Virus record (IMG/VR): IMGVR_UViG_3300047463_000166
Location: 95-64,094 of that record
From: a virus
Lineage: Duplodnaviria; Caudoviricetes
Length of the DNA stretch: 64,000 nucleotides
Reading direction: 5' to 3' (one strand)
In this document: positions 1-64,000 of the stretch, in pieces
Position numbering within the stretch: the stretch's first letter is position 1
Layout: every line of letters starts with the position of its first letter
Notes under the pieces: generated by a model
Told to the model about the DNA's origin: nothing
The model's database searches: none
The model's input: the letters and a program-made list of their open reading frames with translations, nothing else
Translations under genes and position numbers: made by a program

Positions 1-152
1 CGCTACAGTGTAGCGTTCTGCTACTGCCAGGTGCCGCAAAAAGGGGCAGGTGTGGCAAAAAAGGGCAAAAACCTCGGTCAGAGATTAGAAACCGAGGTTT
101 GAGGGGAAAAACCAGATCCAGAAAATCGTCCGATTTTTTGAAACCTCAAAAT

Positions 153-183
153 GGTGAGTCGATTTTTCAAATTTGAAACTTTT
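153..183 (+). repeat. Dispersed 31-bp motif copy 1 (GGTGAGTC-N3-TTTTCAAATTTGAAACTTTT), putative operator
   Basis: Near-identical copies at 153, 1203 and 14723; contains perfect palindrome TTTCAAATTTGAAA. Confidence 0.85.
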
Positions 184-190
184 CAGGCTC

Positions 191-216
191 CGGCAGAGGT
201 CGGCAGAGGTCGGCAG
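191..216 (+). repeat. Tandem repeat CGGCAGAGGT x2.6
   Basis: Read directly. Confidence 0.8.
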
Positions 217-736
217 TAACCGGCTTCGATCGACGATCGACCCCCACCCCCTCTTTCAAGGTCAGCTTATATATACACCTGTGCGTGTGGAGTATATGGT
301 ACAACATCCATACATCCATGAGTACTATGTGATGTCGTGGACTCATGGATGTGATTCTTTTCTTCCATAGTAGTATATATAAGCTAAGGTCTGACCTACC
401 CCTTGTATTATCAATCACTTGAAAGTAAAAACTATATCCGACCATTTTAGTCTCCAATGGCTCGTGGATGTTCACGATTTGAACACCCTCTCAGTGTAAG
501 GTGTTTTTTGTTTTTTGGTCGTGGTGGTCGTGTGATGTCATGGCTGCGCTCACCCGCCACACGAGATCCGAGACCCGAAACTCCTCTCATCATTCTCTAA
601 TCTTGTGTCTCCTTTTTACAACAGTGTATCTAAACAGATACAACATTGACCGTGTGAGGCGATCGTGCTGGCACTGTGGCGCAATGCCGACACACCAAAC
701 ACGAGAATCGAGACACGAAATTCGTGTTGCGTGATA

Positions 737-784
737 AATCAAGGGCTTATGATTTGGCACCGTCATTGCAATCTATTCCGGTAT
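737..784 (+). promoter_or_regulatory. sigma54-type promoter P1 with IHF-like box
   Basis: AATCAAGGGCTTA (737-749); TGGCAC-CGTCA-TTGCA (755-770); GTAT at 781; RBS GGAGG before ATG 793. Confidence 0.8.
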
Positions 785-792
785 AGGAGGGC

Positions 793-987
793 ATGAAGAT
801 GATGAAAGTGACGGCAAATAACGAGACGTTGGATGTGATCGTCGAGCAGGATTGGCCGAGCGGCTTTCGAGCAGTGGTGGATGGGGAGTATGACGGAGCA
901 CCGGACGGCGGCGGGTTCATCGGGTTTGGATCCACACAGGACGATGCGATTTCCGACCTGTTAGATAAGCGGGGAGGTCTGCTATGA
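793..987 (+). CDS. Hypothetical early protein
   Basis: RBS GGAGG, coupled to next ORF. Confidence 0.7.
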   Translation: MKMMKVTANNETLDVIVEQDWPSGFRAVVDGEYDGAPDGGGFIGFGSTQDDAISDLLDKRGGLL

Positions 988-1199
988 ATATCAACCCAAT
1001 CATCCGGCAGATCGTCAACAGGCAGCACGTCGGCACGTCGAACCGGCGCGTCATTCGAGCAGTGGTCAACGGGCTTCGGCGCAAGGCGCGGACCTTCCTG
1101 GCGATGCCGAAGGCCGACCGGCGAGCCCTGATGGAACAGGCGATCGAGGCCCACCGTCAGAATCGAGCCGAGTACCGATGGGTGATGGGCGGACACTGA
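984..1199 (+). CDS. Hypothetical basic protein
   Basis: RBS GGAGG, ATGA overlap. Confidence 0.7.
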   Translation: MNINPIIRQIVNRQHVGTSNRRVIRAVVNGLRRKARTFLAMPKADRRALMEQAIEAHRQNRAEYRWVMGGH

Positions 1200-1202
1200 G
1201 TT

Positions 1203-1233
1203 GGTGAGTCTGGTTTTCAAATTTGAAACTTTT
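1203..1233 (+). repeat. Dispersed 31-bp palindromic motif copy 2
   Basis: GGTGAGTCTGGTTTTCAAATTTGAAACTTTT directly before RBS GGAGG. Confidence 0.85.
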
Positions 1234-1243
1234 GGAGGTCTTT

Positions 1244-1621
1244 ATGACAAAACGATCGATGGAGTATCAGTACGGGTTTTTCTCTCCGGCGAAGTACACG
1301 GCGACGAAGTGGAACACGGCGACGAAGTGGAACACGGCTGAGGACAAACAGAAGTTTGCGATGGGCTTGGTGCGGTTTGTCGAGTCCGGCTTCAAGCCGA
1401 CGCGATTCTGCAAACCGTTGTACAGGCGGCTCTCGATGTGCTTCGGGCATATGGCTCACTTCAACAAAGACGGCTTTTATGACGAATGGTTCAGCACACC
1501 TGAGAAGCAAGCGGAGTGGGTGAACTACGTCGTGAGCCGGACGGTGTACGGAGATCCGGCGTGGACCTACAGCGACGTGGAGCGGGACATTCAAAAGTAC
1601 GTAAGGGAGAATTGGCTATGA
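1244..1621 (+). CDS. Hypothetical protein with 18-bp internal duplication (TATKWN x2)
   Basis: RBS GGAGG at 1234; repeat 1296-1338. Confidence 0.75.
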   Translation: MTKRSMEYQYGFFSPAKYTATKWNTATKWNTAEDKQKFAMGLVRFVESGFKPTRFCKPLYRRLSMCFGHMAHFNKDGFYDEWFSTPEKQAEWVNYVVSRTVYGDPAWTYSDVERDIQKYVRENWL

Positions 1622-1857
1622 GAGACTTCACCAAAACACGCGAAGCTCTGGCCCTGTATGACGCGAAACTGGCTGTGTTCAACAGCGACACTTTCAGCCG
1701 TATGCGGAACGGTGAAGCGGTGAAGTTCTTCATTGAGATGCAAGAGATTGAACGCGAAGTATGCAGACAGTTCATTGTTGCGACGAGCGATGTCAACAGT
1801 CCTGACAAGGCGAATGTCATCGGCGTTGGCCCCTGGCTGAGAAAGATGGTGCAGTGA
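1618..1857 (+). CDS. Hypothetical protein
   Basis: ATG overlapping upstream stop, RBS GGAG. Confidence 0.65.
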   Translation: MRDFTKTREALALYDAKLAVFNSDTFSRMRNGEAVKFFIEMQEIEREVCRQFIVATSDVNSPDKANVIGVGPWLRKMVQ

Positions 1858-2060
1858 TGAGTCCAGCGGAACACGAAGCACGAGACAAGGCAGCCGAGGT
1901 CATCTCTGAGTTGTACGGCAGACATGGAGCGGGATTCGTGTTGGCGACGATCGGGAAACGAATCAAGCAGACAAACGATCAATTCAATCTGTCGGCGGTC
2001 GAGCGTGAGCGGGTGAGGGAGTGGGCGCATGACATGCTCGAAGAAGGGATTCAATCATGA
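1854..2060 (+). CDS. Hypothetical protein
   Basis: Operon coupling. Confidence 0.6.
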   Translation: MMSPAEHEARDKAAEVISELYGRHGAGFVLATIGKRIKQTNDQFNLSAVERERVREWAHDMLEEGIQS

Positions 2061-2533
2061 ACATCACGTCAAAATATAATTTGGGACAGAAAGTATTTGC
2101 CGGTGGGTGTATGTGGCACTCGGTCCCTGTGACCTGTGAGCATTGCAACGGTTCCGGTATGGTGACGGTGTCAACGGCTCTTGAGTCGTATGACGTGCCA
2201 TGCCCCTACTGCGAACAGGACATGTGGGGCCAGAAGTCGAAAGGGTACACGAATGCGTACGATTTTCATACGTACGTACATTCCCTGACGATCGGAGAAG
2301 TGAGAGTCGAGATCAGCAACACGAAACACGATGCTGAATACATGTGTGAGGAGACTGGTGTCGGCTCCGGCACACTGCACGACGAGAAGAATTTGTTCGA
2401 GACCTATGAGGAAGCCAAGGCACACGGCGAAGCACAAGCGGCTGAGGCCAAGCTCCGGCGTGAAGAAGAGGCTAAGAAGAAAGCCAAGACCAAAACCACC
2501 AGAGTCCGAACCAAGAAGGAGACCAAACCATGA
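2057..2533 (+). CDS. Zinc-finger protein (DnaJ-like CxxCxGxG...CPxC)
   Basis: CEHCNGSG and CPYC motifs, basic tail. Confidence 0.7.
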   Translation: MNITSKYNLGQKVFAGGCMWHSVPVTCEHCNGSGMVTVSTALESYDVPCPYCEQDMWGQKSKGYTNAYDFHTYVHSLTIGEVRVEISNTKHDAEYMCEETGVGSGTLHDEKNLFETYEEAKAHGEAQAAEAKLRREEEAKKKAKTKTTRVRTKKETKP

Positions 2534-3006
2534 GCGGGATTGTCAGGAGTGAGCACAACGGGTACGAGATCACCGGCAGTGTGTACAGTGATGGGTCGAT
2601 TGGTTGGAAGTGCGAGGCACTTGAAAAGAATCCTCGGTGGAATGGTGACTCCGAAGAGTTTTCTGACTACCGAGAAATCGTCAAAGCGTTGGATGAGTAC
2701 GATCTGAAGTGTCGAAAGAGTTTTGTGAATAAGGCGGCGTACATCGTCAACCGTGGGTGGAGCACAGAGAAGTCTTCACACGAGAAGGTTGAAGTCACGT
2801 CACTGACTCCGAACGGCAAAGAGGCGTGGGTCAAGACAAAAGAGGGAAAACTACGGAAGCTCGATGTGGCGTCACTCTACGACAGTGAAGAGGGCGTCAG
2901 GTTCTTTGTAAAGTATCTTGATGAAACGATTGCCAAGTTTGAGCGTGACAAGCAAGCCTTACAGGATGCGCTCGATAAGACGCGGTGGGTGCCGAAACAT
3001 GAATGA
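2530..3006 (+). CDS. Hypothetical protein
   Basis: RBS AAGGAG, ATGA overlap. Confidence 0.7.
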   Translation: MSGIVRSEHNGYEITGSVYSDGSIGWKCEALEKNPRWNGDSEEFSDYREIVKALDEYDLKCRKSFVNKAAYIVNRGWSTEKSSHEKVEVTSLTPNGKEAWVKTKEGKLRKLDVASLYDSEEGVRFFVKYLDETIAKFERDKQALQDALDKTRWVPKHE

Positions 3007-3292
3007 TGTTGTCTACATCTACGCTCAAGATATGCACTGGTCGAGAACACTGTGCATGGCACCGATCAGCGATCGAGCACATAACCGAGATCAGGCGATA
3101 GATTGTGCTGGCCGGTTATACAAACGGGAGAAGGTACCGATCGTCATCGCAAGAAACGATTACGGGTATTTTGCGGTGGGAAAGATCGGGACAATCGACA
3201 GTAAGGAATTTCCCTACTGTGTCGGCGTCGTGGACGGCAGCGTATTTCTGTCGGCATCGAACATCAAGGAATGGGGTGTCCCATGTGGCTGA
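2999..3292 (+). CDS. Hypothetical protein
   Basis: ATG overlapping upstream ORF end. Confidence 0.55.
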   Translation: MNDVVYIYAQDMHWSRTLCMAPISDRAHNRDQAIDCAGRLYKREKVPIVIARNDYGYFAVGKIGTIDSKEFPYCVGVVDGSVFLSASNIKEWGVPCG

Positions 3293-3458
3293 ACATTGTG
3301 GTCAATCAAATCGAGCAAGTGTGGAACGTCGTTATTGAAGGACAGAGACGGACTTCGTTTACAGCGTGTAACACGAAAGGCGAAGCCGAAGATCTGGCAT
3401 CCATTGCCCGAAAGAATCCGACTGTGGCAGAAAAACTTCATGGAGTGAGGGACTAATC

Positions 3459-3896
3459 ATGTACTACGATGAAATTGAAGGGCCAAAGATGCGGAGGCGT
3501 GTACCACGAAAGAGGACGCTTGAATTGTACCGTGAAGCATTGACAGCGGTTCAAGCATACAAGAAGCAGGTACTCGACCAGGACGCATTCGGTGACGATG
3601 TCCTGTCGATCATGGCGACGGCAAGAGGGATCGATGAGTGGAAGCGGTACGATTGGGAGTGTGTTTCTGATGCGTGTCGGACGCTTCGGATACCTATTGA
3701 AGTTGGCATGCAGTTGACGGCGTGGAACGATCAGCTTGATGATGAGAAGGAACTCGACGAGATCAAGCACAAAGATTCTGGTCATGAGCGGTGGTTGTAC
3801 TTTTGCTGGCGTCTTCAACGTGAGATCCAAGCCCTTGAGTCTACACCCAGGAGACCAAGGCGGAAACGACTGAAGATTGTGAAGGTGATTTCATGA
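3459..3896 (+). CDS. Hypothetical protein
   Basis: RBS, ORF track. Confidence 0.65.
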   Translation: MYYDEIEGPKMRRRVPRKRTLELYREALTAVQAYKKQVLDQDAFGDDVLSIMATARGIDEWKRYDWECVSDACRTLRIPIEVGMQLTAWNDQLDDEKELDEIKHKDSGHERWLYFCWRLQREIQALESTPRRPRRKRLKIVKVIS

Positions 3897-4034
3897 GGCA
3901 TTTTGGTGTGGTGGTGAGGCGTTTTTGTCAGAAAAAGCGGTCGGGTTTTCTGAAGGAAATCACCGGAAACGAAAGGAATTCAACGGCTTACGTTTTTGGG
4001 TTTCTGGCACCCTGTTTGCAGTACATAGAGGTAT
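3894..4034 (+). promoter_or_regulatory. sigma54-type promoter P2 with two TGAGGC enhancer-like sites and IHF-like box
   Basis: TGAGGC at 3894 and 3915; ATTCAACGGCTTA 3978-3990; TGGCAC-CCTGT-TTGCA 4005-4020; GTAT at 4031. Confidence 0.8.
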
Positions 4035-4239
4035 GAATACGGCAATCAAAAGAGTGCGGCTGACCGGCAAGACGAAGAAAGGCCGAGAGCGGGTCAGGCA
4101 GCATGGGGAGTTTTGGAGAGTGGACATGCCTCACAGTCTCCCCCACCGGCTCTTGTTGTGGTCAGAGAAGACCGGAGATTGGCGGTGGGTGTGGATCGAC
4201 GGAGAGGACGTGCATTTTACCGTGGAGGTACTATCATGA
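4033..4239 (+). CDS. Hypothetical protein (probably leaderless)
   Basis: ATG at predicted +3 of P2. Confidence 0.6.
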   Translation: MNTAIKRVRLTGKTKKGRERVRQHGEFWRVDMPHSLPHRLLLWSEKTGDWRWVWIDGEDVHFTVEVLS

Positions 4240-4493
4240 GATATGTAGTTGAGTACAAGGAAGACAATTACGACAATTACGACGAACCTGAGCAGTACCA
4301 CATCCGAGACACGAAGCACGATACGGTCGTTGCGCGTATCCAAGTCGGAGACTTCACCGGCAAGGTGGAGTGGAACAACGGGACCATCGAAGCTCGGAAG
4401 AGGGTGTGTGAGAAGGAGTTGGAAGCGATCGACATGGCGCGGTTGCTTTGCGAGAAGCTCGAAGTGGCTGCGGAGAACGGGGAAGTGGCGTGA
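4236..4493 (+). CDS. Hypothetical protein
   Basis: RBS GGAGG, ATGA overlap. Confidence 0.65.
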   Translation: MRYVVEYKEDNYDNYDEPEQYHIRDTKHDTVVARIQVGDFTGKVEWNNGTIEARKRVCEKELEAIDMARLLCEKLEVAAENGEVA

Positions 4494-4558
4494 CAAGTTC
4501 AAAGGCTGTCGGGATTCTGTTGGCGTGGTTCAAACACAATACACAAAAGGAGCGAGAC

Positions 4559-5056
4559 ATGAGCACCAGAGCACAAATTGGGTTTTACGAGGATTCTGTT
4601 CTGATCACGAGGCCGGTTGCGTTGCTGTACCAGCACAGTGATGGGTATCCGACCAGCAAAGAGGCCGGTGTCGTGCGGACGTTGCTGGATATTTGCGTTC
4701 CGCTGATCGAGCAGCGTGGCTCGTACGATCCTGAGTATTTGGCGGCTCAGACGTTGTTCCGCCTCATTGCACAGTATGACAGCGGTGCAAGTGGGCTCGG
4801 TTTCGGCATCGGCAATGCACTGCATGGTGACGTACGGTTCTACTATGCGGTGACGGAGTATGGTGTGTATGTGTACGATGCGCGAAACATGACGGACGAA
4901 TCACTCAATAATCTCTCCGACTTAGAGCCGATGTTCTTCACAAGCTGGAAGAACGACGAGAAGCGGCGGAAGGTTGAGAAGGAGATCGAGAATCTTGAGG
5001 CGCGGTTGAAGGATCTGTACAACCAGCGCAAGAGTGTGCAGGTGGCGAGGCCGTAA
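4559..5056 (+). CDS. Conserved phage hypothetical protein (MSTR...HSDGYP type)
   Basis: RBS AAGGAG; YQHSDGYP motif. Confidence 0.7.
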   Translation: MSTRAQIGFYEDSVLITRPVALLYQHSDGYPTSKEAGVVRTLLDICVPLIEQRGSYDPEYLAAQTLFRLIAQYDSGASGLGFGIGNALHGDVRFYYAVTEYGVYVYDARNMTDESLNNLSDLEPMFFTSWKNDEKRRKVEKEIENLEARLKDLYNQRKSVQVARP

Positions 5057-5295
5057 TGCTCGGAGTCACGTTGCAAATCAATGACAGGATCATCGCATTC
5101 TACGAAATACGTAGAATGCACCCTGTCTGCAAGGCGATGCAGGACAACACGATCGGCACGTACAATGTGTACGACGACGAAGGCAACCTGATGATCGAGG
5201 GAATCAAGCATCGGTACGGAGATCGGGCGGAAGCGTTGGTTGCCAAAGTGATGCGGAAAGTGAGGAAGCTGCAATGCGTCCAGACACGGGCTTAG
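5056..5295 (+). CDS. Hypothetical protein
   Basis: TAATG coupling. Confidence 0.6.
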   Translation: MLGVTLQINDRIIAFYEIRRMHPVCKAMQDNTIGTYNVYDDEGNLMIEGIKHRYGDRAEALVAKVMRKVRKLQCVQTRA

Positions 5296-5431
5296 ATGCG
5301 TCGAAGGGTATTTTCTTAGGGATCATTCTGTCGATCGTGTTGTGGTTTTTGTTGACAGTCGGAGCCGTAACGGTGTGGTCATGGCTGACAGGATAACATC
5401 GGTACGTGACTGTGTCGCGCATTTGTCTGAG

Positions 5432-5506
5432 GCCGACGTAGCTCAATGCTAGAGCAGCGGTTTTGTAAACCGTAGGTTGGAGGTTGGAGTCCTCTCGTCG
5501 GCTCCA
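5432..5506 (+). tRNA. trnT: tRNA-Thr(TGT)
   Basis: Acceptor GCCGACG/CGTCGGC, anticodon loop TTTGTAA, encoded CCA; atypical C19/G56. Confidence 0.9.
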
Positions 5507-5565
5507 TTCGAGCGGTTCCGGTACGACGGCAGGATGTTGAACGATCCACACGCAGGAGACAAGAA

Positions 5566-5751
5566 ATGAAGCCGATCAAGCGCGTCTATCAACTTGTATT
5601 CGTGATGGTCGATGGTGCTGAATTGGCCTGGAAGATCTTCTCGAAGATCGAACACTACGAAGCCTACGTAGAAGGACTGAACGAGGAACACCTGAGACGG
5701 TTGGGCATCTCTGCCATTCGATATCGGATGCACTACATCGATCCTTTTTGA
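5566..5751 (+). CDS. Hypothetical protein between tRNAs
   Basis: RBS AGGAG. Confidence 0.55.
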   Translation: MKPIKRVYQLVFVMVDGAELAWKIFSKIEHYEAYVEGLNEEHLRRLGISAIRYRMHYIDPF

Positions 5752-5920
5752 GGAGGTCATCATGGTAATGGCACGAAAGAATGAAGACCATAAGTTGCTT
5801 GTGCTCGAAGGGTTCAAGAGTGGGTTCATCAAAGTGGCAATCGACTATGATGATGTGCCCCATGAGGAAGTTGAGGCGTGGACGATGGAGTTGATCGAGG
5901 TTCTGAATAACAACGGATTT

Positions 5921-5997
5921 TGAGGGGTAGCCAAGTCGGTACGGCACCTGACTGTTAATCAGGAGACGCGCAGGTTCGAGCCCTGCCCCCTCAGCCA
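5921..5997 (+). tRNA. trnN: tRNA-Asn(GTT)
   Basis: Acceptor TGAGGGG/CCCCTCA, CCTGA-CTGTTAA-TCAGG, T-loop TTCGAGC, G73, CCA. Confidence 0.93.
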
Positions 5998-6007
5998 GAT
6001 ATCGATT

Positions 6008-6120
6008 TGGGTGATGGTGTAGAAAAACACAACCGGCATGGACCGGAAGAGGTAGGAGTTTCTAGGGATAGACGTTGGAACGTACGTGAAATCCCCTAGC
6101 TTGTACTACTCATCCAGCCA
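6008..6120 (+). ncRNA. tRNA-like RNA with shortened anticodon arm and hairpin-extended T arm
   Basis: TGGGTGA/TCATCCA-G-CCA acceptor; GTGT/ACAC D stem; CCGG/CCGG stem; GTAG/CTAC T stem enclosing a CTAGGGAT/ATCCCCTAG hairpin. Confidence 0.65.
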
Positions 6121-6141
6121 CACACGAAAGACAAGATTGTA

Positions 6142-6693
6142 ATGCGTTGGTTTATCTCAGATCTACATTTCGGCCATAAAAACATCATTGACTACTGTTC
6201 GAGGCCGTTCCAAACCGCTGAAGAGATGGATCAGGCAATGATGGTGCAATGGAATATGACCATTCATCCTAGCGATCATGTGTACGTTGTCGGTGACGTG
6301 ACGTTCCACAGTCCAATGAAGACCGATGAGATCCTCAGCCAGTTGAACGGGCGTAAGCATTTGATCTTAGGTAATCACGACTACGATAAGAAGAAGGTGA
6401 AGGGCTCGCTCAAGAAACACTTCGTTACGATCGAAGAATCAGCGACGTTATTGATCGAGGGAGTGAATCGGAACGCGCATATGTTTCACTTCCCGTTATT
6501 TGGACGAGATAAGCCGAAGATCATGATCCACGGTCACTCACATAATTATCGACCGTTGGTGACGACATACGAGACGACAGGGCAGCTACTTATCAACGTG
6601 AGCGTCGAGAACATTGAGTACACGCCGATATCCGAAACACGAATTGCGGATTTCATCAAACAGCATGAGGATTTTCTGAGGGGTGGGGTATGA
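6142..6693 (+). CDS. Calcineurin-like metallophosphoesterase
   Basis: SDLHFGH, VGDV, GNHD and HGHSH motifs. Confidence 0.9.
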   Translation: MRWFISDLHFGHKNIIDYCSRPFQTAEEMDQAMMVQWNMTIHPSDHVYVVGDVTFHSPMKTDEILSQLNGRKHLILGNHDYDKKKVKGSLKKHFVTIEESATLLIEGVNRNAHMFHFPLFGRDKPKIMIHGHSHNYRPLVTTYETTGQLLINVSVENIEYTPISETRIADFIKQHEDFLRGGV

Positions 6694-6826
6694 AGAAAGA
6701 GTCCCAGGATCAGGTTGTCTTGGTGACGTTGGAATCGTCTCTGTCTCAGTGGGAGACAGACCGTACATTGTTCACAGCATTAGGTATGAAGGTTCACTCT
6801 ATTCGTACAATCAAAAGGAGGCCGTC

Positions 6827-7966
6827 ATGGAAAAGATCATCGACAACAGAGTGATCGTGGTTGCAGTCGAGCACGTCGAGAAACATCCGAACGCTGACCG
6901 ACTGGACATTGCTCACTTTGCAGGTTGGAACGTCGTCACGCAGAAAGGAAATTTCTCCCCTGGCGATCGGGCTGTGTATTTGCCGATCGACTCCGTACTT
7001 CCGAAGGAGTTGGAGCTTGAATTGTTCCCACCGGAAAGCAAGATCAAGCTCTCGAAGAGCCGGATCAAGACGATCAAGATCCGAGGCGCGATCAGTCAGG
7101 GGATGTTGGTACCGGCTACCGATCAATCGATCGTGTCGCGCTGCGGTCAGGTATTCATCGGTGACGACATCACCGACAAGCTCGGAGTCACGAAATACGA
7201 GCCACCGGTTGAGCAGACTCCTCCTCGGCTTGGTGTGGCGAAGGTCAGGAAGAAACATCCATTCTTCCCTGAGTACGGCAAGATCAGTCACCTGAAGAAC
7301 TACCCTGACCTTTTCCAAGAGGGTGAGAAGGTTGTGGTGACGGAGAAGATTCACGGCACGAACTTCAGAGCGGGATGGGTGCCGATCGAACTCAATACGG
7401 TGTGGAAGCGGATTAAGTATATGCTTACAAAGCTCATCGGCAGAGCGCAAAAGTGGGAGTTTGTGTTTGGCTCCCATCATGTCAACATTGCCGACAAAGG
7501 ATTCAACAACGGATTCTATCCGAAGAACGTCTATGAAGAGACGGTCGTGAACTACGGGCTCCGTCATAATATCCCGATGGGTTTTGTGATCTATGGGGAG
7601 ATCTACGGCTCCGGCATTCAGAGCGGTTATAGCTACGGGCTTGATGCTCAGGAGCACCGGCTGGCAATCTTCGACGTGTTGGTGACGAACGACAGAGGCG
7701 AGCAATTCTATCTTGATTGGCACGGCGTCGATCATTTTGCACGAGCCACAGGTCTTCCGCTTGTGCCGGTGCTGTACAAGGGTTCGTATAAACCGGAAAT
7801 TATCAACGATTGGGTTGAAGGTGCCTCAATACTTGACCCTAAGCAGAAAGTGCGTGAGGGCTGCGTCATTAAGCCGGAGGTCGAGACGAAGTGTTGGATT
7901 GGCCGGAAGATGCTGAGGGCGATCAATCCTGAGTATCTTCTGAAAGATCAGAGTGAGTGGCACTGA
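6827..7966 (+). CDS. ATP-dependent RNA ligase (Rnl2/DRB0094-like) with N-terminal OB-fold
   Basis: HPNADRL, KIRGAISQG, motif I TEKIHGTN, YGEIYG, FDV, REGCVIKP; RBS AAGGAGG. Confidence 0.9.
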   Translation: MEKIIDNRVIVVAVEHVEKHPNADRLDIAHFAGWNVVTQKGNFSPGDRAVYLPIDSVLPKELELELFPPESKIKLSKSRIKTIKIRGAISQGMLVPATDQSIVSRCGQVFIGDDITDKLGVTKYEPPVEQTPPRLGVAKVRKKHPFFPEYGKISHLKNYPDLFQEGEKVVVTEKIHGTNFRAGWVPIELNTVWKRIKYMLTKLIGRAQKWEFVFGSHHVNIADKGFNNGFYPKNVYEETVVNYGLRHNIPMGFVIYGEIYGSGIQSGYSYGLDAQEHRLAIFDVLVTNDRGEQFYLDWHGVDHFARATGLPLVPVLYKGSYKPEIINDWVEGASILDPKQKVREGCVIKPEVETKCWIGRKMLRAINPEYLLKDQSEWH

Positions 7967-8124
7967 TGGATGCGCCAGTCACATCATGCCCTTCTTGTGC
8001 GAAGAGTAGCTATGAATGGAGGGCGGTCGAAAGCATCGGATGGTGCTATAGTTGCGGCTTCTTTGTATACTACAGTTCAGTTGCCGAGTTTCAGAAAGTT
8101 GGAGAACGACGTGGCTCTAAGTAA
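7966..8124 (+). CDS. Small zinc-ribbon protein (52 aa, below ORF-track cutoff)
   Basis: MDAPVTSCPSC...WCYSCGF; TGATG coupling. Confidence 0.55.
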   Translation: MDAPVTSCPSCAKSSYEWRAVESIGWCYSCGFFVYYSSVAEFQKVGERRGSK

Positions 8125-8485
8125 CGAATATGTAGCGGGGCTGTTAGATGGAGAAGGATCGATCGGTCTGTATCGAGACGTGCGGGTGCCGAACACATAC
8201 AAGCCGAAGATCTGTATTCAACTTCGAGACGAAGTCGGGACGGCGTCGGTGCTCTCTGAGTTGTGCCGCCGTTATGGTGTCCGGCTTCAGCGAAACAGGA
8301 GGGGAATGTGTGCATTCTCACTGTATCGGGCTACTTCCTTAAAACAATTCATCGACGACGTACTTCCTTATACACGGCTCAAGACAACGCAACTGATTTT
8401 ACTTTGGGCGTGGTTAGAAACTCGCACATTCAACTACCGGTTCCATCAATTATTGAAGAATCACAAACAACGGAGGATCAAATGA
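8111..8485 (+). CDS. Free-standing single-motif LAGLIDADG homing endonuclease
   Basis: YVAGLLDGEGSI and LPYTRLK; GTG start with RBS GGAG. Confidence 0.8.
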   Translation: MALSNEYVAGLLDGEGSIGLYRDVRVPNTYKPKICIQLRDEVGTASVLSELCRRYGVRLQRNRRGMCAFSLYRATSLKQFIDDVLPYTRLKTTQLILLWAWLETRTFNYRFHQLLKNHKQRRIK

Positions 8486-8667
8486 GTCAGGGAACGCGCA
8501 CACAATTCGGAGAGTGGCTCTCGGAGAAAAAACATCTGACGCACACTGCGTACAGCCATTTGGCGGTACCGGCGAAGGCGTCGATCTACGACGAGTACCG
8601 AAAATCAACACGAAAGGGGGTGGCGACCGATGGCAACAAAGAAGAAGCAGGGCAAAAAGAAGGGTAA
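8482..8667 (+). CDS. Hypothetical protein
   Basis: RBS GGAGG, ATGA overlap. Confidence 0.5.
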   Translation: MSQGTRTQFGEWLSEKKHLTHTAYSHLAVPAKASIYDEYRKSTRKGVATDGNKEEAGQKEG

Positions 8668-8677
8668 GTAATCGATC

Positions 8678-8745
8678 GTAGGGCCGTGCCTGAGATAGTG
8701 GCCTTGGTAAGATCAGTTCATGTGCTCGAACTGACGCCCTGCACC
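8678..8745 (+). ncRNA. Possible small structured, tRNA-remnant-like RNA
   Basis: GTAGGGC/GCCCTGC-ACC closing stem, GCC/GGC and TCAGTTC/GAACTGA arms; intergenic. Confidence 0.35.
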
Positions 8746-8764
8746 GATATAGGAGACACGAGAC

Positions 8765-9199
8765 ATGAAACCCTGGATTCATGCAGAGAACAGTGTGAAG
8801 AAGTTTGGTGGTGAAGTCGATGACTACCTTGACATCCATAATTGGTTGGATCAAACAAAAGCACATTTCCCTGATATGCGGCATCGCGCTATTCTCCACA
8901 GTAGTTTTGGGATTTTCCTGTGCGAGCAGGTGCATGGCGTTTCTTTCAAGCGTAAGTCGGATGGGAAGCGTGTGCAGGTCCGCGATATCGCGGAGCATCA
9001 CGTCATTGAAGACATGGGTTTCATCCCGACGATCCAAGATTACCTGAAGGACATGCCGTTCTATGATTGGCTCGGAGGAAAGCCGAAGAAGAAACAACGG
9101 TTGAAGCTCGACGACCTCGATCAGTTTGTACAGAAAGAGATTCCATCAACCGATCAAGGTCCGAGTGACTGGCCCCCAGGCATACGTGTTGTTGATTAG
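8765..9199 (+). CDS. DUF6915-like protein
   Basis: HAENSVKKFGG..DYLDIHNWLD..RHRAILH..EHHVIED pattern. Confidence 0.7.
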   Translation: MKPWIHAENSVKKFGGEVDDYLDIHNWLDQTKAHFPDMRHRAILHSSFGIFLCEQVHGVSFKRKSDGKRVQVRDIAEHHVIEDMGFIPTIQDYLKDMPFYDWLGGKPKKKQRLKLDDLDQFVQKEIPSTDQGPSDWPPGIRVVD

Positions 9200-9209
9200 G
9201 GAGGATTCA

Positions 9210-9485
9210 ATGGCAACCAAAGCGGAGAAAGCCCTCCTGACCAGGAAGGCGTGGGTTATTCAAGAAATCGGGTGGGAGTACAACGACGAGTACTACTACC
9301 GAGGCAACTCGGAAGGTGGGACTCCGTTGAAGGTGTACTTCGCGCATGATAGGGCGTTGGTTGATTGCGCCAAGATGAATGCGGTGAAGCTCAAGGAAGA
9401 GAAGGCGTCGGAGTACCCGATGGAACAGAGCAACGGCGAAGTCGTCAAGGAGTTTTTTGAGGTCGTAGAAGTGGAGGTTTGCTGA
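9210..9485 (+). CDS. Hypothetical protein
   Basis: RBS GGAGG; WEYNDEYY motif. Confidence 0.65.
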   Translation: MATKAEKALLTRKAWVIQEIGWEYNDEYYYRGNSEGGTPLKVYFAHDRALVDCAKMNAVKLKEEKASEYPMEQSNGEVVKEFFEVVEVEVC

Positions 9486-9486
9486 C

Positions 9487-9984
9487 ATGAGCACGAAGGA
9501 AAACGTGGACATCACCATTCCGAGTCCGATTCAGCGTGTGCTCGACAAGACACGAGAACTGCAAAAAGAGATCAAGGAAGTCGGTCAGGGCTCCATCAAG
9601 GAAATGTTTGAGGCTATCTTCAAACAGGCTCCGGCTGTCTTGGCCGTAAAGTGGACTCAATACACTCCACACTTCAACGATGGTGAGCCTTGTGTGTTCA
9701 ATGTGAACGAACCCGAAGTGCAGTTTGCTGAGGGTACATTTTTAGCGAAGGCGCATGAAGAAGGTCGTTCGTATCCCGAACAAGATGAGTATGCGGACGG
9801 AGAAGAGTTCTACGACAAATGGACGTTTCGAGTCCAGCAGAAAACCGTGGCGGATCTTATCAATGAAGTCTACACGGTCTTTCAAGAGATCGACCAAGTT
9901 ATGCAAGCGGTCTTCGGTGATGGTGTTCAGGTGACGGTGACGCGAGACGGCGACGTAGAGATCGACGAATACGACCATGACTGA
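9487..9984 (+). CDS. Conserved phage hypothetical protein (WTQYTPHFNDGEPC)
   Basis: RBS GGAGG; acidic C-terminus EYDHD. Confidence 0.75.
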   Translation: MSTKENVDITIPSPIQRVLDKTRELQKEIKEVGQGSIKEMFEAIFKQAPAVLAVKWTQYTPHFNDGEPCVFNVNEPEVQFAEGTFLAKAHEEGRSYPEQDEYADGEEFYDKWTFRVQQKTVADLINEVYTVFQEIDQVMQAVFGDGVQVTVTRDGDVEIDEYDHD

Positions 9985-10120
9985 GGCGTTTTAGTCGTTT
10001 ATGAGGCGAAAAGGTGTCACAGAGGGGAAGAAATAAGGACCACCTTATTTCTCCCCCTAGTAAAATCAAGCACTTACATTCCTTTCGTTTGGGCATCTGG
10101 TTTGCAGTATAGGAGAGTAT
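9982..10120 (+). promoter_or_regulatory. sigma54-type promoter P3 with two TGAGGC sites, hairpin and IHF-like box
   Basis: TGAGGC at 9982 and 10002; AATCAAGCACTTA 10064-10076; GGGCAT-CTGGT-TTGCA 10091-10106; GTAT at 10117. Confidence 0.8.
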
Positions 10121-10165
10121 CGACGGCAATGTAGCCGAGATAAACTAAAAACCAGGAGGTTCAAC

Positions 10166-11053
10166 ATGCGAAACGTAGTCCCGATGAAGTCAGTGGCAAT
10201 CGAAGCAGAGCAGAGCCAGGTGTCTCCCTTGGGAGCATTGAAGAACATTGCACCGTCAGTGTTCTCCCTGAGTTCGTCGCCTATCGTTTCTGAAAACTAC
10301 AGACATATCACCACTTCAGATGTTGTCCAGCACTTGATGTTGCAAGGCTGGCAGCTTGACAAGGCCGGTGAATCGCGGATCACCAAGGCAAAACGTGAGG
10401 CAGGACTTGCCCCTTATGTGGCCCATGCGGTGACGCTCCGGCATCCTGATTTCCAGATCGGTCAACGTCTGAAGCTCGGTCAGATCGTCCCCAATATCAT
10501 GATCGGCGGAAGCCACAACCGAACCACGGCGTTCTGGATGAACGGCGGTCTGTGGCGTTGCGTGTGCGATAATCAAGCGGTTGTCGGGCTCAATACGTTC
10601 GCGGCTCGCTTCCGTCACCAGGGTAATTTCACAAAGCTCATGGACAGCGTCTATCGTGCGATTGATACGATCGTGTCTAAGTCAAACGTGTTGACTGACT
10701 CAGTCGATCGTTGGTCGTCCATCCAGCTTTCGACAGAGCAACGGCATGAACTCTATCGTCGAGTTATCATGCTTCGTCCTGAGTCAGACGGTCGGGCATT
10801 GGCTCTCAACAACTTGGACGTGTTTGACGAACGTCGGCGTCCCGAAGATGGCGGCAACGATTTATTCACCACGTTCAACGTGATGCAGGAGCACACGATG
10901 CGCGGTCACAGAGGCTTTGTCACCATGCCGAACGGTGGCGGTGCGAACCGTTCTATCTCTCGCGGCATCGGTGGAGTCAATGCCTTCGTTGACGTGAACC
11001 GGCAGATGTGGGAACTCACCGAGGCTTATGCGAACGAACTCTCAAACGCCTAA
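10166..11053 (+). CDS. DUF932-like protein
   Basis: VSENYRHITT, SHNRT, GLWRCVCDNQ and RRPEDGGNDLFTTFNVMQE; RBS AGGAGG. Confidence 0.8.
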   Translation: MRNVVPMKSVAIEAEQSQVSPLGALKNIAPSVFSLSSSPIVSENYRHITTSDVVQHLMLQGWQLDKAGESRITKAKREAGLAPYVAHAVTLRHPDFQIGQRLKLGQIVPNIMIGGSHNRTTAFWMNGGLWRCVCDNQAVVGLNTFAARFRHQGNFTKLMDSVYRAIDTIVSKSNVLTDSVDRWSSIQLSTEQRHELYRRVIMLRPESDGRALALNNLDVFDERRRPEDGGNDLFTTFNVMQEHTMRGHRGFVTMPNGGGANRSISRGIGGVNAFVDVNRQMWELTEAYANELSNA

Positions 11054-11322
11054 GCCGGAAGAAAATGGTGCGGGGGATTCAACAGTCTCCCGCACCGGTC
11101 GTGTCTGCTACGTATGCGGGAAGAGGATTCAAAAGAACGAACTCGGCTTTTATCCCATCACCCATGCGTACTGTCGGCCAGGATCTTCAAAGTGGATAGC
11201 TTACTTTGATACACTACCTGAGTCAAAGAAGACCGAGGCCGGTAGATTGATTGCTCAACACTACCGTAATAAAAACGAGGAAACCAAACAACGCATTGCT
11301 AAATGGCGGGAGAAAAAAGCAC

Positions 11323-11868
11323 ATGAGAATGAAAAGTCCCATAGCGGCGATGTTGGCCTTAAACGATCTGGTCGAAAGAGAGGCAGACGGTCATTACAAG
11401 CCGGTGTACGACGAGATCCTAAAGCTAAACAAAGAATTTCCAAACGTCGCAAGTAACCATGTCGGCTTTGATCCTGGCCCTGAAGTGATGGAGTACACGG
11501 TTGCGAACCTACTCTTTTCCGCAAGTGCGGCTGGCGAGTACCCGAAAGAGCCGACATACAGCAGAAAAGACAGTCTTTTCGTCGTCAAGTTCATGAAAAC
11601 AGTCCCAGGCGGCAGACCCGCATTGTTAGATGTACTTTACGATATGTTCCCTCAAGCGGTATTCTGTACAGAGCACCTATTTTTCTTGCATCGGCAGATA
11701 CAGCGGTTGTTTCTGTTACCGGTTGAAGAGCGTCCCGATCAACTGCGCGAATCAAAGCTCTGCGATTGGACGTACCCACTGGATCGTATCGAGGCACTAA
11801 GGGTGCAAGCTGTGGATTTATGGAAAGACGAGGAGGACAAACTATATGCTGATGAAGATCGGAAATAG
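11323..11868 (+). CDS. Hypothetical protein
   Basis: ORF track; start uncertain. Confidence 0.55.
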   Translation: MRMKSPIAAMLALNDLVEREADGHYKPVYDEILKLNKEFPNVASNHVGFDPGPEVMEYTVANLLFSASAAGEYPKEPTYSRKDSLFVVKFMKTVPGGRPALLDVLYDMFPQAVFCTEHLFFLHRQIQRLFLLPVEERPDQLRESKLCDWTYPLDRIEALRVQAVDLWKDEEDKLYADEDRK

Positions 11869-12151
11869 GGACGGACAGCAGCCGGACGGCATTGGTATAT
11901 GGTCTACCGGCTTGTCATGGTTTGACGAAGGGACGATTCACCCCATCACGGCACAGGTTGTCTACGCAACTCCTGAGTTTGAGATCGTCGATGTGACGCT
12001 GGACTACGACAAGAAGACCGTTGAGATCCCCGATCGATTGACAGCCATGATCGTCGCAACGGCGGTCGATGAGTATGCACAGGTAGTTCCTGCATTAAAG
12101 AAGAAACGTGCAGCAAAGAAGACGACAGAAACCGACCCAATGTTTGAGTAG
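11846..12151 (+). CDS. Hypothetical protein
   Basis: RBS GAGGAGG. Confidence 0.6.
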   Translation: MLMKIGNRDGQQPDGIGIWSTGLSWFDEGTIHPITAQVVYATPEFEIVDVTLDYDKKTVEIPDRLTAMIVATAVDEYAQVVPALKKKRAAKKTTETDPMFE

Positions 12152-12286
12152 AGGAAATCATGACAGTCACACAAGTTCTCGATCAGTACTATCTGGCGAA
12201 ACGGGCGAACAACAAAGAAGAACAGCTTGCGATTGCTGACTTACTTGTTGAGAAGTACATTCCCGAATTGATTCCCAAAACCAAAG

Positions 12287-12853
12287 GTGAGGACGTTGAC
12301 TAAGTTTGTCCGACGTGTCGATCTACCCGAACGCTTTGATAACAAGGACGAGCGGCTTGCTCTGTACGCATTGCTGGCTGACACGCTCGGTGTGTACTAC
12401 TGGTGTGAGACGTTCATTCTTCGAGCACGAGGAACCCCTCGTCGATTCTGTATGCTTGGTCAACGTGGGCTCGTTGAGTATGCCGCAAAGAAAGTTCAGC
12501 AGATCTACAATCTTATTCAGGTCACAGCGGCAAAACGAAACGAGACAATCGGTTGGGAGTACGGTTCGGTTATCTCACTTCGAGATGCGCTGAACACACG
12601 TCGAAGAGAAGAGATCGTGGATCCGGCTTACAGCGAACAGATGATGGCATCTGTGTATCGGGCTCGGCACGACCTGAAGAACTCTTACAAGGTTGGACAT
12701 TCCGACGCACGAGCGGTCTTCGATATCGACGGATTTGACCGAGGCAAGACGCACCCTTGGCAGATTGGCAAGATGCACAACCCACTTGAGGCATTGCAAT
12801 ACGTCGCAGAAAACCCTGGAAGGTATGGAGACGAGCATGTACGAAAAAATTGA
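12287..12853 (+). CDS. Hypothetical protein
   Basis: ORF track, operon context. Confidence 0.55.
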   Translation: MRTLTKFVRRVDLPERFDNKDERLALYALLADTLGVYYWCETFILRARGTPRRFCMLGQRGLVEYAAKKVQQIYNLIQVTAAKRNETIGWEYGSVISLRDALNTRRREEIVDPAYSEQMMASVYRARHDLKNSYKVGHSDARAVFDIDGFDRGKTHPWQIGKMHNPLEALQYVAENPGRYGDEHVRKN

Positions 12854-13598
12854 GGTATTGAACGGGCAAGGATATATCGCTCTAGTCGATGCGATGGGTA
12901 ACGACAAGAGTATTCTCGACGCAGCACGAGTCTCGTACAATCGAGACACAATCAGCGATCAGCAAAATGAAGCACTCACTGAGAAGGACGAAAAACTACT
13001 TAGGTATTTATTGACAAACCGGCATACTTCGCCCTTCGAGCACGTTCAGTTGAAGTTTGAGGTCAGTGCTCCTATTTTCGTATTCCGGCAATGGCATCGT
13101 CATCGGACATGGAGCTACAACGAGATCAGCGCGAGGTACACCGAACTCCCTGAAAAGTTTTACGTGCCCACGCCGGACGATATTGGAGTGCAACACAGCA
13201 GCAACAAACAGATGCGTGAAACCGTAGCTCTCGATCAGAGCAGCCGCATTGAGCGAAAAATTCAGATCGACCAGTACGAGATTGCCTGTAAGCAATCTTT
13301 CTTAGTGTACAAAGATTTGATTGAGGCCGGATGGCCGCGAGAACTTGCGAGGGCTGTTCTGCCGGTGTCTACCTTCTCTCGAATGGCCGCAACGGTCGAT
13401 CTTCACAACCTGATGAGCTTCCTCCGGCTTCGACTTCATGCCCATGCTCAAAAGGAAATCCAGGTGTACGCTGTGGCGATTTTGCACCTGATGAGGCAGA
13501 TTGTCCCACTTACCACGGCGATTTTTCTTGGTACTTTAGAAGGCCAAAAAGGATACGAACACATAGATACAGGAAAAACCAAGGTAATTCTGTCTTGA
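12837..13598 (+). CDS. thyX: FAD-dependent thymidylate synthase
   Basis: AARVSY, HTSPFEH, RQWHRHRTWSYNEISARY, ARAVLP, HAQKEIQ. Confidence 0.95.
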   Translation: MYEKIEVLNGQGYIALVDAMGNDKSILDAARVSYNRDTISDQQNEALTEKDEKLLRYLLTNRHTSPFEHVQLKFEVSAPIFVFRQWHRHRTWSYNEISARYTELPEKFYVPTPDDIGVQHSSNKQMRETVALDQSSRIERKIQIDQYEIACKQSFLVYKDLIEAGWPRELARAVLPVSTFSRMAATVDLHNLMSFLRLRLHAHAQKEIQVYAVAILHLMRQIVPLTTAIFLGTLEGQKGYEHIDTGKTKVILS

Positions 13599-13615
13599 CA
13601 TTGTCGGACATGGTT

Positions 13616-13645
13616 AGGCACCGTTATTGCTTGGACGTTCAGTAT
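13616..13645 (+). promoter_or_regulatory. sigma54-type promoter P4
   Basis: AGGCAC-CGTTA-TTGCT, GTAT at 13642, ATG at 13644. Confidence 0.7.
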
Positions 13646-14066
13646 GAGACAGTTAGTTTTCATAGCCGTCGTACTTGTTTCACCAGCTTACGCCGATGAT
13701 CCGATGAATCAGCCGCTTGACTCTGTGGGAGTCCGAGGGTATGATTCAACACTTTGTAACGATAAATGGAATGATTGTAGCGACTATGATCGACAACAAT
13801 TCGATTGGAAGTACCCAGGAACCCCCCTCGAAACCATCTCCCTCTATCCCCTCAAACCAAAAGCTGAGGGTTACGAAGAGCACAACGAAGAACCCTCCGG
13901 TGTGGGAAACAGTCCCGCTCGGTATGGTGAAAGGTCGAGATCGGAAAGGCGGCTCGAAGTACTCATGGATGAAAAAACGACCGACCTCTGCCGCGATCAA
14001 GGCAGGACAGCCGGTAGGCAGCAACTACAATCTTATTTTTGTCCGAGACGGCCAGCGAACAGGTAG
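13644..14066 (+). CDS. Hypothetical secreted protein (probably leaderless)
   Basis: Signal-peptide-like MRQLVFIAVVLVSPAYA; overlaps next ORF. Confidence 0.5.
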   Translation: MRQLVFIAVVLVSPAYADDPMNQPLDSVGVRGYDSTLCNDKWNDCSDYDRQQFDWKYPGTPLETISLYPLKPKAEGYEEHNEEPSGVGNSPARYGERSRSERRLEVLMDEKTTDLCRDQGRTAGRQQLQSYFCPRRPANR

Positions 14067-14349
14067 AACGTATGAAGTTATCTACACGTCGCCCCTGAAT
14101 GTAGCGAAGACGTTCAAAATTACGGTTGCAGCAAGCTCGTTGCGTGATCTGTTCAAGCAAACTGTACACGCTATCGGAAATTTAAGAGCGACGGAGACAA
14201 CAGAAAACTTCTCGCTGCACTTCCAGGCAATCACGCACAAGGAAGGCATGACAGAGGAGATCATGGAGATACCGTTAGCGCGAGAGTTAGACGAACGTCA
14301 TCGGCCATCGACCGATGAACCTGTTGAACCTATCATTGTGGAGGATTGA
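13717..14349 (+). CDS. Hypothetical protein (true start probably downstream)
   Basis: 3' end coupled to next ORF. Confidence 0.4.
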   Translation: MTLWESEGMIQHFVTINGMIVATMIDNNSIGSTQEPPSKPSPSIPSNQKLRVTKSTTKNPPVWETVPLGMVKGRDRKGGSKYSWMKKRPTSAAIKAGQPVGSNYNLIFVRDGQRTGRTYEVIYTSPLNVAKTFKITVAASSLRDLFKQTVHAIGNLRATETTENFSLHFQAITHKEGMTEEIMEIPLARELDERHRPSTDEPVEPIIVED

Positions 14350-14723
14350 TGTTCTACGTAGGTGTTTTTGCTCATTACGAAGGTGCAGACAAGGCGCATC
14401 TGGTCAAGGTGAAGATCCTCGAAAAGCTCGGTCACAGTGTCGGTCGAGGGGAGCGGTTCTTGAAGGAACACCCTGTCAAGATCGACGGAGAACACAAGTA
14501 TCGTGCTCTGATCTTTCAGCTTCCGCCTCGATTCATTCTCAGCAATGACGCAATTCGGCATACGATGAAAGTGTACCGTTGCGATTGGCAGACGGCCAAG
14601 TTTCATTGCTATCGATTGTCGGCAACTAACGTGCTTGGAAAACAGGACGTATGGGAGGACGTGCTGACGGCGACGAATGAAAAAGAAGTCGAAGCAGCAG
14701 CGCAACCACCAACCACAATATAG
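14349..14723 (+). CDS. Hypothetical protein
   Basis: RBS GGAGG, TGATG coupling. Confidence 0.6.
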   Translation: MFYVGVFAHYEGADKAHLVKVKILEKLGHSVGRGERFLKEHPVKIDGEHKYRALIFQLPPRFILSNDAIRHTMKVYRCDWQTAKFHCYRLSATNVLGKQDVWEDVLTATNEKEVEAAAQPPTTI

Positions 14724-14753
14724 GTGAGTCTGTTTTTCAAATTTGAAACTTTT
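14723..14753 (+). repeat. Dispersed 31-bp palindromic motif copy 3, before the replication operon
   Basis: GGTGAGTCTGTTTTTCAAATTTGAAACTTTT followed by GGAG. Confidence 0.85.
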
Positions 14754-14767
14754 GGAGCCTGACGACA

Positions 14768-16228
14768 ATGGCGTACGACTACGTGTTCAAACCATTTAAG
14801 CATCAATTAGAGGGTATCGGGTTGTTGAGAACCAACCGGTACTTCGGCTTCTTTGATGAGCCTGGATGTGGTAAGTCGAAGGTCATTGTCGATGGGACTA
14901 ACCAACTCTTTGCAGATCGAGCGAATAATTTAACCGTAGTGGTATGCCCTAATACGGTCAAAGCGACGTGGTCGAATCCTGTGTGGGGCCAGGTTGCGAC
15001 TCATACACCATCGACGTTTCCTATACCGGTTATGGTGCGTATTGACGCCGGAAAGCGTCTCCCTGATGCCTTGGCACTGAAAGCCTATAAAGGTATTAGA
15101 CCGGTTTGGATCGTAGTCAATTACGAGGCGTTGCGTTCTGATGTCCTTCAACAGTGGCTCATGCAAGTACTACAGTTTCTCAGTCCGTCTACACTTGTTC
15201 TTGATGAGTCCACACGAATTAAGAATCGCACAGCCCTTCAAACGAAAGCGGTGATGCGTATTTCGTTGTGCGCCGGACGCCGATACATTTTGACGGGTAC
15301 GCCCATCACAAACAATCCGCTTGACCTCTATTCGCAGATCAATTTCTTGTCGAAGGATATCCTCAAGTTCCCCTCATTCGTCGCGTTTAGAAACCGTTAT
15401 GCTGAAATGGGAGGGTACTCTGTCGGCGGTCGTCCGGTCGAGGTTGTCGGCTGGAAGAATCTTGATGAACTTCGTACCAAAATTTCAAAGTTTTCTAGGG
15501 TGGTCAGCAAGGAAGAAGCCCTGCCGGATCTTCCATCGAAGCTGTATGCGAGGATCGAGGTACCTCTGACGAAGGAGCAGGAAAAAGCATACAAGCAGAT
15601 GAGAGAGTATGCGATTGCAGAGTTTCCTGGTACGGTCGATCGTGCAATGGCCCCTATCGCGTTGACAAAATTGCTCAGGTTGTCGCAGATTACAGCCGGA
15701 CATCTGACCGTTTCTGACGGATTTGGGCAAAGTGAGATCAAGAACTTCAAAGAAAATCCAAAAGTGAATGTGGTATTAGACTTGCTTCAAGAACATGAGC
15801 GGTTGGTAGTGTTTGGTATGTTCATCGCTGAGATTCAACAGCTTGAACAAGCTCTTATGGATGCAGATATCAGTCATGGTTCAATTTACGGCGAGACGCC
15901 AAACACGGAACGCGAGTTTATTCAAGGTCAATACCAAGCAGGGCATTTACGTGTCGTCATTTGCCAAGTCGTCACAGGAGGTATCGGAATCACATTGACT
16001 CGTGGACATGCTGCGTGTTTCTTGACGAATCCATATTCGTACGAGGCTCGCAGACAGGCCGAAGATCGGTTGCATCGCCCTGGTCAAACTCACAACGTCA
16101 TTTATTATGACATCATCGCCACTTGCGAAGGTGAACGGACTATCGATGCAACCGTCCTCGACGTGCTGAAGAAAAAGCAAGACCTTAGCGACCGTGTCCT
16201 CGGTCACAACCTAGAGGAGATTATCTAA
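14768..16228 (+). CDS. SNF2-family DEXD helicase
   Basis: PGCGKS, LDEST, LTGTP, GGIGITL, QAEDRLHRPGQ. Confidence 0.92.
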   Translation: MAYDYVFKPFKHQLEGIGLLRTNRYFGFFDEPGCGKSKVIVDGTNQLFADRANNLTVVVCPNTVKATWSNPVWGQVATHTPSTFPIPVMVRIDAGKRLPDALALKAYKGIRPVWIVVNYEALRSDVLQQWLMQVLQFLSPSTLVLDESTRIKNRTALQTKAVMRISLCAGRRYILTGTPITNNPLDLYSQINFLSKDILKFPSFVAFRNRYAEMGGYSVGGRPVEVVGWKNLDELRTKISKFSRVVSKEEALPDLPSKLYARIEVPLTKEQEKAYKQMREYAIAEFPGTVDRAMAPIALTKLLRLSQITAGHLTVSDGFGQSEIKNFKENPKVNVVLDLLQEHERLVVFGMFIAEIQQLEQALMDADISHGSIYGETPNTEREFIQGQYQAGHLRVVICQVVTGGIGITLTRGHAACFLTNPYSYEARRQAEDRLHRPGQTHNVIYYDIIATCEGERTIDATVLDVLKKKQDLSDRVLGHNLEEII

Positions 16229-16695
16229 TGGCACGAAAGAGAGCCGAATGGCAGAACCAGAAGCACAGTCTTGAACAGCGACGAGACGCGGTACAGACCA
16301 TGATGGACACATACCGCGAACAGGGAGACGTTGCACTGTGTCGCTTGATGACGGACTTCCGTGAAGAGGCTACTCGTCTTGAGGTACGACAACAGGAAAT
16401 CTCAGAGCATCTTGAGGCGATCGGGCAAGTACTCTCCGACAAGTGGGTGGCAGAAGGCCAGAGTTCTCTGACGGTGGATGGGCTCGGTACGTTTTCAATC
16501 TACCCAAAACTGTACGTATCAGCGGCGGACAAGGATGCGTACTTGCAATGGTTGCGTGACAACGGGATGGAGGCGTTGATTCAACCGGCAGTGCCGCCAA
16601 AAACAACAGAATCATTGGTTCGAGAGCGGTTAGAAGAAGGGCTTCCGTGCGAGGGGATGGGTCTCAATATCACTTACAAATCAATCGTTCGATAG
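16228..16695 (+). CDS. Conserved phage replication-module protein
   Basis: Coiled N-terminus, position between helicase and SSB-like gene. Confidence 0.6.
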   Translation: MARKRAEWQNQKHSLEQRRDAVQTMMDTYREQGDVALCRLMTDFREEATRLEVRQQEISEHLEAIGQVLSDKWVAEGQSSLTVDGLGTFSIYPKLYVSAADKDAYLQWLRDNGMEALIQPAVPPKTTESLVRERLEEGLPCEGMGLNITYKSIVR

Positions 16696-16706
16696 GAGGT
16701 TTTCTC

Positions 16707-17471
16707 ATGGGTACCGAATTAGTCAAGATCGATTCAGCGGTTCCGGCGACAGCCGAATTGCTTGCAGCGGCGGGGCTGACTGAGGAAGAGTTGGCCGCGC
16801 AAACCGGTGTGATGGGAATGGAAGGTGTTCGCCAAGAGCATATTCAGATTCCTCGGTTGGCGATTGCTCAACCTTTAAGCCCACAGATGATTCGGTCGAA
16901 GCCGGAATACATCGAAGGCTTGATGGTGGGACAGTACTTCAACACCGTGACGCGGGAAGTGTACGGCGATGTCGTGACGGTTGTGCCGGTGAAGTACAGC
17001 ATGAGCCGGATCAAGTTTACGAACAATGCTCTCGATTGCCGCTCGAAGAACGGCATCGATGGTGGTCACTACGCAGAGACATGTAAGACGTGTCAGTTCT
17101 CCAAGTGGGGATCCGGTCGTGAAGGGAAGGGCACTGACTGCAAAGAATACTTGAACTTCCTGGTGGTTGAGACCAGCACGTTGCAGCCAATGGTCATTTC
17201 GTTCAAGTCGGCGTCGTTGTCGGCGGGGAAGACGTGGAGCACGTTGATCCTCGGTCGAAAGATCGTGTTGTCGAACGGCGATCGTAAACCAGCACCGGCA
17301 TTCATGACGACGTATTCGCTCAAGACCGTGGAGAAGTCTTCCGGCAGTGGGGTGTACTACGTACCGGTTGTCTCGGTTGCGGGACCATCCGATACGCAGT
17401 TGGTGACGGAAGGAATGGCTCTTCACAAGTCATTCAAGGGTGAACTGGACTCCGATGCTCAGGACGAGTAA
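16707..17471 (+). CDS. Putative ssDNA-binding protein
   Basis: PRLAIAQPLSPQ, CxxC, acidic C-tail ELDSDAQDE; RBS AGGAGG. Confidence 0.6.
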   Translation: MGTELVKIDSAVPATAELLAAAGLTEEELAAQTGVMGMEGVRQEHIQIPRLAIAQPLSPQMIRSKPEYIEGLMVGQYFNTVTREVYGDVVTVVPVKYSMSRIKFTNNALDCRSKNGIDGGHYAETCKTCQFSKWGSGREGKGTDCKEYLNFLVVETSTLQPMVISFKSASLSAGKTWSTLILGRKIVLSNGDRKPAPAFMTTYSLKTVEKSSGSGVYYVPVVSVAGPSDTQLVTEGMALHKSFKGELDSDAQDE

Positions 17472-17476
17472 GTTTT

Positions 17477-19117
17477 ATGGAGCAGATTCTCGTAGAACAA
17501 TTTGCGTTGTTGTTTGCGGGACTAACAAGGGCGAAGGGTCGGTATGTATCAACTACCGATCCTTCGCAGTTGGTGGTCGGTGACAAAGCCAAAGGCAAAG
17601 CGACGACGCGGACTGAACCAGTCACGATTGACGATTACACAAAGCACCTTGCCGGAGAAATCGGCTTGGGGATTGTGCCAGTCCGCGATGATGGCACATG
17701 CGTTTTCGGGGCGATTGATGTCGATCAATATGCCGGTCTCGACCACCAGAAGCTCGTCAAAGACCTTGCAGAGCACGGCTTTTCAGCAATGGTCTGCCGT
17801 TCAAAAAGTGGTGGGGCTCATGTCTACTTCTTTATCCAAGAGCCAGGGATCAAAGCACCGATCCTCATTGAGTTACTCAAGAAGGTCCGTAGCCAACTTG
17901 GTATCGATTATCGTAAAGCGAGAGAGATCTTTCCGAAACAGACGAAGCAAGCGGCTGGCGGCATAGGAAATTGGATCAATCTTCCGTACTTCGGGGAGAC
18001 GCCTCGGAAAGCGATCAAAGAAGATGGTACGGAATACACCCTCGAAGAGTTCTTATCGTCTGTCAAGCGGCTCAATCCAGCGGATCTTGAGAAGAAGGTC
18101 GGAGACGACGAATTACTTCTCACTTCTGAGTTACCTCCTTGTCTTGAATGTCTTGTACGAGATGGAATACCAAACGGACAACGGAACGACGCGCTATTCA
18201 ACTTTACGGTTTTTGCTGCGAAGAAGCATCAGTTGGACCGAAAGAAGACTCTCAAGGTTCTGGACAATGTCAACATGAAGGTGTGCCAACCACCGACTGC
18301 AAGCCGTGAGCTTGCGACGGTGTTAGATAGTGTCCTGAAGCACGAATATAATTACCGATGCGATCAGAGCCCGATCGTTGATTACTGCGACAAGGTCAAA
18401 TGCGCCATGCGTCCATACGGACCAGCGGCGTCAATGCGGCCATCGAACATTCCTGAGATTAAGAAGATTGAAGTCCTGGGCGATGAAGTGGGAGAGACAC
18501 GGTACCATGTGACGCTGTCGAACTGCCCGAAGACGGTGGTGTGCGATGCGAAGGCGATATTTGATTACGATCTGCTTCGGCGTTGTACGCTCGACACTAC
18601 GCACGTCATGCTTCCGGCTGTGTCAAAGAAAGATTGGGACACATATATTACTGCACGGTGGACGGTCCTCTCGGAGAGCATCAGAATTGCAAAGGAACGG
18701 ACGAAGATCGGTATGATGGAAGCGTTGCTCGATCAGTGGCTTCGTCGGTATGTGAGCGACACTGAGATGGACTTCAAACTCGGTCGCCCATACCACCTGA
18801 ACGGTCAGATCTACATCAATCTCACGGACGCCTCACGGTACATCAAGGAAGCCTCGACAGGCGGGAAGATTGACCTGACCGGCACGGCAAGTTTTCTTGA
18901 GAACACTGGATGGGAAAAGACAGAGCTTCGACTTGGTGAAGGCGTACACACTCTCTGGACGAAGGTCTACGCTGATATCAAGCCCATGCCGAAGGAAGTC
19001 ACGAAAGCCGAGATACAAGAGACGATCGTTGAAATTCCCAAGGTCCACGAAGATCAGGCGTTGGTCACAGATTTGGATTGGTCGCAATTTTCACCGCAAC
19101 ACGAGGAGGAGTCATGA
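17477..19117 (+). CDS. AEP primase-polymerase with PriCT-like domain
   Basis: GAIDVD, SKSGGAHVY, GNWINLPY, PPCL...GQRNDALF, Cys cluster. Confidence 0.8.
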   Translation: MEQILVEQFALLFAGLTRAKGRYVSTTDPSQLVVGDKAKGKATTRTEPVTIDDYTKHLAGEIGLGIVPVRDDGTCVFGAIDVDQYAGLDHQKLVKDLAEHGFSAMVCRSKSGGAHVYFFIQEPGIKAPILIELLKKVRSQLGIDYRKAREIFPKQTKQAAGGIGNWINLPYFGETPRKAIKEDGTEYTLEEFLSSVKRLNPADLEKKVGDDELLLTSELPPCLECLVRDGIPNGQRNDALFNFTVFAAKKHQLDRKKTLKVLDNVNMKVCQPPTASRELATVLDSVLKHEYNYRCDQSPIVDYCDKVKCAMRPYGPAASMRPSNIPEIKKIEVLGDEVGETRYHVTLSNCPKTVVCDAKAIFDYDLLRRCTLDTTHVMLPAVSKKDWDTYITARWTVLSESIRIAKERTKIGMMEALLDQWLRRYVSDTEMDFKLGRPYHLNGQIYINLTDASRYIKEASTGGKIDLTGTASFLENTGWEKTELRLGEGVHTLWTKVYADIKPMPKEVTKAEIQETIVEIPKVHEDQALVTDLDWSQFSPQHEEES

Positions 19118-19578
19118 TCTACCGATATCGCAACATGAGTCTCAAGGATTGGTACTACGAGATCCGGCATCAGGTGCGTCGTGTCGCGTCGTTCTTCATT
19201 CGCGGTCGTCGCGGGTGGGCTCCGATGGATACGTGGTCGCTCGATCGACATGTACTGAAGATCATGTCTGAAGGGATGCGGCATCTGGCAGAGCACGCGC
19301 ACGGATTTCCTTCGTGGATACCCGAAGAGTATAACCTCGACACCAACGAGAATGGGGAAACGATCGACTCCGACGCGGCCTTTGAGTGCTGGCAAAAATG
19401 GCTGCATGAACAGGCGGACTGGATTGATTGGTACATTGCCGATGATCTCTTCATCTCTCCTGAGATGTCCGATTTCGAGAAGACGGCAGCAATCAACCTG
19501 TACGACAAGAAGTACAAGACGTTCAAGGAAGTCATTCTTCCGAACATCGTGAAGCACATTGACTCGTTGTGGGACTGA
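19114..19578 (+). CDS. Hypothetical protein
   Basis: RBS GAGGAG, ATGA overlap. Confidence 0.7.
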   Translation: MIYRYRNMSLKDWYYEIRHQVRRVASFFIRGRRGWAPMDTWSLDRHVLKIMSEGMRHLAEHAHGFPSWIPEEYNLDTNENGETIDSDAAFECWQKWLHEQADWIDWYIADDLFISPEMSDFEKTAAINLYDKKYKTFKEVILPNIVKHIDSLWD

Positions 19579-19749
19579 TATGAATTGGCATTGGCCGCAT
19601 AAAAATGGCAACAACTACGCGCCGTGGTACCGGATTATCCGGCGTGGGGTTTTCATCGTACCGACCGCAATCTGTGTTCTTGCGCTGGCGATGTGCGCGA
19701 CCTTGGGGTGGGGTTGGGCCGAAGGTCGTCGAGTGTGGAAGGAATTTGT

Positions 19750-21270
19750 ATGAAGCAGAACCGGATCAAAGTTTTCGGTCCTCCTGGGACCGGCAAAACA
19801 ACATGGTGTCTTGAGACGCTCGGCCATCACCTTGAGGCCGGAGACAAGGTCTTGTTCGTGGCATTCACGCGAGCGGCGGCAGACGAAGGCAAGGACCGGT
19901 TGCGAGCGAAGTTTGGCGAGGTACCGGCCAATGCAACGTGCAGCACGATTCACTCCCTATGCCTCCGGCTGCTTGGTATCCCGAAGGACTGCCTCTTCGA
20001 TCAGAAGTTCGTGAAGTGGAAGTTCTACCAGACGATCGACAGGATGGGACTCTCGAACGACAAGATTGCGGCGACACTGGAACTGTACAATCGGCTTCGC
20101 AATGAAGAGGCGTACGATCCGACTGTCTTGGACTACGCGAAGAACCACGGCGACATGAGTGATATTTACGACTCGATCGGCTTGAAGCAACTCTTCATCG
20201 ATCGATACGAGCAATACAAGACACAAGACGCGAGAGTGGACTTCACGGATCTCTTGTCTCGTGTGGCGAACGGAGAGGGTACCATCCCACAGTACGATGT
20301 GGTGATTATCGACGAAGCGCAAGATCTGACGATGCTTCAGTGGCGTGTGATGGAGCGAGTCTGTGCGTCTTCTCCTCACACCGTCTATGCTGTGGGCGAC
20401 GACGATCAGAGCGTGTACGAGTTTATGGGCGCGGCTGTGATGTATTTCCTCTCGTGGCCTTGCACGTCTTTGCAGGTGCTCGAAGAGACGTACCGGCTCC
20501 CACAGAATTTTCTTGATTACTCCATCAAATTTGCCGAACGGATTCACCACCGACAAGCCAAGAAGATTCACACAAGCATCTCAGGGAACGGGATTATCAA
20601 CGAAGGATCAATCACTGACTTCCTACCGTTCTATCGATATGCGACAGAATTGTACCTTGTACGGAACAAGTACATGCTGAAGCGCGTACAAGGTCTCATG
20701 GCGTTGAATGGTTTCCCCTACAAGGGAAAAGACTCGTTGTGGATGCGTAGGGATGTGCAGTCGATTGCCTCGTTGCTCGCATGGCGAACGAATCAGTTAA
20801 GCAACGGAGACTGGAAACGGCTTCGTTACTATATGCCCCCTGACCTTATCAGCAAGCTCGAAACCCTGTATCCGGCAGTGGCCGAACGTGGTTCTGAGGT
20901 TGCGCTTCCGGCTCTCGACAAGCTCTTCAAACCAGCGTTCTTCGAGGATGCGTACGATCAGTGGTGGAGACGGTTCTACCCGAACATGCCGAATGAACTC
21001 AAACTCACTGTTATGAAAGGCTTTAGAGAATTTGGCGTGGAGCGATCTTTACATCCTACACTGGAACTTTCGACTGTTCACGGCGCGAAGGGAAAAGAGG
21101 CCGATTGTGTCTACCTGTGTTCAGGATTGACCGAGAAACTCCGGCGTCTTGCAGACAGTGAGGACACGGAGCACAGAGTATTTTACGTTGGCGCGACACG
21201 CGCAAAGAAGGAATTGGTTCTCATATCTGATATCGACAACAGTTCACAGTATCCGTTTCCAAAACCATAA
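19750..21270 (+). CDS. UvrD/Rep-like SF1 helicase
   Basis: GPPGTGKT, AFTRAA, DEAQD, GDDDQS, STVHGAKGKE, YVGATRAK. Confidence 0.92.
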   Translation: MKQNRIKVFGPPGTGKTTWCLETLGHHLEAGDKVLFVAFTRAAADEGKDRLRAKFGEVPANATCSTIHSLCLRLLGIPKDCLFDQKFVKWKFYQTIDRMGLSNDKIAATLELYNRLRNEEAYDPTVLDYAKNHGDMSDIYDSIGLKQLFIDRYEQYKTQDARVDFTDLLSRVANGEGTIPQYDVVIIDEAQDLTMLQWRVMERVCASSPHTVYAVGDDDQSVYEFMGAAVMYFLSWPCTSLQVLEETYRLPQNFLDYSIKFAERIHHRQAKKIHTSISGNGIINEGSITDFLPFYRYATELYLVRNKYMLKRVQGLMALNGFPYKGKDSLWMRRDVQSIASLLAWRTNQLSNGDWKRLRYYMPPDLISKLETLYPAVAERGSEVALPALDKLFKPAFFEDAYDQWWRRFYPNMPNELKLTVMKGFREFGVERSLHPTLELSTVHGAKGKEADCVYLCSGLTEKLRRLADSEDTEHRVFYVGATRAKKELVLISDIDNSSQYPFPKP

Positions 21271-21284
21271 CGAAAGGCTCAAAC

Positions 21285-22016
21285 ATGTTTCCTCAAATTT
21301 GGTTATCTCCTACGACACTCAACATGGTGAAGGACTGCCACAGGTGCATGTGGGAACATATCCTGTGGAAGCAGAAGCGTCCACAAGGGCCGTTTCCGAC
21401 ACTACCTCGTGGGGTTGACGACGCACAGAAGACATACTGCGATCAGTACCGTGGTGTGCTTGCGCCGTCGCTCAAAGCTCTGGCCGCACAAGAGCCGTCT
21501 TTGATGGAGTACTCGCTTCACAAAGATCTGCGATGGATGAATAGCCTTCGTGACTGGAAGGGTGGTCTTTCTACGACCATCACTTTCGGGAGTCAGAAGT
21601 ACCGTGTCTCCGGTGCGGTCGATGATCTTCTCGTTCGTGACTCGGATGGAGCCCTGGCAATCCTTGATGGAAAGTCGAAGGCGAAGAAGCCGGAAGCAGG
21701 AGAAGGGCTCAAGTATTACGGGACACAGATGGATACGTACGATCTGCTGATTCGTAAGAGCGGTCTCGACTCAGCCGGTGTTGCGTATCTGTGGTACCTG
21801 GTGCCGGTGTCGATGGAAGATCGGGATATCTTATTGCCGAACCCTACCGTCAACATCGTGTTCGATCAGTTCGTGCAGAAGATTGAAGTCAGCGGTGATC
21901 GGTCGATGGCGTTGATCGAGGAAGTTCACAAGATGGTGGTTGACCACACAGACCGGACAAAGCCGCCAGCCGCAGGATCGAATTGCGAGTACTGTGCATG
22001 GGCAGGGAGGAGTTAA
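21285..22016 (+). CDS. PD-(D/E)XK RecB/Cas4-like exonuclease
   Basis: GAVDD...ILDGK, QMDTY, N- and C-terminal Cys (CHRC, CEYC). Confidence 0.8.
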   Translation: MFPQIWLSPTTLNMVKDCHRCMWEHILWKQKRPQGPFPTLPRGVDDAQKTYCDQYRGVLAPSLKALAAQEPSLMEYSLHKDLRWMNSLRDWKGGLSTTITFGSQKYRVSGAVDDLLVRDSDGALAILDGKSKAKKPEAGEGLKYYGTQMDTYDLLIRKSGLDSAGVAYLWYLVPVSMEDRDILLPNPTVNIVFDQFVQKIEVSGDRSMALIEEVHKMVVDHTDRTKPPAAGSNCEYCAWAGRS

Positions 22017-22017
22017 T

Positions 22018-22329
22018 ATGATTCGTGTACGTATCGCTGCCCAGTTATTTGAGCAGTGCCTCAAGTCCGGCTATAAGACCGGATACCTTCTTGAGATCAT
22101 TCAAGGACTCCCGATGGACTGTCAGCTTATTGATGCGAGCTTCGATAAGCAAGATGGGACGGTAACTTTGATGTTCTCTCAGCCGCGTGTTCCTGATACG
22201 CAGCTTGAGGATCTGAACATCTCTATCAAGTCGGTCAAGGCTAATCCTGTTGACCTTGAGAGAACGCCTCCAATACCACCGAAAGCAGACTACAGCAAAC
22301 TTCCGGTTGTTGAAAGGACGATCGGCTAA
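22018..22329 (+). CDS. Hypothetical protein
   Basis: RBS GGAGGAG. Confidence 0.6.
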   Translation: MIRVRIAAQLFEQCLKSGYKTGYLLEIIQGLPMDCQLIDASFDKQDGTVTLMFSQPRVPDTQLEDLNISIKSVKANPVDLERTPPIPPKADYSKLPVVERTIG

Positions 22330-24182
22330 TGGAGTACCAACTTCCAAAACCATTCGACCTCAGCCCACACGAGACAGTCTATCTCGATATCGAGACAACA
22401 GGCTTCGATATCTACAAAACTGATAAGCCGATTGGCATCTCTGTGGGCGTCGGAGGTCCGAACAATACGAGCGTCTTTCGGTACTATCCGATGCGTCACA
22501 ACGTCGGGCCGAACCACGATGTACGGCAGATCTATCAGTGGCTCTCGTCGTCATTGAAGAACAAGACGATCGTGGGCCACAACATCGGCGCGTTCGATCT
22601 TCCGGCCTTGCGCCACGATGGGCTCAACCTCATTGGGCGCGGCAACAAGTTCCGAGACACGATGCACGGAGCCATCATTCATAATCCTGACGCACCTGGT
22701 TACTCTCTGGACGGGTGCGCCAAGCGGTACCTCGGTGCGGATATCGGAAAGGTGTCGGGGCTCGACAAAGAGCGACTGGCCGACTACCATCCCTCAGAGG
22801 TTGGATCGTATGCAGAACAAGATACGAGACTCTGCTGGATGCTCGATCCTGTCTTGCAGGGATTTCTACGTAAGGGCGAGCTTCAGGAGGTCTTCGACCT
22901 TGAGTGCCGAACGATTGAGCCGGTGGTCGAGATGCAGGAGAATGGTCTCCTGTTCGATCACGCGAGAGCGAAGTCGTGGATAGACTTGGCTCAGAAAGAT
23001 CTTCGAGCCGCACAGGACGCAATCAGCGGAGTGAACCCGAACAGCGGTAAGCAGATGCAAGAAGCCTGTGACCGGATGGGGATCGTCTATCCGTGGAACT
23101 GGAAATGCCCGACACCAACCTGCGAAGAAGCCTACCCTGACTATAAGCATGAAGGGCAGACGCATCGGTGCTGGCGATGCAAGGTGGATCTTATCGCTTC
23201 GTCACCACATTTCGGGAAGAAGTTCTTGAAGCACATCGATCATCCGTTCGTCAAGAATCTCTTGAAGGCGAAGCAGCTTCACAAGCTCCTCAATACGTTT
23301 CTCATTCCGTGGGTGGAGAACATCGATCCGGCAAACCCTATTCTCCGGTTCCAGCTTCACCAGCTACGGGAGCGTGATGAGGCCGGTGCGTCGAGCGGGG
23401 CCGTCTCAGGGCGGTTCTCGTGCTCAGGGATGGGTGAAGGCGCACAACCTCAACAGGTGTGGTCAGTCGAAAATCAGATTGCAGAGATCGGGGATGACTA
23501 TATTCTTCGCTCGTTGTTCATTCCTGGGAACGGCAACAAGTTTCTGTCGGCGGACGCTTCACAGATTGAGTACCGATTCTTCGCACACTACTCCGACAAT
23601 GCCGACTTGATTAAGGCGTACAACGACAACCCGAAGATCGACTTCCACCAGTTCGTTGCCGACGTAGCCCTGAAGGGCAAGATGGTCCGCAAGAAGGCGA
23701 AGAATATCAACTTTGGGATCTTGTACAACATGGGTGTGGAGAAGCTGGCACGAGAAATGAACGTCTCTCTGAAAGAAGCAAATGAGATGATGGCGATCTA
23801 TAATGAACACTTTCCTGCGGCACGATCCTTGCGTGATCGATGCAAGAGGATGGCGCAGATCGGGGCTCCGACCGTCACCCTATACGGACGGCGGTTTGAA
23901 TGGCCGGAAGGACGAAGAAACAAAGCCTACGTCGCGCTCAACCGGCTTATCCAAGGATCAGCGGCGGACGTAATGAAGCTGGCGTTGGTAAAAGCATACA
24001 ACGGCGGATACTTCTCCAAGATGCGCCTCACGGTTCATGACGAATTGGACGGTGACATTCTGAGTGACGATGCGGCCAGGGCATTGAAGGCGGACCTCGA
24101 AGATCCGGCCTTCCTTGACAATCGTGTGAAGGTTCCCCTCTTGTGGGAAACTTCTATTGCTCATAATTGGAGTGGGAAGTAG
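22329..24182 (+). CDS. polA: Family A DNA polymerase with 3'-5' exonuclease
   Basis: DIETT, HNxxxFD, YAEQD; motif A DASQIEYR, motif B KNINFGILY, motif C VHDEL. Confidence 0.95.
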   Translation: MEYQLPKPFDLSPHETVYLDIETTGFDIYKTDKPIGISVGVGGPNNTSVFRYYPMRHNVGPNHDVRQIYQWLSSSLKNKTIVGHNIGAFDLPALRHDGLNLIGRGNKFRDTMHGAIIHNPDAPGYSLDGCAKRYLGADIGKVSGLDKERLADYHPSEVGSYAEQDTRLCWMLDPVLQGFLRKGELQEVFDLECRTIEPVVEMQENGLLFDHARAKSWIDLAQKDLRAAQDAISGVNPNSGKQMQEACDRMGIVYPWNWKCPTPTCEEAYPDYKHEGQTHRCWRCKVDLIASSPHFGKKFLKHIDHPFVKNLLKAKQLHKLLNTFLIPWVENIDPANPILRFQLHQLRERDEAGASSGAVSGRFSCSGMGEGAQPQQVWSVENQIAEIGDDYILRSLFIPGNGNKFLSADASQIEYRFFAHYSDNADLIKAYNDNPKIDFHQFVADVALKGKMVRKKAKNINFGILYNMGVEKLAREMNVSLKEANEMMAIYNEHFPAARSLRDRCKRMAQIGAPTVTLYGRRFEWPEGRRNKAYVALNRLIQGSAADVMKLALVKAYNGGYFSKMRLTVHDELDGDILSDDAARALKADLEDPAFLDNRVKVPLLWETSIAHNWSGK

Positions 24183-24955
24183 TGTATGAACTCATTCTCA
24201 TACTGGCGTTGAAGCAGACCGTTGCGGTCAAAACGACAGGGTATTGTCCGACGTATCCCTGCGTGAATAGGAATGCAGAACACGGCATTACAAAGAGTGG
24301 ACGTCGAGCTAGACGAGGGACTTGCGCGGCGGATTGGAAGATCTATCCAGCCGGTAGTATCTTCTTTGTCCCAGGATACGGCCTGTGTCGAGTGGAGGAT
24401 ACCGGTCGGCTCGTTAAAGGTCACCATCTCGACTTGTACTTCGACACGAGACAAGAAGCAGAACAGTGGGGCGTCAAACACCAATTCATTCGGAGGGTCA
24501 AAATGGATAGCACGTCTAAAGAATTTGAAACTCTTTTAGAAGATCAGTTCACCATTGGGAAGTGGGCGACCGAGAACTTCGGGAAGCCGAACATCTTGGC
24601 GGTGCTTCGTCGTTCGTGTGACGAACTACTCGAAGCGATGGAGGTCTGCGTCGTCGAGAACGAAGCGACCCGCACCATGTTCAAAGCGATGCGTTTAGGT
24701 TTAAGCCATTTGGACAAGTATGCCTTGTCGAATGAGCATCAGCTTAAACTCGTTGACGCGATCGGCTACGAACTAGCCGATTCGGAGATCGTAAACAAAC
24801 ACGCGGCGGCTGTTATGGGGATCGATCTGAACAGCTACGTTCAGAGGAAGATGGAGATCAACCGTCGCCGGACGTGGAAGAAGAACGCGGACGGCACCGG
24901 CCAGCACGTTGAGGAGGACATCATTCTGAACTCGATCGATCAGGAGGAAGCATGA
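24182..24955 (+). CDS. 3D-domain protein fused in frame to a DUF550/MazG-like dNTP pyrophosphohydrolase (internal start 24503)
   Basis: 3D: TGY..GIT.SG..AAD..EDTG..LDLYF; C-part: W..ENFG..DELLE..ELAD..KMEINRRRTW; internal GGAGG-N6-ATG. Confidence 0.75.
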   Translation: MYELILILALKQTVAVKTTGYCPTYPCVNRNAEHGITKSGRRARRGTCAADWKIYPAGSIFFVPGYGLCRVEDTGRLVKGHHLDLYFDTRQEAEQWGVKHQFIRRVKMDSTSKEFETLLEDQFTIGKWATENFGKPNILAVLRRSCDELLEAMEVCVVENEATRTMFKAMRLGLSHLDKYALSNEHQLKLVDAIGYELADSEIVNKHAAAVMGIDLNSYVQRKMEINRRRTWKKNADGTGQHVEEDIILNSIDQEEA

Positions 24956-26922
24956 CAAACAAAATTCTTAGGGATAAGTATATCAAGCAGTTCGACAACG
25001 CGAAGTTCGAGACGATCATGGGTGAAGTCACCTTCTGGCGTACGTACTCTCGCAGTATATGGGACGAGAACCGTAAAGAGCGGTGGAATGAAACGGTGGG
25101 TCGTGTCGTCAACGGTGTCTTCGATGTGCTCCGTACACACTGCGTCACACATGGGCGGAAGTGGGACAACGAACGTGCTGAACGTACGGCGCGAGACATG
25201 TTTCACCGTATCCTCAACTTCAAGTTCACCCCACCTGGCCGTGGCCTGTACGCGATGGGCACGGACGCGGTATCTGCACATGGCGGGGCTGTGCTGAACA
25301 ACTGCGCGTTCCTCTCGACACGAGATCCGAGACCTGATGTATTTGCCAAGCTCATGAACCTCACGATGCTTGGTGTCGGAGTCGGCTACGATACGCTCGG
25401 AGCAGGGAAGGCAGTGGTTGTTCCACCATCACCGACACTCACGTACACGAGCATTGAGGATACGAGACAAGGGTGGGTTGATTCGGTTGACGAACTTCTT
25501 GCATCATATTTTGCGGGTGGTCATGCGGCAACGGTTGTCTTTGATTACGGGAAGATTCGTCCAGCCGGTTTACCGATCAGACGTTTTGGTGGTGTCTCAA
25601 GTGGACCTGAACCATTGAGGAGATTGCACGATTCGTTGCGGGTGTTGTGTAATTCGTATGCGGGAAAGCGGATTGACAGCACGTTTATCGTTGATTGCTG
25701 CAATCTGATTGGTCGGTGTGTGGTTGCCGGTAATGTCCGGCGATCGGCGCAGATTGCCCTCGGACAAGAAGGTGATCGTGACTTCCTGTATCTCAAAGAA
25801 GACTTCAGCAAGGTCGCTGAATACCGTGCCTTCAGCAACAACAGCATCAGGGCGCACGTCGGTATGGACTATTCCGAGGCCGGACCTTTGACGGCTCGTA
25901 CAGGGGAACCTGGTTATTTCTGGTTGGACAATTCACGGATGTTTGGCCGGATGAACGGACAGGTCTCCGAGCGTACAGACTTCCTGGCGATGGGCACCAA
26001 CCCATGCAGTGAGCAGACTCTTGAGGACGGCGAACTGTGTTGCTTGGTGGAGACCTATCCCGCGAAGCACGACACACTGGACGACTATCTCAAGACCTTG
26101 AAGCTCGCGTACCTCTATGCAAAGGCTGTGACTCTCGTCAAGACCGGCTTCCCCGATACCGACGAGATCATTGCGCGAAACCGTCGCATTGGATGCAGTA
26201 TGAGCGGGGTGGTACAAGCCATTCAGAAGTTTGGCGCGACACAGTTTCTTCGGTGGTGCAATCGCGGATACGATGCGCTGACCGGCTTAGATGCCTCCTA
26301 TAGCGATTGGTTAGGCGTCCCTGAATCGATCAAGCGCACGTCGATCAAACCATCGGGGACGGTCTCGATCCTTGCCAATGCGAGTCCTGGCATTCATTAC
26401 CCACACTCTGAGTACTACATCAGGCGTGTCAGGTTTGCATCCAACTCTCCCATTCTGCCTCACCTGAAGCAAGCCGGTTACAACATCGTGCCGGAAGTAT
26501 ATGGGCAAGAGAAGGGAAAAGAGAACACGATGGTTGTGGAGTTTCCCATCCATGAGCCCCTCTTCTCGAAGGGGAAGGCTCAGGCGTCGATGTGGGAACA
26601 ACTCGCGCTCACAGCCGCCATGCAGCGATATTGGGCCGATAATCAAGTGTCTGTGACGGTTCACTTCACGAAGGAAGAGGCGAAGGATATTCCTTTGGCC
26701 CTTGAGATTTATCAGCACCAACTGAAGTCTGTGAGCTTCTTGCCGTACGATCCGCACCAGGTTTATCAGCTTGCGCCGTACGAAGAGATCACCAAAGAGC
26801 AGTACGACGCACTGGCATCGAACTTGCTAGAGGTAGTCTTACCGTACGACGTGGCCGACGCTGTACAAGAAAGTCAACCGAAGGGATGCGACTCGGATAC
26901 GTGCGAACTTCCAAAGGGGTGA
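24952..26922 (+). CDS. nrdJ: Class II (B12-dependent) ribonucleotide reductase, monomeric type
   Basis: RTYSR, PPGRGL, NNCAF, GNVRRSA, TNPCSEQ, KPSGT, C-terminal CDSDTC. Confidence 0.93.
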   Translation: MTNKILRDKYIKQFDNAKFETIMGEVTFWRTYSRSIWDENRKERWNETVGRVVNGVFDVLRTHCVTHGRKWDNERAERTARDMFHRILNFKFTPPGRGLYAMGTDAVSAHGGAVLNNCAFLSTRDPRPDVFAKLMNLTMLGVGVGYDTLGAGKAVVVPPSPTLTYTSIEDTRQGWVDSVDELLASYFAGGHAATVVFDYGKIRPAGLPIRRFGGVSSGPEPLRRLHDSLRVLCNSYAGKRIDSTFIVDCCNLIGRCVVAGNVRRSAQIALGQEGDRDFLYLKEDFSKVAEYRAFSNNSIRAHVGMDYSEAGPLTARTGEPGYFWLDNSRMFGRMNGQVSERTDFLAMGTNPCSEQTLEDGELCCLVETYPAKHDTLDDYLKTLKLAYLYAKAVTLVKTGFPDTDEIIARNRRIGCSMSGVVQAIQKFGATQFLRWCNRGYDALTGLDASYSDWLGVPESIKRTSIKPSGTVSILANASPGIHYPHSEYYIRRVRFASNSPILPHLKQAGYNIVPEVYGQEKGKENTMVVEFPIHEPLFSKGKAQASMWEQLALTAAMQRYWADNQVSVTVHFTKEEAKDIPLALEIYQHQLKSVSFLPYDPHQVYQLAPYEEITKEQYDALASNLLEVVLPYDVADAVQESQPKGCDSDTCELPKG

Positions 26923-26925
26923 TCT

Positions 26926-27144
26926 ATGGGATGCGGACCTAAAGCAGCGGAAGAGCGGGAAGAGACGCTGTACTACGAGCAGCGCATGGCGGCTTTGAGA
27001 AAAGTCACGCCGGAAACATGGGACACACTCATTGACGATGTGCAGCGTTTGCTAGACTCTATCGAGCACAGCAGCATCATGGGTATTGCCCGAAACGCGA
27101 TCAATGTCGCAGATAATCTCAAACTTATACGGAGGGTACGATGA
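26926..27144 (+). CDS. Hypothetical protein
   Basis: Operon context. Confidence 0.6.
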   Translation: MGCGPKAAEEREETLYYEQRMAALRKVTPETWDTLIDDVQRLLDSIEHSSIMGIARNAINVADNLKLIRRVR

Positions 27145-27332
27145 GAGCACAAATTATGATGGAGCGGCAAGTACGTGTACAGGTACCACTTGCTGACATC
27201 CTCGGTTTGATTGGGCTATGTGAGAAGAACTACGTTCTCCGCGACGTTAGGACTTTCCGTGGGATGCAAATGAGCGACGAACTTGTGGAGCTTGTCTTAT
27301 CGGAGGCATTGCCACATGAACCCCGAAAATAA
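27141..27332 (+). CDS. Hypothetical protein
   Basis: RBS GGAGG, ATGA overlap. Confidence 0.6.
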   Translation: MRAQIMMERQVRVQVPLADILGLIGLCEKNYVLRDVRTFRGMQMSDELVELVLSEALPHEPRK

Positions 27333-27864
27333 GTTTCGTAAATGGTTTCTTGAGCGACTCCAAAAGCACATGGCCCACTGTCATCCGAACACGAAGATCA
27401 CGGTGCAGAAACACGCGGACTACGCCACGGACGGCATCGCAGATATTGATTTGTCGATCAATGGTATGACATGCTGGCTGGAAATCAAACTTCTAACCAG
27501 CCTGAAGAAAGAAAGGAAGCTGCATGTTACGCCATTACAGCGAGCCTACCTTGAAGGACGTGCCAAAGGTGGTGTCCCAACGGGACTTCTTGTTGGCCTT
27601 GCTCTTGGGCCAAGAAAGGGGTATCTCGCTGCTCTTTTTGTCCCACCAATATCCGAGGTCGTTCACAGAGACATGTTCAGACAGTCTGAACACGTTATGG
27701 AGCAGATTTACTCGATGGCGTACACAGCGGCGAGAGCGTCAGCGAAAGCCTTCGAGTCTGATCTTACGGGTGTTCGACGTACTAATGATTTTGCTGATGG
27801 CGACGTTACTCGTCTACGCGATAGCGAATACGGAAGAGACGAAGCCGACGCCGATGGTGGTTGA
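27316..27864 (+). CDS. VRR-NUC/Holliday-junction resolvase-like nuclease
   Basis: E..F, GIAD, WLEIK, TPLQ pattern. Confidence 0.7.
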   Translation: MNPENKFRKWFLERLQKHMAHCHPNTKITVQKHADYATDGIADIDLSINGMTCWLEIKLLTSLKKERKLHVTPLQRAYLEGRAKGGVPTGLLVGLALGPRKGYLAALFVPPISEVVHRDMFRQSEHVMEQIYSMAYTAARASAKAFESDLTGVRRTNDFADGDVTRLRDSEYGRDEADADGG

Positions 27865-28156
27865 CCCTTGCAAGGTCGATTGGCAGACGTTACCTGATCC
27901 GATCGATATGGAGACGGACTATACGGCAGGACTACATATAAATCATTTCGATGTCAATGGCGATGGCACGATTGATTATTCTGTAGCCTTCCAAATCACG
28001 TACACGAGTGAATTGGATCTCGTGTATGATCTTAACCAAGTCCCACTGTTCGTCAAGGTGGGCACACTTATGGGGGTTCTCGATGAAGATCACAACACAG
28101 GGTATGTGGAGTGTAATCGTTACAGTCTTGACAGTAGCCGCACTACTCGTCACTGA
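27785..28156 (+). CDS. Membrane-anchored or secreted protein with DxNGDGxxD Ca-binding-like motif
   Basis: Hydrophobic N-terminus, FDVNGDGTIDY; start uncertain. Confidence 0.5.
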   Translation: MILLMATLLVYAIANTEETKPTPMVVDPCKVDWQTLPDPIDMETDYTAGLHINHFDVNGDGTIDYSVAFQITYTSELDLVYDLNQVPLFVKVGTLMGVLDEDHNTGYVECNRYSLDSSRTTRH

Positions 28157-28526
28157 CTCATTCCATGTACAGGCGCAGACTGTTCTCAAAACAGTTCAAG
28201 CAACTCTGACATGGAACGCCAACACGGAAACGGATCTTGCTGGATACAAGGTCTACCGTGGACAGGGCGCGACAGCATGTGCGACGACCGCGACGTTGCC
28301 AGCCCTGGTGGATGCAGCCGGAGCACCGATTACCGTGACACCGACCGCGACACCGACGTTTGTGGACAATACGTTTCAGTCTGTAGACAGCACGATCTGT
28401 TACGAGATAACAGCGTACGACACGGCTGGAAACGAGTCACCGAGGAGTAACCGTGCTGTTGCTTCGGTAAACGTAAACCCTCCGTCAGCCCCCCAAAGCC
28501 TCAACCTTCGCGTTGTGATAAAGTAA
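28083..28526 (+). CDS. Secreted fibronectin type III domain protein
   Basis: Signal peptide; LTWNANTETDLAGYKVYRG, YEITAYDTAGNESPRS. Confidence 0.85.
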   Translation: MKITTQGMWSVIVTVLTVAALLVTDSFHVQAQTVLKTVQATLTWNANTETDLAGYKVYRGQGATACATTATLPALVDAAGAPITVTPTATPTFVDNTFQSVDSTICYEITAYDTAGNESPRSNRAVASVNVNPPSAPQSLNLRVVIK

Positions 28527-28582
28527 AGGGCTTTTGGCGGTGGCTCTGCGGGTGGATGAATCTGAAGGTAACCATTAAATGA
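28475..28582 (+). other. Putative -1 programmed frameshift (A AAC CCT plus hairpin) giving an alternative C-terminus
   Basis: X XXY YYZ in frame; -1 frame open to TGA 28582, overlapping next ATG. Confidence 0.6.
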
Positions 28583-28737
28583 GAATAAAGATTCTGAAGG
28601 AGCCCTGCCCGAAATGTGGCGGGGCTCTCACCCCTGATCCAGTACAGGGAGATGGACTTTACTGGTGGTATCGGTGTATAAATTGTGGTTGCACACCGAG
28701 AGTGCCAAAGCCGAAGCGACCGGAGAGAACAATGTGA
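28579..28737 (+). CDS. Small zinc-ribbon protein (52 aa)
   Basis: CPKCGG...CINCG. Confidence 0.6.
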   Translation: MRIKILKEPCPKCGGALTPDPVQGDGLYWWYRCINCGCTPRVPKPKRPERTM

Positions 28738-29072
28738 AAGAGTATAACGTCAAAGAACTACCAGTGCAGAACGTGTGGCCGACCGGAGAGATCGGTATCT
28801 CGTGGATCGATGGCCTGTGGGAACGAAACGGTCAGAATCTCTTATGCCCTATCTCGAAACTCATTCTTGAAAAGCAGCCCCAAACGCCGTCGTGGATCAA
28901 AGCCGCGTCGATCATTCTTGGGTGGTCGCTTGGCCGGACACTTGCGTTCAAACTCTCATTAGGGAAAGCTCCCCTTTCCCAAAAAGGAAGTTCACATGAA
29001 GCCAACAAAGGCATCACCGACGCGCAATTATATAATCTCCTCTTCAAGTTGGCTCGGAAAGTTCATCACTGA
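28734..29072 (+). CDS. Hypothetical protein
   Basis: GTGA coupling, RBS GGAG. Confidence 0.5.
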   Translation: MKEYNVKELPVQNVWPTGEIGISWIDGLWERNGQNLLCPISKLILEKQPQTPSWIKAASIILGWSLGRTLAFKLSLGKAPLSQKGSSHEANKGITDAQLYNLLFKLARKVHH

Positions 29073-29185
29073 GTTCGTGCCGTACGCTCATGTCATGCTC
29101 GACGACGCAAAGGAAAATTACGTACTCACCAAGGAAGAATACAACTCTTACGTGGTCGCAGCCTATGCCGACCTAAAGGTACCCT

Positions 29186-29380
29186 ATGAAGACGACCGTC
29201 CAGAAGTTTCTTTTGTACAGCGCATTTCTTTGGATTAGTTTCAGTTCAGTGATCCTCATGATGATGCTGATTGTCGAGGTCGCCAGTACATTCGGCGGTC
29301 CCGCAGCCATTCTGATTATCGGGGCCACGGCATTCAGCTTTCTTTATCTCGTACATGTAAACCAGAAACAAAAGGCGTGA
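29186..29380 (+). CDS. Small two-TM membrane protein
   Basis: Two hydrophobic segments. Confidence 0.55.
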   Translation: MKTTVQKFLLYSAFLWISFSSVILMMMLIVEVASTFGGPAAILIIGATAFSFLYLVHVNQKQKA

Positions 29381-29381
29381 C

Positions 29382-29669
29382 ATGGAATACGAAATTCACA
29401 TCACAATGGAACATATTCCTGACAAGCTCAGTATGCAAGTGTTTCTCAACTCCTATAACTGGTCGTACTCCGCAATCGACGGAGATCCGCATCTTGGCCC
29501 CAAGGTTTTTCATTATGCGACCAAGCACTACGACGCGGACATTCACGATCTGCGGTACGTGCTTCAACGAACAGAAGACCTGATAACGCTGCTCCAACAG
29601 AACGGGGCGACTGTGGTTCGGCACAAGGTCGAATTGGTTGTCTTTGACAGTCGAAAAAGGGGGCAATAA
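29382..29669 (+). CDS. Hypothetical protein (YEIHIT...RHKVE type)
   Basis: TAATG coupling to dCMP deaminase. Confidence 0.65.
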   Translation: MEYEIHITMEHIPDKLSMQVFLNSYNWSYSAIDGDPHLGPKVFHYATKHYDADIHDLRYVLQRTEDLITLLQQNGATVVRHKVELVVFDSRKRGQ

Positions 29670-30157
29670 TGGATTTTAGGCGATCCAAGTGGGACCATCG
29701 GTTTCTGAAATTGGCCGAGCACATTGCCAGTTGGTCGAAAGATCCCTCGACCAAAGTCGGCGCGGTGCTCGTACAGGATGGTAATCGAGTCGTCGGGATT
29801 GGGTACAACGGCTTTCCTCGTGGCGTCAAGGACGACGATGAGCGATACGCAAACCGAGACAAGAAATACCAACTGGTCGTTCATGCAGAGGTCAACGCGA
29901 TTCTCATGGCTGGTGACAAAGCACGAGGCGCAACCCTCTACGTATGGCCGTCGTTCATGTCGCCGCCGATCTGTGCAGAGTGCTGCAAGACGGCGATCCA
30001 GGCCGGTATCCGTGAGATTGTCGGATATCAGATCGATGAGAAGGATTTGAACGAGCGTCAACTCAGATGGAAGGATTCGATTCTCGTGTCTCGTGATATG
30101 TGCTACGAGGCGGGGATCAGGTGCCGTGGGGTCTATCATTCAGGGGAGGGACTATGA
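29669..30157 (+). CDS. dCMP deaminase
   Basis: SKDPSTKVGA, GYNG, HAEVNA, PICAEC. Confidence 0.93.
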   Translation: MDFRRSKWDHRFLKLAEHIASWSKDPSTKVGAVLVQDGNRVVGIGYNGFPRGVKDDDERYANRDKKYQLVVHAEVNAILMAGDKARGATLYVWPSFMSPPICAECCKTAIQAGIREIVGYQIDEKDLNERQLRWKDSILVSRDMCYEAGIRCRGVYHSGEGL

Positions 30158-30735
30158 AAATCGCATTTACCGGTGCTGGTGGAACCGGCAAGACAACATT
30201 AGCGAAGTACCTTGCTGAGAAGTGGGGCATCCCCTACGTCGGCAGCGTCAGTCGTGAAGTGATGACGGAGATGGGTGTGGCGAGTGAGATGGCCCAAGAA
30301 CGAATGACGGACAACGAGCTACTGACTCTGCAACAGCGGATCTACGAGAGGCGAAAAGAGAAACTCGCGGCTCTTGATTCGTATGTCACCGACCGGTGTG
30401 CGTTGGACAACTACATCTACGGCCTTCGTCGGTGTGGCACTGCGTTGACCGAAGAGGTTCGTGCTGAGTGGGAGAAGGGAGCCGTGGCCGATCTCTATGC
30501 TCAGGATCTCGTGTTTCATACTCCGATCGGGTTGTTCGAGACGGTTGCGGACGGAGTGCGTGTGACGGATATCAGCCACCAACACTTGATGGACGCGGCC
30601 ATGTACGGTTTTCTTTGCAAACACGCCTTTGATAAGATGGCAGGACATGTGTATATCGTCAACATGGCCGATCTGAATCGACGGAAGAAGTATATCGACT
30701 CACTGGTTTCAGAGGTCTATGCCAATGGCAAATGA
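30154..30735 (+). CDS. P-loop nucleotide kinase-like (AAA_28/NadR-type) protein
   Basis: GAGGTGKTT, TDRCALD, DGVR. Confidence 0.8.
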   Translation: MKIAFTGAGGTGKTTLAKYLAEKWGIPYVGSVSREVMTEMGVASEMAQERMTDNELLTLQQRIYERRKEKLAALDSYVTDRCALDNYIYGLRRCGTALTEEVRAEWEKGAVADLYAQDLVFHTPIGLFETVADGVRVTDISHQHLMDAAMYGFLCKHAFDKMAGHVYIVNMADLNRRKKYIDSLVSEVYANGK

Positions 30736-30958
30736 ACATGTGCCTCCCGATATCCCTGTTGATCCGTATGAGCGTAAGCCGAAACTTACGCTCGTACCGT
30801 GTGACCACTTCTGGCTCGAAGTCAGAACGGTCCCTAACCAAGTCGTGATCGCAATCTGCAATCGTCGCGGGTGCCGGAAGCGGGGAACCTTTACGATGGA
30901 GGATTGGGGAGCCTTAGCACAAGAAGGACGGGCGTTGAACAAACCGGTGAGGGTATAA
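30719..30958 (+). CDS. Hypothetical protein
   Basis: CDHFW...C...C pattern. Confidence 0.5.
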   Translation: MPMANEHVPPDIPVDPYERKPKLTLVPCDHFWLEVRTVPNQVVIAICNRRGCRKRGTFTMEDWGALAQEGRALNKPVRV

Positions 30959-31123
30959 TGACAAGACTCGTACAGATTGGCGATTGGATTTGTTTTCAAC
31001 AATTAGGGAGTCCGACGTACGCTCTGGTGCTGTATATCCTTGACGAAGGATCAAGACTTGGGCGGAAAGTAGTGACGACAAATGGTGAAATCCACGAGTC
31101 ATCGATTCTTGAGATTCGTTGAG

Positions 31124-31498
31124 TTAAGGTTTGAGACTAGAGAGCAGATATCCGGCGACACCTGTTGCCAGAGAGCCAATGAAAGCCCATACGACTTTCC
31201 ACATGGAGCCAACTTTACCCTTTAGGTCGTGAACATGCGTCACCAAACCTGGGGTCTCGGCTGAACCGTACATCTGTAAGTGCATTTCCTTAAAGTCTTT
31301 GTGGTAATGGTCGTCGATCGCCTTGTGCTCTCGATGCTCCGCGATGAGGGTATTAAGAGCTTGCTGATTCGCGTGAAAAAGAAGAGCATTCTCATGCACT
31401 GAAGCTGTCAGTCTTTCGACATCTTTTGAGATGGAAATGATGAGTGCTTCTGGTGACTCCAACGCCATACCTACCTTATTTCCCTTATCTTCTGCCAC
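31124..31498 (-). CDS. Holin/XhlA-like membrane protein
   Basis: Coiled N-part with C-terminal TM helix; last late gene. Confidence 0.5.
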   Translation of the reverse strand: MAEDKGNKVGMALESPEALIISISKDVERLTASVHENALLFHANQQALNTLIAEHREHKAIDDHYHKDFKEMHLQMYGSAETPGLVTHVHDLKGKVGSMWKVVWAFIGSLATGVAGYLLSSLKP

Positions 31499-31530
31499 AG
31501 TTGACCCTCCTTAATATACGCGGAAAAGCC

Positions 31531-32001
31531 TTATGGAAGCAAGGCTGGATCCTGAATTGTAACATAAGGAAAGACGTGTGCAGACTCATTTTCTGATGAT
31601 ACGAACTCATTGCGAACTAAGGGAAATTTTCTAAGCAGCCCGTTGAGACCTGCTGAGGGAATCGAAATAGTGACGGTTTGTGTACCGGCGTACAGACTCC
31701 GATCTGATCCAGCCGCGTTTGTGACATATGGCAGACCGGCATCGGCAAAATTCATTGTGGACAAATCGATCGCCGCGTCGTAGGTCTCGATTACGAACGG
31801 GAGACCGGCATATGCCTTATCCAGCTCATTATTTTGAAGGTCACCGGATGTGGTCGTCTCAGCCGCGTTCCTCACGAATACGACGCCTTGAAAATCAAGA
31901 TCAAGGGCGTACGTATCGATCGATAATTTTGCGGAGGTCTCACAGAAGACCAATCCCGCGTGAGCAATATCCAGCGGTGTCAAATTACTTGGTAGTGCCA
32001 T
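31531..32001 (-). CDS. Hypothetical virion protein
   Basis: Repeated AGLP(F/Y)V motifs. Confidence 0.6.
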   Translation of the reverse strand: MALPSNLTPLDIAHAGLVFCETSAKLSIDTYALDLDFQGVVFVRNAAETTTSGDLQNNELDKAYAGLPFVIETYDAAIDLSTMNFADAGLPYVTNAAGSDRSLYAGTQTVTISIPSAGLNGLLRKFPLVRNEFVSSENESAHVFPYVTIQDPALLP

Positions 32002-32003
32002 GT

Positions 32004-34181
32004 CTACGCCTGTTGTGCTGAGAAGTCATCGATGTAGAGCGAGTACGTTGTCCCGCCATACACATGTACTTCTAATTCAATCACACCGGCCTCGGTCGGT
32101 CCAAGTGTAATCGTGACCTTTTCCCATGTGTCGGCTGCGACTGTGATGCTTGAACTCACGTCGTTCTCAATGCCAGTCAGTTGTCCGCCACGGCACACGA
32201 GTTTTCCCGTAATGCCGGTATTTGTTCGTCTCATCCAGACCGAGACTGTGACCGTTGCGCTTGCATTGACAGCCAGTTTTGCGAGTGGATAGATGAATGG
32301 AAAGTTTGAATTGAACATTGTTGTGGTTGTAGGACTGATCTTCCATGAGAGCCCACTCGCTGTATGACGAACGGAGTTTTCAGAGAACACGGTACATGCG
32401 AGTCCACCGGCATAGAGTCGATGATCGCCGCTCGTGCCGTTGAAGTTACGAAAACGAATGCCTGTTCGTTTGTGCCATGTCCCAGGAATCGCGTTGTCGA
32501 ACTTCGTGGTTTCAGCTAATGAGGATTTGAGCACCACAATGTCTTGTGGATAGTTGCCTGGATTGCCGTGAATAATTCCACCAGATGTGTTCCCGCTTGT
32601 CGTAATGGAGTTGTACGTACCAGTACCCATCCCTAAATATGCGCCATGTGAACTGCATCCTGTTGCTGTGAGGGCTTTCACGGTCCAGTTGGCCCACGTT
32701 CCATTGTCGTGTACCCATCCATAGCGAGCGTGGTCGGCTGAAGTCACAGTGCCGAAGATCCAATAATAATTATTCGCCGTAAGCCCATTAATACCGTCTC
32801 GGCAATTCTTCGTAATGAGCGTATCGACTCGTGAGAATATATTCTCGTTGTCGAGGTAGAACCCATACCCATAATACACACCAGCATCTCCCCCTGATAA
32901 CGTCACGATCTTTGTGAAGATGTTATCTGAACCAAACATTTTCACTCCGGAGCTACCAAACGGGCACACGCCGATGTAGTCTATTGTCGAGTCACTGATG
33001 TTGACATTGACACCTACATCACAACCACCAGCCCAAATGGTCCCGATCTGTGCCGATCCAGCACCAGTAAAGTGCCATCCTGTCGAATATCGATAACAGC
33101 CAATTTTGTCGAATTTGTAATATGATTTCGATCCCGCTCTGATACCGTACCCATACCCTGTGCGCCCATCAAAGTACGTCCCGTCGAGATTCTGTGTCGT
33201 CATCGCTGTCTGATCCCACCCACCGGAGAAGGTGATGAGTGAACCAGCCGAGCCACTGTCTTGCAGTTCTTGGACAACTGTAAATCCAAATTGCGGTTGA
33301 TCGGTTGCAATCGTCTTTCGTATCCATGCTGTGACAGATTCCGTCACTCCAGAATACCCACGAGAAAGACCACTGATTTGATAATATGCGATACCAGGCC
33401 AGAAATCGAGTTTCACAGTCGTTCCGTTGATATTCAAGATCGGGTACCACATCTCGTCGCCGCCTGTATTCTTTCCGATCAAAGTCTGTAAGTTCAAACA
33501 ATCATCACCAGCCGCTCGTGTCGTACTGATATTGTCGAGGTACACATCGCAAGCCCCTGGATCGAGATCACAATAGAGCGCGATCGACTGAATCGATGCA
33601 CCCAAAGCCGAGCCCTTGTTAATGTAGACTGGAAACCATCGCCCTGTGTAGGCTTGTGCCGGTATCGCCAATGTATCGACAGTCGTCACACCGGCTGTAT
33701 CGGAACACAGACGGATTGAAAGGGTATTTGCGGCCAAAGACGATGCGGTTTGAATCATGCACCAGAACGTAATGCCCTGGTAGGTGCTGTAGTTTTGAGC
33801 CGCACCGAGGGCAAAGTACGCCGCAAGACCGGTTGTGAAACCAGACGCAATGGCGATCTTGGCCGATTTATCTCCTGAGACACCACGGAAGTATGTCGTA
33901 TCTGCCGTACAGGTGACGTTGGCTGAGGCCGTCCAAGCTGTGTCACCGTCTGTAATGAGGGCGTTCCTGGCCGATCCAAGGGTCACTGTTGCGCTTTTAT
34001 TCGTGAAGGAGCCGGTCGTACCGAGCGACGTGGGGTTTGGGCTGCCCATGACCCTGATCGTGTCTCCTGGGGCAATTCTGGCTGCTGTAGCTCCACTTGT
34101 GATGGTCTTCCACCGGTTTGCAAAGGTCGTCCCGTCGTTTGAGTCATTTCCGCCTTCGTAATCTAAGTAAAAGGTCGCCAT
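32004..34181 (-). CDS. Tail spike/receptor-binding protein paralog B (beta-helix core)
   Basis: N-terminal YLDYEGGND..DGT; Gly/Tyr/Asn-rich repeats; C-terminal CBM-like domain. Confidence 0.65.
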   Translation of the reverse strand: MATFYLDYEGGNDSNDGTTFANRWKTITSGATAARIAPGDTIRVMGSPNPTSLGTTGSFTNKSATVTLGSARNALITDGDTAWTASANVTCTADTTYFRGVSGDKSAKIAIASGFTTGLAAYFALGAAQNYSTYQGITFWCMIQTASSLAANTLSIRLCSDTAGVTTVDTLAIPAQAYTGRWFPVYINKGSALGASIQSIALYCDLDPGACDVYLDNISTTRAAGDDCLNLQTLIGKNTGGDEMWYPILNINGTTVKLDFWPGIAYYQISGLSRGYSGVTESVTAWIRKTIATDQPQFGFTVVQELQDSGSAGSLITFSGGWDQTAMTTQNLDGTYFDGRTGYGYGIRAGSKSYYKFDKIGCYRYSTGWHFTGAGSAQIGTIWAGGCDVGVNVNISDSTIDYIGVCPFGSSGVKMFGSDNIFTKIVTLSGGDAGVYYGYGFYLDNENIFSRVDTLITKNCRDGINGLTANNYYWIFGTVTSADHARYGWVHDNGTWANWTVKALTATGCSSHGAYLGMGTGTYNSITTSGNTSGGIIHGNPGNYPQDIVVLKSSLAETTKFDNAIPGTWHKRTGIRFRNFNGTSGDHRLYAGGLACTVFSENSVRHTASGLSWKISPTTTTMFNSNFPFIYPLAKLAVNASATVTVSVWMRRTNTGITGKLVCRGGQLTGIENDVSSSITVAADTWEKVTITLGPTEAGVIELEVHVYGGTTYSLYIDDFSAQQA

Positions 34182-36448
34182 TAGCTTACTCCTAAATCGT
34201 CAATGTAACATGAGTAGGTTGACCCACCGTACACCACCATTTCTAGTTCTACCACACCGGCTGCTGATGGTGTGACGGTCACACTCAACTGCTGCCATGT
34301 ATCCGCTGCTGCTGTTATGCTCGAAGTTTGGTCGCTCGTGATCCCCGCCAACTGGTACGCTCGAAGTCTTAGAGTGGCTGTCAGACCAGTGTTCGTCCGG
34401 CGAGCCCACACGGTAATCGTCTTTGACACACCAGCCGGTAAATAAACTTTTGCAAACGGCCATATGAACGGCGTTTGAGCCGTCCAGTAGGTTGTAGACT
34501 GTGGAGAAATCTTCCATGCCAAACCACTCGCGGTATGACGCACTGAGCTTTCAGAAAACACTTCGGTACGGTGTGAACCTGACCCATAATAATTTCGATG
34601 ATCTCCGCTTGTGCCGTTATAATCGTGGATATGAAGACCGCCCTGACTCGAACTATAGGAACCAGAATCAAAAAACACTGGAGTCGTACAGGTCAATGAT
34701 GATTTCAAAATGTCGAGTTGAGTTTTTCCACCACTAAATCGAATGCCGATCCCTGTACCTGTCGCAGTAAAATCACCGATAACGACACGCGAGCCACATG
34801 ATCCGTTCGATGAGAGCCAGAGAGCTTGGCATGAGCTATTCGTTGCACAGACCATTTGTTTGATGAAAAAATTTCTATGGTCGCTATCAAGATTACCAAA
34901 CGCAACTGATGTAGATGCGAGTGCGTCTGAATCGACAAGATCAATCGTGCTATCTGTTGCAATGGCAAACGACACACCAAATGTGCCGTGATTCTTTGAG
35001 TACGCTGCTCCGACCCAACTATTGATAAAGGAGCCAGTGAACGACACGCCTCCATAGTAGGAGGAGCCAGTACGAATTTCGGTGACTTTAATATCGGCAA
35101 TCGACGGAAGGTTCACCGCCGTATGGACGCCACTGTACCCGTTTCCGTACGCCCACATTTTATTCAGGGTGATGTTTTGTAGGTTGAGAGAATTGAACCC
35201 TTCGGCGTTTCCACACGCCCACAAGATACCGGTCGCTTCTACCGCACGGTAGGTCGCATCGACCAGACCAGTCCCACCATGAAGATAGTGACCAACCACG
35301 TTGTTGTTTGTGTGAATATCACCGATCCACTTCATGCCAGTTGATGTACCATCTGCACGAATGCCGTAGTAATACCGAACGAAGTTCATCTTCTCCGTCC
35401 AGATATAATTCTTCGAGGAGATATGATAGCCATAACCAAATCCACTCTGGCCGTCAAACCATGTTTCCCCTGTTTGTGTAGACATGTCTGTTGTGTTCCA
35501 CCCACCAGAAAATGTAATAGGTGTTCCAAGCGTTCCACTGTCCTGTACTGCTTGTACAGCAGTCGTACTCGCCGCTACAAGGTCTGTCTTAATGGTCTTG
35601 CGAATATAACCAGTCACGGTCTCCGTAGTACCGTAATAACCTTTCCACGATGCAATCGAGGCTACCGCAATGGTAGGATTGGCATCGAGGAGCAATGTTG
35701 TACCGCTGATACTTCTGAGACCCCACCATGTCTCTGTCGAAGTATTCTTCCCGATTAGAGTGGTGAGATTCAGACAATCATTTCCAGCGGCCTTCGTTGT
35801 ACTGATGTTATCGATGAAGAGGTTAATGGTCCCAGGATCAGAAATCGCATTGATTGAGATCGAGCGAATTGCCGAGCCAAGAGCCGAGCCTTTATTGACG
35901 TATACCGGCACCCATTGACCAACCTGTGAGATTGCAGGAATGGCGAATGAGTCAACAACAGTTTCCCCAACTGTGTCAGAGCAGAAATCAAGTGTGAGAA
36001 CACCGGCTGCGAGGGTTGCCGTAGTGACTTGGAACCAGAAAGTCACACCTTCATACGAACTGTAGTTCTGGTTCGACCCAAGATCAAGATACGCCACTTT
36101 ACCGGTCGCAAAACCAGCCGCGATTGCATGTTTGGCCGATCCTGTCGATGTTCGATAAACCGTCGTATCAGCGGTACACGTCACGTTTGCTGACGCTGTC
36201 CACGCTGTATCGCAATTCGTTACAAGAGCATTGAGTGCTGATGCCAACGTCACGGTTGCTGATCCGTTTGTCCAGGTCGCATTGACGGCAAGCGAGGTCG
36301 GGTCAGGAGACTGCTTCACGCGGATCGTATCACCAGGCGCAATACGCGCAGCCGTGGCTCCCGATGTAATCGTCTTCCATCGGTTTGCGAATGTCGTTCC
36401 GTCGTTGGCGTCATTACCGCCTTCGTAGTCAAGATAGAATGTTGCCAT
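34181..36448 (-). CDS. Tail spike/receptor-binding protein paralog A
   Basis: Same N- and C-terminal domains as paralog B, divergent core. Confidence 0.65.
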   Translation of the reverse strand: MATFYLDYEGGNDANDGTTFANRWKTITSGATAARIAPGDTIRVKQSPDPTSLAVNATWTNGSATVTLASALNALVTNCDTAWTASANVTCTADTTVYRTSTGSAKHAIAAGFATGKVAYLDLGSNQNYSSYEGVTFWFQVTTATLAAGVLTLDFCSDTVGETVVDSFAIPAISQVGQWVPVYVNKGSALGSAIRSISINAISDPGTINLFIDNISTTKAAGNDCLNLTTLIGKNTSTETWWGLRSISGTTLLLDANPTIAVASIASWKGYYGTTETVTGYIRKTIKTDLVAASTTAVQAVQDSGTLGTPITFSGGWNTTDMSTQTGETWFDGQSGFGYGYHISSKNYIWTEKMNFVRYYYGIRADGTSTGMKWIGDIHTNNNVVGHYLHGGTGLVDATYRAVEATGILWACGNAEGFNSLNLQNITLNKMWAYGNGYSGVHTAVNLPSIADIKVTEIRTGSSYYGGVSFTGSFINSWVGAAYSKNHGTFGVSFAIATDSTIDLVDSDALASTSVAFGNLDSDHRNFFIKQMVCATNSSCQALWLSSNGSCGSRVVIGDFTATGTGIGIRFSGGKTQLDILKSSLTCTTPVFFDSGSYSSSQGGLHIHDYNGTSGDHRNYYGSGSHRTEVFSESSVRHTASGLAWKISPQSTTYWTAQTPFIWPFAKVYLPAGVSKTITVWARRTNTGLTATLRLRAYQLAGITSDQTSSITAAADTWQQLSVTVTPSAAGVVELEMVVYGGSTYSCYIDDLGVS

Positions 36449-36765
36449 TACATCACCTTCGCATGACCAGCATCAAGCATGGCCTTGTTGACATTTCGAC
36501 CGAGAATCGTTTGGTCGTACAGTGTGCCAAGTAGTCTCCCATACTTATCATCTCGGTCCAACACCGTTTGGATCACGGTGATCTTAGGGAGAATACTGAT
36601 AAGGTACTCTTTGGCTAACGGTCCCTCCGGTATGTTCATCTCAGGGGCATTGACCCCAAGAAGTCTTACCGTCTTTGTGACTTTGATATGCAGGCCAAGG
36701 TCGATTGTCACGACGACCGTGTCACCATCAATGACTCTATCAACTGTACAGAAGTACGTGTACAT
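36448..36765 (-). CDS. Thermonuclease (SNase) family protein
   Basis: RVIDGDT, VRLLGVNAPE, DKYGRLLG. Confidence 0.88.
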   Translation of the reverse strand: MYTYFCTVDRVIDGDTVVVTIDLGLHIKVTKTVRLLGVNAPEMNIPEGPLAKEYLISILPKITVIQTVLDRDDKYGRLLGTLYDQTILGRNVNKAMLDAGHAKVM

Positions 36766-36773
36766 GGTGCTCC

Positions 36774-38642
36774 TTATAAGAACTGTTCGCACGTCAACGC
36801 GAAGGTGAATGTCATATTATTCGTTGCGTCATTGTTCGTGATCTTAATATGGAGTTCGCTTGTATTGTCCGAATCCAGATACATAAACGGAAGTCGATCG
36901 GTGTAAATACGACTGTTCGCTGTTGAGCTAATCCCTGTCGCTGAGTATAACAAGTCTGCGGCGAGGAAGGTATCTTTCGCGTAGATATTCACATCGTATG
37001 TTCCTGTGGAGGTACCACCCGTCTCAGTCAGTTTCAAGAGATATACAAGGCCGCGATTGACGAAGCTCGTTTTATTGAAGCTGGTACTGGTATTTGCTGC
37101 GGCGACGTTGCTCGCGCTGCTGAATGCTTTGGTCTGTGTGCCGACGCCAGTCACACGAATGTAATAGCCCATGAGCCATACGCGCACGTTACAGGTTCCT
37201 GAACCGGACGCCGTCTTTAAGTATTCGTAACCGATCGTCGGGCTCGATGTATTACCGTTGTCACCAGGAATGACGAGCGTCGAGAGATAGCCGCTGTGCT
37301 CTGATGTTCCACCCCACACGGTATAAGACTTCGTCGGTGACGAGACCGCACCGTACTGCTTGAACTTGATGTTGATGGTTGAGCCAGGAGCACTGTCCCA
37401 AAACGCAACCCGCAATACGAGAGCTGCCACACCTTGAGGGGCATCTGAAATGTATCCATCGCCACTCGGTCCTAGATTCTTTTGCACGTACGCACCGTCT
37501 GTGCTTCCAGCTAACTGTTCCAGAATCAAGATGGGGTCATCGAGTGCCTTGTATTTCGTGAGTCCTTGTGCGCCAAGATCTATGCCTGACCCACTTCCCA
37601 TATCATTGAAGGTAGTTCCGTCGTTGGTATATTGCCATTTGTCTGTGGTCTCGTTCCATCGGAGAGAGACATCAGGACTTGTTCCTCGTTCAATGGTAAA
37701 AGAGCCGTTGCTGGATGGTGTTCCAGTAACCGTTCGCAAGAGTTTGAAATCTGCGGAGTCAGTACCGATATCAGTGTTCTGAGCATGTGATCCGGTACCA
37801 CCACCACGAGCCCACGTCCGTTTATCCGTGACGGTCGAAATTGCCCCGCCTGATGTAACAACTGTAAATAGTGGGATTCTTCCTGACGTGAAACCGGAAG
37901 TGTTGGCGGTGACGGCTCCGGTTGAGACATTGACTTCGACGTAGTTGGTTGTGGCGTTTGTGAGGGCCACAGTTCCATCTGATGTGGATGTGACGACGTT
38001 ATCATTGTGAACCAGTCCTCCATAGTAACCGAAGTTCAAACCAGAGTGTGCCGCGCTTCGTTCTGCGTATTGTCCAGGTAAGAACGTGCTGGCAGCCGCG
38101 ATTGCATCGAGCCGTGCATCCAAACTATCGTAACCAGAGATCGCCGCATTATAATCATCGCCATCGAACAAGATGTCGCAGGTGCTTGAGTAGAATATAA
38201 CCGACGACACGACATGTGTTGACGCATCCCACGAAAACTGCCATGCGGTATCAGCGGTTGCACTGGTTGTGACAGTGGGGATACCACCGGTCGGGACGTT
38301 TAAGTACAGTGTGGCGGTAGAGAAACTGAGTAGCGCGATCGTGGTCTGAAGTGACGTGCGGTATTCCGATCCACTCCAATACGAGCCAGCCGCGACTGTC
38401 ATGTTGTACGGTGACGGGCTCAATGTCGCCGCGACAGGTTTATAGCTCGCCTTGCCGATGATCCCGTTTCGATCGTAAATTTCATTGAGCCGTACATCAG
38501 CCCCGACACTACTCGCCGTACCTTGCACGGAAGAATAGAGTGAATTGATCGCGGCTTCGATCTTCGTGTAGTTCGACTCATGATCGGCCACATAGGAAGC
38601 TGAGGCCGCAAAGACTTTGACAAGTGAGACTGTTGTCGCCAT
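36774..38642 (-). CDS. Tail fibre-like protein
   Basis: GLNFGYYGG..TNYVEV, LRWNETTDKWQ modules. Confidence 0.6.
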   Translation of the reverse strand: MATTVSLVKVFAASASYVADHESNYTKIEAAINSLYSSVQGTASSVGADVRLNEIYDRNGIIGKASYKPVAATLSPSPYNMTVAAGSYWSGSEYRTSLQTTIALLSFSTATLYLNVPTGGIPTVTTSATADTAWQFSWDASTHVVSSVIFYSSTCDILFDGDDYNAAISGYDSLDARLDAIAAASTFLPGQYAERSAAHSGLNFGYYGGLVHNDNVVTSTSDGTVALTNATTNYVEVNVSTGAVTANTSGFTSGRIPLFTVVTSGGAISTVTDKRTWARGGGTGSHAQNTDIGTDSADFKLLRTVTGTPSSNGSFTIERGTSPDVSLRWNETTDKWQYTNDGTTFNDMGSGSGIDLGAQGLTKYKALDDPILILEQLAGSTDGAYVQKNLGPSGDGYISDAPQGVAALVLRVAFWDSAPGSTINIKFKQYGAVSSPTKSYTVWGGTSEHSGYLSTLVIPGDNGNTSSPTIGYEYLKTASGSGTCNVRVWLMGYYIRVTGVGTQTKAFSSASNVAAANTSTSFNKTSFVNRGLVYLLKLTETGGTSTGTYDVNIYAKDTFLAADLLYSATGISSTANSRIYTDRLPFMYLDSDNTSELHIKITNNDATNNMTFTFALTCEQFL

Positions 38643-38651
38643 AACACTCCT

Positions 38652-39176
38652 TTAGGGGGTCGTAAAGACGTACTGAAGATTTCCTTGGGCGTCGTATTTA
38701 CCTAACGTCCCATAAGGAAGTTTACCATAGACAAACCCGCCATTGACAGCAGGATTTCCAAGGTCGCTGTAGTTCAGTAAGGTATAGGTGGAGCCGTACG
38801 TCGTGGTCGCTCCTTGTGTGTATCCTGTGTCAGAGTAGGTCACAACGATGAGATGTGTTTGTCCGTTGACGATTGACGCCAATCCCACAATCTCGTACGT
38901 TCGTGTCAATTCCATCCGGCGCAGTCGGACCTTCGTGCTTGGACCGGCTTTGTGAACGCCATGCGAAGCGTCGGCAATCGGAATGGACTTGACAACGGTA
39001 TTGGAGTCTGGTCTCGTTCCATCTCCACCAAGATCAACATCCATGACCCACATGTACGTGCTCAGAGCGTAGTCGAACCACTGATAAGCCGGAGAAACCG
39101 ATGTACCGATAATCTCGTCGTACCGACGAGGTACGCGAGAGTCAATCAACTGTATGAGAGGTTGCTGTACACCCAT
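38652..39176 (-). CDS. Minor tail protein
   Basis: Position in tail module. Confidence 0.55.
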   Translation of the reverse strand: MGVQQPLIQLIDSRVPRRYDEIIGTSVSPAYQWFDYALSTYMWVMDVDLGGDGTRPDSNTVVKSIPIADASHGVHKAGPSTKVRLRRMELTRTYEIVGLASIVNGQTHLIVVTYSDTGYTQGATTTYGSTYTLLNYSDLGNPAVNGGFVYGKLPYGTLGKYDAQGNLQYVFTTP

Positions 39177-40738
39177 TACACCACCGTCCTATATCCGGTC
39201 ACAGTCATGGTTGCGACTTCAGAAGAGTCTTGTGTAACCACACGCGAGACACTCTCGACCCATATCTTTACTTGAGACGAGAGTTGAATAATATCCCCTG
39301 GCTCAATACGAGGATCGTACCGAAGCAAGAGTGATCGAGGCTGTTCCTTCATCACTTCAAAGTGGAGTTCATTGATGACAAGAGGCTGTGCCTGTTCGAG
39401 TGTCGAGACAAAATCGTTACGGATCTCTTTCTCTCGTTCCTCCCAAAACTCAACACCAGACTTGATAGCAATCGCTTGCTCTTCAAGGTAGACCATCTCG
39501 TAGGGCGTACCCCAAATCTCGTAGGTACCTGTTCCAATACACATCATGATGAGCATGATACCAATCATGAGGGCTGACTCAACGAGTCGCCCTACAGGAA
39601 TTGTGACACCGGCTGATACGATAAATCCTCCGGTTGTTACATAGTCTGGAATGAAGGCAGCAGCCATCAATGCAGCCATCATCGTTGTCGCCAGTACCGG
39701 AGCCCACACCGTTACCTCGATCTCGATTTGTGAATGGAACTCGTCTATCTTAGTCATCGTCTCGGTACAGAATGGAAGAAGTCCGGCGTTCGCACTTTGC
39801 TTCACGATAAATCGTGGATTGTCACACCGAGTATGACGCTCGTCACTGTAGAACGCATCAACCGTGATCGAGGGTGTGAAGAACCCTGCTGTGACCGTCG
39901 CATTGGCAAGGTTTTGATCCGGCCCGTCCACACGAGACAAGGTATTCGAGAGATAGGTCAGGATGACCTTGTTGATTGTTTCGCTTGTCGAAGCTCGTGC
40001 TTCGTATTTCCGTACGTACGTGTCGTCCGCCAACGACTCAGTAATCCGTTTCTGGTCGGTCGAGTACAGAGAGAGTTGTCCCTTTCCGTTAAACCACGGC
40101 TTCTTCTTGACTCCGAACGCAAGTTGCTCAAGCGCATCCCACGGTGGGTAGTTGACGACTTGATTACTGTTCTTACTGAATGGTACACCCCACGGCATAT
40201 TGACGTTGAACTCTGCGTCGGACAATAGCATCACATCCTTTGCGATGTTCTCGAACATGCTGCTCCAATCAGAGCCGACCGTGTAATTGTTCGACGTGAC
40301 GTTTCTTCGTTTCCAGGCTTGGTTGTTCGATCGACTGAACACACTGAACTGAACCTGGATATTCTGTCCGCGCTGTTGAGCCCAACTATACGTCCCTTCA
40401 ACGGTACCACTGAATGTCCACAACCACTCTGATTCAGCGAGTCCCTCGAAGCCTTCAAAGAGACGAATGATTCGTCCCTGCTTAATCGCTGTACGGTACG
40501 TTCCGGCATCAGGGTGAAACAACAAAGCCGCATCTTCACTCAACGTGATCTGAAGTCGGTCAAAGGAGTACTCGATCCTCTGAACGTAGTTCGTTAGGTT
40601 TACCGGTGTCTGTACATAGCTCCCATCGATAATCGCACCCCACGAGTCAGTCACAGGGTTGAACGAGAGGAGTTTCCATTTCGGGTATAGGACCGAACGC
40701 TCAAGCGCGGTTGCGTATCCTGACGTTGTAGCGATCAT
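39176..40738 (-). CDS. Tail tip/hub protein with internal hydrophobic hairpin
   Basis: DPRIEPGDII C-terminal motif; position. Confidence 0.6.
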   Translation of the reverse strand: MIATTSGYATALERSVLYPKWKLLSFNPVTDSWGAIIDGSYVQTPVNLTNYVQRIEYSFDRLQITLSEDAALLFHPDAGTYRTAIKQGRIIRLFEGFEGLAESEWLWTFSGTVEGTYSWAQQRGQNIQVQFSVFSRSNNQAWKRRNVTSNNYTVGSDWSSMFENIAKDVMLLSDAEFNVNMPWGVPFSKNSNQVVNYPPWDALEQLAFGVKKKPWFNGKGQLSLYSTDQKRITESLADDTYVRKYEARASTSETINKVILTYLSNTLSRVDGPDQNLANATVTAGFFTPSITVDAFYSDERHTRCDNPRFIVKQSANAGLLPFCTETMTKIDEFHSQIEIEVTVWAPVLATTMMAALMAAAFIPDYVTTGGFIVSAGVTIPVGRLVESALMIGIMLIMMCIGTGTYEIWGTPYEMVYLEEQAIAIKSGVEFWEEREKEIRNDFVSTLEQAQPLVINELHFEVMKEQPRSLLLRYDPRIEPGDIIQLSSQVKIWVESVSRVVTQDSSEVATMTVTGYRTVV

Positions 40739-41340
40739 TACACTTCTCCGATAATCCTGAAGGCCAACTGGACCGTTCCCGCGACATATCCATGACGTGT
40801 GACAAGGTAATCAAACTCAAAGTCTCCTGCACCTTGTCCGGCAGAGCCGGTCACAGAAAGCGTCAAGGACTCGATCACGATGTTGTATTTCTTTGTCGTT
40901 CGGTCTCGCGGCTCCCACGTAATGTACGTACCATTCGTCGGTGGGTTGTTGTAGTAATCTTGCAGAGCAAGAAACATCGACAACGTCATTCGTGATTCGC
41001 GTGTCGAGCCGTTCCATCGCTCAGTAATAGCGACATCTCGACTCACCCCTTGCCACCCAATCATGATGTTGTCCTGTAACGTCGCCTGTACGAAAGCGCG
41101 AGGCCGTCTGTCCATCGGGCTTGTATTGAAGTTCGTGTACACATCAGGGTTCGACTCATAGATCAACGGTGCAAACGAACTGGTTGGGTACGTCAGCCTC
41201 CGAAGTTCGCCTGTCTGTGTCATGGCCGGATTGCTTGACGAGACAGCCACAACTGATGCAGGTTTGATATCCTGTGTCGTCGTCGCAACCGGAGTGTTGT
41301 TTCCAACCGTGAAGTTGAGTGTGCCTGTGATTGTAGCCAT
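40738..41340 (-). CDS. Distal-tail-like protein
   Basis: Size and position. Confidence 0.45.
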   Translation of the reverse strand: MATITGTLNFTVGNNTPVATTTQDIKPASVVAVSSSNPAMTQTGELRRLTYPTSSFAPLIYESNPDVYTNFNTSPMDRRPRAFVQATLQDNIMIGWQGVSRDVAITERWNGSTRESRMTLSMFLALQDYYNNPPTNGTYITWEPRDRTTKKYNIVIESLTLSVTGSAGQGAGDFEFDYLVTRHGYVAGTVQLAFRIIGEV

Positions 41341-42518
41341 TATGTTAGTACCTTATCGTCTACGTGTGTGACAACCAGTGTCTCACTTGATCCCGCAACA
41401 GTCGGTTTGAGTGTGAACTCAACACGTCCACTGACTTCAGTCATGAGTGTCGGCGTCGTGACAAGGGCTGAAGTGGGACTACATGAGACGGTGACTTCTC
41501 TGAATGCGCCAGCCTCTCCTTTTGATCCGAGCACATGGGACACGAACGGAACATTGGTGTTGACGGTTAAGGGCTTGAGATTGATCGGGACCGTCACTTT
41601 GACCGCAGCAATCTGTGGTGCGTAAATCTCAAACGCATTGTTATGCTTACCGGTCGTGGCATCGTCGGCCTTGATCCGTACAGCCGCGAGCTTCTTTCGT
41701 TTGGTATCGAATGCAATCTGAGTCATTCGATCGGCTCCACCAGCCGTCTGTAGCTCAGAGAGTAGTTCGATCTTATTCTTTGCATAGTTATATTTCAAGA
41801 GCGACTGCCGCCCATCAGTTGCCGTTGTCCAGATATTCCCTGAGAAGAGAGCCCACATGCGCTGGTCACTCTCATATCCCACACCCCAACAAAATGATTC
41901 AGGGAACGGTTGCTCCCATAGCATCGTTGCTGCCGATGGATAGGCTGAATAATCGTATACCTGTATCCGATTACCAGCCATCAAAGTCACAAGCGCAAGA
42001 AGTTTCTTTTCTGGACAGAGTGCGTAGCCTTGATTTGTTCCCGCTAAATTAGGGATCTGTGTAGCAGTCACATAAGGATTGGCTATTTGTGTTGCCGTTG
42101 GGATGCAGTCGGGAGTCGTCACATCGATAATCCCATACTGAGAGCCGACCGTAGAGATATATCCAGCAACTACTTTTCCAAGACCTGCATTGTATGCTGG
42201 ATCTGTCCAAGCGTGTGACACAGCATAGCCGACAAGAGGAATGCGTTGTTCTTCAATACCAGTCTCAGGGTGGATGACACTGGCAACAATCTCCCATGTC
42301 GGCCAGTTGGCGATGTTGTTCCATGTCACAAGCCGATATCGATCGACCGCAGCGTCATATACGAATGAGTCAAGAATAAAAATCGTCTCATAGTACTGTT
42401 TCGTGGTCGTCCCACACATTCCACCAGCCCCAATAGGACTATAGAAGCCATTGTAGTTTCCGTCACATCCACGATATACGTAGAAATCTGTTGTTCGATG
42501 GAGAAGCTCAAGTGCCAT
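41340..42518 (-). CDS. Virion protein, beta-propeller-like plus C-terminal Ig-like domain
   Basis: Beta-rich repeats; TEVSGRVEFTL. Confidence 0.5.
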   Translation of the reverse strand: MALELLHRTTDFYVYRGCDGNYNGFYSPIGAGGMCGTTTKQYYETIFILDSFVYDAAVDRYRLVTWNNIANWPTWEIVASVIHPETGIEEQRIPLVGYAVSHAWTDPAYNAGLGKVVAGYISTVGSQYGIIDVTTPDCIPTATQIANPYVTATQIPNLAGTNQGYALCPEKKLLALVTLMAGNRIQVYDYSAYPSAATMLWEQPFPESFCWGVGYESDQRMWALFSGNIWTTATDGRQSLLKYNYAKNKIELLSELQTAGGADRMTQIAFDTKRKKLAAVRIKADDATTGKHNNAFEIYAPQIAAVKVTVPINLKPLTVNTNVPFVSHVLGSKGEAGAFREVTVSCSPTSALVTTPTLMTEVSGRVEFTLKPTVAGSSETLVVTHVDDKVLT

Positions 42519-42519
42519 G

Positions 42520-43473
42520 TTAATATCCTGTCGTCACGGTGATAGTTTGACTGCCACCTACGTAATCACTGACCCCTGGCCCACAGTACTTATTCGTTGC
42601 GACACCGTTGGGATTCGTCAAAGTCACATTCTTTTCAAGATGTCCTTCACTTGTCGAGAGGCTCCAACTGACCGGCCAATTAAAGACAGGTTCATTATTT
42701 GATCCTGTCAACGTCACACTTAGCGCATCTTCTCGATACCGGCAACGATTTGCTCCCATTGTAATTGCGGAAAAGGTTGTCGGAGCAATTTGAAAACTCC
42801 AGATCGCCATTCTCTTCGTTGTGGCATCAATCGACCAAATGTTGTCGTGCTCCGTATCGATAAATACATTCGATGCTTTGTTGAAGGTCGATGTGTAAAG
42901 ATTCGTTCCTGCGTACAGGTCGTAGAAACGTGCGACACCGTATGTGCCGTTGTTGTCATCGATCGCAACAAGGATATTATTCTTGGTGATCGCCCATGTC
43001 TTCGGAGTAAATGGTGTGATCGAGCCAGTCAAGGTGAAGGTGCCGATCGACGTTCCTGCCATGTTGTACTTCGTCACGGTCGAACCAGAAATACGGTAAC
43101 CGACTCCCTTCCATACGGCCATACGTTCTCGGCTCAACCCTGTGTACGTGAACTGAGGAATCTTTGAGTAGTCCTGTCTCAGACTAATTGGATCGAGATA
43201 CGCATTCTGTCCACCAGAGACACCATAGATGTTATGGTAAAACATTTGATCGGCATCGTGATCCATTGAGTATAACCCACCGTCGCCTTGACACACACGA
43301 ACGAATGTCCCGTCTCGGTAGATCTTATAGGTTGACTGAAACGTGTAGTTATTGAAGACCACACAATCATGCCGTCTTAAATAGTACCCGAACGCTGTTG
43401 GGTACCCGTACAGAGTCTCAGTTCCATACAGAGTAACCGCGCTTGGAGTCTCATAGAGTTTTATCAATGCCAT
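42520..43473 (-). CDS. Virion protein, beta-propeller-like plus Big-1-like Ig domain
   Basis: NNEPV..VSWS..TNPNGVAT. Confidence 0.55.
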   Translation of the reverse strand: MALIKLYETPSAVTLYGTETLYGYPTAFGYYLRRHDCVVFNNYTFQSTYKIYRDGTFVRVCQGDGGLYSMDHDADQMFYHNIYGVSGGQNAYLDPISLRQDYSKIPQFTYTGLSRERMAVWKGVGYRISGSTVTKYNMAGTSIGTFTLTGSITPFTPKTWAITKNNILVAIDDNNGTYGVARFYDLYAGTNLYTSTFNKASNVFIDTEHDNIWSIDATTKRMAIWSFQIAPTTFSAITMGANRCRYREDALSVTLTGSNNEPVFNWPVSWSLSTSEGHLEKNVTLTNPNGVATNKYCGPGVSDYVGGSQTITVTTGY

Positions 43474-43475
43474 GA

Positions 43476-43745
43476 TTAGACCGCCGTTGATTCGTAGACT
43501 TTGATTCTGTCCCAATCTGTTGCTGCGAGGTTCGACGTGGGTGCCGTGTAGATGGCCGTCGCGTACCCGTCCGAATCCGTTTCTTTTTGAGCATTCGACA
43601 ACGTCCCATAAGCTACACCCTCTACATTGTTGCTGACGCCAACAAGATGCCACCAAATACATCGGTTGGGGTTTCCTTTGTATGTGACGGTTCCCCCTCC
43701 ACCGATCTTCTGAACTGTGCTCGCAAGTGTGATGATCGCCGCCAT
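43476..43745 (-). CDS. Small Ig-like virion protein
   Basis: TDSDGYATAIYTAP; RBS AAGGAG. Confidence 0.6.
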   Translation of the reverse strand: MAAIITLASTVQKIGGGGTVTYKGNPNRCIWWHLVGVSNNVEGVAYGTLSNAQKETDSDGYATAIYTAPTSNLAATDWDRIKVYESTAV

Positions 43746-43747
43746 GA

Positions 43748-46700
43748 CTACACTCCTTGAATCTGTAGTGCGTCTCCAACCATTCGGCTGACAACGGCAT
43801 CGATCTGAGCCGTGTTCAACCCACCGACTTGCCCTTCAACCGCACGAGCAATACGAGCAAGCAAGACGTTTGTCGGCACCAACGCATCCTGTAGACTCTC
43901 CCCGATCTGCCCGATCGGGATCTGTGTCTGTCCGCCGATCAAACCACGAACCTGCTCCGTGCTCTGAATACCGACCGTGGGATTGCTGGCTGTCGCTGAT
44001 CCACCACGATCGCCCATCAACTGACCAAGGACAAACGACGCAATAAGTCCTAGACCAGCCGTAAACGCCCCACTGAGGGACGATTGCATCTCTTTCGGTA
44101 GATCCTTCGCAATCGAGTTAAAGACCCCGCTAAAGGCATCCTTGAAGGTTTTACCGACACTGTCGAAGACATTCTTCATCGAGTCGCGTACCAAATTGTC
44201 CGCGATACCCTTGAAGGCTTGAGCAAAGTTCGTTTTCTTCCCCTCGAAGGAGCCAAGCACCGAATCAAGCAGGGTACTCATCCCGCTCTTTGCAGCATTC
44301 CCAACTGCATCAAGAGCAGTCTTGTACGCAGCCTGTGCCTGAATAACATCAAACGAAGCGCGAATAGCGTCCTGTGAGGCAAAGACTTCCTCTTTTTTCG
44401 CTTCGACAAGGCGGATCGACTCAATCGCGGACGCATTACCTTCATCAGCGAGGCTCTTCAGTGAGTTTCGTACGGCTTCGAGCCCACCGATCGTTTTCGC
44501 AAACTCCGTCTCAGACGCTAGGCGTTGCTGATTGATCCCTTCAAATGTTGTCTGCAACTCCGTTCGAGGTTGTGCATTCGCAGCTTGCAGACTGACTGCT
44601 GCTAGTCTTTGCTGCTGGTTTGCAACAGCGGCGTTCGCACGATCAAGGATCGCTTTCGACAGGGCTTGCTCAACGCGAGCTTGTTCCTGTACCAGTTTGA
44701 GGCGTTCAACCTCAATCTGCATTTCAGTCTGTCGAGCCACGCCAAGACGTTTGACCGCAGCGATCTGCTCTTCAAGTGCCGCATCACCGAGTTTTTTATT
44801 GAAGAGTTGATCTGCGACCTCTTGTTGTGATGTAAGGATCTGCTGCGCTTCCTTCAGTTGCGTCAGAGCTTTCTCAACACCGGCTTTGTCTCCCTTTGCT
44901 CGTGCTTCATCAACCTTCTTACCGGCCTCATTGACGAAGCCGATCAGGTCAGCCATGATTGCGTTATGATTCGTCTCAGCCGTCTCACGAATTTTCTTTG
45001 CGTTCTGTTCGTGGATCATGGCTTCATCGTCAGCGAGTTTTTCCGCTGCTGCTCGTGCGTCCGTTGCAAACTGCTCGAAGCCGCTGCTCAAGACTTTGAA
45101 CTGATTTTTGAGGTTGCGGAATGTCGCCTCAATCAGTCCTTCTGTCGTGCCTCTGACATTCTCAATGAGGTCAGTGAAGTAAACATCTGCGCCCTTTGAG
45201 AGATCTGCGACATTCTTTTGAGTGAACATCGCCACATCATGTGTCGTTGACCGTACACCGGTCAAAACTCCGTCAATGATGATCGCGCCCTCTTCCAACA
45301 ACGAGAACTCACGTCGAAGTTTCTGAATGTCGGCGTCAATCTCAGAGGAGATGGTTCGTTCAGCAAACTGACGCAAGAACCGGTCTGCGCGGATCTGTGC
45401 TTCACGTAATTGTTTTTGAAGGTTTTCGGTTTGTTGAACTGCCGCCGTATTCTCGATCAACGGAGTTTTTGTCGGCGCAGTGATTGCCGTAGACGGCGCA
45501 TTCAGATTGGCTCGAATACCGTCCTGCACCTCCCGAATAGCTTTCTGAAAATCTCGTTGATTATCAGCGAGCGTCTTGGCGAAGTCGAACTTCCCAATTT
45601 GCTCCATGCCCGTACCGAGCACTTTAATCGCTTCGCTTGTCGCTTTAATCGCCTTTTCGTACTTCTCCATGCCTGGGATAACTTTGGCGGTTAATTCTCC
45701 ACCGGCTTTTGCCGCGCCCTCAACTAACTGCCCAAGCGGACTCGATCGCACGAGATCTGTTAATCGTGACTGGAGAAAATCGAGAAAGTTTCCAAACGAA
45801 TCTTGTGCCTTCTCAACATTCTTTGGGTCCATCGCATTGAAGACTTCGAGGAATGTGATAGCCGCAATGGGGAGATTGCGAATCAAAAGAAGAACAACTT
45901 CGAGGATATGTCCAAGAGCCGCGCCGATAGTCGTCAACAGTGCTGCAAGGTCAACAATCGGGGCAATCTGCTTTGAGATATCTTTTCCACTCAGGAAGAC
46001 TTCAGCAAACTTGATAAATCCCTCGACACCCTTCCCGATTGCCGTCCCGACGACCGCACCAAATGCGGCAAGTTCCTTCTTGTTATCGTTCAAAAATTTC
46101 GTAAAGCGAGTGATGGACTCCGTGATCTTCTCGAAGAATGGGGTACCGGCGATACGAGTGACTTGAGCCACGACGGTTTCAAGACCATTCAATGTGGCTT
46201 GGAAGGTCTTTTGAATCTCGCCTGTCGCTGCCTTTGACCCCTGTAAAATTCCTTCAAGGGGTTTCAAACTCTGTGTGATACGGATGCGCTCACCGATCGC
46301 ATCAACGTCTCCACCGAACGCACGAATCAACTGAGACAACTGAGACGTGCTTCTCAGTGTCCCATTTATCAAGGACCGAATTTCTTCTTGGATCTGAATG
46401 GTTGATTGCTGTCCACCAGTCAACAACAAGATTAAGTCCGTCACCTGAGCAAGTTGCTCAAGTTCCGCTTTTCGTATGATGACGCCTCGTTGCGCGAAGG
46501 TGTTGTACGCTAACTGTAGATCAATGGACGACGCGAAGTACTTCGCTGCCAACCGCTCCAACTCAATGAATGTTCCCTTCGTCGCCTTGAGGTTCTGAAG
46601 AAACACATCACCGACTGTCCGGCCAGCGTTCTGTGTGGAGTCAGATAGGTTCGTGATAGCGGCTGCTGTACCAATCGCTGCCGTATTGAACTGGTCGATC

Positions 46701-47038
46701 GAACTGATCGTGAACTTAATGGATCCAGCGATGCCGTCATACGTCGTTTTTGCCGCGCCGTACAAGAGCGTGAACGCTGCAACGAGCTTCAGGGCTCCGG
46801 TGTTCAGACCAGCGAGCCCTGATTGGAGTGTACCGAATCCACCGTGAAGTTGATTTGACTGTTGATGGAGATTATTCTGACTCTTTGCCAAATCGTCAGA
46901 GGACTTCTTCAGAGAATCCTGGCTTTTCTCTAAACCCCCTGCGGCTTTTGTGAGGGCTTCAATAGCCTTCGCAGTCTGTTCAAGACTGGCAAGGAACTCC
47001 TTATGAGCTACCTGAAGGTCTATTTTTACGTCTGCCAT
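43748..47038 (-). CDS. Tape measure protein
   Basis: 1096 aa, Ala/Gln-rich helical, TM segments, follows chaperone pair. Confidence 0.88.
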   Translation of the reverse strand: MADVKIDLQVAHKEFLASLEQTAKAIEALTKAAGGLEKSQDSLKKSSDDLAKSQNNLHQQSNQLHGGFGTLQSGLAGLNTGALKLVAAFTLLYGAAKTTYDGIAGSIKFTISSIDQFNTAAIGTAAAITNLSDSTQNAGRTVGDVFLQNLKATKGTFIELERLAAKYFASSIDLQLAYNTFAQRGVIIRKAELEQLAQVTDLILLLTGGQQSTIQIQEEIRSLINGTLRSTSQLSQLIRAFGGDVDAIGERIRITQSLKPLEGILQGSKAATGEIQKTFQATLNGLETVVAQVTRIAGTPFFEKITESITRFTKFLNDNKKELAAFGAVVGTAIGKGVEGFIKFAEVFLSGKDISKQIAPIVDLAALLTTIGAALGHILEVVLLLIRNLPIAAITFLEVFNAMDPKNVEKAQDSFGNFLDFLQSRLTDLVRSSPLGQLVEGAAKAGGELTAKVIPGMEKYEKAIKATSEAIKVLGTGMEQIGKFDFAKTLADNQRDFQKAIREVQDGIRANLNAPSTAITAPTKTPLIENTAAVQQTENLQKQLREAQIRADRFLRQFAERTISSEIDADIQKLRREFSLLEEGAIIIDGVLTGVRSTTHDVAMFTQKNVADLSKGADVYFTDLIENVRGTTEGLIEATFRNLKNQFKVLSSGFEQFATDARAAAEKLADDEAMIHEQNAKKIRETAETNHNAIMADLIGFVNEAGKKVDEARAKGDKAGVEKALTQLKEAQQILTSQQEVADQLFNKKLGDAALEEQIAAVKRLGVARQTEMQIEVERLKLVQEQARVEQALSKAILDRANAAVANQQQRLAAVSLQAANAQPRTELQTTFEGINQQRLASETEFAKTIGGLEAVRNSLKSLADEGNASAIESIRLVEAKKEEVFASQDAIRASFDVIQAQAAYKTALDAVGNAAKSGMSTLLDSVLGSFEGKKTNFAQAFKGIADNLVRDSMKNVFDSVGKTFKDAFSGVFNSIAKDLPKEMQSSLSGAFTAGLGLIASFVLGQLMGDRGGSATASNPTVGIQSTEQVRGLIGGQTQIPIGQIGESLQDALVPTNVLLARIARAVEGQVGGLNTAQIDAVVSRMVGDALQIQGV

Positions 47039-47360
47039 TCGACTTCTCCATTACTGCCGTGCCGGTGAATCCGGCCAGTAGTGCCTTTGCGTCCTCCTGT
47101 GAGCCTTGTCCGCTCGACTTGATCGACTTGATCTGCCGTTGCAGATTGTCGATATGTGACCGGAGGGCTCTTGGCTGCTTACCACTGAAACCAGCCTCGA
47201 TTGCGTGTATTGCCCCAACTGCTGCACCGTTCGCAGCCGCCATCATATCGTAGATCCGATTGATCTGTGCTGCCTTCGACAGTGCCGTGACAGTCGAGAT
47301 TGGGTACTCAGAGAGTACGGATTGCAGTGAGTGACCGCGACTCACTAGCGTCTCGACCAT
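47001..47360 (-). CDS. Tail assembly chaperone extension (gpT-like)
   Basis: -1 frame relative to upstream chaperone, open from slippery site. Confidence 0.75.
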   Translation of the reverse strand: MVETLVSRGHSLQSVLSEYPISTVTALSKAAQINRIYDMMAAANGAAVGAIHAIEAGFSGKQPRALRSHIDNLQRQIKSIKSSGQGSQEDAKALLAGFTGTAVMEKSNGRRKNRPSGSS

Positions 47361-47776
47361 TAGATCGAAACTGTCTGTCCCTGTGTCGCGTTGTTTGCGG
47401 CCAGCTTTCCGAAAAAACCGTTCAGGTGTTCCAGGTTCGCCTTCAATACTAACAAAAGAAGCACGATCCCGTCAGTATATTTCATGTCTTGAAGCTGTGT
47501 TTCGGTTAAATTGCACGAGACTGACAGAATAGCCGGAGCGTGTGTGACAAACGGTTGAATCGAGGTCAGCAGTCCGTTGGTCTTGTCGAGCATCGAAGAC
47601 GAATCACTCTCTTCGAGGATCGCGGAAAATGAATTCCAGTCAGCTTGTGTGGTCTGGTACTCCTTCGCAACCGCACTGAGAACGCCGCCGAGCTTCGAGA
47701 ACTGGACGATGTTCCATTCCTTGACCTTGATACCGTTGTACTCCGTGCCGGAAAAGAGGGCAAAAATGCCGTCCAT
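47360..47776 (-). CDS. Tail assembly chaperone (gpG-like)
   Basis: Between major tail and tape measure genes; RBS AAGGAG. Confidence 0.8.
   Translation of the reverse strand: MDGIFALFSGTEYNGIKVKEWNIVQFSKLGGVLSAVAKEYQTTQADWNSFSAILEESDSSSMLDKTNGLLTSIQPFVTHAPAILSVSCNLTETQLQDMKYTDGIVLLLLVLKANLEHLNGFFGKLAANNATQGQTVSI
47411..47417 (-). other. -1 frameshift heptamer T TTT TTC
   Basis: -1 frame reads FRKAGRKQRDTGTDSFDL into MVETL without a stop. Confidence 0.8.
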
Positions 47777-47863
47777 GATGAGGACTCCTTATAGATGTGA
47801 GGTAGTTGAGGAGCAAGGCAGAGTGTATCGTGAGATACACTCTGCCGATTAGAGAAACCTTTC

Positions 47864-49039
47864 TTATGCAATCGCGTCGAAGACGACGATTCTGCCGTAA
47901 GGATGCGTCGGAGTATTCTCCGTATCGTCCAACACGGTCAACTTCAGCGGGATCTTCATGAACTCCTGATCGTTCAAGCTCAAGTTGCCGCTCGAAGCAA
48001 TCTGACATTTCGGGATCTCAATGTCGAAGCTCAACCCGCGTCCGCTCTGAGGATGCACTTCCAATCGAGCCGCACCTTCAGCCGCACCAGCTTTCACGAG
48101 GTTCGAGATAACCGCCGTGAAGGTCGGGTACGTATAGCTCACCTTGATCTGCTCACCGTCCGCAATCTTCCCACCGGAGACCGCACGGATACGCGCATCG
48201 CTCGTTGAAGTACCGAGGTCAACAACGTAGTCAGTGTTCTCCACGATCGTCGCACTGCGCCCGATGCTGTTCACGGTTGCAGGAGTGGCCGGAGAAGCCG
48301 CTGTCTGCGAGAACCGGAGCCAGTAGGCTGTGATGCTGTTCACAGTATTCTGAGCCCAAGAACCAGGGATTGTGAACGTCACTGTTCCGTCAGCAGAGAA
48401 GTCCGCTGTGCCGGAAGTCGAGAGCGTTGTCCATGCGGATCCGTTCCAGTACTCCCACTTTGCGCCGGTATAGCCGACAGCGGAAGTCGCCACGTCGATA
48501 CCGAATGTCTGGAACTTGGTCGTCTTCCCGATGTACAAGAAGTCCCCCGCGTCCGCGTTGATCGTAAACGGAGTACCTGCCGATGTATCGGCTTCTGTGC
48601 TGTTGTTCGTGTAGGTCGAGACCCCATCGAACAGGTAGCAGTAATCGACGAACTGACGAACAGAGTACGAAGTAATGGCCCCAGGCTTACCCAAGGACAC
48701 CATCGCATAACTGGTCGGCAGAGATACCTTCTGATCGACCACAGCAGTCGTACCAGAGTTTTGTTGTGCAGCCGTATCACCCTTGAAGAACAGGATGAAG
48801 TTGCTGATAACCGGCTCGTCCAAAGCGAAATCGATCGTGATGGACTCACTCAGCGCAAGAACCTTATCCTTCACACGAGTTCCAGGGCGGTTGGTAAAGT
48901 GTTCCAACTCCTGTGTCTCACGTCCGATTGCAACATCAACCATGTTGCCAAGATCGCGTTCAACACCACCAGTCGGCGTGAAGAACAGCTTAATCCCACC
49001 AGGTACGGTGTAATTGTCTGTGTCATGAATTTGCGGCAT
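47864..49039 (-). CDS. Major tail tube protein with inserted domain
   Basis: RDLGN..EHF, IPKCQI.SSG.LSL...IPL; RBS AGGAGG. Confidence 0.82.
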   Translation of the reverse strand: MPQIHDTDNYTVPGGIKLFFTPTGGVERDLGNMVDVAIGRETQELEHFTNRPGTRVKDKVLALSESITIDFALDEPVISNFILFFKGDTAAQQNSGTTAVVDQKVSLPTSYAMVSLGKPGAITSYSVRQFVDYCYLFDGVSTYTNNSTEADTSAGTPFTINADAGDFLYIGKTTKFQTFGIDVATSAVGYTGAKWEYWNGSAWTTLSTSGTADFSADGTVTFTIPGSWAQNTVNSITAYWLRFSQTAASPATPATVNSIGRSATIVENTDYVVDLGTSTSDARIRAVSGGKIADGEQIKVSYTYPTFTAVISNLVKAGAAEGAARLEVHPQSGRGLSFDIEIPKCQIASSGNLSLNDQEFMKIPLKLTVLDDTENTPTHPYGRIVVFDAIA

Positions 49040-49056
49040 AGCGAATCCTCCTATTG

Positions 49057-49524
49057 TTAGCTAAAGGCGTTACCCCTGTCGTGCCGATACTCCACATCAA
49101 ACGTGGCGTTCAGCACTCCTACTGAATCACTCGTAATGACCCTATCGTACTGAATTTCCACTACATTAACAAGCCCATTTTTTGAGAGTCCGACGTTATT
49201 GTGAAACACCGCATGGAGTCTCGCCGCAATGATGTCCATCATCTCGAACATGTCGGCAAAACTCGTCTCTCGCCGGTCCAAAATCGTCCCCTTCAAGAAG
49301 ACTTGAAACATCAAGTGCATCTTGGCAACCGCGAGACGGTTCTGATAACTACGATCTTCCGCTTCAATTTCAATGAGATATGCAGCCGGAAGCTCGATCG
49401 CTACAAGGTCAACCGGAGGCGCAGTAAAGGCGCGAATCGTCTTGACTTCGGGAACCTCAGCAGCGACCGCTGCCAAGATCTTCTCAATGATTTCTGTCCG
49501 TACCGGCTTCGTTGTGTGCGGCAT
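49057..49524 (-). CDS. Tail terminator-like protein
   Basis: Position; LPA motif; FDVEY end. Confidence 0.65.
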   Translation of the reverse strand: MPHTTKPVRTEIIEKILAAVAAEVPEVKTIRAFTAPPVDLVAIELPAAYLIEIEAEDRSYQNRLAVAKMHLMFQVFLKGTILDRRETSFADMFEMMDIIAARLHAVFHNNVGLSKNGLVNVVEIQYDRVITSDSVGVLNATFDVEYRHDRGNAFS

Positions 49525-49526
49525 GA

Positions 49527-50108
49527 TTACCCTTGTGCTCCAAGTGCCTTCTCAATTTCCTTCTCAAGTTCTTCCTGCATAATCTTCTGTGCAGTTGGAA
49601 CGATCATCTTCTGCACATCGATACGGGTTGGTACCCGAACTTCATTTCGCAAGGCAAAGATCGGGAAGACTCCCTTCTTTCGCTCCACCGCATATAGAAT
49701 ACCGCCATACGCGAATCGTCTTTTGTATTTCGTTGCTTCTTTCGGCGGACGGTTTTGCGCGTTCTTCAATATCGGGACCGTCAATGCTTTTGCTATTTTG
49801 GGCCGTATGACAGTGACGCGCTTTCCATTGTTCGTGAAGTGCGTCGAAGCGTAGGGCACATTGATATGGATCTCTGCCGAAACGCCTTCCTCACCTTTCT
49901 GTGCGCGGGTAAACGTCGTGTGACGCTCCATCGCGCCAGTATTTCGTGCCAGTTGTCCGGCAGTCGTTTTTGCTCCACCCATGAACGCCGTGCGAATGAA
50001 GTCTCTAATACGCGGAGCCGCACGATTCAACACTCGCACCGTCGCTAGATTCGTCAACCGGTCTCCGAGCTTCTCAAGCCGCTTTGAGATATTGACTCGT
50101 CTTCCCAT
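49527..50108 (-). CDS. Neck/tail completion protein
   Basis: RNTG, VPYA.TH, IRPKIAKALTVP; basic. Confidence 0.65.
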   Translation of the reverse strand: MGRRVNISKRLEKLGDRLTNLATVRVLNRAAPRIRDFIRTAFMGGAKTTAGQLARNTGAMERHTTFTRAQKGEEGVSAEIHINVPYASTHFTNNGKRVTVIRPKIAKALTVPILKNAQNRPPKEATKYKRRFAYGGILYAVERKKGVFPIFALRNEVRVPTRIDVQKMIVPTAQKIMQEELEKEIEKALGAQG

Positions 50109-50109
50109 T

Positions 50110-50703
50110 TTAATAAATGTTACTGATCCGAATGTTCCGAATCGTGTCAATCACATCTGGCAACAACCACCGATTCGTAATCTTTGAGAGTATACCGGTT
50201 CCAATGTTAGTATTATCGAAACCGATCGTAGACCTATTCTTAAATAAGTACACGCTCTGAAGTGTGGCCGCTTGTTTAACCGCTTCAGGAATGTTGGAGT
50301 TGATTGTGTCCGCAGACACGAATCCGCCGATATACGTCACCTTCAAACATTCTTCACCACCCATGAATACACCGTATTTACTATAGATGCAGTTCTTTTT
50401 ATCAGATGGGTCGAGAATATACTCCGAAGCCGCAAGGATGGTTCCATTATCAAAATCATAGTCCGCCGCGTAGATGATCGACGTGATCGATGTGATCGGA
50501 GGAGCACTCACATAGATCCTAGAACTCCCGCCATTCCTCAGTTCAACTCTCGTCTGACTGAACAACGGTCTGTTTGCCGCGTACTCGAACTTTTGGGACA
50601 CGCCGAGAATGATTGCGTCGAGCAGCGCGTCGAAGGAGTTTGTCCCTGCCGTATCTTCGAGATACTTCTTCACTTCCTCTTTCGTTGTCAAAACATTCGC
50701 CAT
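50110..50703 (-). CDS. Head-tail connector (gp6-like)
   Basis: EVKKYL, VTYIGGF, IPEAVKQA. Confidence 0.8.
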   Translation of the reverse strand: MANVLTTKEEVKKYLEDTAGTNSFDALLDAIILGVSQKFEYAANRPLFSQTRVELRNGGSSRIYVSAPPITSITSIIYAADYDFDNGTILAASEYILDPSDKKNCIYSKYGVFMGGEECLKVTYIGGFVSADTINSNIPEAVKQAATLQSVYLFKNRSTIGFDNTNIGTGILSKITNRWLLPDVIDTIRNIRISNIY

Positions 50704-50775
50704 CGTAGTCACACTCCCTTTGCATTCCGTCGTAGACGAAACCGATCTTCCAATCGAGTTTGAGATTGCCCATGA

Positions 50776-51255
50776 CTAACTCAGTGCGGTTCCCATATAC
50801 GGAGCCACACCCATCCGTACACCGGTCACAATCGCCTTCATAATCTTTCCACCAACACTGTCCTCGGTCGGAATTTGATCGAGCACACCGTACTTATCCA
50901 GTTCGTGTTTCGTCAGTTGTACAAGAACAATCGCCACACCCTGCCAACGCTTCGGGACTTGCTGTGCAATCGCACCACTCCACTGCCCTTCATCAAGGGG
51001 TGTTCCATCCTTGTGAAAGTTCTCGATCGCTGACATCACTTTAAGAATGACTTCAGCATCTTGAGGCTTGAGCCCATCTTTCTGTGATGCAGCCCACGCT
51101 GCAATCGCAGCCGTTGAAAGAAGCTGAATTGATTCGTAATCCGGCTCACTCACAGAGGTAGAACCGTCAGGATTGACAGTCGTTGTCACGCAGCCGTTGA
51201 GCACGAGCCCGAAGGCCAACACACATGCAATGAGACTATTCTTTAGGTAGTTCAA
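50776..51255 (-). CDS. Lipoprotein (possible spanin/lysis accessory)
   Basis: TTG start with AAGGAG; lipobox LNGC. Confidence 0.55.
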   Translation of the reverse strand: MNYLKNSLIACVLAFGLVLNGCVTTTVNPDGSTSVSEPDYESIQLLSTAAIAAWAASQKDGLKPQDAEVILKVMSAIENFHKDGTPLDEGQWSGAIAQQVPKRWQGVAIVLVQLTKHELDKYGVLDQIPTEDSVGGKIMKAIVTGVRMGVAPYMGTALS

Positions 51256-51478
51256 TTTTGATCTCCTTCCCTGGATTGGCCGCTGCCCACTTCTCAATGG
51301 AGTCAGCGATGTTTTGTGCCTTTCCACCAATACCCCAAATACCGAGGCCAGTCCCGATCAAGCCGATGCCGGTACCAGGATCAATGACGCCGAACGCCAT
51401 GCCTACTGCACCACCACCGACGAGCACAAGGCCACCAGCAAACGTCTTAAAACCTTTTGCGAAACTTAGCCAATTCAT
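51236..51478 (-). CDS. Putative holin
   Basis: 80 aa, two Gly-rich TM segments, adjacent to endolysin. Confidence 0.6.
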   Translation of the reverse strand: MNWLSFAKGFKTFAGGLVLVGGGAVGMAFGVIDPGTGIGLIGTGLGIWGIGGKAQNIADSIEKWAAANPGKEIKIELPKE

Positions 51479-51927
51479 GCTTGACCTCCTGAGCTATCTT
51501 CTTTAAGGCCATAATTCCACATCCCCTCACCGTAATACGGTGCATTCTCGACATCGAAATGCAGGAATGTCGTCGCAATGCCGACACGAAGGCCCATCGC
51601 CAAGGCCATCTGTACGGCTTCTGCTCTCAACGTAATTGACCAACCGGTTGTGTCGATATCCGCCGCTCGTGTCAATCCCTCATACCCAGGGGTACACTGG
51701 CCGAGCACACCAGGAAGGTGTGTAGACTTTGTCCCACCACCGACTGTGGTATTGTGCGTGACACATCGAGCACCGGACGTAATCTTGAACGGTACACCGA
51801 GCTTGATCCGCAAGCAGTGCAGCGCATGAATCAAGTCATCCGCAATCGTCACTTCCGATGAACCGAACCCACACCCGCATTTACACGCAAATTCTTTTGC
51901 ACTGAAATACTTTGAACTATGCAACAT
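51475..51927 (-). CDS. Endolysin, peptidase M15A family
   Basis: YFSAKEFACKCGC, ITSGARC..HN..VGG..KSTH, AADI, FLHFD. Confidence 0.88.
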   Translation of the reverse strand: MLHSSKYFSAKEFACKCGCGFGSSEVTIADDLIHALHCLRIKLGVPFKITSGARCVTHNTTVGGGTKSTHLPGVLGQCTPGYEGLTRAADIDTTGWSITLRAEAVQMALAMGLRVGIATTFLHFDVENAPYYGEGMWNYGLKEDSSGGQA

Positions 51928-51936
51928 GATAACCTC

Positions 51937-52269
51937 TTAGGCTAGTTTTGGACCGACCTTGTATTCATGAATGCCCAACTCAGACACGATCGCACCATCA
52001 GAGACCCGTTGAATCTCGACTTGCGTTTGCAACGTACCGAGGACCAACTCTCCCGTCGTAAACGTGTACTCTGCATACCCGTCATTGGAGCCGGTCAAAA
52101 GGGACATGGTGCGCTTTGTCATGACGCCGCCCTCTGGTTTCACCAGGATGTAGGCATTGTATGTCCCGTTGAACGGCACAAGCAGTGCGCCAGTCAAGGC
52201 GTCGATCATCCGAACGCGAATTTTGGAGCCGGTATCACCGACCGTGAAATCGTATGTGTTGTGTGCCAT
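51937..52269 (-). CDS. BppU-like N-terminal domain virion protein
   Basis: GDT..., DGYAEYTFTTGEL pattern. Confidence 0.55.
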   Translation of the reverse strand: MAHNTYDFTVGDTGSKIRVRMIDALTGALLVPFNGTYNAYILVKPEGGVMTKRTMSLLTGSNDGYAEYTFTTGELVLGTLQTQVEIQRVSDGAIVSELGIHEYKVGPKLA

Positions 52270-52307
52270 AGTGTTTTACCCTAGCATAATTCCTTGATGA
52301 AAATCAC

Positions 52308-52460
52308 CTACTCAAGTTTCGTTCTTCGCGTCTCGGATTGCGTGAGGGCAAGCCGAGCATCGCGGACTATAAAGCGAATACCTTCTGTGTAAGCCGGTTC
52401 AATGGGATCAATGAAGTAATCAGGATCTACGTAATCTGTTTGAACGTACGGTTGTGCCAT
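52308..52460 (-). CDS. Small hypothetical protein (50 aa, MAQPYVQTDYVDPDY)
   Basis: Fills gap, starts 1 nt after upstream stop. Confidence 0.5.
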   Translation of the reverse strand: MAQPYVQTDYVDPDYFIDPIEPAYTEGIRFIVRDARLALTQSETRRTKLE

Positions 52461-52461
52461 G

Positions 52462-53166
52462 TTATGTCCAGAAAGGCGGTGTCTTTTGCTTGGTACCGAC
52501 TACCGTTGTCTGTAAGTGAAGGTCAACTTCGTGCAAGAAAGGCGACGGTACGCCCCCTGACGAGACCGTGATATTGTTTGCAATGAGATAGACCCGACCA
52601 AGAATTAGTGTGTCAGGTTCAATGATTGAAAGGTCTAAAGTTCCTCCTGCCCCACCCACATCAGCGCACTTTACTTCCGCGATCATATGCTGACGCTGTA
52701 CAGTCGAAGCGTTATGCACCATTGAGAGTGTAGTCGAAGAAACGAACGCACCCTGGTTATGTCCTTTTGCTGCGCTCAACTCAAATCCCCATGTCACGCT
52801 TCCACCCGTAACAAGCGTACTCAGATGAGCCCAATGCGCGTGAATATACAGAGGCGTCCCTACTACGTACTCATGCGGAAGATGATACGTAAAATATGCA
52901 ACATCGTTGACGGCAAACTGAAGTTGCTTAAAACCACCAATGAATGTTGCCCATGAAGGTTTGTTTGGTCCTCCTTCATCAATCCGAAAAACTGATGTCA
53001 AATCACGCCACGAGTATGTCGGCGTCCCAAGAGAGTCCGTTTTTATTCCTGCATTCTGTGTTTTTGGCACCATGAGATTCAGACCGTCCCGAAGATCGGT
53101 GAGGTTCGTATCCATCTCATTGTGACTCAGGGGAGTGCCTTTTCCTGCGCGTGTCGTGATTGCCAT
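52462..53166 (-). CDS. Virion fibre/decoration protein
   Basis: MAITTRAGKGTPLSHNEMDTN type N-terminus; HLPHEY..G domain. Confidence 0.65.
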   Translation of the reverse strand: MAITTRAGKGTPLSHNEMDTNLTDLRDGLNLMVPKTQNAGIKTDSLGTPTYSWRDLTSVFRIDEGGPNKPSWATFIGGFKQLQFAVNDVAYFTYHLPHEYVVGTPLYIHAHWAHLSTLVTGGSVTWGFELSAAKGHNQGAFVSSTTLSMVHNASTVQRQHMIAEVKCADVGGAGGTLDLSIIEPDTLILGRVYLIANNITVSSGGVPSPFLHEVDLHLQTTVVGTKQKTPPFWT

Positions 53167-53167
53167 G

Positions 53168-56100
53168 TTACACCTTCATTGTTTCGTGTTTCGTGAATTG
53201 TATTAGGGCCGTCTCTCGATAGATCGCCGTTCCAAGGTACTGATGCTGTACCGTCAGGATTGGAGCCCGTACGTTGATTGTAGCCGATCCAGCCGCTAAG
53301 ATCGAGTCGAATGTGGCCGTCCTAGTCGCAGTCGGAGCCGTTACCGTGACGGTGTTCGTCTCAACTACATGCGTCAGGTGTACACCAGCCAAGACCGGAG
53401 CAGAGACCGTAACCGTGTTGGCCGTTGCTGCAACATACTGGTCAAGACTCAGAAGTGTTGCAACCGGTGCTGTGACGGTAACGATATTGACTCCCGCACT
53501 AGCGAGCGCATCTACCTGCATCGTTGCTGTTGGAGCCGTGACATTAACTGTGTTCGCCGTCGTCTCGACTACAACATTCACTGTGGCAGTTGGTGCTGTC
53601 ACCGTCACAGTGTTAGTTGTCTGCGGCATCGTTAGGTGTACTGCCGGAACAGTCGGAGCCGAGAGTGTAATGACGTTCGCGTCAGCGAGTAAGTTTCCTG
53701 CTTGAATGATCTCCGCTGCCGGTGCGGTCAGAGTAATGACGTTGGCCGTCTGCGGCATCGTCAAGTGAACTGCGGGAACAGTCGGAGCCGATAAGGTAAC
53801 GGTGTTCTGTCCGGCTGCTAATGTAACCTCAGCCAACAATGTCTCTTCAGGGGCCGAGAGTGTAACGGTGTTCTGTCCGGCTGCTAATGTCGTCTCAGCG
53901 AGAAGAGTATTCGCCGGAGCCGATAACGTCACGATATTCGCTGAAGCCGATAAGGTAATCTCAGCCAACAGCGTCTCTTCAGGAGCCGATAATGTAACGG
54001 TATTCTGTCCGGCTGCTACTGTGACCTCAGCCAACTGTGATTGTGCAGGAGCCGACAATGTAATGGTGTTTTGTCCCGCTGCAAGTGTGTCTCCACCAGC
54101 AGGAGCGTCAATCCCCGCTGTCGGTGCCGAGAGCGTGACTGTGTTCTGTCCGGCTGCTACTGTGACCTCAGCCAACTGTGACTGTGCAGGAGCCGACACC
54201 GTAACAGTATTGGTGTCCTGCGGCATCGTGAGGTTGATAGCCGGAATGGTCGGAGCCGTGATGGTGATGACGTTCGCAGCCGGAGTGTGTAGGTTTGGAT
54301 TCAACTCCGCTGTTGGCGCAGTAAGAGTAGTTGTCACACCACCGAACGTCAGAACGTCGTTCGCAATAGCTGTACTGGTCGTCTTGATATACTGCGACTT
54401 GCTGGTGAAGGCTTCGACCTGAGCACCCCAAATCCACAGGTTCGATGAGCCGTCTCCGGTGTAGTCAAAGTATTGTTCGGCATCCATCGATACCGGCACA
54501 CCGACAGGGGGTTTACCAACAGCAATTTCTAAATTGAACCCTGTTGATGGTTTCTCGATAAATCCACCAGCCGAGATACGGTACCACCCATTCGACAGAG
54601 CTTCGATCGTAGCCGTGTGCGGTCCTGCTGTACTCACGTCTCCGTAGTACGCATTGACGCTGAGGCCAGTATCAGGGTCGATGAGTGTACCAGCCCCGCT
54701 TAAATGGAAGCCTTGGAAAATATAGTTCCGTTGATACGAACCCGCAAAGTTGTCCGACATTATCAACGCAATGTACGAGAGAGAATTGGGCTTCACATGG
54801 AGTGAGCAGTTGACGTACGTGCGGTCGTGCGGGAACGTAATCTGCGAGTAACTTGCAATAGTGTGGAACAGACCTGTTGTGTCCTCGGTCACTTTCGTTG
54901 CTGTGGTTGTCCCGTCAGGAGCGGTCGTATCATTCGCTGTGACACTTGCCCCCGTAAACCCTCCATTGTTGTTCGTTGACCAAACTGCGTTCGTGAAATC
55001 TTCTGACCACAGAACCAAGTTTTTCTTTGGTTGAATACCGACGAGAAGTGTCGCGGTCCCTGCCGTGACGGTGACGGTATTGGCTGTGGCCGGAACCGTC
55101 AAGACCATCGACGGGACAACCGGTGCCGTCACAGTGATGGTGTTGGTTGTGGCTGGTACCGTGAGATGAACGGCTTCTACAGTCGGTGCTGTGACCGTGA
55201 CTGTATTCTGTCCAGCCGCAAGAACCACTTCTTGTATAAGGCTCGCGGTTGGGGCTGTGACCGTAATTGTATTCTGTCCGGCTGCTAATGTGGTCGCAAT
55301 AAGCTGTGATTGAGCAGGAGCCGAGACTGTAATAGTGTTCTGTCCAGCCGCAAGAACCACGCCTTGTATAAGGCTCGCGGTTGGAGCGACAATTACTATG
55401 GTAGGTGACTCATTATTGCCACCTTCCCAATTATCCGCGCTCACAAATTTAGAGACTACCTCACCCGCGACACCTGGAGAACCGCCCGAAATAGTTGTAT
55501 CTACGACTTGATGCTTGAGCTGACCATTGACTCTAGCGGATAAGACGGAGCCGAATGCACGTAATTCAAGGACAGCACTGCTAGATAAACCTGAACCTGT
55601 CTGTAGTGTCGTGACGGTACCACTAACAGAGCGAATGAGTTTCGATGAGGTTGAATTGGCGATATATGCGTAGTATGTCGCCGCGCCAGTCTGACCTCTA
55701 ACAAGTACACCGATAAATGAATCGTTGGCTATAGACGAGAGCGTAACCTTAGAGTAGTGATCTGATAAGAACGTCTGTCCGGTATAAGCGGCGGCGGTGT
55801 TTGGTCCTGTGTTTAGGTCGTTCCTGAGTTGATTAGACTCGGCAAGCATTGTTCCAGACAGGAGCGACCAATTAGCGTTATGTGTCGGAAGTTGTACACT
55901 GCTGACCTCTGTGAATTCGTCGGTGAATGTCTTGTTCGTCCATGCCGGAGCTGTTAAATGAACAGCAGGGATATCAGGAGCAGAGACCGTAACCGTGTTG
56001 GTTGTCTGCGGCATCGTCAGATCAACAGCGGGGACAGTCGGAGCCGAGAGTGTAACCGTATTTGCGCCAGCATCCAACGCAACGTCGAATGTTGGATGAA

Positions 56101-56749
56101 CCATGATCGTCTGTGACCGCCATGCGGCGGAAACGTCTACGCCAAATGTACCAGGATTTTCTGCCGAGCCTGTATTAAGAGCGCGTTCGGCGGCTAGGAT
56201 GAGCCCACCAAGGTTTGTACCTGCGGTCCCGCACGACTTCTGCCGTGGAGGATTCGGTGTGTAATTTGTCGGTGGTGTATTACCCCACGTATCGTCGTCA
56301 GCTTCTTCTCCGGCCATACCAGCTAACGCGATGAATAGATAATCTTTGGTGCTGCCAGGAGTTGCAGATGCCGGAGGATCAGGGGTTGCAGATGTGCCGG
56401 TTGCTGTCGTGCCGATCTGCGGTGCTTGAAGCGCAGGATTTGCGGCTCCGGTAATACGGTACGTGATCTCCGCACTTCTCGTGCTCGCAGAGGTTGTTAG
56501 GGTCGGAGCCGTCTCTCCACCTGTGGCCCATCGGTAGGCGATATAGAGACCGTTCCCTAAGTTCTCATCGAGGAGTTCAGTCCAATCCGCGTGTGCGTTG
56601 ACTGTCGCAGCGGTTGAACCTTTATCGAGAATGATAATGAGAAGATCGCCAGCCGAAACTGTACCAAGGCCGGTCCAGTTCAGGACGTGACTCGTTCCTG
56701 CTGTATTGGTCGATGATTCTGCTGTGCCAGCAACAACAGGAGAGGCCAT
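53168..56749 (-). CDS. Long repeat-rich head/collar fibre with inserted lectin-like domains
   Basis: About 20 (AAGQ)NT(V/I)T(L/V)(S/T)AP repeats; NLVLWSEDF...NGWYRIS...WIWGAQVE domain. Confidence 0.7.
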   Translation of the reverse strand: MASPVVAGTAESSTNTAGTSHVLNWTGLGTVSAGDLLIIILDKGSTAATVNAHADWTELLDENLGNGLYIAYRWATGGETAPTLTTSASTRSAEITYRITGAANPALQAPQIGTTATGTSATPDPPASATPGSTKDYLFIALAGMAGEEADDDTWGNTPPTNYTPNPPRQKSCGTAGTNLGGLILAAERALNTGSAENPGTFGVDVSAAWRSQTIMVHPTFDVALDAGANTVTLSAPTVPAVDLTMPQTTNTVTVSAPDIPAVHLTAPAWTNKTFTDEFTEVSSVQLPTHNANWSLLSGTMLAESNQLRNDLNTGPNTAAAYTGQTFLSDHYSKVTLSSIANDSFIGVLVRGQTGAATYYAYIANSTSSKLIRSVSGTVTTLQTGSGLSSSAVLELRAFGSVLSARVNGQLKHQVVDTTISGGSPGVAGEVVSKFVSADNWEGGNNESPTIVIVAPTASLIQGVVLAAGQNTITVSAPAQSQLIATTLAAGQNTITVTAPTASLIQEVVLAAGQNTVTVTAPTVEAVHLTVPATTNTITVTAPVVPSMVLTVPATANTVTVTAGTATLLVGIQPKKNLVLWSEDFTNAVWSTNNNGGFTGASVTANDTTAPDGTTTATKVTEDTTGLFHTIASYSQITFPHDRTYVNCSLHVKPNSLSYIALIMSDNFAGSYQRNYIFQGFHLSGAGTLIDPDTGLSVNAYYGDVSTAGPHTATIEALSNGWYRISAGGFIEKPSTGFNLEIAVGKPPVGVPVSMDAEQYFDYTGDGSSNLWIWGAQVEAFTSKSQYIKTTSTAIANDVLTFGGVTTTLTAPTAELNPNLHTPAANVITITAPTIPAINLTMPQDTNTVTVSAPAQSQLAEVTVAAGQNTVTLSAPTAGIDAPAGGDTLAAGQNTITLSAPAQSQLAEVTVAAGQNTVTLSAPEETLLAEITLSASANIVTLSAPANTLLAETTLAAGQNTVTLSAPEETLLAEVTLAAGQNTVTLSAPTVPAVHLTMPQTANVITLTAPAAEIIQAGNLLADANVITLSAPTVPAVHLTMPQTTNTVTVTAPTATVNVVVETTANTVNVTAPTATMQVDALASAGVNIVTVTAPVATLLSLDQYVAATANTVTVSAPVLAGVHLTHVVETNTVTVTAPTATRTATFDSILAAGSATINVRAPILTVQHQYLGTAIYRETALIQFTKHETMKV

Positions 56750-56770
56750 GATTGAGAAGCCCTTTCAAGC

Positions 56771-56815
56771 AAAGAAAAGCACGTAGCACAATACTCACAT
56801 ATCGTGCTACGTGTT
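56771..56815 (-). terminator. Rho-independent terminator
   Basis: CACGTAGCAC/GTGCTACGTG stem followed by CTTTTCTTT on the - strand. Confidence 0.6.
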
Positions 56816-56818
56816 TCG

Positions 56819-57262
56819 TTATGCGAGTTTCAGGACTCCACCGTTGGCCGGAGTAGCCCACTGAATCGTGACGTTACCGCCGTTGGTTGCGGTATCAGTC
56901 AGGTCGTAAAACGCAATAACCGGAGCGGTTGTATCTGTACCGGTATGCCTGAACAAAATCGCTCCACCGATCGTCTGACCAGCAGCCAGACCAGTGAACA
57001 CCACATCGTCCGCGTCCAGGTACGCGAAGTCGTTCACGTCGTCCTGTGTCACAGTCTTATTCGCCAACGTCTGACGAGCGTATCCGCTGACCGAAATCTC
57101 CTGATCGATCGGATCACCCGTACCAGCGTTGTCGATAAAGTTGTGATCGGGGTTGAATGTGTAGCCAGTGTTGACCAACATCAACCGAAGATCCGACGTA
57201 TCGAGGTCGGTGCCGCCGTTCGCAATCTGCGCTTTTCCTCTATTATACACTCCGTTTGCCAT
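56819..57262 (-). CDS. Conserved virion protein (head fibre/decoration)
   Basis: EISVSGYARQTL, DADDVVF, TNGGNVTIQW; RBS AGGAGG. Confidence 0.7.
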   Translation of the reverse strand: MANGVYNRGKAQIANGGTDLDTSDLRLMLVNTGYTFNPDHNFIDNAGTGDPIDQEISVSGYARQTLANKTVTQDDVNDFAYLDADDVVFTGLAAGQTIGGAILFRHTGTDTTAPVIAFYDLTDTATNGGNVTIQWATPANGGVLKLA

Positions 57263-57281
57263 GAGGTATCCTCCTATTTAC

Positions 57282-57317
57282 AAAAAAGGCTAGGGCACAG
57301 AGTATGCACCCTAGCCC
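57282..57317 (-). terminator. Rho-independent terminator after capsid/decoration genes
   Basis: GGCTAGGG/CCCTAGCC plus TTTTTT. Confidence 0.7.
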
Positions 57318-57346
57318 GTTTCCTAGCCTTCCGAAGAACCCGCTTC

Positions 57347-57754
57347 TTACACGTTGAAGACAGGTGTCTGATCCGGCTTGTAGTGCCCGTTGACCAACAG
57401 AACCGAAGCTCCGTAGTCAGCAGCCGCCGTCCCAACCGCACCGACCACTCGGATGTACCGACGAACTGTGTTGCCGTTCAGCTTCAGCATGGCAATCTGG
57501 GCCTGGTTATCGCCAGTATCCGCAACTGCTGTGAAGGCCGCGCCGGACACATCAGCCCAAGACGAGTTATCCGCCGAATCCTGAATCTTGACGTTCAAGG
57601 TACCAGTCGAGGCGACGTTCCCGACCGAGAGCACCACACACGCTTCATCGTAACCAGCGGTGTCGATGCTGGCACCGTTCACTGTGCCGACTGCACTTCC
57701 AGCCGCACCATACTTCGGTTTCACATTGTACGCGAGAGACTTGTTTGCCGACAT
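57347..57754 (-). CDS. Head decoration protein
   Basis: GASIDT.GY, KIQDSADNSSWADV, RRYIRV; follows capsid. Confidence 0.7.
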   Translation of the reverse strand: MSANKSLAYNVKPKYGAAGSAVGTVNGASIDTAGYDEACVVLSVGNVASTGTLNVKIQDSADNSSWADVSGAAFTAVADTGDNQAQIAMLKLNGNTVRRYIRVVGAVGTAAADYGASVLLVNGHYKPDQTPVFNV

Positions 57755-57836
57755 ATTAAATCCTCCTTGGTTCAGAGAGGGTGGGGTTTTATCCCCACCC
57801 GATCTCAGTTTCTTATGTTAATCGTGAAGATCGCTA

Positions 57837-59084
57837 TTAGGCGATTGTCTCCACGTTCAAGTGCTGTCCGATGCAGAAGCTCTCCGTATGTCTCAGCATC
57901 ACGTCAACTTCCTGCACGAACCGAATCCATGTCTGGTTCGTTGTGAAGGCGGTAGACGCTTCCTGAGAGGCCATGATCGTCAAACCCTGCCACACACCCA
58001 CGATCAACTCGGCCCAATTCCCGAACAGGACTTCCGTCTCGTCAGGGCTGGTTGTCGTTGTGATCGCCATGTTGGTCGTCGATTGGAACGGATAACCCAA
58101 CATGTCAGTAATTCGACCTTGGGTGGCCGGATTCTGAACGAACCCACCGAGGCCGTCTTCCGAAGATGTCCCATTGCTAGTACGAGCCAACGCGAGGTTC
58201 TTCTTCACGCGGGGATGGAAGCACCAGCCCAACTTACCTTTGAGGGAGTTGGCTTCGGCTAACTTATTCTCGATCTCATACAGCCCACCCCAAATCCCGA
58301 CACGCTTGGCGATTGAGGTCATGTCGTAGGTCAGAACGCCAGGGACGTTCATCAACCCAAGAGGCTGACCGTTGGCACCAACACCACGGATCGCGGCGAG
58401 GTCAACAGCTTCCGCCATCGCAAACGCAACGTCCTGTCGCACCAGAGCTTCGATCGACGGGTTGCTCATCCGAAGCAGCCGGTTGGACAGCTTCACGAGA
58501 GCAGCCGCGCCCTTCGGGGTCATTTGGCTCTGCTTGAGGGTCAAGTCCGAAGCAGTGATCCCGTTGGGATTATCTTCACCGAGCCAGTAGACAGTTGCCC
58601 CACCAGACTGACCAGGAACCTCAACCGGCGAACCAGTCAACCCTTCGATATAGGTCGCACCGAGATTCTTGGTCACGAGGTTGGCACGGAACATCTCAAT
58701 GAAATCACCGAGAGCCTGAACCGGAACCACGTACCCACCAGCCGTATCTGTTTCGGTGGACATCGTCTTAGTGATCCCGTCACCGGACTCGGCAGTGTTC
58801 TGAAACACTTCACGCTCGAAACCAGCGTTGCCCCAATTCTTCGTCGCAATGGCGTTGATCGCCTTCAGCAACGAGAACTTCTGCTTCTCATCTTCCAGAC
58901 CAGGGAGAGATGTTTTCTTGCCAGCGGAAACGGACTTGAGTTCGCCCATCTCCTGCTTCATCTTCACGTAATCCTCACGGAGAGCCTTGATCTCGTCCTG
59001 CGCCGATTTCATCAACGCGGAGTCGCCAATGGCCTTCTCCATCTTGTCTTGCAGTTCTGCGAGTTTCTTCAACAGTTCTTCCAT
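57837..59084 (-). CDS. Major capsid protein, HK97 fold with delta domain
   Basis: N-terminal coiled coil, AGGYVVP, WLGE, GQPLGL, LFGNW. Confidence 0.93.
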   Translation of the reverse strand: MEELLKKLAELQDKMEKAIGDSALMKSAQDEIKALREDYVKMKQEMGELKSVSAGKKTSLPGLEDEKQKFSLLKAINAIATKNWGNAGFEREVFQNTAESGDGITKTMSTETDTAGGYVVPVQALGDFIEMFRANLVTKNLGATYIEGLTGSPVEVPGQSGGATVYWLGEDNPNGITASDLTLKQSQMTPKGAAALVKLSNRLLRMSNPSIEALVRQDVAFAMAEAVDLAAIRGVGANGQPLGLMNVPGVLTYDMTSIAKRVGIWGGLYEIENKLAEANSLKGKLGWCFHPRVKKNLALARTSNGTSSEDGLGGFVQNPATQGRITDMLGYPFQSTTNMAITTTTSPDETEVLFGNWAELIVGVWQGLTIMASQEASTAFTTNQTWIRFVQEVDVMLRHTESFCIGQHLNVETIA

Positions 59085-59113
59085 AACGTCATCCTCCTTC
59101 AATATGCTTCACA

Positions 59114-60178
59114 TTATCGTGAAGCGTTTAGTTTCCCTTGCATTCCTTCCAACATCGCAAACGCCTTCTTCATAATATCCGATGCCGGAGACTCAGGAAG
59201 CCCTTGCGTCAAACTTGCGACATCTGGTTTCTGCTTCGAGGCCATCTGCCCAATGACGTTCCCGAACAATGTCTGTACGGCATCGAGAGATTTCTTCGCT
59301 TCGAGACTCGCTTCGCTCTGACCTTTGATAAGTGTCTCAAGATCCGCGATGCGTTTTTCGAGAGCCGCAATCTGTTCCTTCATCAGTGCCTCCTCTTCTG
59401 CCGAAACTTCTGCACTTGCTTCACGTTCTACTTCTACAGGATTTTCATTAGGTAAATCAAGTGGTGCTTCTAAAGTTTTTGTGATGCACTCCTCGAACTC
59501 CGTTTCAGTAAGGTTTCCAGACTTCACCGCCGTCACCAATGCCTTGCTGTCAGCGGGAATTGGTACGACTGACAGTTCCAGCAACTCAAGACTCGTGAAC
59601 TTCCGGCCAATGATGTTGCCTTCATCATCCTTCAACCATTCTGCGGATTTCACCCTTGCGCCGATCGACACACCGTTGAGATACCCACCCTTGACGAGCT
59701 TGTACACGGTGTCCGCAAATGCGTACTCTTCCGCCGTGGCGAACTGAATCGTCATAGAGAGTTTGCCTTTGTCGTTGGAGACCTCAACGGCCTTGCCCAC
59801 CGGCAGCGCATAATGATCGTGCGCCCATAAAATGACAGGGTTCTTCATGTAGTTCTGTGTCTCGATTCCATCGATCTTGACAATGTCGCCCACACGGTCG
59901 GCTTTGCCGCTCGCCGCAATGACGCGGATCTGCCGCTTTGCATCAAGCGCAGAGTCAGATGCGAATTGAATATCGGACAACAGCTTTCGTTGTGTTCCCT
60001 TGACAATCAAATCTTGATTCGGCATAGACTTCTCCTTTTTCTTCTTGTCCCATGAACTTTGGCACACCGCGTACCGCTGATCCTGTTTTGGATATTCAGT
60101 ATTCATCGTCGGGTTTGCCATGCACCGTCCCATGAACGCATCATGAGACTCTCCCTTATTAGGTTTCGGTATTGGCAT
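59114..60178 (-). CDS. HK97-type prohead protease with N-terminal extension (second start 60025)
   Basis: DRVGDIV, NPVILWAHD, VSIG, LLELSVVPIPA. Confidence 0.88.
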   Translation of the reverse strand: MPIPKPNKGESHDAFMGRCMANPTMNTEYPKQDQRYAVCQSSWDKKKKEKSMPNQDLIVKGTQRKLLSDIQFASDSALDAKRQIRVIAASGKADRVGDIVKIDGIETQNYMKNPVILWAHDHYALPVGKAVEVSNDKGKLSMTIQFATAEEYAFADTVYKLVKGGYLNGVSIGARVKSAEWLKDDEGNIIGRKFTSLELLELSVVPIPADSKALVTAVKSGNLTETEFEECITKTLEAPLDLPNENPVEVEREASAEVSAEEEALMKEQIAALEKRIADLETLIKGQSEASLEAKKSLDAVQTLFGNVIGQMASKQKPDVASLTQGLPESPASDIMKKAFAMLEGMQGKLNASR

Positions 60179-61532
60179 CACCAATCTCCTTCTTCGCTGG
60201 CACAGGTTTCGGCTTCTGTGGATTCTGTTGATCTTGTGGCGGACCATCAGACGAGCCACCAGGAGCCATTGAAGGCGCAGCAACGACTACCTTGCCGGTC
60301 TCATCGACTTGATTCACATTCTGCATCACATAACTCGCGTTTCCATTCGGCACGTCGTCGAGTCCAAGTTTGAAGCGTTTGTTTAGTCTGTTGAGCGGAT
60401 AACCCATCTGCCACAACTTGAAGGCCATTTCGACCTTCTCGACCATATCACCTTGCAGGGCTTCAACGTCGGTGAGATCGAACTCTGCGTAGATGTTACC
60501 GGTACCAGACACCGAGAATAATTGCGACCACATGACCCATTCGATCAACTTCATTTTCGGCACAAGGGTCTTCACCCAAAATTCTCTCGCCTGAACCTTC
60601 GCCACGGCGAAATTGACATCAGTCCACACACCAAGTTCCAACTTCGGCACTTTGAAACACGCGAGCACTTCATCGCGGTTCCACTGCTTCTGGTTGAGAA
60701 ACTCCATGTCCTTCTGCGATACGGAGAGTTGCTTGTACTTCGCACCGCCCTCAAGCAGTGCCAGCGTGTGCGCTTTATTGACGCCTTGATGATGCTCACG
60801 GAACTGAGTCAGCATCCGATTGAACTGTTCGTCCGTCAAATCCTCTTCGATCTCGATGACGCCCCCAGGCAGCGCACTATTCGAGAAGAACGCCTTGTTG
60901 TACTCTGATGCGAGTTGATCTTGGTCGATGCCAAGCTGTGCGGCTTCGATTGGTGCAAGCCCACGAATGGGGTCATACGGATTGAAGAGTTTGAAGTGAC
61001 ATACTTCCCACTTTGCAAATGGTGTATCGACACGATCGCCTCTCTCATTGATCGTCTCCGTCTTCCAGCCGGTCAACTTCTCAGCTTTATTCTTGACAGG
61101 CTCAAAGATTCTTCCATCGAACGGCTGAATCTCTCGCGGCACCGCAGTCGGCTCATCACGATCGAGCACCCACATACACTCTCCGAACAGCAGCAAATAC
61201 GTGACGGTCGCTTCCATCAACTGTTGCAAGCCCATCTCAGCGTTGGGTTTCTCAAACAGTGTTGACCATTGATTCGATTGTCGGTCTGCGGCTTTCTTGT
61301 CTCGTGAATTTTTCCACGCGAGGGGTGTCTGTGAAATGTTCAACGCGACGGATTCAACGGCTCCATGCACCCACGCATGAACTCTATACGGTTCAGTGAC
61401 CTGATTTCCGCCCAAAATGGCCGATAAACTGGTCATGCGGTTTGTCCCCGCCAGCGTGAATTGCGAATCAGATAACCGCTGAATGATCGGGATACTTTTC
61501 TGAACAATCCAATTCTCAAGCCACTTATACAT
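60159..61532 (-). CDS. Portal protein (HK97 family)
   Basis: KPN, GECMW, GLAPI, FFSNSALPGG, LEGG, DMEF. Confidence 0.92.
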   Translation of the reverse strand: MYKWLENWIVQKSIPIIQRLSDSQFTLAGTNRMTSLSAILGGNQVTEPYRVHAWVHGAVESVALNISQTPLAWKNSRDKKAADRQSNQWSTLFEKPNAEMGLQQLMEATVTYLLLFGECMWVLDRDEPTAVPREIQPFDGRIFEPVKNKAEKLTGWKTETINERGDRVDTPFAKWEVCHFKLFNPYDPIRGLAPIEAAQLGIDQDQLASEYNKAFFSNSALPGGVIEIEEDLTDEQFNRMLTQFREHHQGVNKAHTLALLEGGAKYKQLSVSQKDMEFLNQKQWNRDEVLACFKVPKLELGVWTDVNFAVAKVQAREFWVKTLVPKMKLIEWVMWSQLFSVSGTGNIYAEFDLTDVEALQGDMVEKVEMAFKLWQMGYPLNRLNKRFKLGLDDVPNGNASYVMQNVNQVDETGKVVVAAPSMAPGGSSDGPPQDQQNPQKPKPVPAKKEIGDANTET

Positions 61533-62874
61533 GCAGGAACCTCACTCGTGGTGTTCGACGTTCAACAATGAGCCACGTCAGCGCAAAGACCAGCGCATCG
61601 ACTCTGTCCGGTGACTGTCCCTTCTTCGCTTGCTCTTCAGGGTTGAATGTCACCATCTGTTCTTCCAACTGCTCGAAGTATTCTGTGTGGAAGATACGCT
61701 TTTGCTCGTATAACGCGCCGACCGGCTCTGCACGAAGACGTTTTCCCTTCGAGGAGTGCAGCTTCATGAACGATACGGCGAGACCACCCTTGGCTTGTCG
61801 CAACGTATATTCCACTAGGTCGCCGCCATTATTGACTTCTCCTAATACCTTATCCGCTTTCCATTTATGATACAAGTGGATTATCAACGCGGCCCACTCA
61901 TTCGGCTTGTAGTGACCGCTTCGGTCTTCAAGCACATCGGCATTCTGCCCGTTGTTATAGCTGCCACACACCACGATACCGGTCTCATCACTCCCTTCTC
62001 CGGCACTCACCGCAGGGTCTACCGCGATACAGATCCGCTCGTATTGATCGACCGGCATCGGCCCTTGCTTCTTCATGATGTTGTCTTCAGAGAAGATGGC
62101 TCCTTCAACCGCAGCCAGGAACAGCCCTTCAATTTCCTGCTTACCGAGTCTCGTGCCTTGGTACCGCTCAAGGATCGCCTTGATGAAGGAGTCCGGTAGG
62201 TTTTTCCTGTTGTCCAACATCGAGCCCCTCGTCAACACGAGGCCAGGAAGTTTGCGGACTCGATTCATGAAGATCGTCGGCTTCGGTGTCGTGGTAATGA
62301 TCGTCTGCGGATTGGAACCAAGGCGCATCCCAAACTGCAACATGTCCCACGTCCCCTCGTCGGCCCACGCTGCCAACTCGTCGCACCACGCTTTTTCATG
62401 TTGTGGGCCACGCAACCGCTCGCTCTCTTCAGCAGAGTACATCATGCCGATGGCTCCGTTGGGCCAGATGATTCGCCGCTTTGAGGGTTCGTACTTAGGG
62501 AGAAACTCGTCACGCGAGCAGCCGATGATGCCGGACTCGCCGTTGACCATCACGTCACGCACGTCGGCAGCAGTCGGCGCAACAAGGGCCACACGTTTGA
62601 CGCCGTGGTTTTCTACTTGATCGCGGATCCACTCGGCTCCCGTTCGTGTTTTTCCAAAACCCCGTCCGGCCTGGATCAGCCAGTAGACCCACTCATCACT
62701 CGGCGGCGGGAGTTGATTGTCCCTCGCCCACAACGACCACTCCTTTTTCAGATACTCCCGCTCCGTCTCGCTCACGTTGCTCAGAAGCTCGTCTCTTTCC
62801 TGCACGGTCAAGCGCGTTAGCGAGTTTATCTCGTGCGGAGTTTCGTTCAGCACGTTGCTGTGCGTCGAGGTCAT
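61525..62874 (-). CDS. terL: Terminase large subunit
   Basis: AGRGFGKT, LRGPQ, WCDE, TTTP, AVDPA, SPDRVDA. Confidence 0.95.
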   Translation of the reverse strand: MTSTHSNVLNETPHEINSLTRLTVQERDELLSNVSETEREYLKKEWSLWARDNQLPPPSDEWVYWLIQAGRGFGKTRTGAEWIRDQVENHGVKRVALVAPTAADVRDVMVNGESGIIGCSRDEFLPKYEPSKRRIIWPNGAIGMMYSAEESERLRGPQHEKAWCDELAAWADEGTWDMLQFGMRLGSNPQTIITTTPKPTIFMNRVRKLPGLVLTRGSMLDNRKNLPDSFIKAILERYQGTRLGKQEIEGLFLAAVEGAIFSEDNIMKKQGPMPVDQYERICIAVDPAVSAGEGSDETGIVVCGSYNNGQNADVLEDRSGHYKPNEWAALIIHLYHKWKADKVLGEVNNGGDLVEYTLRQAKGGLAVSFMKLHSSKGKRLRAEPVGALYEQKRIFHTEYFEQLEEQMVTFNPEEQAKKGQSPDRVDALVFALTWLIVERRTPRVRFLHV

Positions 62875-63301
62875 TTTTCTCTACCTTCTCTGTTTGTTCA
62901 AGGTATTGCTTTCCAAGGTGAACGAGCATTCGCTCGCTCCCCATCATCGCTGCGTCCCACTGTGCCAAGCGGAGTCTTGCCTTCGCACGTTCGCGTCCCC
63001 GCGCCCACACAGGAGAAAACGTCACGTTGAATTGTTCTTTTGTGAGGCCGGTGATTGCAATCACTTCACTCGGCTCACACATGAGGCTCCCTAATCGTTC
63101 CACGAGTTGCAAGTCACGCTCAGTCGGACACGTCGGATCGTCCATGATGGACACATCCATCGCATAGACACGTTCGGACGCAGGAAGTTGCGCTTCGGCT
63201 GGCATCAGCACATTCACTCGATCGAGCGTTCGTAATCGACCGCCATTACGCGACGGGTTCTCCGGCACAGCAAGATTGGTATCTACGGTTGATTCACTCA
63301 T
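62696..63301 (-). CDS. terS: Terminase small subunit
   Basis: HTH-like EVIAITG, LRLAQW, MLVHLGKQYLEQ; upstream of terL. Confidence 0.75.
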   Translation of the reverse strand: MSESTVDTNLAVPENPSRNGGRLRTLDRVNVLMPAEAQLPASERVYAMDVSIMDDPTCPTERDLQLVERLGSLMCEPSEVIAITGLTKEQFNVTFSPVWARGRERAKARLRLAQWDAAMMGSERMLVHLGKQYLEQTEKVEKNDLDAQQRAERNSARDKLANALDRAGKRRASEQRERDGAGVSEKGVVVVGEGQSTPAAE

Positions 63302-63307
63302 GGAGTC

Positions 63308-63336
63308 ACATTAGGGCGAACTACGTAATATGTCAA
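63308..63336 (-). promoter_or_regulatory. sigma70-type promoter for the late operon (leaderless terS)
   Basis: TTGACA-17bp-TAATGT, then 6 nt to ATG 63301. Confidence 0.55.
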
Positions 63337-63505
63337 GTGATTAGCGCAGAACGTGATCTGTTTGTCAAGTTTTGTGTCTCGTTTTACATGCTTCGTGTTC
63401 CGAACCTTCATGTTTTTTTCCTGTGTATATTTTAGGGGGTCTGCGTATTACTCGGAGGGGGTCGAAAAAATTTTCCACAAGTGGTGGGGGTGTGCGATTT
63501 CTACC

Positions 63506-63603
63506 ACACTATTAGTTGTGTGTTGCATTTATGCACTACGTATGTGCGATTTCTACCACACTATATGTGGTGTTGTAATAATGATACACACTATATGTAG
63601 TTC
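63506..63603. promoter_or_regulatory. Three NrdR-box-like sites
   Basis: ACACTATTAGTTGTGT (63506), ACACTATATGTGGTGT (63558), ACACTATATGTAGTTC (63588) versus consensus acaCwAtATaTwGtgt. Confidence 0.55.
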
Positions 63604-63607
63604 GACA

Positions 63608-63881
63608 TGCACGTTTCATGCCTCATATCGCCTTGCAAGAATCATGCCAAACGAAATCCGAGGCTTGAAACACGAATGGCATAAGACTTGCATTGGCATA
63701 GGAATTGCATATCTCGGAATTCGCGTTTCGGTATAAGACTTGCAAGGCACAAAACTTGCAAGGCACAAAACTTGCAAGGCGGAATTCGCGTTTCGTGTCT
63801 GGCAAGAAAATTGCAAGGCATGAAAAATGCAATAGCAAAAAACGTGTTACGAGTTTCGCGTTTTGTGGCATGAGTTTTGCA
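63608..63881. repeat. Array of about ten sigma54 -24/-12-like 16-mers
   Basis: + strand: 63677, 63694, 63729, 63745, 63761, 63800, 63816, 63866; - strand: 63634-63649, 63608-63623. Confidence 0.8.
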
Positions 63882-64000
63882 TGGCGCGTACCATCTTTCC
63901 TCACTGTGTTAAAAAGATCACACTGTTGTAAAAAGCACACATTGTACTTCTGAGGTAGGTTTAATCCTACTTTTAAGGTATAGCACCGACTACAAAAACG

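What the first reader, a model, noticed from the sequence alone, without database searches (positions are those of the whole stretch)
6008..6120. tRNA-like RNA with intact stems and CCA end but remodelled loops and a hairpin replacing the T-loop
Seen: 10 nt after tRNA-Asn lie an acceptor stem TGGGTGA/TCATCCA + G + CCA, a D stem GTGT/ACAC with a loop lacking GG (AGAAAA), and an anticodon stem CCGG/CCGG with only a 6-nt loop (CATGGA). The T stem GTAG/CTAC encloses about 50 nt that fold as CTAGGGAT/ATCCCCTAG with an inner ACGTT/AACGT. U1-A72 and G73 resemble tRNA-Gln/Asn. All stems still pair, which argues against random decay. It sits directly upstream of a phosphoesterase and an RNA ligase. Inference: either a tRNA mimic or decoy against host tRNA-targeting defence, or a precursor whose insert is excised and religated by the phage enzymes.
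Basis: partly seen in the sequence, partly recalled or inferred. Interest (0 to 1): 0.8.

Follow-up and report, generated by a model that had tools for sequence, protein, structure and literature searches.

The report
Non-decoding tRNA-shaped phage RNA family
This is a real gene for a tRNA-shaped RNA that cannot read codons; its T loop is replaced by a small, almost invariant folded module that many unrelated phages also carry, and what that module does is unknown.

Summary
Window 6008-6120(+) folds as described, and ARAGORN and Rfam do not call it. It is not decay. I collected 15 distinct full-length relatives from unrelated uncultivated phages. All five helices covary: 94.8% of cells paired against 70.7% in shuffles, and 24 of 30 pairs changed on both sides. 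U8, G10, U11, A14 and the CCA end are invariant. The anticodon-like loop varies in length and sequence, so the RNA cannot decode.

The hairpin that replaces the T loop is a portable module: helix-GAU-AGAC-N-GGAAC-N-GUGAA-AUC-C-helix. It also occurs in short acceptor-stem RNAs and just 3' of GOLLD RNAs.

Splicing by the neighbouring ligase is not supported. None of 9 other records has an RNA ligase, including two complete phages that have no tRNA at all. No joint was seen in the contigs laid.

Best reading: a tRNA frame used for processing and stability, carrying a docking module for a conserved host component. The target is unknown.

This scan had noted the same module before on other DNA. I found no Rfam family and no paper for it.

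The parts
6008..6120 (+). whole tRNA-shaped RNA gene (113 nt), third gene of the tRNA-Thr / tRNA-Asn / X cluster
   Evidence: matched end to end by model R1, which was built from other phages' copies (51.1 bits, E 3.9e-10)
6008..6014 (+). acceptor stem 5' strand; pairs with 6110-6116
   Evidence: 7 pairs, 100% of cells paired, 6 of 7 pairs changed on both sides among 15 sequences
6015..6031 (+). U8-G9 linker, then D arm GTGT/ACAC with loop AGAAAA (no GG)
   Evidence: T8, G10, T11 and A14 invariant in 14 of 14 sequences; D-stem compensatory change GTGT/ACAC to GTCT/AGAC in L018
6032..6047 (+). anticodon-like arm: A.A plus CCGG/CCGG, with the 6-nt loop CATGGA
   Evidence: all 6 stem pairs change on both sides; loop length and sequence vary across the family
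6052..6055 (+). 4-bp stem GTAG in the T-stem position; pairs with CTAC 6106-6109 and abuts the acceptor 3' strand
   Evidence: all 4 pairs change on both sides, 95% of cells paired
6056..6061 (+). 5' strand of the internal loop (GAGTTT); the opposite strand is CTTGTA 6100-6105, a possible T-loop remnant
   Evidence: sequence; compared with relatives (TTCAAA in L095, TTCGCA in subfamily 2); the remnant reading is inference
6062..6099 (+). module arm: stem CTAGG (6062-6066) with CCTAG (6095-6099), enclosing the conserved module
   Evidence: stem covaries (CTAGGG/CCCTAG to CAGGGG/CCCCTG in L018; helix 5 has 7 of 10 pairs changed on both sides)
6067..6094 (+). conserved module GAT-AGAC-GTT-GGAAC-GTAC-GTGAA-ATC-C
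   Evidence: pattern hit at 6067; the same module is in 22 distinct viral stretches, all 22 followed by a C the pattern did not ask for
6110..6120 (+). acceptor 3' strand TCATCCA, discriminator G6117, encoded CCA
   Evidence: CCA invariant; the two neighbouring tRNAs also encode CCA

Best explanation
Window 6008-6120 is a working gene of an undescribed family of phage small RNAs. Each is a tRNA frame that no longer decodes and carries a conserved RNA module where the T loop should be. Shown: the frame keeps a 7-bp acceptor stem, an unpaired discriminator, an encoded CCA, U8, G10-U11, A14, a D stem, a variable hairpin in the anticodon position, and a 4-bp stem stacked under the acceptor stem. 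The module is a hairpin arm whose top reads GAU / AGAC-N(2-8 or a hairpin)-GGAAC-N(3-6)-GUGAA / AUC-C. The same module is carried on other frames: short acceptor-stem RNAs ending in NCCA, and a hairpin directly 3' of GOLLD. Inferred: the RNA is transcribed with the tRNAs and cut out by the host's tRNA-processing enzymes (RNase P at the 5' end, 3' trimming to CCA), which gives a stable 113-nt RNA. The frame serves as a processing and stability handle. The module is the working part and docks onto something conserved in the host rather than in the phage, because carrier phages share no detectable protein. The most likely target is a component of tRNA handling or translation. My structural guess for the module is GAU/AUC pairs, then a 3x3 purine loop (A.A, G.A, A.G), then a C-G pair, then a terminal loop that displays GAAC. 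The target and the effect on infection are not known.
For: No tRNA or Rfam call. The relative L018 sits directly after tRNA-Asn/Asp/Ala, has the same 113-nt length, and shows compensatory changes in every stem. 15 distinct full-length members were collected. 13 of 14 fold alone into the same four-arm shape. RNAalifold on a plain MAFFT alignment finds changes on both sides in 15 of 19 pairs. On the model-fitted alignment 94.8% of cells pair against 70.7% in shuffles, 24 of 30 pairs change on both sides, 0 of 500 shuffles reach this, and slid controls give 30-51%. For the module, the strict pattern gave 27 viral stretches and 22 distinct hits. All 22 are followed by an unrequested C, and 13 of 22 have at least 4 flanking pairs. 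In the far larger genome collection the figures are 11 of 22 and 1 of 22. The module lies 12-23 nt after the end of the GOLLD model in 4 of 4 GOLLD loci found. The short variant L080 has a sigma70-like promoter, whereas the window copy has none of its own. The C of AGAC becomes U in two lineages (L090; L087/L124/L140), which keeps a U.G pair with the G of GUGAA. Carrier phages are unrelated: window ORFs match only L018 among 17 sources, and the two complete genomes share one ORF with each other. Two complete phages carry the RNA but have no tRNA and no RNA ligase. No listed difference falls inside 6008-6120 in one RNA-library contig and one DNA contig that differ from the window in the flanks.
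Against: Nothing here shows the RNA's ends, its abundance, any binding partner or any phenotype. The RNA-library contig could derive from DNA, and contigs cannot show ends. The module's invariance is partly forced, because members were found with a pattern that fixes those letters. Only L090 was found by the model alone. The proposed fold of the module rests on two C-to-U changes and no true double change. The alignment used was fitted to the structure, which favours it. 'Docks onto a host component' is an argument by elimination from BLASTP-level comparison; a fast-evolving phage partner would be missed.
Confidence: 0.55

Rival explanations
1. The module is an RNA-RNA device. Either it is a tRNA-elbow look-alike or elbow binder (T-loop based), or it is an assembly contact that ties these small RNAs to tRNAs, to each other, or to GOLLD cages.
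For: The invariant UGAAA fits the UG..A pentad of T-loop 2 in the double T-loop module, as given in passages of PMC3664808. The module replaces exactly the T loop in a frame whose D loop has lost its GG. It also flanks GOLLD, an RNA shown to assemble through loop contacts (section 7 of PMC12286853). PMC4919913 (passages) says such elbow-binding motifs are worth seeking in viral RNAs.
Against: The second core pentad, AG..A, is not present consistently: the base after AGAC is A, G or U among the copies printed (my tally from that print, about half A). The window genome has no GOLLD.
Confidence: 0.15
2. It is a decoy that soaks up a host defence factor aimed at tRNAs. This is the first reader's option 1, widened from anticodon nucleases to factors that read the acceptor end or the tRNA body.
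For: The acceptor stem, NCCA, U8 and A14 are kept. In the window lineage it sits at the head of an RNA-repair island: phosphoesterase and ligase in the window, and additionally HAD_PNKP and RlaP in L018. That toxins exist which modify or cut tRNA 3' ends is recalled knowledge, not from a call.
Against: The anticodon-like loop is not conserved, so it is not bait for an anticodon nuclease. A plain decoy does not explain an invariant 28-nt module that also occurs on non-tRNA frames. The repair genes are absent from 9 of 9 other records searched.
Confidence: 0.12
3. It is a tRNA precursor whose insert is cut out and the halves rejoined by the adjacent phosphoesterase and RNA ligase.
For: In the window the element lies next to the two enzymes. 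The 3' strand of the internal loop resembles the remains of a T loop in some members (TTCAAA in L095).
Against: Deleting the arm leaves a 4-bp stem with a 12-nt loop, and the anticodon loop is still 6 nt, so no functional tRNA would result. The insert is the most conserved part. 0 of 9 other records have the ligase. No joint appears in the contigs of the 2 RNA-library and 2 DNA runs laid.
Confidence: 0.03
4. It is a decaying pseudo-tRNA or a chance fold.
For: It is missed by the tRNA finders, and the single-sequence z-score is only -1.98.
Against: There are 15 distinct members in unrelated phages with compensatory changes in all helices. It is present as the only tRNA-like gene in two complete phage genomes.
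Confidence: 0.01

Closest known systems
Phage T4 species 1 and species 2 stable RNAs (rnaC, rnaD) of the T4 tRNA cluster
   Same: They are small RNAs of about 120-140 nt encoded among phage tRNA genes; the T4 record annotates them as 'small, stable RNA'. That they are processed from tRNA transcripts and that their function is unknown is recalled, not from a call.
   Different: There is no sequence or structure relation. Model R1 finds nothing in the T4 region at E up to 10, and the module is absent from the T4 sequences read.
Canonical bacterial/phage tRNA (Rfam RF00005)
   Same: 7-bp acceptor stem, discriminator, encoded CCA, U8, A14, a D stem, four-arm layout, and a position inside a tRNA cluster.
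   Different: No 7-nt anticodon loop, no GG in the D loop, no T arm, and no score from ARAGORN or RF00005.
GOLLD RNA (Rfam RF02032)
   Same: A phage RNA of tRNA islands with unknown function. The same module hairpin follows the GOLLD model by 12-23 nt in L059, L077, L078 and L088.
   Different: The window has no GOLLD. The element is 113 nt and tRNA-shaped. The module lies outside the Rfam GOLLD model.
[quoted passage not shown]
   Same: A compact, purine-rich, almost invariant RNA fold tied to tRNA biology; the UGAAA pentad is shared.
   Different: The second invariant pentad (AG..A) is not met, and there is no structural evidence.
Engineered 'tRNA scaffold' for expressing foreign RNA (recalled; no paper read)
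   Same: A tRNA body is used so that an inserted RNA is processed and kept stable.
   Different: That method is laboratory-made and inserts the cargo in the anticodon arm. This element is natural and carries its cargo in the T loop.

Membership tests
Canonical tRNA (RF00005) | 7-bp acceptor stem with unpaired discriminator and CCA | tested here: met
Canonical tRNA (RF00005) | 5-bp anticodon stem with a 7-nt loop, U33 and a readable anticodon | tested here: not met
   The window has a 6-nt loop CATGGA; loops are 4-8 nt and unconserved in the family
Canonical tRNA (RF00005) | T arm (5 bp plus 7-nt T loop) and GG in the D loop | tested here: not met
   no ARAGORN or RF00005 match even at E up to 10
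Intron-bearing tRNA (precursor to be spliced) | Removal of the insert restores a canonical tRNA | tested here: not met
   What remains is a 4-bp stem with a 12-nt loop and a 6-nt anticodon loop
Intron-bearing tRNA (precursor to be spliced) | A joined (spliced) form exists in RNA | tested here: inconclusive
   No joints in the contigs of 2 RNA-library and 2 DNA runs; contigs drop rare forms
T4 rnaC/rnaD-type stable RNAs | Encoded inside a phage tRNA cluster | tested here: met
T4 rnaC/rnaD-type stable RNAs | Homology to the T4 RNAs | tested here: not met
   R1 finds no match in L074; sequences read
T4 rnaC/rnaD-type stable RNAs | A stable processed RNA species in infected cells | not testable with these tools
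   Only contigs of an RNA library were available
GOLLD (RF02032) | Match to the GOLLD model | tested here: not met
   (whole window, gathering threshold)
[quoted passage not shown] | Six invariant core residues, AG..A plus UG..A (PMC3664808, passages) | tested here: not met
   UGAAA is present and invariant. No AG..A pentad: the base after AGAC is A, G or U among the copies printed
[quoted passage not shown] | Interdigitated T-loop geometry | not testable with these tools
tmRNA / Y RNA / RNase P RNA | Match to the family models | tested here: not met
   ARAGORN finds no tmRNA in the window; no Rfam hit at E up to 10 on the element or on two relatives

The most novel reading that the evidence does not exclude
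Phages of many lineages share a portable 28-nt RNA module, mounted on a tRNA frame, on a mini acceptor helix, or on the 3' flank of GOLLD. It acts as a tRNA-corner mimic or clamp. Through it these RNAs would engage a universal part of the host's tRNA or ribosome machinery, or assemble with tRNAs or GOLLD cages. That would give the first functional handle on the 50-year-old puzzle of extra small RNAs in phage tRNA clusters, and on GOLLD itself.
Probability: 0.15. Interest if true: 0.85.

Novelty: new variant of a known kind. Interest (0 to 1): 0.7.

Why it matters
Extra stable RNAs in phage tRNA clusters have been known since T4 (recalled) and have no assigned function. This element belongs to a well-supported family that spans unrelated phages, and standard annotation misses it. 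It links three contexts through one almost invariant module: tRNA-shaped RNAs, short CCA-ended helices and GOLLD. That makes the question testable, because one small module can be mutated, pulled down or solved. It also shows that some phages with no tRNA genes at all still carry a tRNA-shaped RNA. This argues for a role other than codon supply.

Tried and rejected

One search used a pattern with one N too many, which was my mistake. It still hit a few true members that have a 5-nt spacer. I corrected it.

Of the two 18-mer hits, L033 lies in coding DNA and I treat it as chance. Most genome-contig hits lack flanking stems and I treat them as chance; L107 and L098 look real. L085 and L091 carry the motif with no clear stem and remain unclassified.

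Ideas rejected:
- The inner ACGTT/AACGT hairpin is not conserved.
- A pair between the C of AGAC and the first G of GGAAC is contradicted by U..U in L087/L124/L140.
- A double T-loop fails because the AG..A pentad is missing.
- A resemblance to part of 5S rRNA that I recalled got no support from Rfam, so I dropped it.
- Pairing of the UGG in the anticodon-like loop with a CCA end is seen only in the window's subfamily and does not track each copy's own discriminator.
- An earlier scan note read an RNase P RNA in a stretch overlapping near-identical copies of the L059 element. Rfam is silent there. In L079, L082 and L083 the element directly follows a tRNA, so it is a separate unit.

I tried to fetch a T-box for comparison, but no locus was returned.

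RNA-library cover: the contig over the element stops at 6132 and the next one starts at 6185. A gap between contigs proves nothing and I do not use it.

Supplementary Table 4 of PMC12286853 would show whether the solved GOLLD construct includes the module hairpin.

Literature searches that found no description of this family.

Full report
What is there. Window 6008-6120(+) is the third unit of a small cluster: tRNA-Thr (5432-5506), tRNA-Asn (5921-5997), then this 113-nt element 10 nt later. All three end in an encoded CCA. The window is nearly all of a 64,094-bp virus record. The minimum-free-energy fold is the described four-arm shape, at -35.5 kcal/mol. On its own this is only moderately unusual: z = -1.98, and 9 of 200 shuffles fold as well. 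ARAGORN and Rfam, at the gathering threshold and at E up to 10, call only the two true tRNAs. Downstream lie a calcineurin-like phosphoesterase and an RNA ligase (PF09414 plus a PHA02142 OB fold). The element has no promoter-like or terminator-like site of its own on the + strand.

Relatives. An alignment of phosphoesterase homologues brought in a metagenome contig, L018. There a 113-nt homologue lies 3 nt after a tRNA-Asn/Asp/Ala array, about 2.4 kb upstream of the phosphoesterase. The two copies differ by compensatory changes in the acceptor stem, the D stem (GTGT/ACAC to GTCT/AGAC), the anticodon-like stem and the long arm (CTAGGG/CCCTAG to CAGGGG/CCCCTG).

The top of the long arm was identical in both copies, so I searched for it. 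An 18-mer found an AT-rich large phage (L032/L035). After one mistyped pattern, the pattern GATAGAC-N(2-7)-GGAAC-N(3-6)-GTGAAATC found 27 viral stretches. These give 22 distinct hits. All 22 are followed by a C that the pattern did not require, and 13 of 22 have at least 4 uninterrupted flanking pairs once that C is skipped. The much larger collection of prokaryote genomes gave 23 stretches and 22 distinct hits; 11 of 22 are followed by C and 1 of 22 has such a stem. The motif is therefore strongly enriched in viruses.

By my reading, the 22 viral hits divide as follows:
- 11 tRNA-shaped RNAs like the window's
- 5 hairpins next to GOLLD
- 4 other frames (L044, L080, L062, L032)
- 2 unclear (L085, L091)

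The family. Fifteen distinct full-length tRNA-shaped members were collected: the window, L018, L086, L089, L107, L095, L059, L076, L079, L081, L082, L083, L092, L093 and L090. L090 was found only by the covariance model R1, which was built from eight members of another subfamily. R1 matches the window end to end at 51.1 bits. Thirteen of 14 sequences fold alone into the same four arms; L086 is the exception. RNAalifold on a plain MAFFT alignment predicts 19 pairs, 15 with changes on both sides. On the model-fitted alignment, 94.8% of 441 cells are standard pairs against 70.7% in shuffles. 24 of 30 pairs change on both sides, 0 of 500 shuffles reach any measure, and sliding the partners by 1-3 columns gives 30-51% pairing. 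That alignment leans towards the structure, but the MAFFT result agrees with it.

Invariant positions outside the module are G2, U8, G10, U11, A14 and CCA. These include residues that, from textbook knowledge, hold the tRNA core together (U8-A14). The hairpin in the anticodon position has loops of 4-8 nt with no common sequence; only the window's subfamily shares AUGG or GUGG. The RNA therefore keeps a tRNA body but cannot decode.

The module. In all members the arm ends in GAU-AGAC-N-GGAAC-N-GUGAA-AUC-C, with covarying stems below it. The first spacer can hold a whole hairpin (33 nt in L090; 8 nt in L123), so it is a terminal loop. In two lineages the C of AGAC is U (L090; L087/L124/L140), which keeps a wobble pair with the G of GUGAA. 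The first G of GGAAC can be U. My working fold is therefore GAU/AUC pairs (with the extra C bulged), three purine-purine oppositions, a C-G pair, and a loop displaying GAAC. This fold is inference.

The module is portable. In L080 and L044 it sits on a 5-6-bp acceptor-like helix ending in NCCA, and L080 has a sigma70-like promoter (10 of 12 matches). In L059, L077, L078 and L088 it forms a covarying hairpin that starts 12-23 nt after the end of a full-length GOLLD match. The GOLLD paper describes stems P1-P27 and no such hairpin in section 7, which I read. I could not see its construct sequence because supplements were closed.

Tests of the proposed functions. Splicing by the neighbouring enzymes:
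- The ligase was found in 0 of 9 other element-bearing records. L083's record was not held. Two of the nine are 100%-complete genomes of 46 and 40 kb, and these also have no tRNA at all.
- In L018 the island is larger: HAD_PNKP, RlaP, phosphoesterase and ligase. The link to RNA repair is therefore real for this lineage but not for the family.
- Laid contigs show one RNA-library contig running unbroken from 5612 to 6132, with all six of its differences outside the element. One DNA contig runs from 5432 to 6700, and none of its listed differences falls inside the element. There are no joints.
- These are contigs, and the RNA library may hold DNA. They show no splicing but cannot exclude a rare form.

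Anticodon-nuclease decoy: the loop is not conserved, so this version is unlikely.

Partner protein: window ORFs match only L018 among 17 sources, and the two complete phages share one ORF with each other. Any common partner is therefore more likely a host component than a phage one.

What is known. T4's rnaC and rnaD are the classic analogues, but they are not related to this element. No Rfam family matches the window copy or two relatives. Six literature searches found no description. The double T-loop module that binds tRNA elbows shares the UGAAA pentad but not the AG..A pentad (passages of PMC3664808; PMC4919913).

Earlier notes of this scan. The same module was seen on other DNA as a 'tRNA-shaped phage RNA with a rebuilt T loop' (e1-6119511, e1-5798004), so the scan has found this before. 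Two other notes read a stretch overlapping near-identical copies of the L059 element as a phage RNase P RNA. I could not confirm this with Rfam. The element is a separate unit, because in L079, L082 and L083 it directly follows a tRNA.

Verdict. The element is a real, conserved, non-decoding tRNA-shaped RNA gene. It is most likely a tRNA frame that delivers a conserved docking module, and the target is unknown. The family and its structure are near certain. The mechanism is inference.

Noticed in passing
L018:804-4690: In the window's relative the tRNA cluster and the element are followed by a fuller RNA-repair set: HAD_PNKP phosphatase (804-1250), an RlaP nucleotidyltransferase (1793-2785), a metallophosphoesterase and an RNA ligase. 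The window has only the last two next to the element.
   Followed up: partly
window 6683-7966: The RNA ligase has an N-terminal PHA02142 OB fold with a weak hit to the tRNA_bind domain (PF01588, E 0.0086, below the cut-off).
   Followed up: no
L059:9057-9576: About 520 nt between a weak tRNA match and the element has no Rfam match. By eye it holds words that recall the RNase P P4 helix. Earlier scan notes read a near-identical region of another genome as a reduced phage RNase P RNA. Not verified here.
   Followed up: partly
L035:7160-7340: Directly after the module-bearing RNA of this AT-rich large phage lie two tRNA-looking stretches that end in CCA (one with a GTT anticodon loop, one with GAT). 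Neither ARAGORN nor Rfam calls them. The first one's 5' acceptor strand overlaps the closing helix of the module RNA.
   Followed up: no
L059, L077, L078, L088: Full-length GOLLD matches (194-218 bits). Three of the four (L059, L077, L088) have a tRNA embedded.
   Followed up: partly
L038, L057, L079, L082, L083, L090, L093: tmRNA genes lie close to the tRNA-shaped RNA in subfamily-2 phages.
   Followed up: no
L080:8243-8322 (- strand): A short variant of about 77 nt: a 6-bp acceptor-like helix, the module arm, then NCCA. It has its own sigma70-like promoter and is followed by a tRNA.
   Followed up: partly
L086:2754-3236: An open frame runs through the element. The real gene probably starts at the ATG that overlaps the CCA end. 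An HNH endonuclease gene lies just upstream.
   Followed up: no
window 5400-6700 in public runs: Near-identical DNA is held by runs labelled freshwater, aquatic, sediment, wastewater, estuary and seawater, from 11 studies. 13 rows hold half or more of the sampled words. Only four runs were laid.
   Followed up: partly

Follow-up and report, generated by a model that had tools for sequence, protein, structure and literature searches.

A phage gene for a small secreted Fn3-like protein with a probable programmed -1 frameshift site near its 3' end

Nearly all programmed frameshifts known in phages concern structural genes, namely those for tail chaperones, capsid proteins and tail proteins. In the dnaX gene of Escherichia coli, from which tau and gamma are made, a slippery heptamer is followed at a spacing of 5-6 nt by a stem-loop which acts as a stimulator; the heptamer is the highly efficient A_AAA_AAG, a Shine-Dalgarno-like stimulator lies upstream of it, and the frameshift gives the shorter product. 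In lambda and most tailed phages, the tail assembly chaperones G and GT come from a short gene in which an X_XXY_YYZ heptamer close to the 3' end lets ribosomes slip by -1, a minority of them making a C-terminally extended product, and this frameshift is described in passages of a review as being conserved by position and not by sequence (Atkins et al. 2016, PMC5009743). Two C-terminal versions of a phage protein also arise by frameshifting in T7 gene 10A/10B and in the cases of Ig-like extension, in which, in the published passages on them, an Ig-like domain is added to a capsid or tail protein.

The locus described here belongs to a tailed phage (record IMGVR_UViG_3300047463_000166, 64,094 bp, about 95% complete), of which a stretch of 64 kb, called the window in the following, was analysed. 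Near the 3' end of a small gene for a secreted Fn3-like protein, the sequence is best explained by a programmed -1 ribosomal frameshift, a reading which we regard as probable, though with considerable reserve. The likeness to G/GT, as that system is described in the passages mentioned, would lie in the use of an X_XXY_YYZ heptamer, close to the 3' end of a short gene, for a -1 slip by which a minority of the product is extended at the C-terminus. Unlike in G/GT, the Fn3-like gene is not situated upstream of a tape measure gene and does not encode a chaperone, and its extension is short (33 codons) and ends on the start of the next gene. The phage has a canonical G/GT-type site of its own, a T_TTT_TTC at about 47417 on the minus strand (about 47360-47776); 18 codons separate it from the stop of a 138-aa gene, its -1 frame runs for 138 codons, and a gene of tape-measure size (1,096 aa) follows directly downstream. 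With T7 gene 10A/10B and the Ig-like extensions, as far as the passages on these go, the locus has in common that a frameshift would provide two C-terminal versions of a phage protein and that Ig-like or Fn3-like domains are involved; there, however, the frameshift adds the domain, whereas here the Fn3-like domain would be the part common to both products, the protein has a predicted signal peptide and the added part is a short peptide rich in Cys and Trp. Like dnaX, the locus combines a heptamer with a stem-loop, here a predicted one 5 nt downstream, but its heptamer is of a type that appears weak in E. coli, a Shine-Dalgarno-like stimulator upstream of the heptamer is not visible in the window sequence, and the predicted product is longer instead of shorter.

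In the full-text literature and review passages covered by a narrow search, no description of a comparable case was found. What sets the case apart from these parallels is the setting in a non-structural secreted gene, the Fn3-like domain as the common part, and the fusion of the -1 stop to the next start. If the frameshift is real, recoding would be extended to proteins acting on the host envelope, and a case from a bacterial system would be built on a heptamer thought to be weak. The fusion of the -1 stop to the next start also makes frameshift-dependent translational coupling directly testable.

The Fn3-like gene, its neighbours and its family

Within the window, the plus strand carries replication genes and the minus strand structural genes. 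The Fn3-like gene (28083..28526, plus strand) is part of the plus-strand early block, where it is surrounded by early or replication genes. In its product of 147 aa, an N-terminus resembling a signal peptide is followed by one Fn3-like domain and by a conserved tail that reads PPSAPQSLNLRVVIK up to the stop; in longer form the C-terminus can be written ...NPPSAPQSLNLRVVIK or ...NVNPPSAPQSLNLRVVIK, with the TAA stop codon at 28524-26. The start of the gene is overlapped by an upstream gene (27785..28156, plus strand) whose small product has a hydrophobic N-terminus and contains a weak loop of EF-hand type (DVNGDGTIDY), the EF-hand matches staying below the Pfam cut-off; this upstream gene is syntenic in both relatives of the phage discussed below (tblastn matches in L109 and L110). 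On the other side follows a zinc-ribbon-like gene (28579..28737, plus strand) for 52 aa with the cysteine pairs CPKCGG...CINCGC. A putative Shine-Dalgarno-like sequence, GAAGGT (28564..28569, plus strand), precedes the ATG at 28579 by 9 nt, or by 10 nt when counted from its AAGG core. A megablast search of positions 26000-31000 against deposited phage genomes returned no match.

Pfam family PF00041 has no match to the single window protein. A profile built from 25 family members matches solved Fn3 domains (the chitinase A1 Fn3 domain 1k85 with E = 5e-5, and 3mpc, an 'Fn3-like protein'). The AlphaFold2 model of the frame-0 protein has a pLDDT of 88.8, with about 90 in the tail, yet DSSP assigns no strand to that tail. 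When the model was compared with the PDB by Foldseek, the top matches were Fn3 domains with TM-scores of 0.6-0.7 (target) and a probability of 1.00, with no E-value below 0.001. An Fn3 match at the level of the profile and a predicted beta-sandwich fold of Fn3 type were thus both found.

In the alignment of 25 sequences, nearly all family members end in PPxAPxGL-x-V-x-I-x followed directly by the stop, and both prolines are invariant. As this tail is conserved across the family alignment, the frame-0 end is, judging from the sequences, the ancestral and genuine terminus of the family and not the outcome of an error. Homologues of the Fn3 protein were found at 26 viral and 80 metagenome loci; with the exception of a nearly identical metagenome record (L028, see below), these are at most 50% identical and non-syntenic and therefore cannot test the candidate slip site. 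The frameshift arrangement is absent from 58 such distant, non-syntenic homologue ORFs.

Several observations on tails of this kind can be added. A 415-aa protein of another locus (L004:3431-4678) also ends in ...TTPPAAPINLRIV, and the PPxAPxNLxV tail motif is thus not limited to small Fn3 proteins; it is similar to the strand with which an Fn3 domain begins, and these proteins may share it as a tag for docking or for donating a strand. Three distant homologues, L007, L070 and L066, have, within a single frame, a C-terminal amphipathic helix where the strand-like tail would otherwise be. In L007 (...TLTIWEQIAAFFKRLFGSLA) and L070 (...GVKAKLLKLLAWLKTLFG) the helix comes directly after PPxAP and therefore appears to be a natural variant of the family, and in L066 (...NPIIEQLKIFIKRIK) the helical tail occurs without the PPxAP motif. 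A distant phage (L002:2822-3202 and 3218-3559) has two small secreted Fn3-like genes in tandem, of which only the first has the PPxxPxGL tail.

Candidate slip site, -1 frame and predicted downstream hairpin

An in-frame heptamer AAACCCT had been reported for this gene in a preliminary description, and its presence is confirmed: A_AAC_CCT (28475..28481, plus strand) is of the X_XXY_YYZ type and lies in frame with the frame-0 codons GTA, AAC and CCT. The -1 frame is open from 28451 to a TGA at 28580-82, reading ...KPSVSPPKPQPSRCDKVKGFWRWLCGWMNLKVTIK before the stop, and the extension that would follow the slip (28481..28582, plus strand) is SVSPPKPQPSRCDKVKGFWRWLCGWMNLKVTIK, 33 codons in length. 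The TGA overlaps the ATG (28579-81) of the 52-aa zinc-ribbon-like ORF as ATGA, and a gap of 52 nt (28527-28578) lies between the frame-0 stop and that ATG; the open frame, the overlap and the gap had all been recognised before and were found again as described. The only canonical start within the -1 ORF is ATG 28556, which is lost in two strain variants (X6 and X16) and in the relative L110, so that the -1 ORF would be reachable by a change of frame alone. A search among 5.8 billion proteins for a longer protein that carries the -1 peptide in one frame yielded no candidate sharing three 5-residue words, which is weak evidence.

The -1 frame closes with a tail echo (28556..28582, plus strand), MNLKVTIK followed by the TGA that overlaps the next ATG. 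When all 2,991 eight-residue peptides preceding a stop in the six frames of the window were scored against the frame-0 end LNLRVVIK (mean -7.8, sd 6.0), MNLKVTIK was the best match apart from LNLRVVIK itself, with a BLOSUM62 score of 27 against 17 for the next best. The two C-termini are alike far beyond chance in the window. The codons of the five identical residues all differ (AAC/AAT, CTT/CTG, GTT/GTA, ATA/ATT, AAG/AAA), and a likeness of the peptides with none of the codons shared points to selection on the protein sequence, past or present. The echo was also sought downstream of other homologues, where 61 ORFs were found and 59 scored; the window reaches 27 and the other 58 all stay at or below 13. 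The earlier claim of two similar C-termini thus applies strongly to the window only. In L110 it extends no further than a pattern of hydrophobic-basic-hydrophobic-x-hydrophobic residues, which is seen in all four tails of the window and L110, and in the relative L108 the C-termini have no resemblance.

Downstream of the heptamer, a core stem-loop (28487..28545, plus strand) begins after a spacing of 5 nt, with outer pairs extending to 28478-28555, and its loop contains the codons of the frame-0 tail together with the TAA stop. This corresponds to the long imperfect hairpin noticed previously, which is the predicted minimum-energy fold of the window sequence but is no more stable than shuffled sequences: its energy is ordinary in comparison with dinucleotide shuffles for each of three choices of ends (z = -0.71, -1.52 and -0.37). 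The consensus structure of the window and L110 has 25 pairs, none of them supported by a compensatory change. An Rfam search gave no match at E <= 1, and neither a terminator-like nor a promoter-like site could be detected in the spacer, a result that leaves room for other RNA roles.

The efficiency of heptamers in E. coli has been surveyed by Sharma et al. (2014), and in the parts of that study which concern the present types the efficient classes include H_HHU_UUY, a class covering both the C_CCU_UUC of L108 and T_TTT_TTC. The same parts do not list A_AAC_CCU among the efficient heptamers, which may not reflect the situation in the host of this phage, and report A_AAC_CCA as being below threshold even with a strong pseudoknot and the C_CCU tetramer alone as being moderately shifty. 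By these published classes, A_AAC_CCU appears to be a weak type of heptamer in E. coli, and this counts against the frameshift reading.

According to the proposed mechanism, most ribosomes would stay in frame 0 and stop at the TAA at 28524, giving the protein of 147 aa with the usual tail of the family. A minority would pause at the stem-loop located 5 nt past A_AAC_CCU and slip back by one base in a tandem slip, in which tRNA-Asn would move from AAC to AAA and tRNA-Pro from CCU to CCC. The slipped ribosomes would then read 33 more codons in the -1 frame. The resulting long form would keep the Fn3 domain and have its last 16 residues replaced, at first by a proline-rich linker, then by a Cys-x10-Cys segment rich in Trp, Arg and Lys, and finally by a terminal strand which copies the normal one. 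By ending on the TGA that overlaps the next ATG, slipped ribosomes may feed the translation of the zinc-ribbon gene. We infer the slipping, its efficiency and any role of the long form from the sequence.

Syntenic relatives and strain variants

Relatives suited for comparison were found by means of the neighbouring genes and not by means of the Fn3 protein. Among 40 viral loci that bear an RNR gene, the gene cassette occurs only in L109, which is on the same contig as L108, and in L110. Further searches for carriers of the block described below or of the neighbouring gene led back to the L110 and L108 contigs only among viral contigs and gave none among prokaryote genomes.

L110 is 70% identical to the window in RNR and 45% (tblastn match) or 38% (whole alignment) in the Fn3 protein, and it has the identical heptamer A_AAC_CCT. 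Between the two phages, the best-conserved DNA is a block at 28474..28549 of the window (plus strand), which is made up of the heptamer, the 5-nt spacer and the hairpin and in which L110 is 84.2% identical over 76 columns, with 6 substitutions and one 6-nt indel. This is the highest identity among 6 nucleotide matches between the window and L110, the other 5 ranging from 64 to 77%, and it is the only such match between 26.8 and 56.9 kb of the window. The block begins 1 nt 5' of the heptamer and extends just as far as the 3' stem arm does, and identity falls to background on both sides of it. Past the block, the spacer of L110 has diverged and is 3 nt shorter than the 'non-coding' spacer of the window; as this difference amounts to 3 nt, the relation of the frames is kept. 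The length differences between the two phages are thus 6 nt and 3 nt, and the -1 frame of L110, KPSVSPPKPSRCDSVKGFWRWLCKWSGVKFRL, remains open for 30 codons and ends on a TGA that overlaps the zinc-ribbon ATG. At the position of ATG 28556, L110 has AGT. Its hairpin is marginal, with z = -2.22 when the heptamer is included and -1.36 when it is not. Because the block is shared by descent or exchange, the window and L110 have to be counted as one observation.

L108 is 75% identical to the window in RNR and 63% identical in the zinc-ribbon protein. At the 3' end of its Fn3 gene, the DNA is unrelated to that of the window and encodes a degenerate Fn3-like tail (...VAVPFDRKAPSIPMNPALK). An in-frame heptamer, C_CCT_TTC, is nevertheless found about 3 alignment columns (codons) from the site of the window; the spacer measures 88 nt, and 45 codons can be read in the -1 frame before a TGA which overlaps the next ATG. 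The structure downstream has a predicted energy of -42.4 kcal/mol (z = -3.84), and none of 200 shuffles folds as well. The strong stem of this structure starts at a distance of 19 nt from the heptamer; nearer to the heptamer, at 8-11 nt, the outer pairs are no more than weak. A BLASTP comparison of the L108 -1 peptide with those of the window and L110 was not significant (no alignment; E = 0.21). A C-x10/11-C and K-[GS]-F pattern is common to the -1 peptides of the window, L110 and L108 and is to be taken as a hint only. In the three phages, putative Shine-Dalgarno-like sequences precede the zinc-ribbon ATG by 10, 13 and 14 nt.

Neither of the syntenic relatives lacks the heptamer or the open -1 frame, the absence of which in homologues had been named in advance as evidence against a frameshift. 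The candidate slip site and the -1 frame, which is open to a TGA over 33, 30 and 45 codons in the window, L110 and L108, are conserved in all three syntenic lineages, of which L108 alone is an independent replicate. The frameshift proposed in the preliminary description gains from the presence of both elements in both relatives; among its weak points are the ordinary energy of the hairpin in the window and a heptamer of a type which appears weak in E. coli.

In-frame X_XXY_YYZ heptamers are rare in this phage, with 25 in 11,674 codon positions of 22 long genes. For an estimate of chance, synonymous codons were randomised and the spacer was shuffled, and the cases were counted in which an in-frame heptamer fell within the last 40 codons and the -1 frame stayed open from there as far as the ATGA. 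There were 466 of 20,000 such cases for the window, 1,159 of 20,000 for L110 and 53 of 20,000 for L108, corresponding to joint chances of 0.023, 0.058 and 0.0027. A -1 frame open from the heptamer to the ATGA was by itself found in a proportion of 0.13 (window), 0.19 (L110) and 0.11 (L108) of the randomisations, and the spacers are poor in stops in the other frames too. For the hypothesis as framed beforehand, L108 is, at the level of sequence comparison, an independent test, which was passed at about 0.003.

Variation within the phage itself was followed in L028, an independent metagenome record, and in contigs from 4 of 20 public sequencing runs (X6, X11, X14 and X16). The statements on the contigs refer to the differences listed, beside which 30 further ones exist, and the contigs leave parts uncovered in X11 (28548-28723), X16 (28108-28459) and X14 (several bins). 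L028 is 99.3% identical over 4,578 nt, with the heptamer and a run of six C (C6) unchanged, and its sole local difference, 28546 C>A, exchanges one Leu codon of the -1 frame for another. Between 28339 and 28522, no differences are listed for X6, X11 and X14, nor for L028. Further downstream, 28523 G>A is synonymous in frame 0 and changes V to I in the -1 frame, the -1 peptide is changed neither by 28546 C>A nor by 28570 A>G, and 28557 T>C changes M to T in the -1 frame and thereby turns its only ATG (28556) into ACG in X6. In X16, a deletion of 6 nt removes two whole codons in both frames, and a pair of +1 and -1 indels, 4 nt apart, restores the frame yet destroys ATG 28556. None of the listed differences introduces a stop into the -1 frame. 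Of the four single-base changes in the spacer or at its edge, two alter an amino acid of the -1 frame, as may well happen under neutrality. The variant changes would thus fit a maintained -1 frame and are too few for proof.

In X16, the contig match stops behind 28094 and resumes at 28473, with unlike sequence in between. The conserved start amounts to the first 4 codons, after which the unlike sequence following 28094 reads in frame as a hydrophobic stretch; X16 therefore has, as far as can be told from the contig, another allele of the Fn3 body in front of the 3' end known from the window. The boundary at which identity to L110 begins coincides with the 3' boundary of the unlike sequence in X16, and the Fn3 body looks like a swappable allele.

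Two further patches of dense difference lie outside the Fn3-like gene. In the EF-hand-like gene, 24 of the 31 listed differences of X6 fall within the 231 nt of 27835-28065, against 2 in the Fn3 body, and this cluster suggests a recombinant patch. In the 3' part of a dCMP-deaminase-like gene, 270 nt (29884-30152) hold 26 of the 31 mismatches of L028, the identity being 93.8% afterwards, which marks what is apparently another mosaic patch.

Alternative readings and possible roles

The same observations can be read without a productive frameshift. The block of 76 nt would then be an RNA element or a recombination boundary, and the open -1 frame and the heptamers would be coincidental; as an RNA element it might stabilise or process the mRNA or control the translation of the zinc-ribbon gene, and as a boundary it might serve as a linker for swaps of Fn3 alleles. 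We consider this unlikely, though far from negligible. In its favour, Fn3 bodies have been swapped between conserved ends (at 28094 and 28473 in X16, with the L110 boundary at the same place), the hairpin is conserved with no covariation, the heptamer belongs to a type that is weak in E. coli by the published classes cited above, and an open -1 frame alone is not rare (0.11-0.19). What it leaves unexplained is that the block starts exactly at the heptamer, that differences in spacer length are multiples of three or compensated, and that L108 has an efficient heptamer and a -1 frame open to the ATGA in unrelated DNA (53 of 20,000 randomisations); nor does any Rfam family match. The echo at the amino-acid level with all-different codons is also left unexplained and could be accounted for in another way, namely as a relic of an older Fn3 allele which ended in MNLKVTIK, was coupled by the ATGA to the next gene, and left its last codons behind untranslated when a replacement allele came in. 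Allele replacement of the Fn3 body is seen in this group of phages, and a likeness in amino acids with different codons is what would be expected of two old, once-functional alleles; the absence of the echo in L108, its weakness in L110 and its absence from 58 other homologue ORFs (best score 13) agree with this as well. The preceding GFWRWLCGW is, however, unlike the PPxAPxx of the family, which restricts such a relic to 8 codons at most, and decay would be expected of untranslated codons, yet the frame is kept in the variants. A relic would explain the echo alone, leaving both the heptamers and the open frames of the three lineages unaccounted for, and could exist alongside frameshifting instead of competing with it. 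In this form it appears improbable.

Hardly any weight can be given to an independent mini-ORF of 8 codons starting at ATG 28556 or to a sequencing error in the C6 run. The former has in its favour that ATG 28556 opens exactly at the echo, but X6 has ACG at this codon, X16 a rearrangement and L110 AGT, with the frame open all the same, and a well-placed Shine-Dalgarno sequence is not present. An error is conceivable at the C6 run (28489-94), which is a homopolymer; this run is, however, identical in L028, an independent record with 99.3% identity, and in L110, no C6 indel is listed in the four runs, and the frame-0 tail after the run matches the family consensus. Transcriptional slippage at the same run was considered and rejected: the run is short, L108 is without such a run, and no length variants are listed.

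A programmed -1 frameshift is thus preferred, and it can be extended to a dual role, which we hold to be unlikely: the long form would be a second secreted Fn3-like isoform, the slip would act as a gate for the next gene, and the block would be a fixed 3' end for allele exchange. The isoform would have a disulfide-closed loop rich in Trp and Arg, with the C-x10/11-C and K-[GS]-F core, in front of the re-created strand, and this loop would anchor the protein to the envelope. Only ribosomes which have slipped by -1 would reach the ATGA and re-initiate on the zinc-ribbon gene, and the heptamer and hairpin together would form the fixed end at which Fn3 alleles are exchanged between phages. The distinction between a membrane-tethered and a soluble isoform, with putative roles in receptor masking or superinfection exclusion, is speculation.

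Positions 27800-29100 of the window are present in 20 public runs from 11 studies, which cover freshwater, wastewater, estuary, seawater and sediment and include 2 metatranscriptome runs. This is an unusually wide distribution for a single phage. With so many sources, the phage and its host may be a widespread pair in which the protein is of importance. The significance outlined here for the locus derives from the comparison of sequences in three lineages.

Elsewhere in the window, two adjacent large genes on the minus strand (32004-34181 and 34181-36448) encode proteins of 725 and 755 aa, the N-termini of which are nearly identical (MATFYLDYEGGND.NDGTTFANRWKTITSG) and which diverge afterwards. 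By their sequences, they look like a duplicated pair of tail-fibre or depolymerase-type proteins.

What the first reader, a model, noticed from the sequence alone, without database searches (positions are those of the whole stretch)
63608..63881. Dense array of about ten sigma54 (-24/-12) boxes at the genome end: a possible RpoN decoy or loading array
Seen: eight + strand 16-mers: TGGCATAAGACTTGCA 63677, TGGCATAGGAATTGCA 63694, CGGTATAAGACTTGCA 63729, AGGCACAAAACTTGCA 63745 and 63761, TGGCAAGAAAATTGCA 63800, AGGCATGAAAAATGCA 63816, TGGCATGAGTTTTGCA 63866. Two more lie on the - strand: TGGCATGATTCTTGCA and AGGCATGAAACGTGCA. The GG-N10-GC spacing is kept in all while the 5-nt spacers diverge, so selection acts on the sigma54 geometry rather than on a simple repeat. 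Known: TGGCAC-N5-TTGCW is the sigma54 consensus, and sigma54 holoenzyme forms stable closed complexes without an activator. Several boxes abut head-to-tail at 16-17 bp, too tight to all work as promoters at once, and those checked lack the GTAT +1 of P1-P4. Inference: a cis-acting sponge that titrates host sigma54 as genomes replicate, or a platform concentrating holoenzyme on incoming DNA near the packaging end.
Basis: partly seen in the sequence, partly recalled or inferred. Interest (0 to 1): 0.9.

Follow-up and report, generated by a model that had tools for sequence, protein, structure and literature searches.

The report
Sigma-54 site array in phage
An uncultured water phage packs eleven look-alike docking sites for the bacterial sigma-54 RNA polymerase into the gene-free control region between its early and late genes; related and unrelated phages do the same, and nobody has yet shown who binds the sites or what they do.

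Summary
That is 11 boxes in 300 bp, against at most 3 in 200 simulated windows. The array sits in the gene-free region upstream of the putative small-terminase gene. It is at a contig end, not a proven genome end.

Six related phages (eight loci) keep 4-11 boxes at the same place. The arrays cannot be aligned, and they are swapped between strains whose flanks are 97.5% identical.

The same motif forms four single, strand-correct promoters in this phage, three with an IHF-like site. Its 67.8-kb relative has the same promoters.

Pattern scans found similar arrays in 42 + 24 viral stretches, against 12 in 596 billion bases of cellular genomes. These phages share no candidate binder and encode no sigma-54 or activator.

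- Best reading (0.45): a fast-evolving, back-to-back cluster of host sigma-54 promoter/docking sites at the early/late divide.
- The decoy idea is not excluded (0.2).
- An array of sites for a phage protein is the main rival (0.2).

This scan met such arrays before in three other phages (e1-5846035, e1-6073067, e1-6084223).

The parts
63608..63623 (-). sigma-54-type box AGGCATGAAACGTGCA, points to terS
   Evidence: 2 mismatches to TGGCAY-N5-TTGCW
63634..63649 (-). sigma-54-type box TGGCATGATTCTTGCA, points to terS; the same 16-mer recurs in arrays of unrelated phages
   Evidence: (L117, L131, L113)
63677..63692 (+). box TGGCATAAGACTTGCA, points away from terS
   Evidence: differs at 1 of 16 positions from the Salmonella argT site printed in Table 3 of PMC3844500
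63694..63709 (+). box TGGCATAGGAATTGCA, 17 bp after the previous one
63729..63744 (+). box CGGTATAAGACTTGCA
63745..63760 (+). box AGGCACAAAACTTGCA, first of two identical 16-bp units
   Evidence: (period 16, 2.7 copies, 100% matches)
63761..63776 (+). box AGGCACAAAACTTGCA, second copy (recent tandem duplication)
63800..63815 (+). box TGGCAAGAAAATTGCA
63816..63831 (+). box AGGCATGAAAAATGCA, abuts the previous box
63866..63881 (+). outermost box TGGCATGAGTTTTGCA. It is the only box with a positional counterpart and shared flanks (..TTCG-box-TGGCGCG) in L005 and L022; L020 keeps a looser version (..TTCG-box-TGTCGCC).
63878..63893 (-). weak eleventh box TGGTACGCGCCATGCA overlapping the outermost box, kept in L005
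63715..63730 (.). interleaved repeat CGGAATTCGCGTTTCG (copy 1 of 3; copies 2 and 3 at 63780-63795 and 63850-63865). It belongs to the motif family TTCGNGTTTCG, which is also clustered upstream of P1.
   Evidence: 24 matches against 6.72 expected
63395..63500 (.). conserved, alignable non-coding block (T-run, TGTATATT, G-runs, AAAATTTTCC) between terS and the array
   Evidence: 31 invariant columns in 7 sequences, whereas the arrays do not align
62696..63301 (-). putative small terminase (named by position only, overlaps terL 61525-62874). No Pfam or PHROG family beyond one chance-level Pfam hit (E 0.0058, below cut-off).
755..770 (+). P1, a single box of the same motif, with an IHF-like site upstream and GTAT at +12. 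P2, P3 and P4 lie at 4005, 10091 and 13616.

Best explanation
The array is a fast-evolving, back-to-back cluster of promoter-type docking sites for the host's sigma-54 RNA polymerase. It lies in the divergent control region between the late (terminase/structural, leftward) and early (rightward) gene blocks.

Shown:
- The boxes match the sigma-54 -24/-12 consensus.
- The same motif forms strand-correct single promoters elsewhere in this phage.
- The boxes are kept while everything around them turns over.
- Their orientation is structured.

Inferred:
- Host sigma-54 holoenzyme binds them.
- The two boxes nearest terS start late transcription, and one or more of the eight rightward boxes start rightward transcription.
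- New boxes arise by tandem duplication of box-plus-spacer units.
- Multiplicity is kept because more sites capture a scarce holoenzyme. Only some sites can be occupied at once, because 16-17 bp is tighter than a holoenzyme footprint.
- How the closed complexes are opened is unknown, because the phage carries no recognisable activator.
For: 1. Motif. In 57 boxes from 7 loci the consensus is W-GG-Y-A-Y-G/a-N4-W-TGCA, with G at position 7 in 39 of 57. In the 29 ChIP-supported intergenic Salmonella sites printed in Table 3 of PMC3844500, my own count gives G at position 7 in 19 of 29 and A at position 12 in 3 of 29. One window box differs from the argT site at 1 of 16 positions, and an L022 box equals the hycA 16-mer.

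2. Same motif as real-looking promoters. The six matches outside the array are all on the + strand of the + strand gene block. Four of them lie in gaps before genes and have GTAT exactly 12 nt after GC. Three of the four have a WATCAA-N4-TTA (IHF-like) site just upstream. The complete 67.8-kb relative G002 has 13 forward and 2 reverse matches (controls 3 and 3), with counterparts of P1-P4.

3. Conservation of place, not of sequence. There are 4-11 boxes 200-580 bp upstream of terS in L005, L022, L020, L006, L024 and L023/L008. No locus has more than 2 among the other 90 loci then held.

4. Orientation. Back-to-back conformers are 10/11, 8/9, 9/11, 10/11 and 5/6.

5. A host factor rather than a phage factor. 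Similar arrays occur in phages with GC 34-61% that share only DNA polymerase A (9 of 12) and no small protein. GP88, the commonest neighbour, is in 8 of 29 records.

6. Four of five MAGs that hold arrays of 5 or more boxes encode a Sigma54_DBD protein; the fifth is a 0.6-Mb fragment.

7. Precedent. Pseudomonas phage YuA depends on sigma-70 and sigma-54 (passage of PMC10914365).

8. In G011 a triple array shares its upstream context with a single box 85 nt before the first gene of an operon.
Against: - No binding or transcript data exist.
- The host is unknown, so its rpoN is unproven.
- Neither this phage nor 31 array-bearing records encode a Sigma54_activat domain over the cut-off, so the obligatory activator is missing from the picture.
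- None of the 11 array boxes has the GTAT start motif of P1-P4.
- Spacing of 16-17 bp, and the overlapping or convergent pairs (63866+/63878-; L147-type arrays), cannot all work as promoters at once.
- The orientation tests are weak one by one (316-1569 of 5000 label shuffles reach the observed value), and the arrays are related.
- In the wider census half of the non-redundant arrays are of mixed orientation (27 of 54).
- At a divergent junction 'downstream gene co-oriented' (18 of 24) is nearly automatic.
Confidence: 0.45

Rival explanations
1. Decoy, reservoir or loading array. The boxes bind sigma-54 or its holoenzyme as silent closed complexes and do not fire. As genomes multiply the sites either drain the host's small sigma-54 pool, shutting host sigma-54 regulons, or hold a local store of holoenzyme beside the phage's own promoters.
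For: - Closed complexes of sigma-54 holoenzyme are stable and silent without an activator (Background of PMC3844500; abstract of PMC4591121 in the listing).
- No activator gene is found in this phage or in 31 array phages.
- Number and spacing are free to vary: 4-11 boxes at 16-28 bp, and arrays are swapped between 97.5%-identical strains. That fits 'count matters, architecture does not'.
- Some boxes abut or overlap.
- Array boxes lack the GTAT of the working-looking promoters.
- Similar arrays gave 42 stretches in the viral collection, whose size the tools do not state, against 12 in 596 billion bases of cellular genomes.
Against: - Orientation is structured (42 of 48 back-to-back), which a sponge does not need.
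- The phage's own P1-P4 would be starved by a true sink.
- In simple arrays such as G010 and G011 the 3-4 boxes all point at the downstream genes.
- There is no measurement of affinity or copy number.
Confidence: 0.2
2. Binding sites of a phage-encoded protein that merely resemble the sigma-54 consensus: small-terminase recognition repeats (pac/cos-type) or iterons of a replication origin in the large intergenic region.
For: - The array lies 300-580 bp upstream of the putative terS, and stays there in the relatives.
- By single-linkage BLASTP clustering, 21 of the 65 pattern-found loci fall in one TerL family with the window's, although only four of them hit the window's TerL directly, at 27% identity.
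- Another phage has its array directly upstream of a Terminase_6 gene.
- Other iteron-like repeats fill the same region in relatives (AAACTACGTAG runs in L023 and L024).
- The two half-sites kGCA lie one helical turn apart, as a tandem dimer would read them.
Against: - Strains with a 99%-identical TerS carry different arrays (224 bp replaced by 88 bp). Number, spacing and orientation vary, unlike known pac/cos or iteron sets.
- The same motif sits in front of early operons far from terS, on the coding strand only.
- Arrays also occur beside a helicase with no terminase near (L150 and L165), and in phages with no shared protein family except DNA polymerase A.
- A well-conserved alignable block (63395-63500) is a better packaging-site candidate.
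Confidence: 0.2
3. Selectively neutral tandem-repeat expansion of one ancestral promoter. Only one box per direction matters and the rest are decaying copies.
For: - There are identical adjacent units (63745/63761; 28-bp units in L020).
- Only the outermost + box has a positional counterpart in relatives.
- Assemblies break in the array.
Against: - Decaying copies would lose GG, A5 and TGCA as fast as the spacers do, and they do not.
- Arrays recur independently in very different phages.
Confidence: 0.05

Closest known systems
Bacterial sigma-54 (RpoN) enhancer-dependent -24/-12 promoters and binding sites, e.g. the Salmonella argT, hycA, pspG and hypA sites (Table 3 of PMC3844500)
   Same: The consensus TGGCAY(G)-N4/5-TTGCW is the same, with the same tolerated variants (T at position 6, A at position 12). 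Single copies in this phage show the classical layout of an IHF-like site, then -24/-12, then a start about 12 nt on.
   Different: Here 11 copies lie in 286 bp, on both strands, some abutting. No activator gene or proven enhancer is known, and the host is unknown. The cellular genomes scanned held almost no such arrays (12 stretches in 596 billion bases).
Sigma-54-dependent promoters of Pseudomonas phage YuA (Ceyssens et al. 2008, as cited in PMC10914365)
   Same: A siphovirus of similar size that uses host sigma-54 for part of its programme (passage read). That three such promoters serve the particle and lysis genes is my recall of the 2008 abstract, not a call.
   Different: YuA has single promoters; no array is described in what I read. 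There is no sequence relation to this phage.
Tandem early promoter clusters at the leading end of phage genomes (T7 A1-A3 and the like; recalled, no call)
   Same: Several promoters for the host polymerase are stacked at the start of the early region.
   Different: Those are sigma-70 promoters that fire on their own, are spaced far enough apart to work together, and point one way.
Repeated decoy sites for transcription factors (PMC3322331, PMC7686491; search listing and abstracts only)
   Same: Many high-affinity sites in tandem could titrate a scarce DNA-binding protein.
   Different: Those systems are synthetic or eukaryotic. No natural sigma-factor decoy turned up in my five searches.
Small-terminase recognition repeats (lambda cosB R sites, SPP1 pacL/pacR; recalled, no call)
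   Same: Repeats lie next to the terminase genes.
   Different: Those sets are fixed in number, spacing and orientation and go with their terminase. Here the arrays change between strains with the same TerS.

Membership tests
sigma-54 (-24/-12) promoter / binding site | GG and (T)GC elements 10 bp apart within TGGCAC-N5-TTGCW | tested here: met
   All 11 boxes have GG-N10-GC. Seven of the 11 have at most 1 mismatch to TGGCAY-N5-TTGCW. The variation matches the Salmonella sites in Table 3 of PMC3844500.
sigma-54 (-24/-12) promoter / binding site | Bound by sigma-54 holoenzyme | not testable with these tools
   Needs EMSA, footprinting or ChIP.
sigma-54 (-24/-12) promoter / binding site | Host encodes rpoN | tested here: inconclusive
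   The host is unknown. No relative was found in 185,579 species genomes. Four of five MAGs with similar arrays have Sigma54_DBD, but whether those contigs belong to those bins was not checked.
sigma-54 (-24/-12) promoter / binding site | Activation by an AAA+ enhancer-binding protein at an upstream site | tested here: inconclusive
   There is no PF00158 in this phage and 0 of 31 array records are over the cut-off. A host activator is possible. The repeat TTCGNGTTTCG is enriched (24 against 6.72 expected) and clusters at P1 and in the array, but its role is unknown.
sigma-54 (-24/-12) promoter / binding site | Transcript start about 12 nt after GC, with a co-oriented gene downstream | tested here: inconclusive
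   Orientation fits, but there are no 5'-end data. GTAT at +12 is present in P1-P4 and in 0 of 11 array boxes.
pac/cos small-terminase site set | Fixed set of repeats that goes with the terminase | tested here: not met
   TerS is 99% identical in L005, yet the array segment is replaced. Relatives have 4-11 boxes at 16-28 bp spacing. Arrays also lie beside non-terminase genes.
iteron-type replication origin | Co-oriented direct repeats in helical phase, next to an initiator gene and an AT-rich stretch | tested here: not met
   The boxes lie on both strands at mixed 16, 17, 26 and 28 bp spacings. No shared initiator is found among 12 array phages. The same motif also sits before operons.
decoy / sponge site array | Sites bind but do not fire, orientation is irrelevant, and the factor is measurably titrated | not testable with these tools
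   Only orientation could be examined. It is structured (42 of 48), which leans against a pure sponge.

The most novel reading that the evidence does not exclude
Dense arrays of sigma-54 docking sites are a widespread, phage-specific device that needs no phage activator. They park silent host sigma-54 holoenzyme on phage DNA, either to drain the host's sigma-54 pool and so switch off sigma-54-dependent stress, nitrogen, motility or repair regulons as genomes replicate, or to keep a private store of polymerase and a barrier at the early/late divide. Rapid turnover of the arrays would then reflect tuning of site number to each host's sigma-54 level.
Probability: 0.2. Interest if true: 0.85.

Novelty: new variant of a known kind. 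Interest (0 to 1): 0.65.

Why it matters
Sigma-54 is the one bacterial sigma factor that binds promoters silently and needs an ATP-driven activator. Phage use of it is documented, as far as I read, only for single promoters (YuA).

Here the docking site is multiplied up to 11-fold in this clade, and up to 15 boxes in 400 bp elsewhere. It is kept under selection while the surrounding DNA is replaced even between near-identical strains. It recurs in phages of very different GC content and gene content that carry no activator.

Whichever reading is right, the arrays point to an undescribed way in which many uncultured phages engage the host transcription machinery. They give a short, synthesisable DNA fragment with which it can be tested in E. 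coli or Salmonella without knowing the host.

Tried and rejected
Tools and searches that gave nothing usable:
- TerS relatives in 185,579 species genomes: none. So there is no prophage relative and no host name.
- Cultured phages: BLAST of the array and of the L107 array against 50,697 phage records found nothing meaningful. This method is insensitive to short motifs.
- Five deposited TerL relatives (46-47% identity and below) show no enrichment of the motif. A locus of a sixth deposited record (L174) was fetched but not scanned.
- The closest TerL relatives infect many phyla, so they give no host.
- The protein-atlas search on the ribonucleotide reductase returned only viral clusters.
- Rfam: only two tRNAs in the window, nothing in the array.
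- The sigma-70 and terminator scans of the region gave counts at the shuffle level for promoters. The terminator-like hits (4 against 1.1 expected) are the repeats themselves.
- The putative TerS has no PHROG family and only one chance-level Pfam hit (Spectrin_Anc-1_2, E 0.0058, 17.3 bits against a cut-off of 28). It is named by position only.

Ideas rejected or left weak:
- GP88 (PF17338) as the box binder: rejected. It neighbours arrays in 17 of the 65 pattern-found loci (L105-L169) but is present in only 8 of 29 whole records, and is absent from this record.
- CACGAGACAC as an enhancer: only weakly enriched (116 against 85 expected), so no claim is made.

RNA:
- Two runs filed as RNA hold parts of the phage, but they are contigs from a random-PCR library. 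They cannot show transcription, starts or strand.
- Their lack of cover over 63541-63822 is no evidence of anything.
- Runs that I did not lay are not used for habitat.

Papers:
- Five full-text searches found no description of sigma-54 site arrays or sigma-factor decoys in phages. Subscription journals are not covered.
- I read passages only of PMC10914365 and PMC3844500 (the latter including the printed Table 3).
- PMC4591121, PMC3322331 and PMC7686491 were seen only as listing or abstract.
- Ceyssens et al. 2008 is recalled and was seen only as cited.
- Supplements were not opened. Additional file 2 of PMC3844500, with the 27 promoters behind its matrix, could refine the comparison.
- The consensus strings for sigma-54 and IHF, the holoenzyme footprint size and the low cellular sigma-54 level are recalled.

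Full report
**What is there.** The window is bases 95-64094 of a 64,094-base viral record classed linear and 95% complete. Genes run rightward from about 0.8 to 31 kb. These are small early genes, tRNAs, RNA ligase, ThyX, an SNF2 helicase, a primase, a UvrD helicase, DNA polymerase A and a class II reductase. Genes run leftward from 31 to 63.3 kb: capsid, portal, terL at 61525-62874 and a 201-aa ORF at 62696-63301 that I call terS by position only. The finding lies in the gene-free stretch to the right of terS.

All ten 16-mers are at the stated coordinates, and an eleventh weak one overlaps the last. TGGCAY-N5-TTGCW with up to 1 mismatch occurs 13 times against 3.42 +/- 1.91 expected, and 0 of 100 shuffles reach 13. 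Eleven boxes fall in 300 bp, against a largest cluster of 3 in 200 simulations. Three copies of a second repeat, CGGAATTCGCGTTTCG, are interleaved with the boxes.

**Contig end, not genome end.** L005 is a metagenome contig 97.5% identical over 4.8 kb of structural genes, with a TerS 99% identical. It runs on past the window's last base into four small genes, one of them of the GP88 family, and ends in a GAAGGCT heptamer run. The record therefore probably broke at repeats and lacks a few per cent (inference).

**Relatives.** A profile of 32 TerS sequences, the window's and 31 homologues, brought in 17 metagenome and 80 viral loci.
- Clusters of boxes (GG/GC core, up to 2 mismatches, 300-bp window) are found only in the nearer relatives: 11 (L022), 11 (L020), 9 (L005), 6 (L006, contig cut), 4 (L024) and 4 (L023/L008). 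All lie 200-580 bp upstream of terS.
- Relatives with 58-62% TerS identity, and the distant loci, have at most 2.
- The arrays cannot be aligned with one another, whereas a 100-bp block between terS and the array aligns across all seven sequences with 31 invariant columns.
- Between the window and L005, 224 bp of array are replaced by 88 other bases.
- In laid contigs of other samples, one contig replaces 63489-63894 with 242 other letters. Two others carry the L005-type letters, and assemblies break inside the array.

So the segment is a hot spot of turnover inside otherwise near-identical genomes.

**What is kept.** Among 57 boxes from seven loci T13 is 57/57, A5 is 56/57, position 16 is A or T in 57/57 and G7 is 39/57. 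The five spacer positions carry 0.18-0.71 bits. GG and GC were required by my filter. As a check that does not assume the motif, I counted all dimer-gap-dimer pairs in the 699 bp upstream of terS in six phages. GG-N10-GC scores 59 against 19.6 expected (z 9.2), beside its neighbours GC-N8-TG and TG-N12-CA. A second family (CG-N6-GT) comes from the interleaved repeat. Adjacent identical units (16 bp in the window, 28 bp in L020) show that arrays grow by tandem duplication.

**Who reads the motif.** The six matches outside the array are all on the + strand of the + strand block.
- Four lie before genes and have GTAT exactly 12 nt after GC. Three of the four have an IHF-like WATCAA-N4-TTA site just upstream.
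- The complete 67.8-kb relative G002 has 13 forward and 2 reverse matches (reversed-pattern controls 3 and 3). It has counterparts of P1-P4, and at two of them the IHF-like site (one with one mismatch) and GGTAT are kept.
- The motif therefore behaves as a promoter element. The printed Salmonella sites include near-twins of the array boxes.
- The phage has no Sigma54_DBD and no Sigma54_activat domain.

**Wider census.** Two double-box patterns found 42 and 24 stretches in the viral collection.
- 62 of these 65 loci hold 3 or more boxes in 400 bp, 31 hold 5 or more, and one 147-kb phage has 49 boxes in 6.5 kb. Several loci are duplicates or near-duplicates of one another.
- The same 28-bp pattern found 12 stretches in 596 billion bases of bacterial and archaeal genomes. 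Five of them are real arrays in MAG contigs, and four of those five MAGs encode Sigma54_DBD.
- Of 31 array-bearing viral records, 0 have Sigma54_DBD and 0 have Sigma54_activat over the cut-off, with one weak hit.
- Twelve near-complete array phages span GC 34-61% and share only DNA polymerase A (9 of 12). No other family is in more than 4.
- GP88, the commonest neighbour, is in 8 of 29 records.

A factor common to such different phages is more likely to come from the host, and the sigma-54 consensus is conserved across phyla (established knowledge).

**Promoters or parking places?** In the five largest arrays of this clade the boxes nearest terS point to terS and the distal ones point away: 10/11, 8/9, 9/11, 10/11 and 5/6. 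The terS-ward boxes of the relatives mostly end in wATGCA (10 of 13) while the others end in CTTGCA. This is what divergent promoter clusters would look like.

Each array alone is weak evidence (316-1569 of 5000 label shuffles reach the observed value), and the arrays are kin. Among 54 non-redundant arrays elsewhere, 27 point one way. Of those, 18 of the 24 with a called ORF downstream face a co-oriented ORF, and 17 of 25 lie at divergent junctions, where that result is nearly automatic. In G011 a triple array lies 480 nt upstream of a single box that has the same upstream context and sits 85 nt before the first gene.

Against a simple promoter reading:
- spacings of 16-17 bp;
- overlapping or convergent pairs;
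- no GTAT at +12 in any array box;
- no activator gene.

**Verdict.**
- The most likely reading is a back-to-back cluster of host sigma-54 promoter/docking sites at the early/late divide (0.45).
- A silent decoy or reservoir is not excluded (0.2).
- Sites for a phage protein (terminase or origin) are the main rival (0.2). They are weakened by the array swaps under an unchanged TerS, by the operon-proximal single sites, and by arrays beside non-terminase genes.

Three earlier follow-ups of this scan reported similar arrays in other uncultured phages and likewise left the binder open. My census was made independently of them. Five literature searches found no published description.

Noticed in passing
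window 755-770, 4005-4020, 10091-10106, 13616-13631: Four single sigma-54-type promoters on the + strand with GTAT exactly at +12. Three have an IHF-like WATCAA-N4-TTA site just upstream and TGAGGCG repeats further up. Counterparts exist in the relative G002 at 980, 4299, 8853 and 12406.
   Followed up: partly
window 63395-63500: A 100-bp non-coding block (T-run, TGTATATT, two G-runs, AAAATTTTCC) is conserved and alignable in all seven relatives, unlike the array. It is a candidate packaging or late-control site.
   Followed up: partly
window 63491-63521, 63543-63573 and 63587-63601: Direct repeats TGTGCGATTTCTACCACACTAT (2 copies) and CACACTATATGT-type (3 copies) lie between the conserved block and the array. 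L022 has a CTACCACA counterpart.
   Followed up: no
window 63902-63945: A 19-bp tandem repeat CACTGTGTTAAAAAGATCA (2.3 copies) lies just right of the array. It is followed by AAGGTATAG, a motif kept about 100-130 nt right of the last box in L022, L020, L023 and L024.
   Followed up: no
whole window; e.g. 569, 709, 721, 6633, 50902, 53183, 63720, 63785: The motif TTCGNGTTTCG (up to 1 mismatch) occurs 24 times against 6.7 expected. Its reverse complement lies on the sense strand in 16 of 18 copies inside the two gene blocks, often near gene junctions, and it clusters at P1 and in the array.
   Followed up: partly
L005 1-1705 (beyond the window's end): The near-identical strain continues with four small genes including a GP88-family gene, and ends in a GAAGGCT heptamer run. 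The record of this window probably lacks this part. The order GP88 <- array -> terminase recurs in phages whose TerL is only 27% identical (the L147 group).
   Followed up: partly
L107 (147.5-kb viral contig), 1-6511: There are 49 boxes in 6.5 kb. About 25 form a bidirectional array with a recurring CTACCATGGTAG palindrome, and the rest are single sites every few hundred bases on both strands.
   Followed up: no
L004 1037-1110 (G001, 52-kb phage): Three boxes TGGCAYGATACTTGCA lie in a divergent intergenic region and are the only strong matches in that genome. The first gene starts about 120 nt downstream.
   Followed up: partly
L002 125-200 and 249-280, 1298-1330 (record coordinates): A hairpin followed by a T-run reads as a terminator on the - strand at about 160-195. 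A palindromic element GGTGAGTC..TTTCAAATTTGAAA occurs at least twice, and a long inverted repeat lies at 361-480.
   Followed up: no
L023 / L024, 300-900 bp beyond the boxes: Long runs of AAACTACGTAG-type repeats (iteron-like) lie beyond the boxes. The window's record start has GCTACG repeats at a comparable place, which may mark a replication origin.
   Followed up: no
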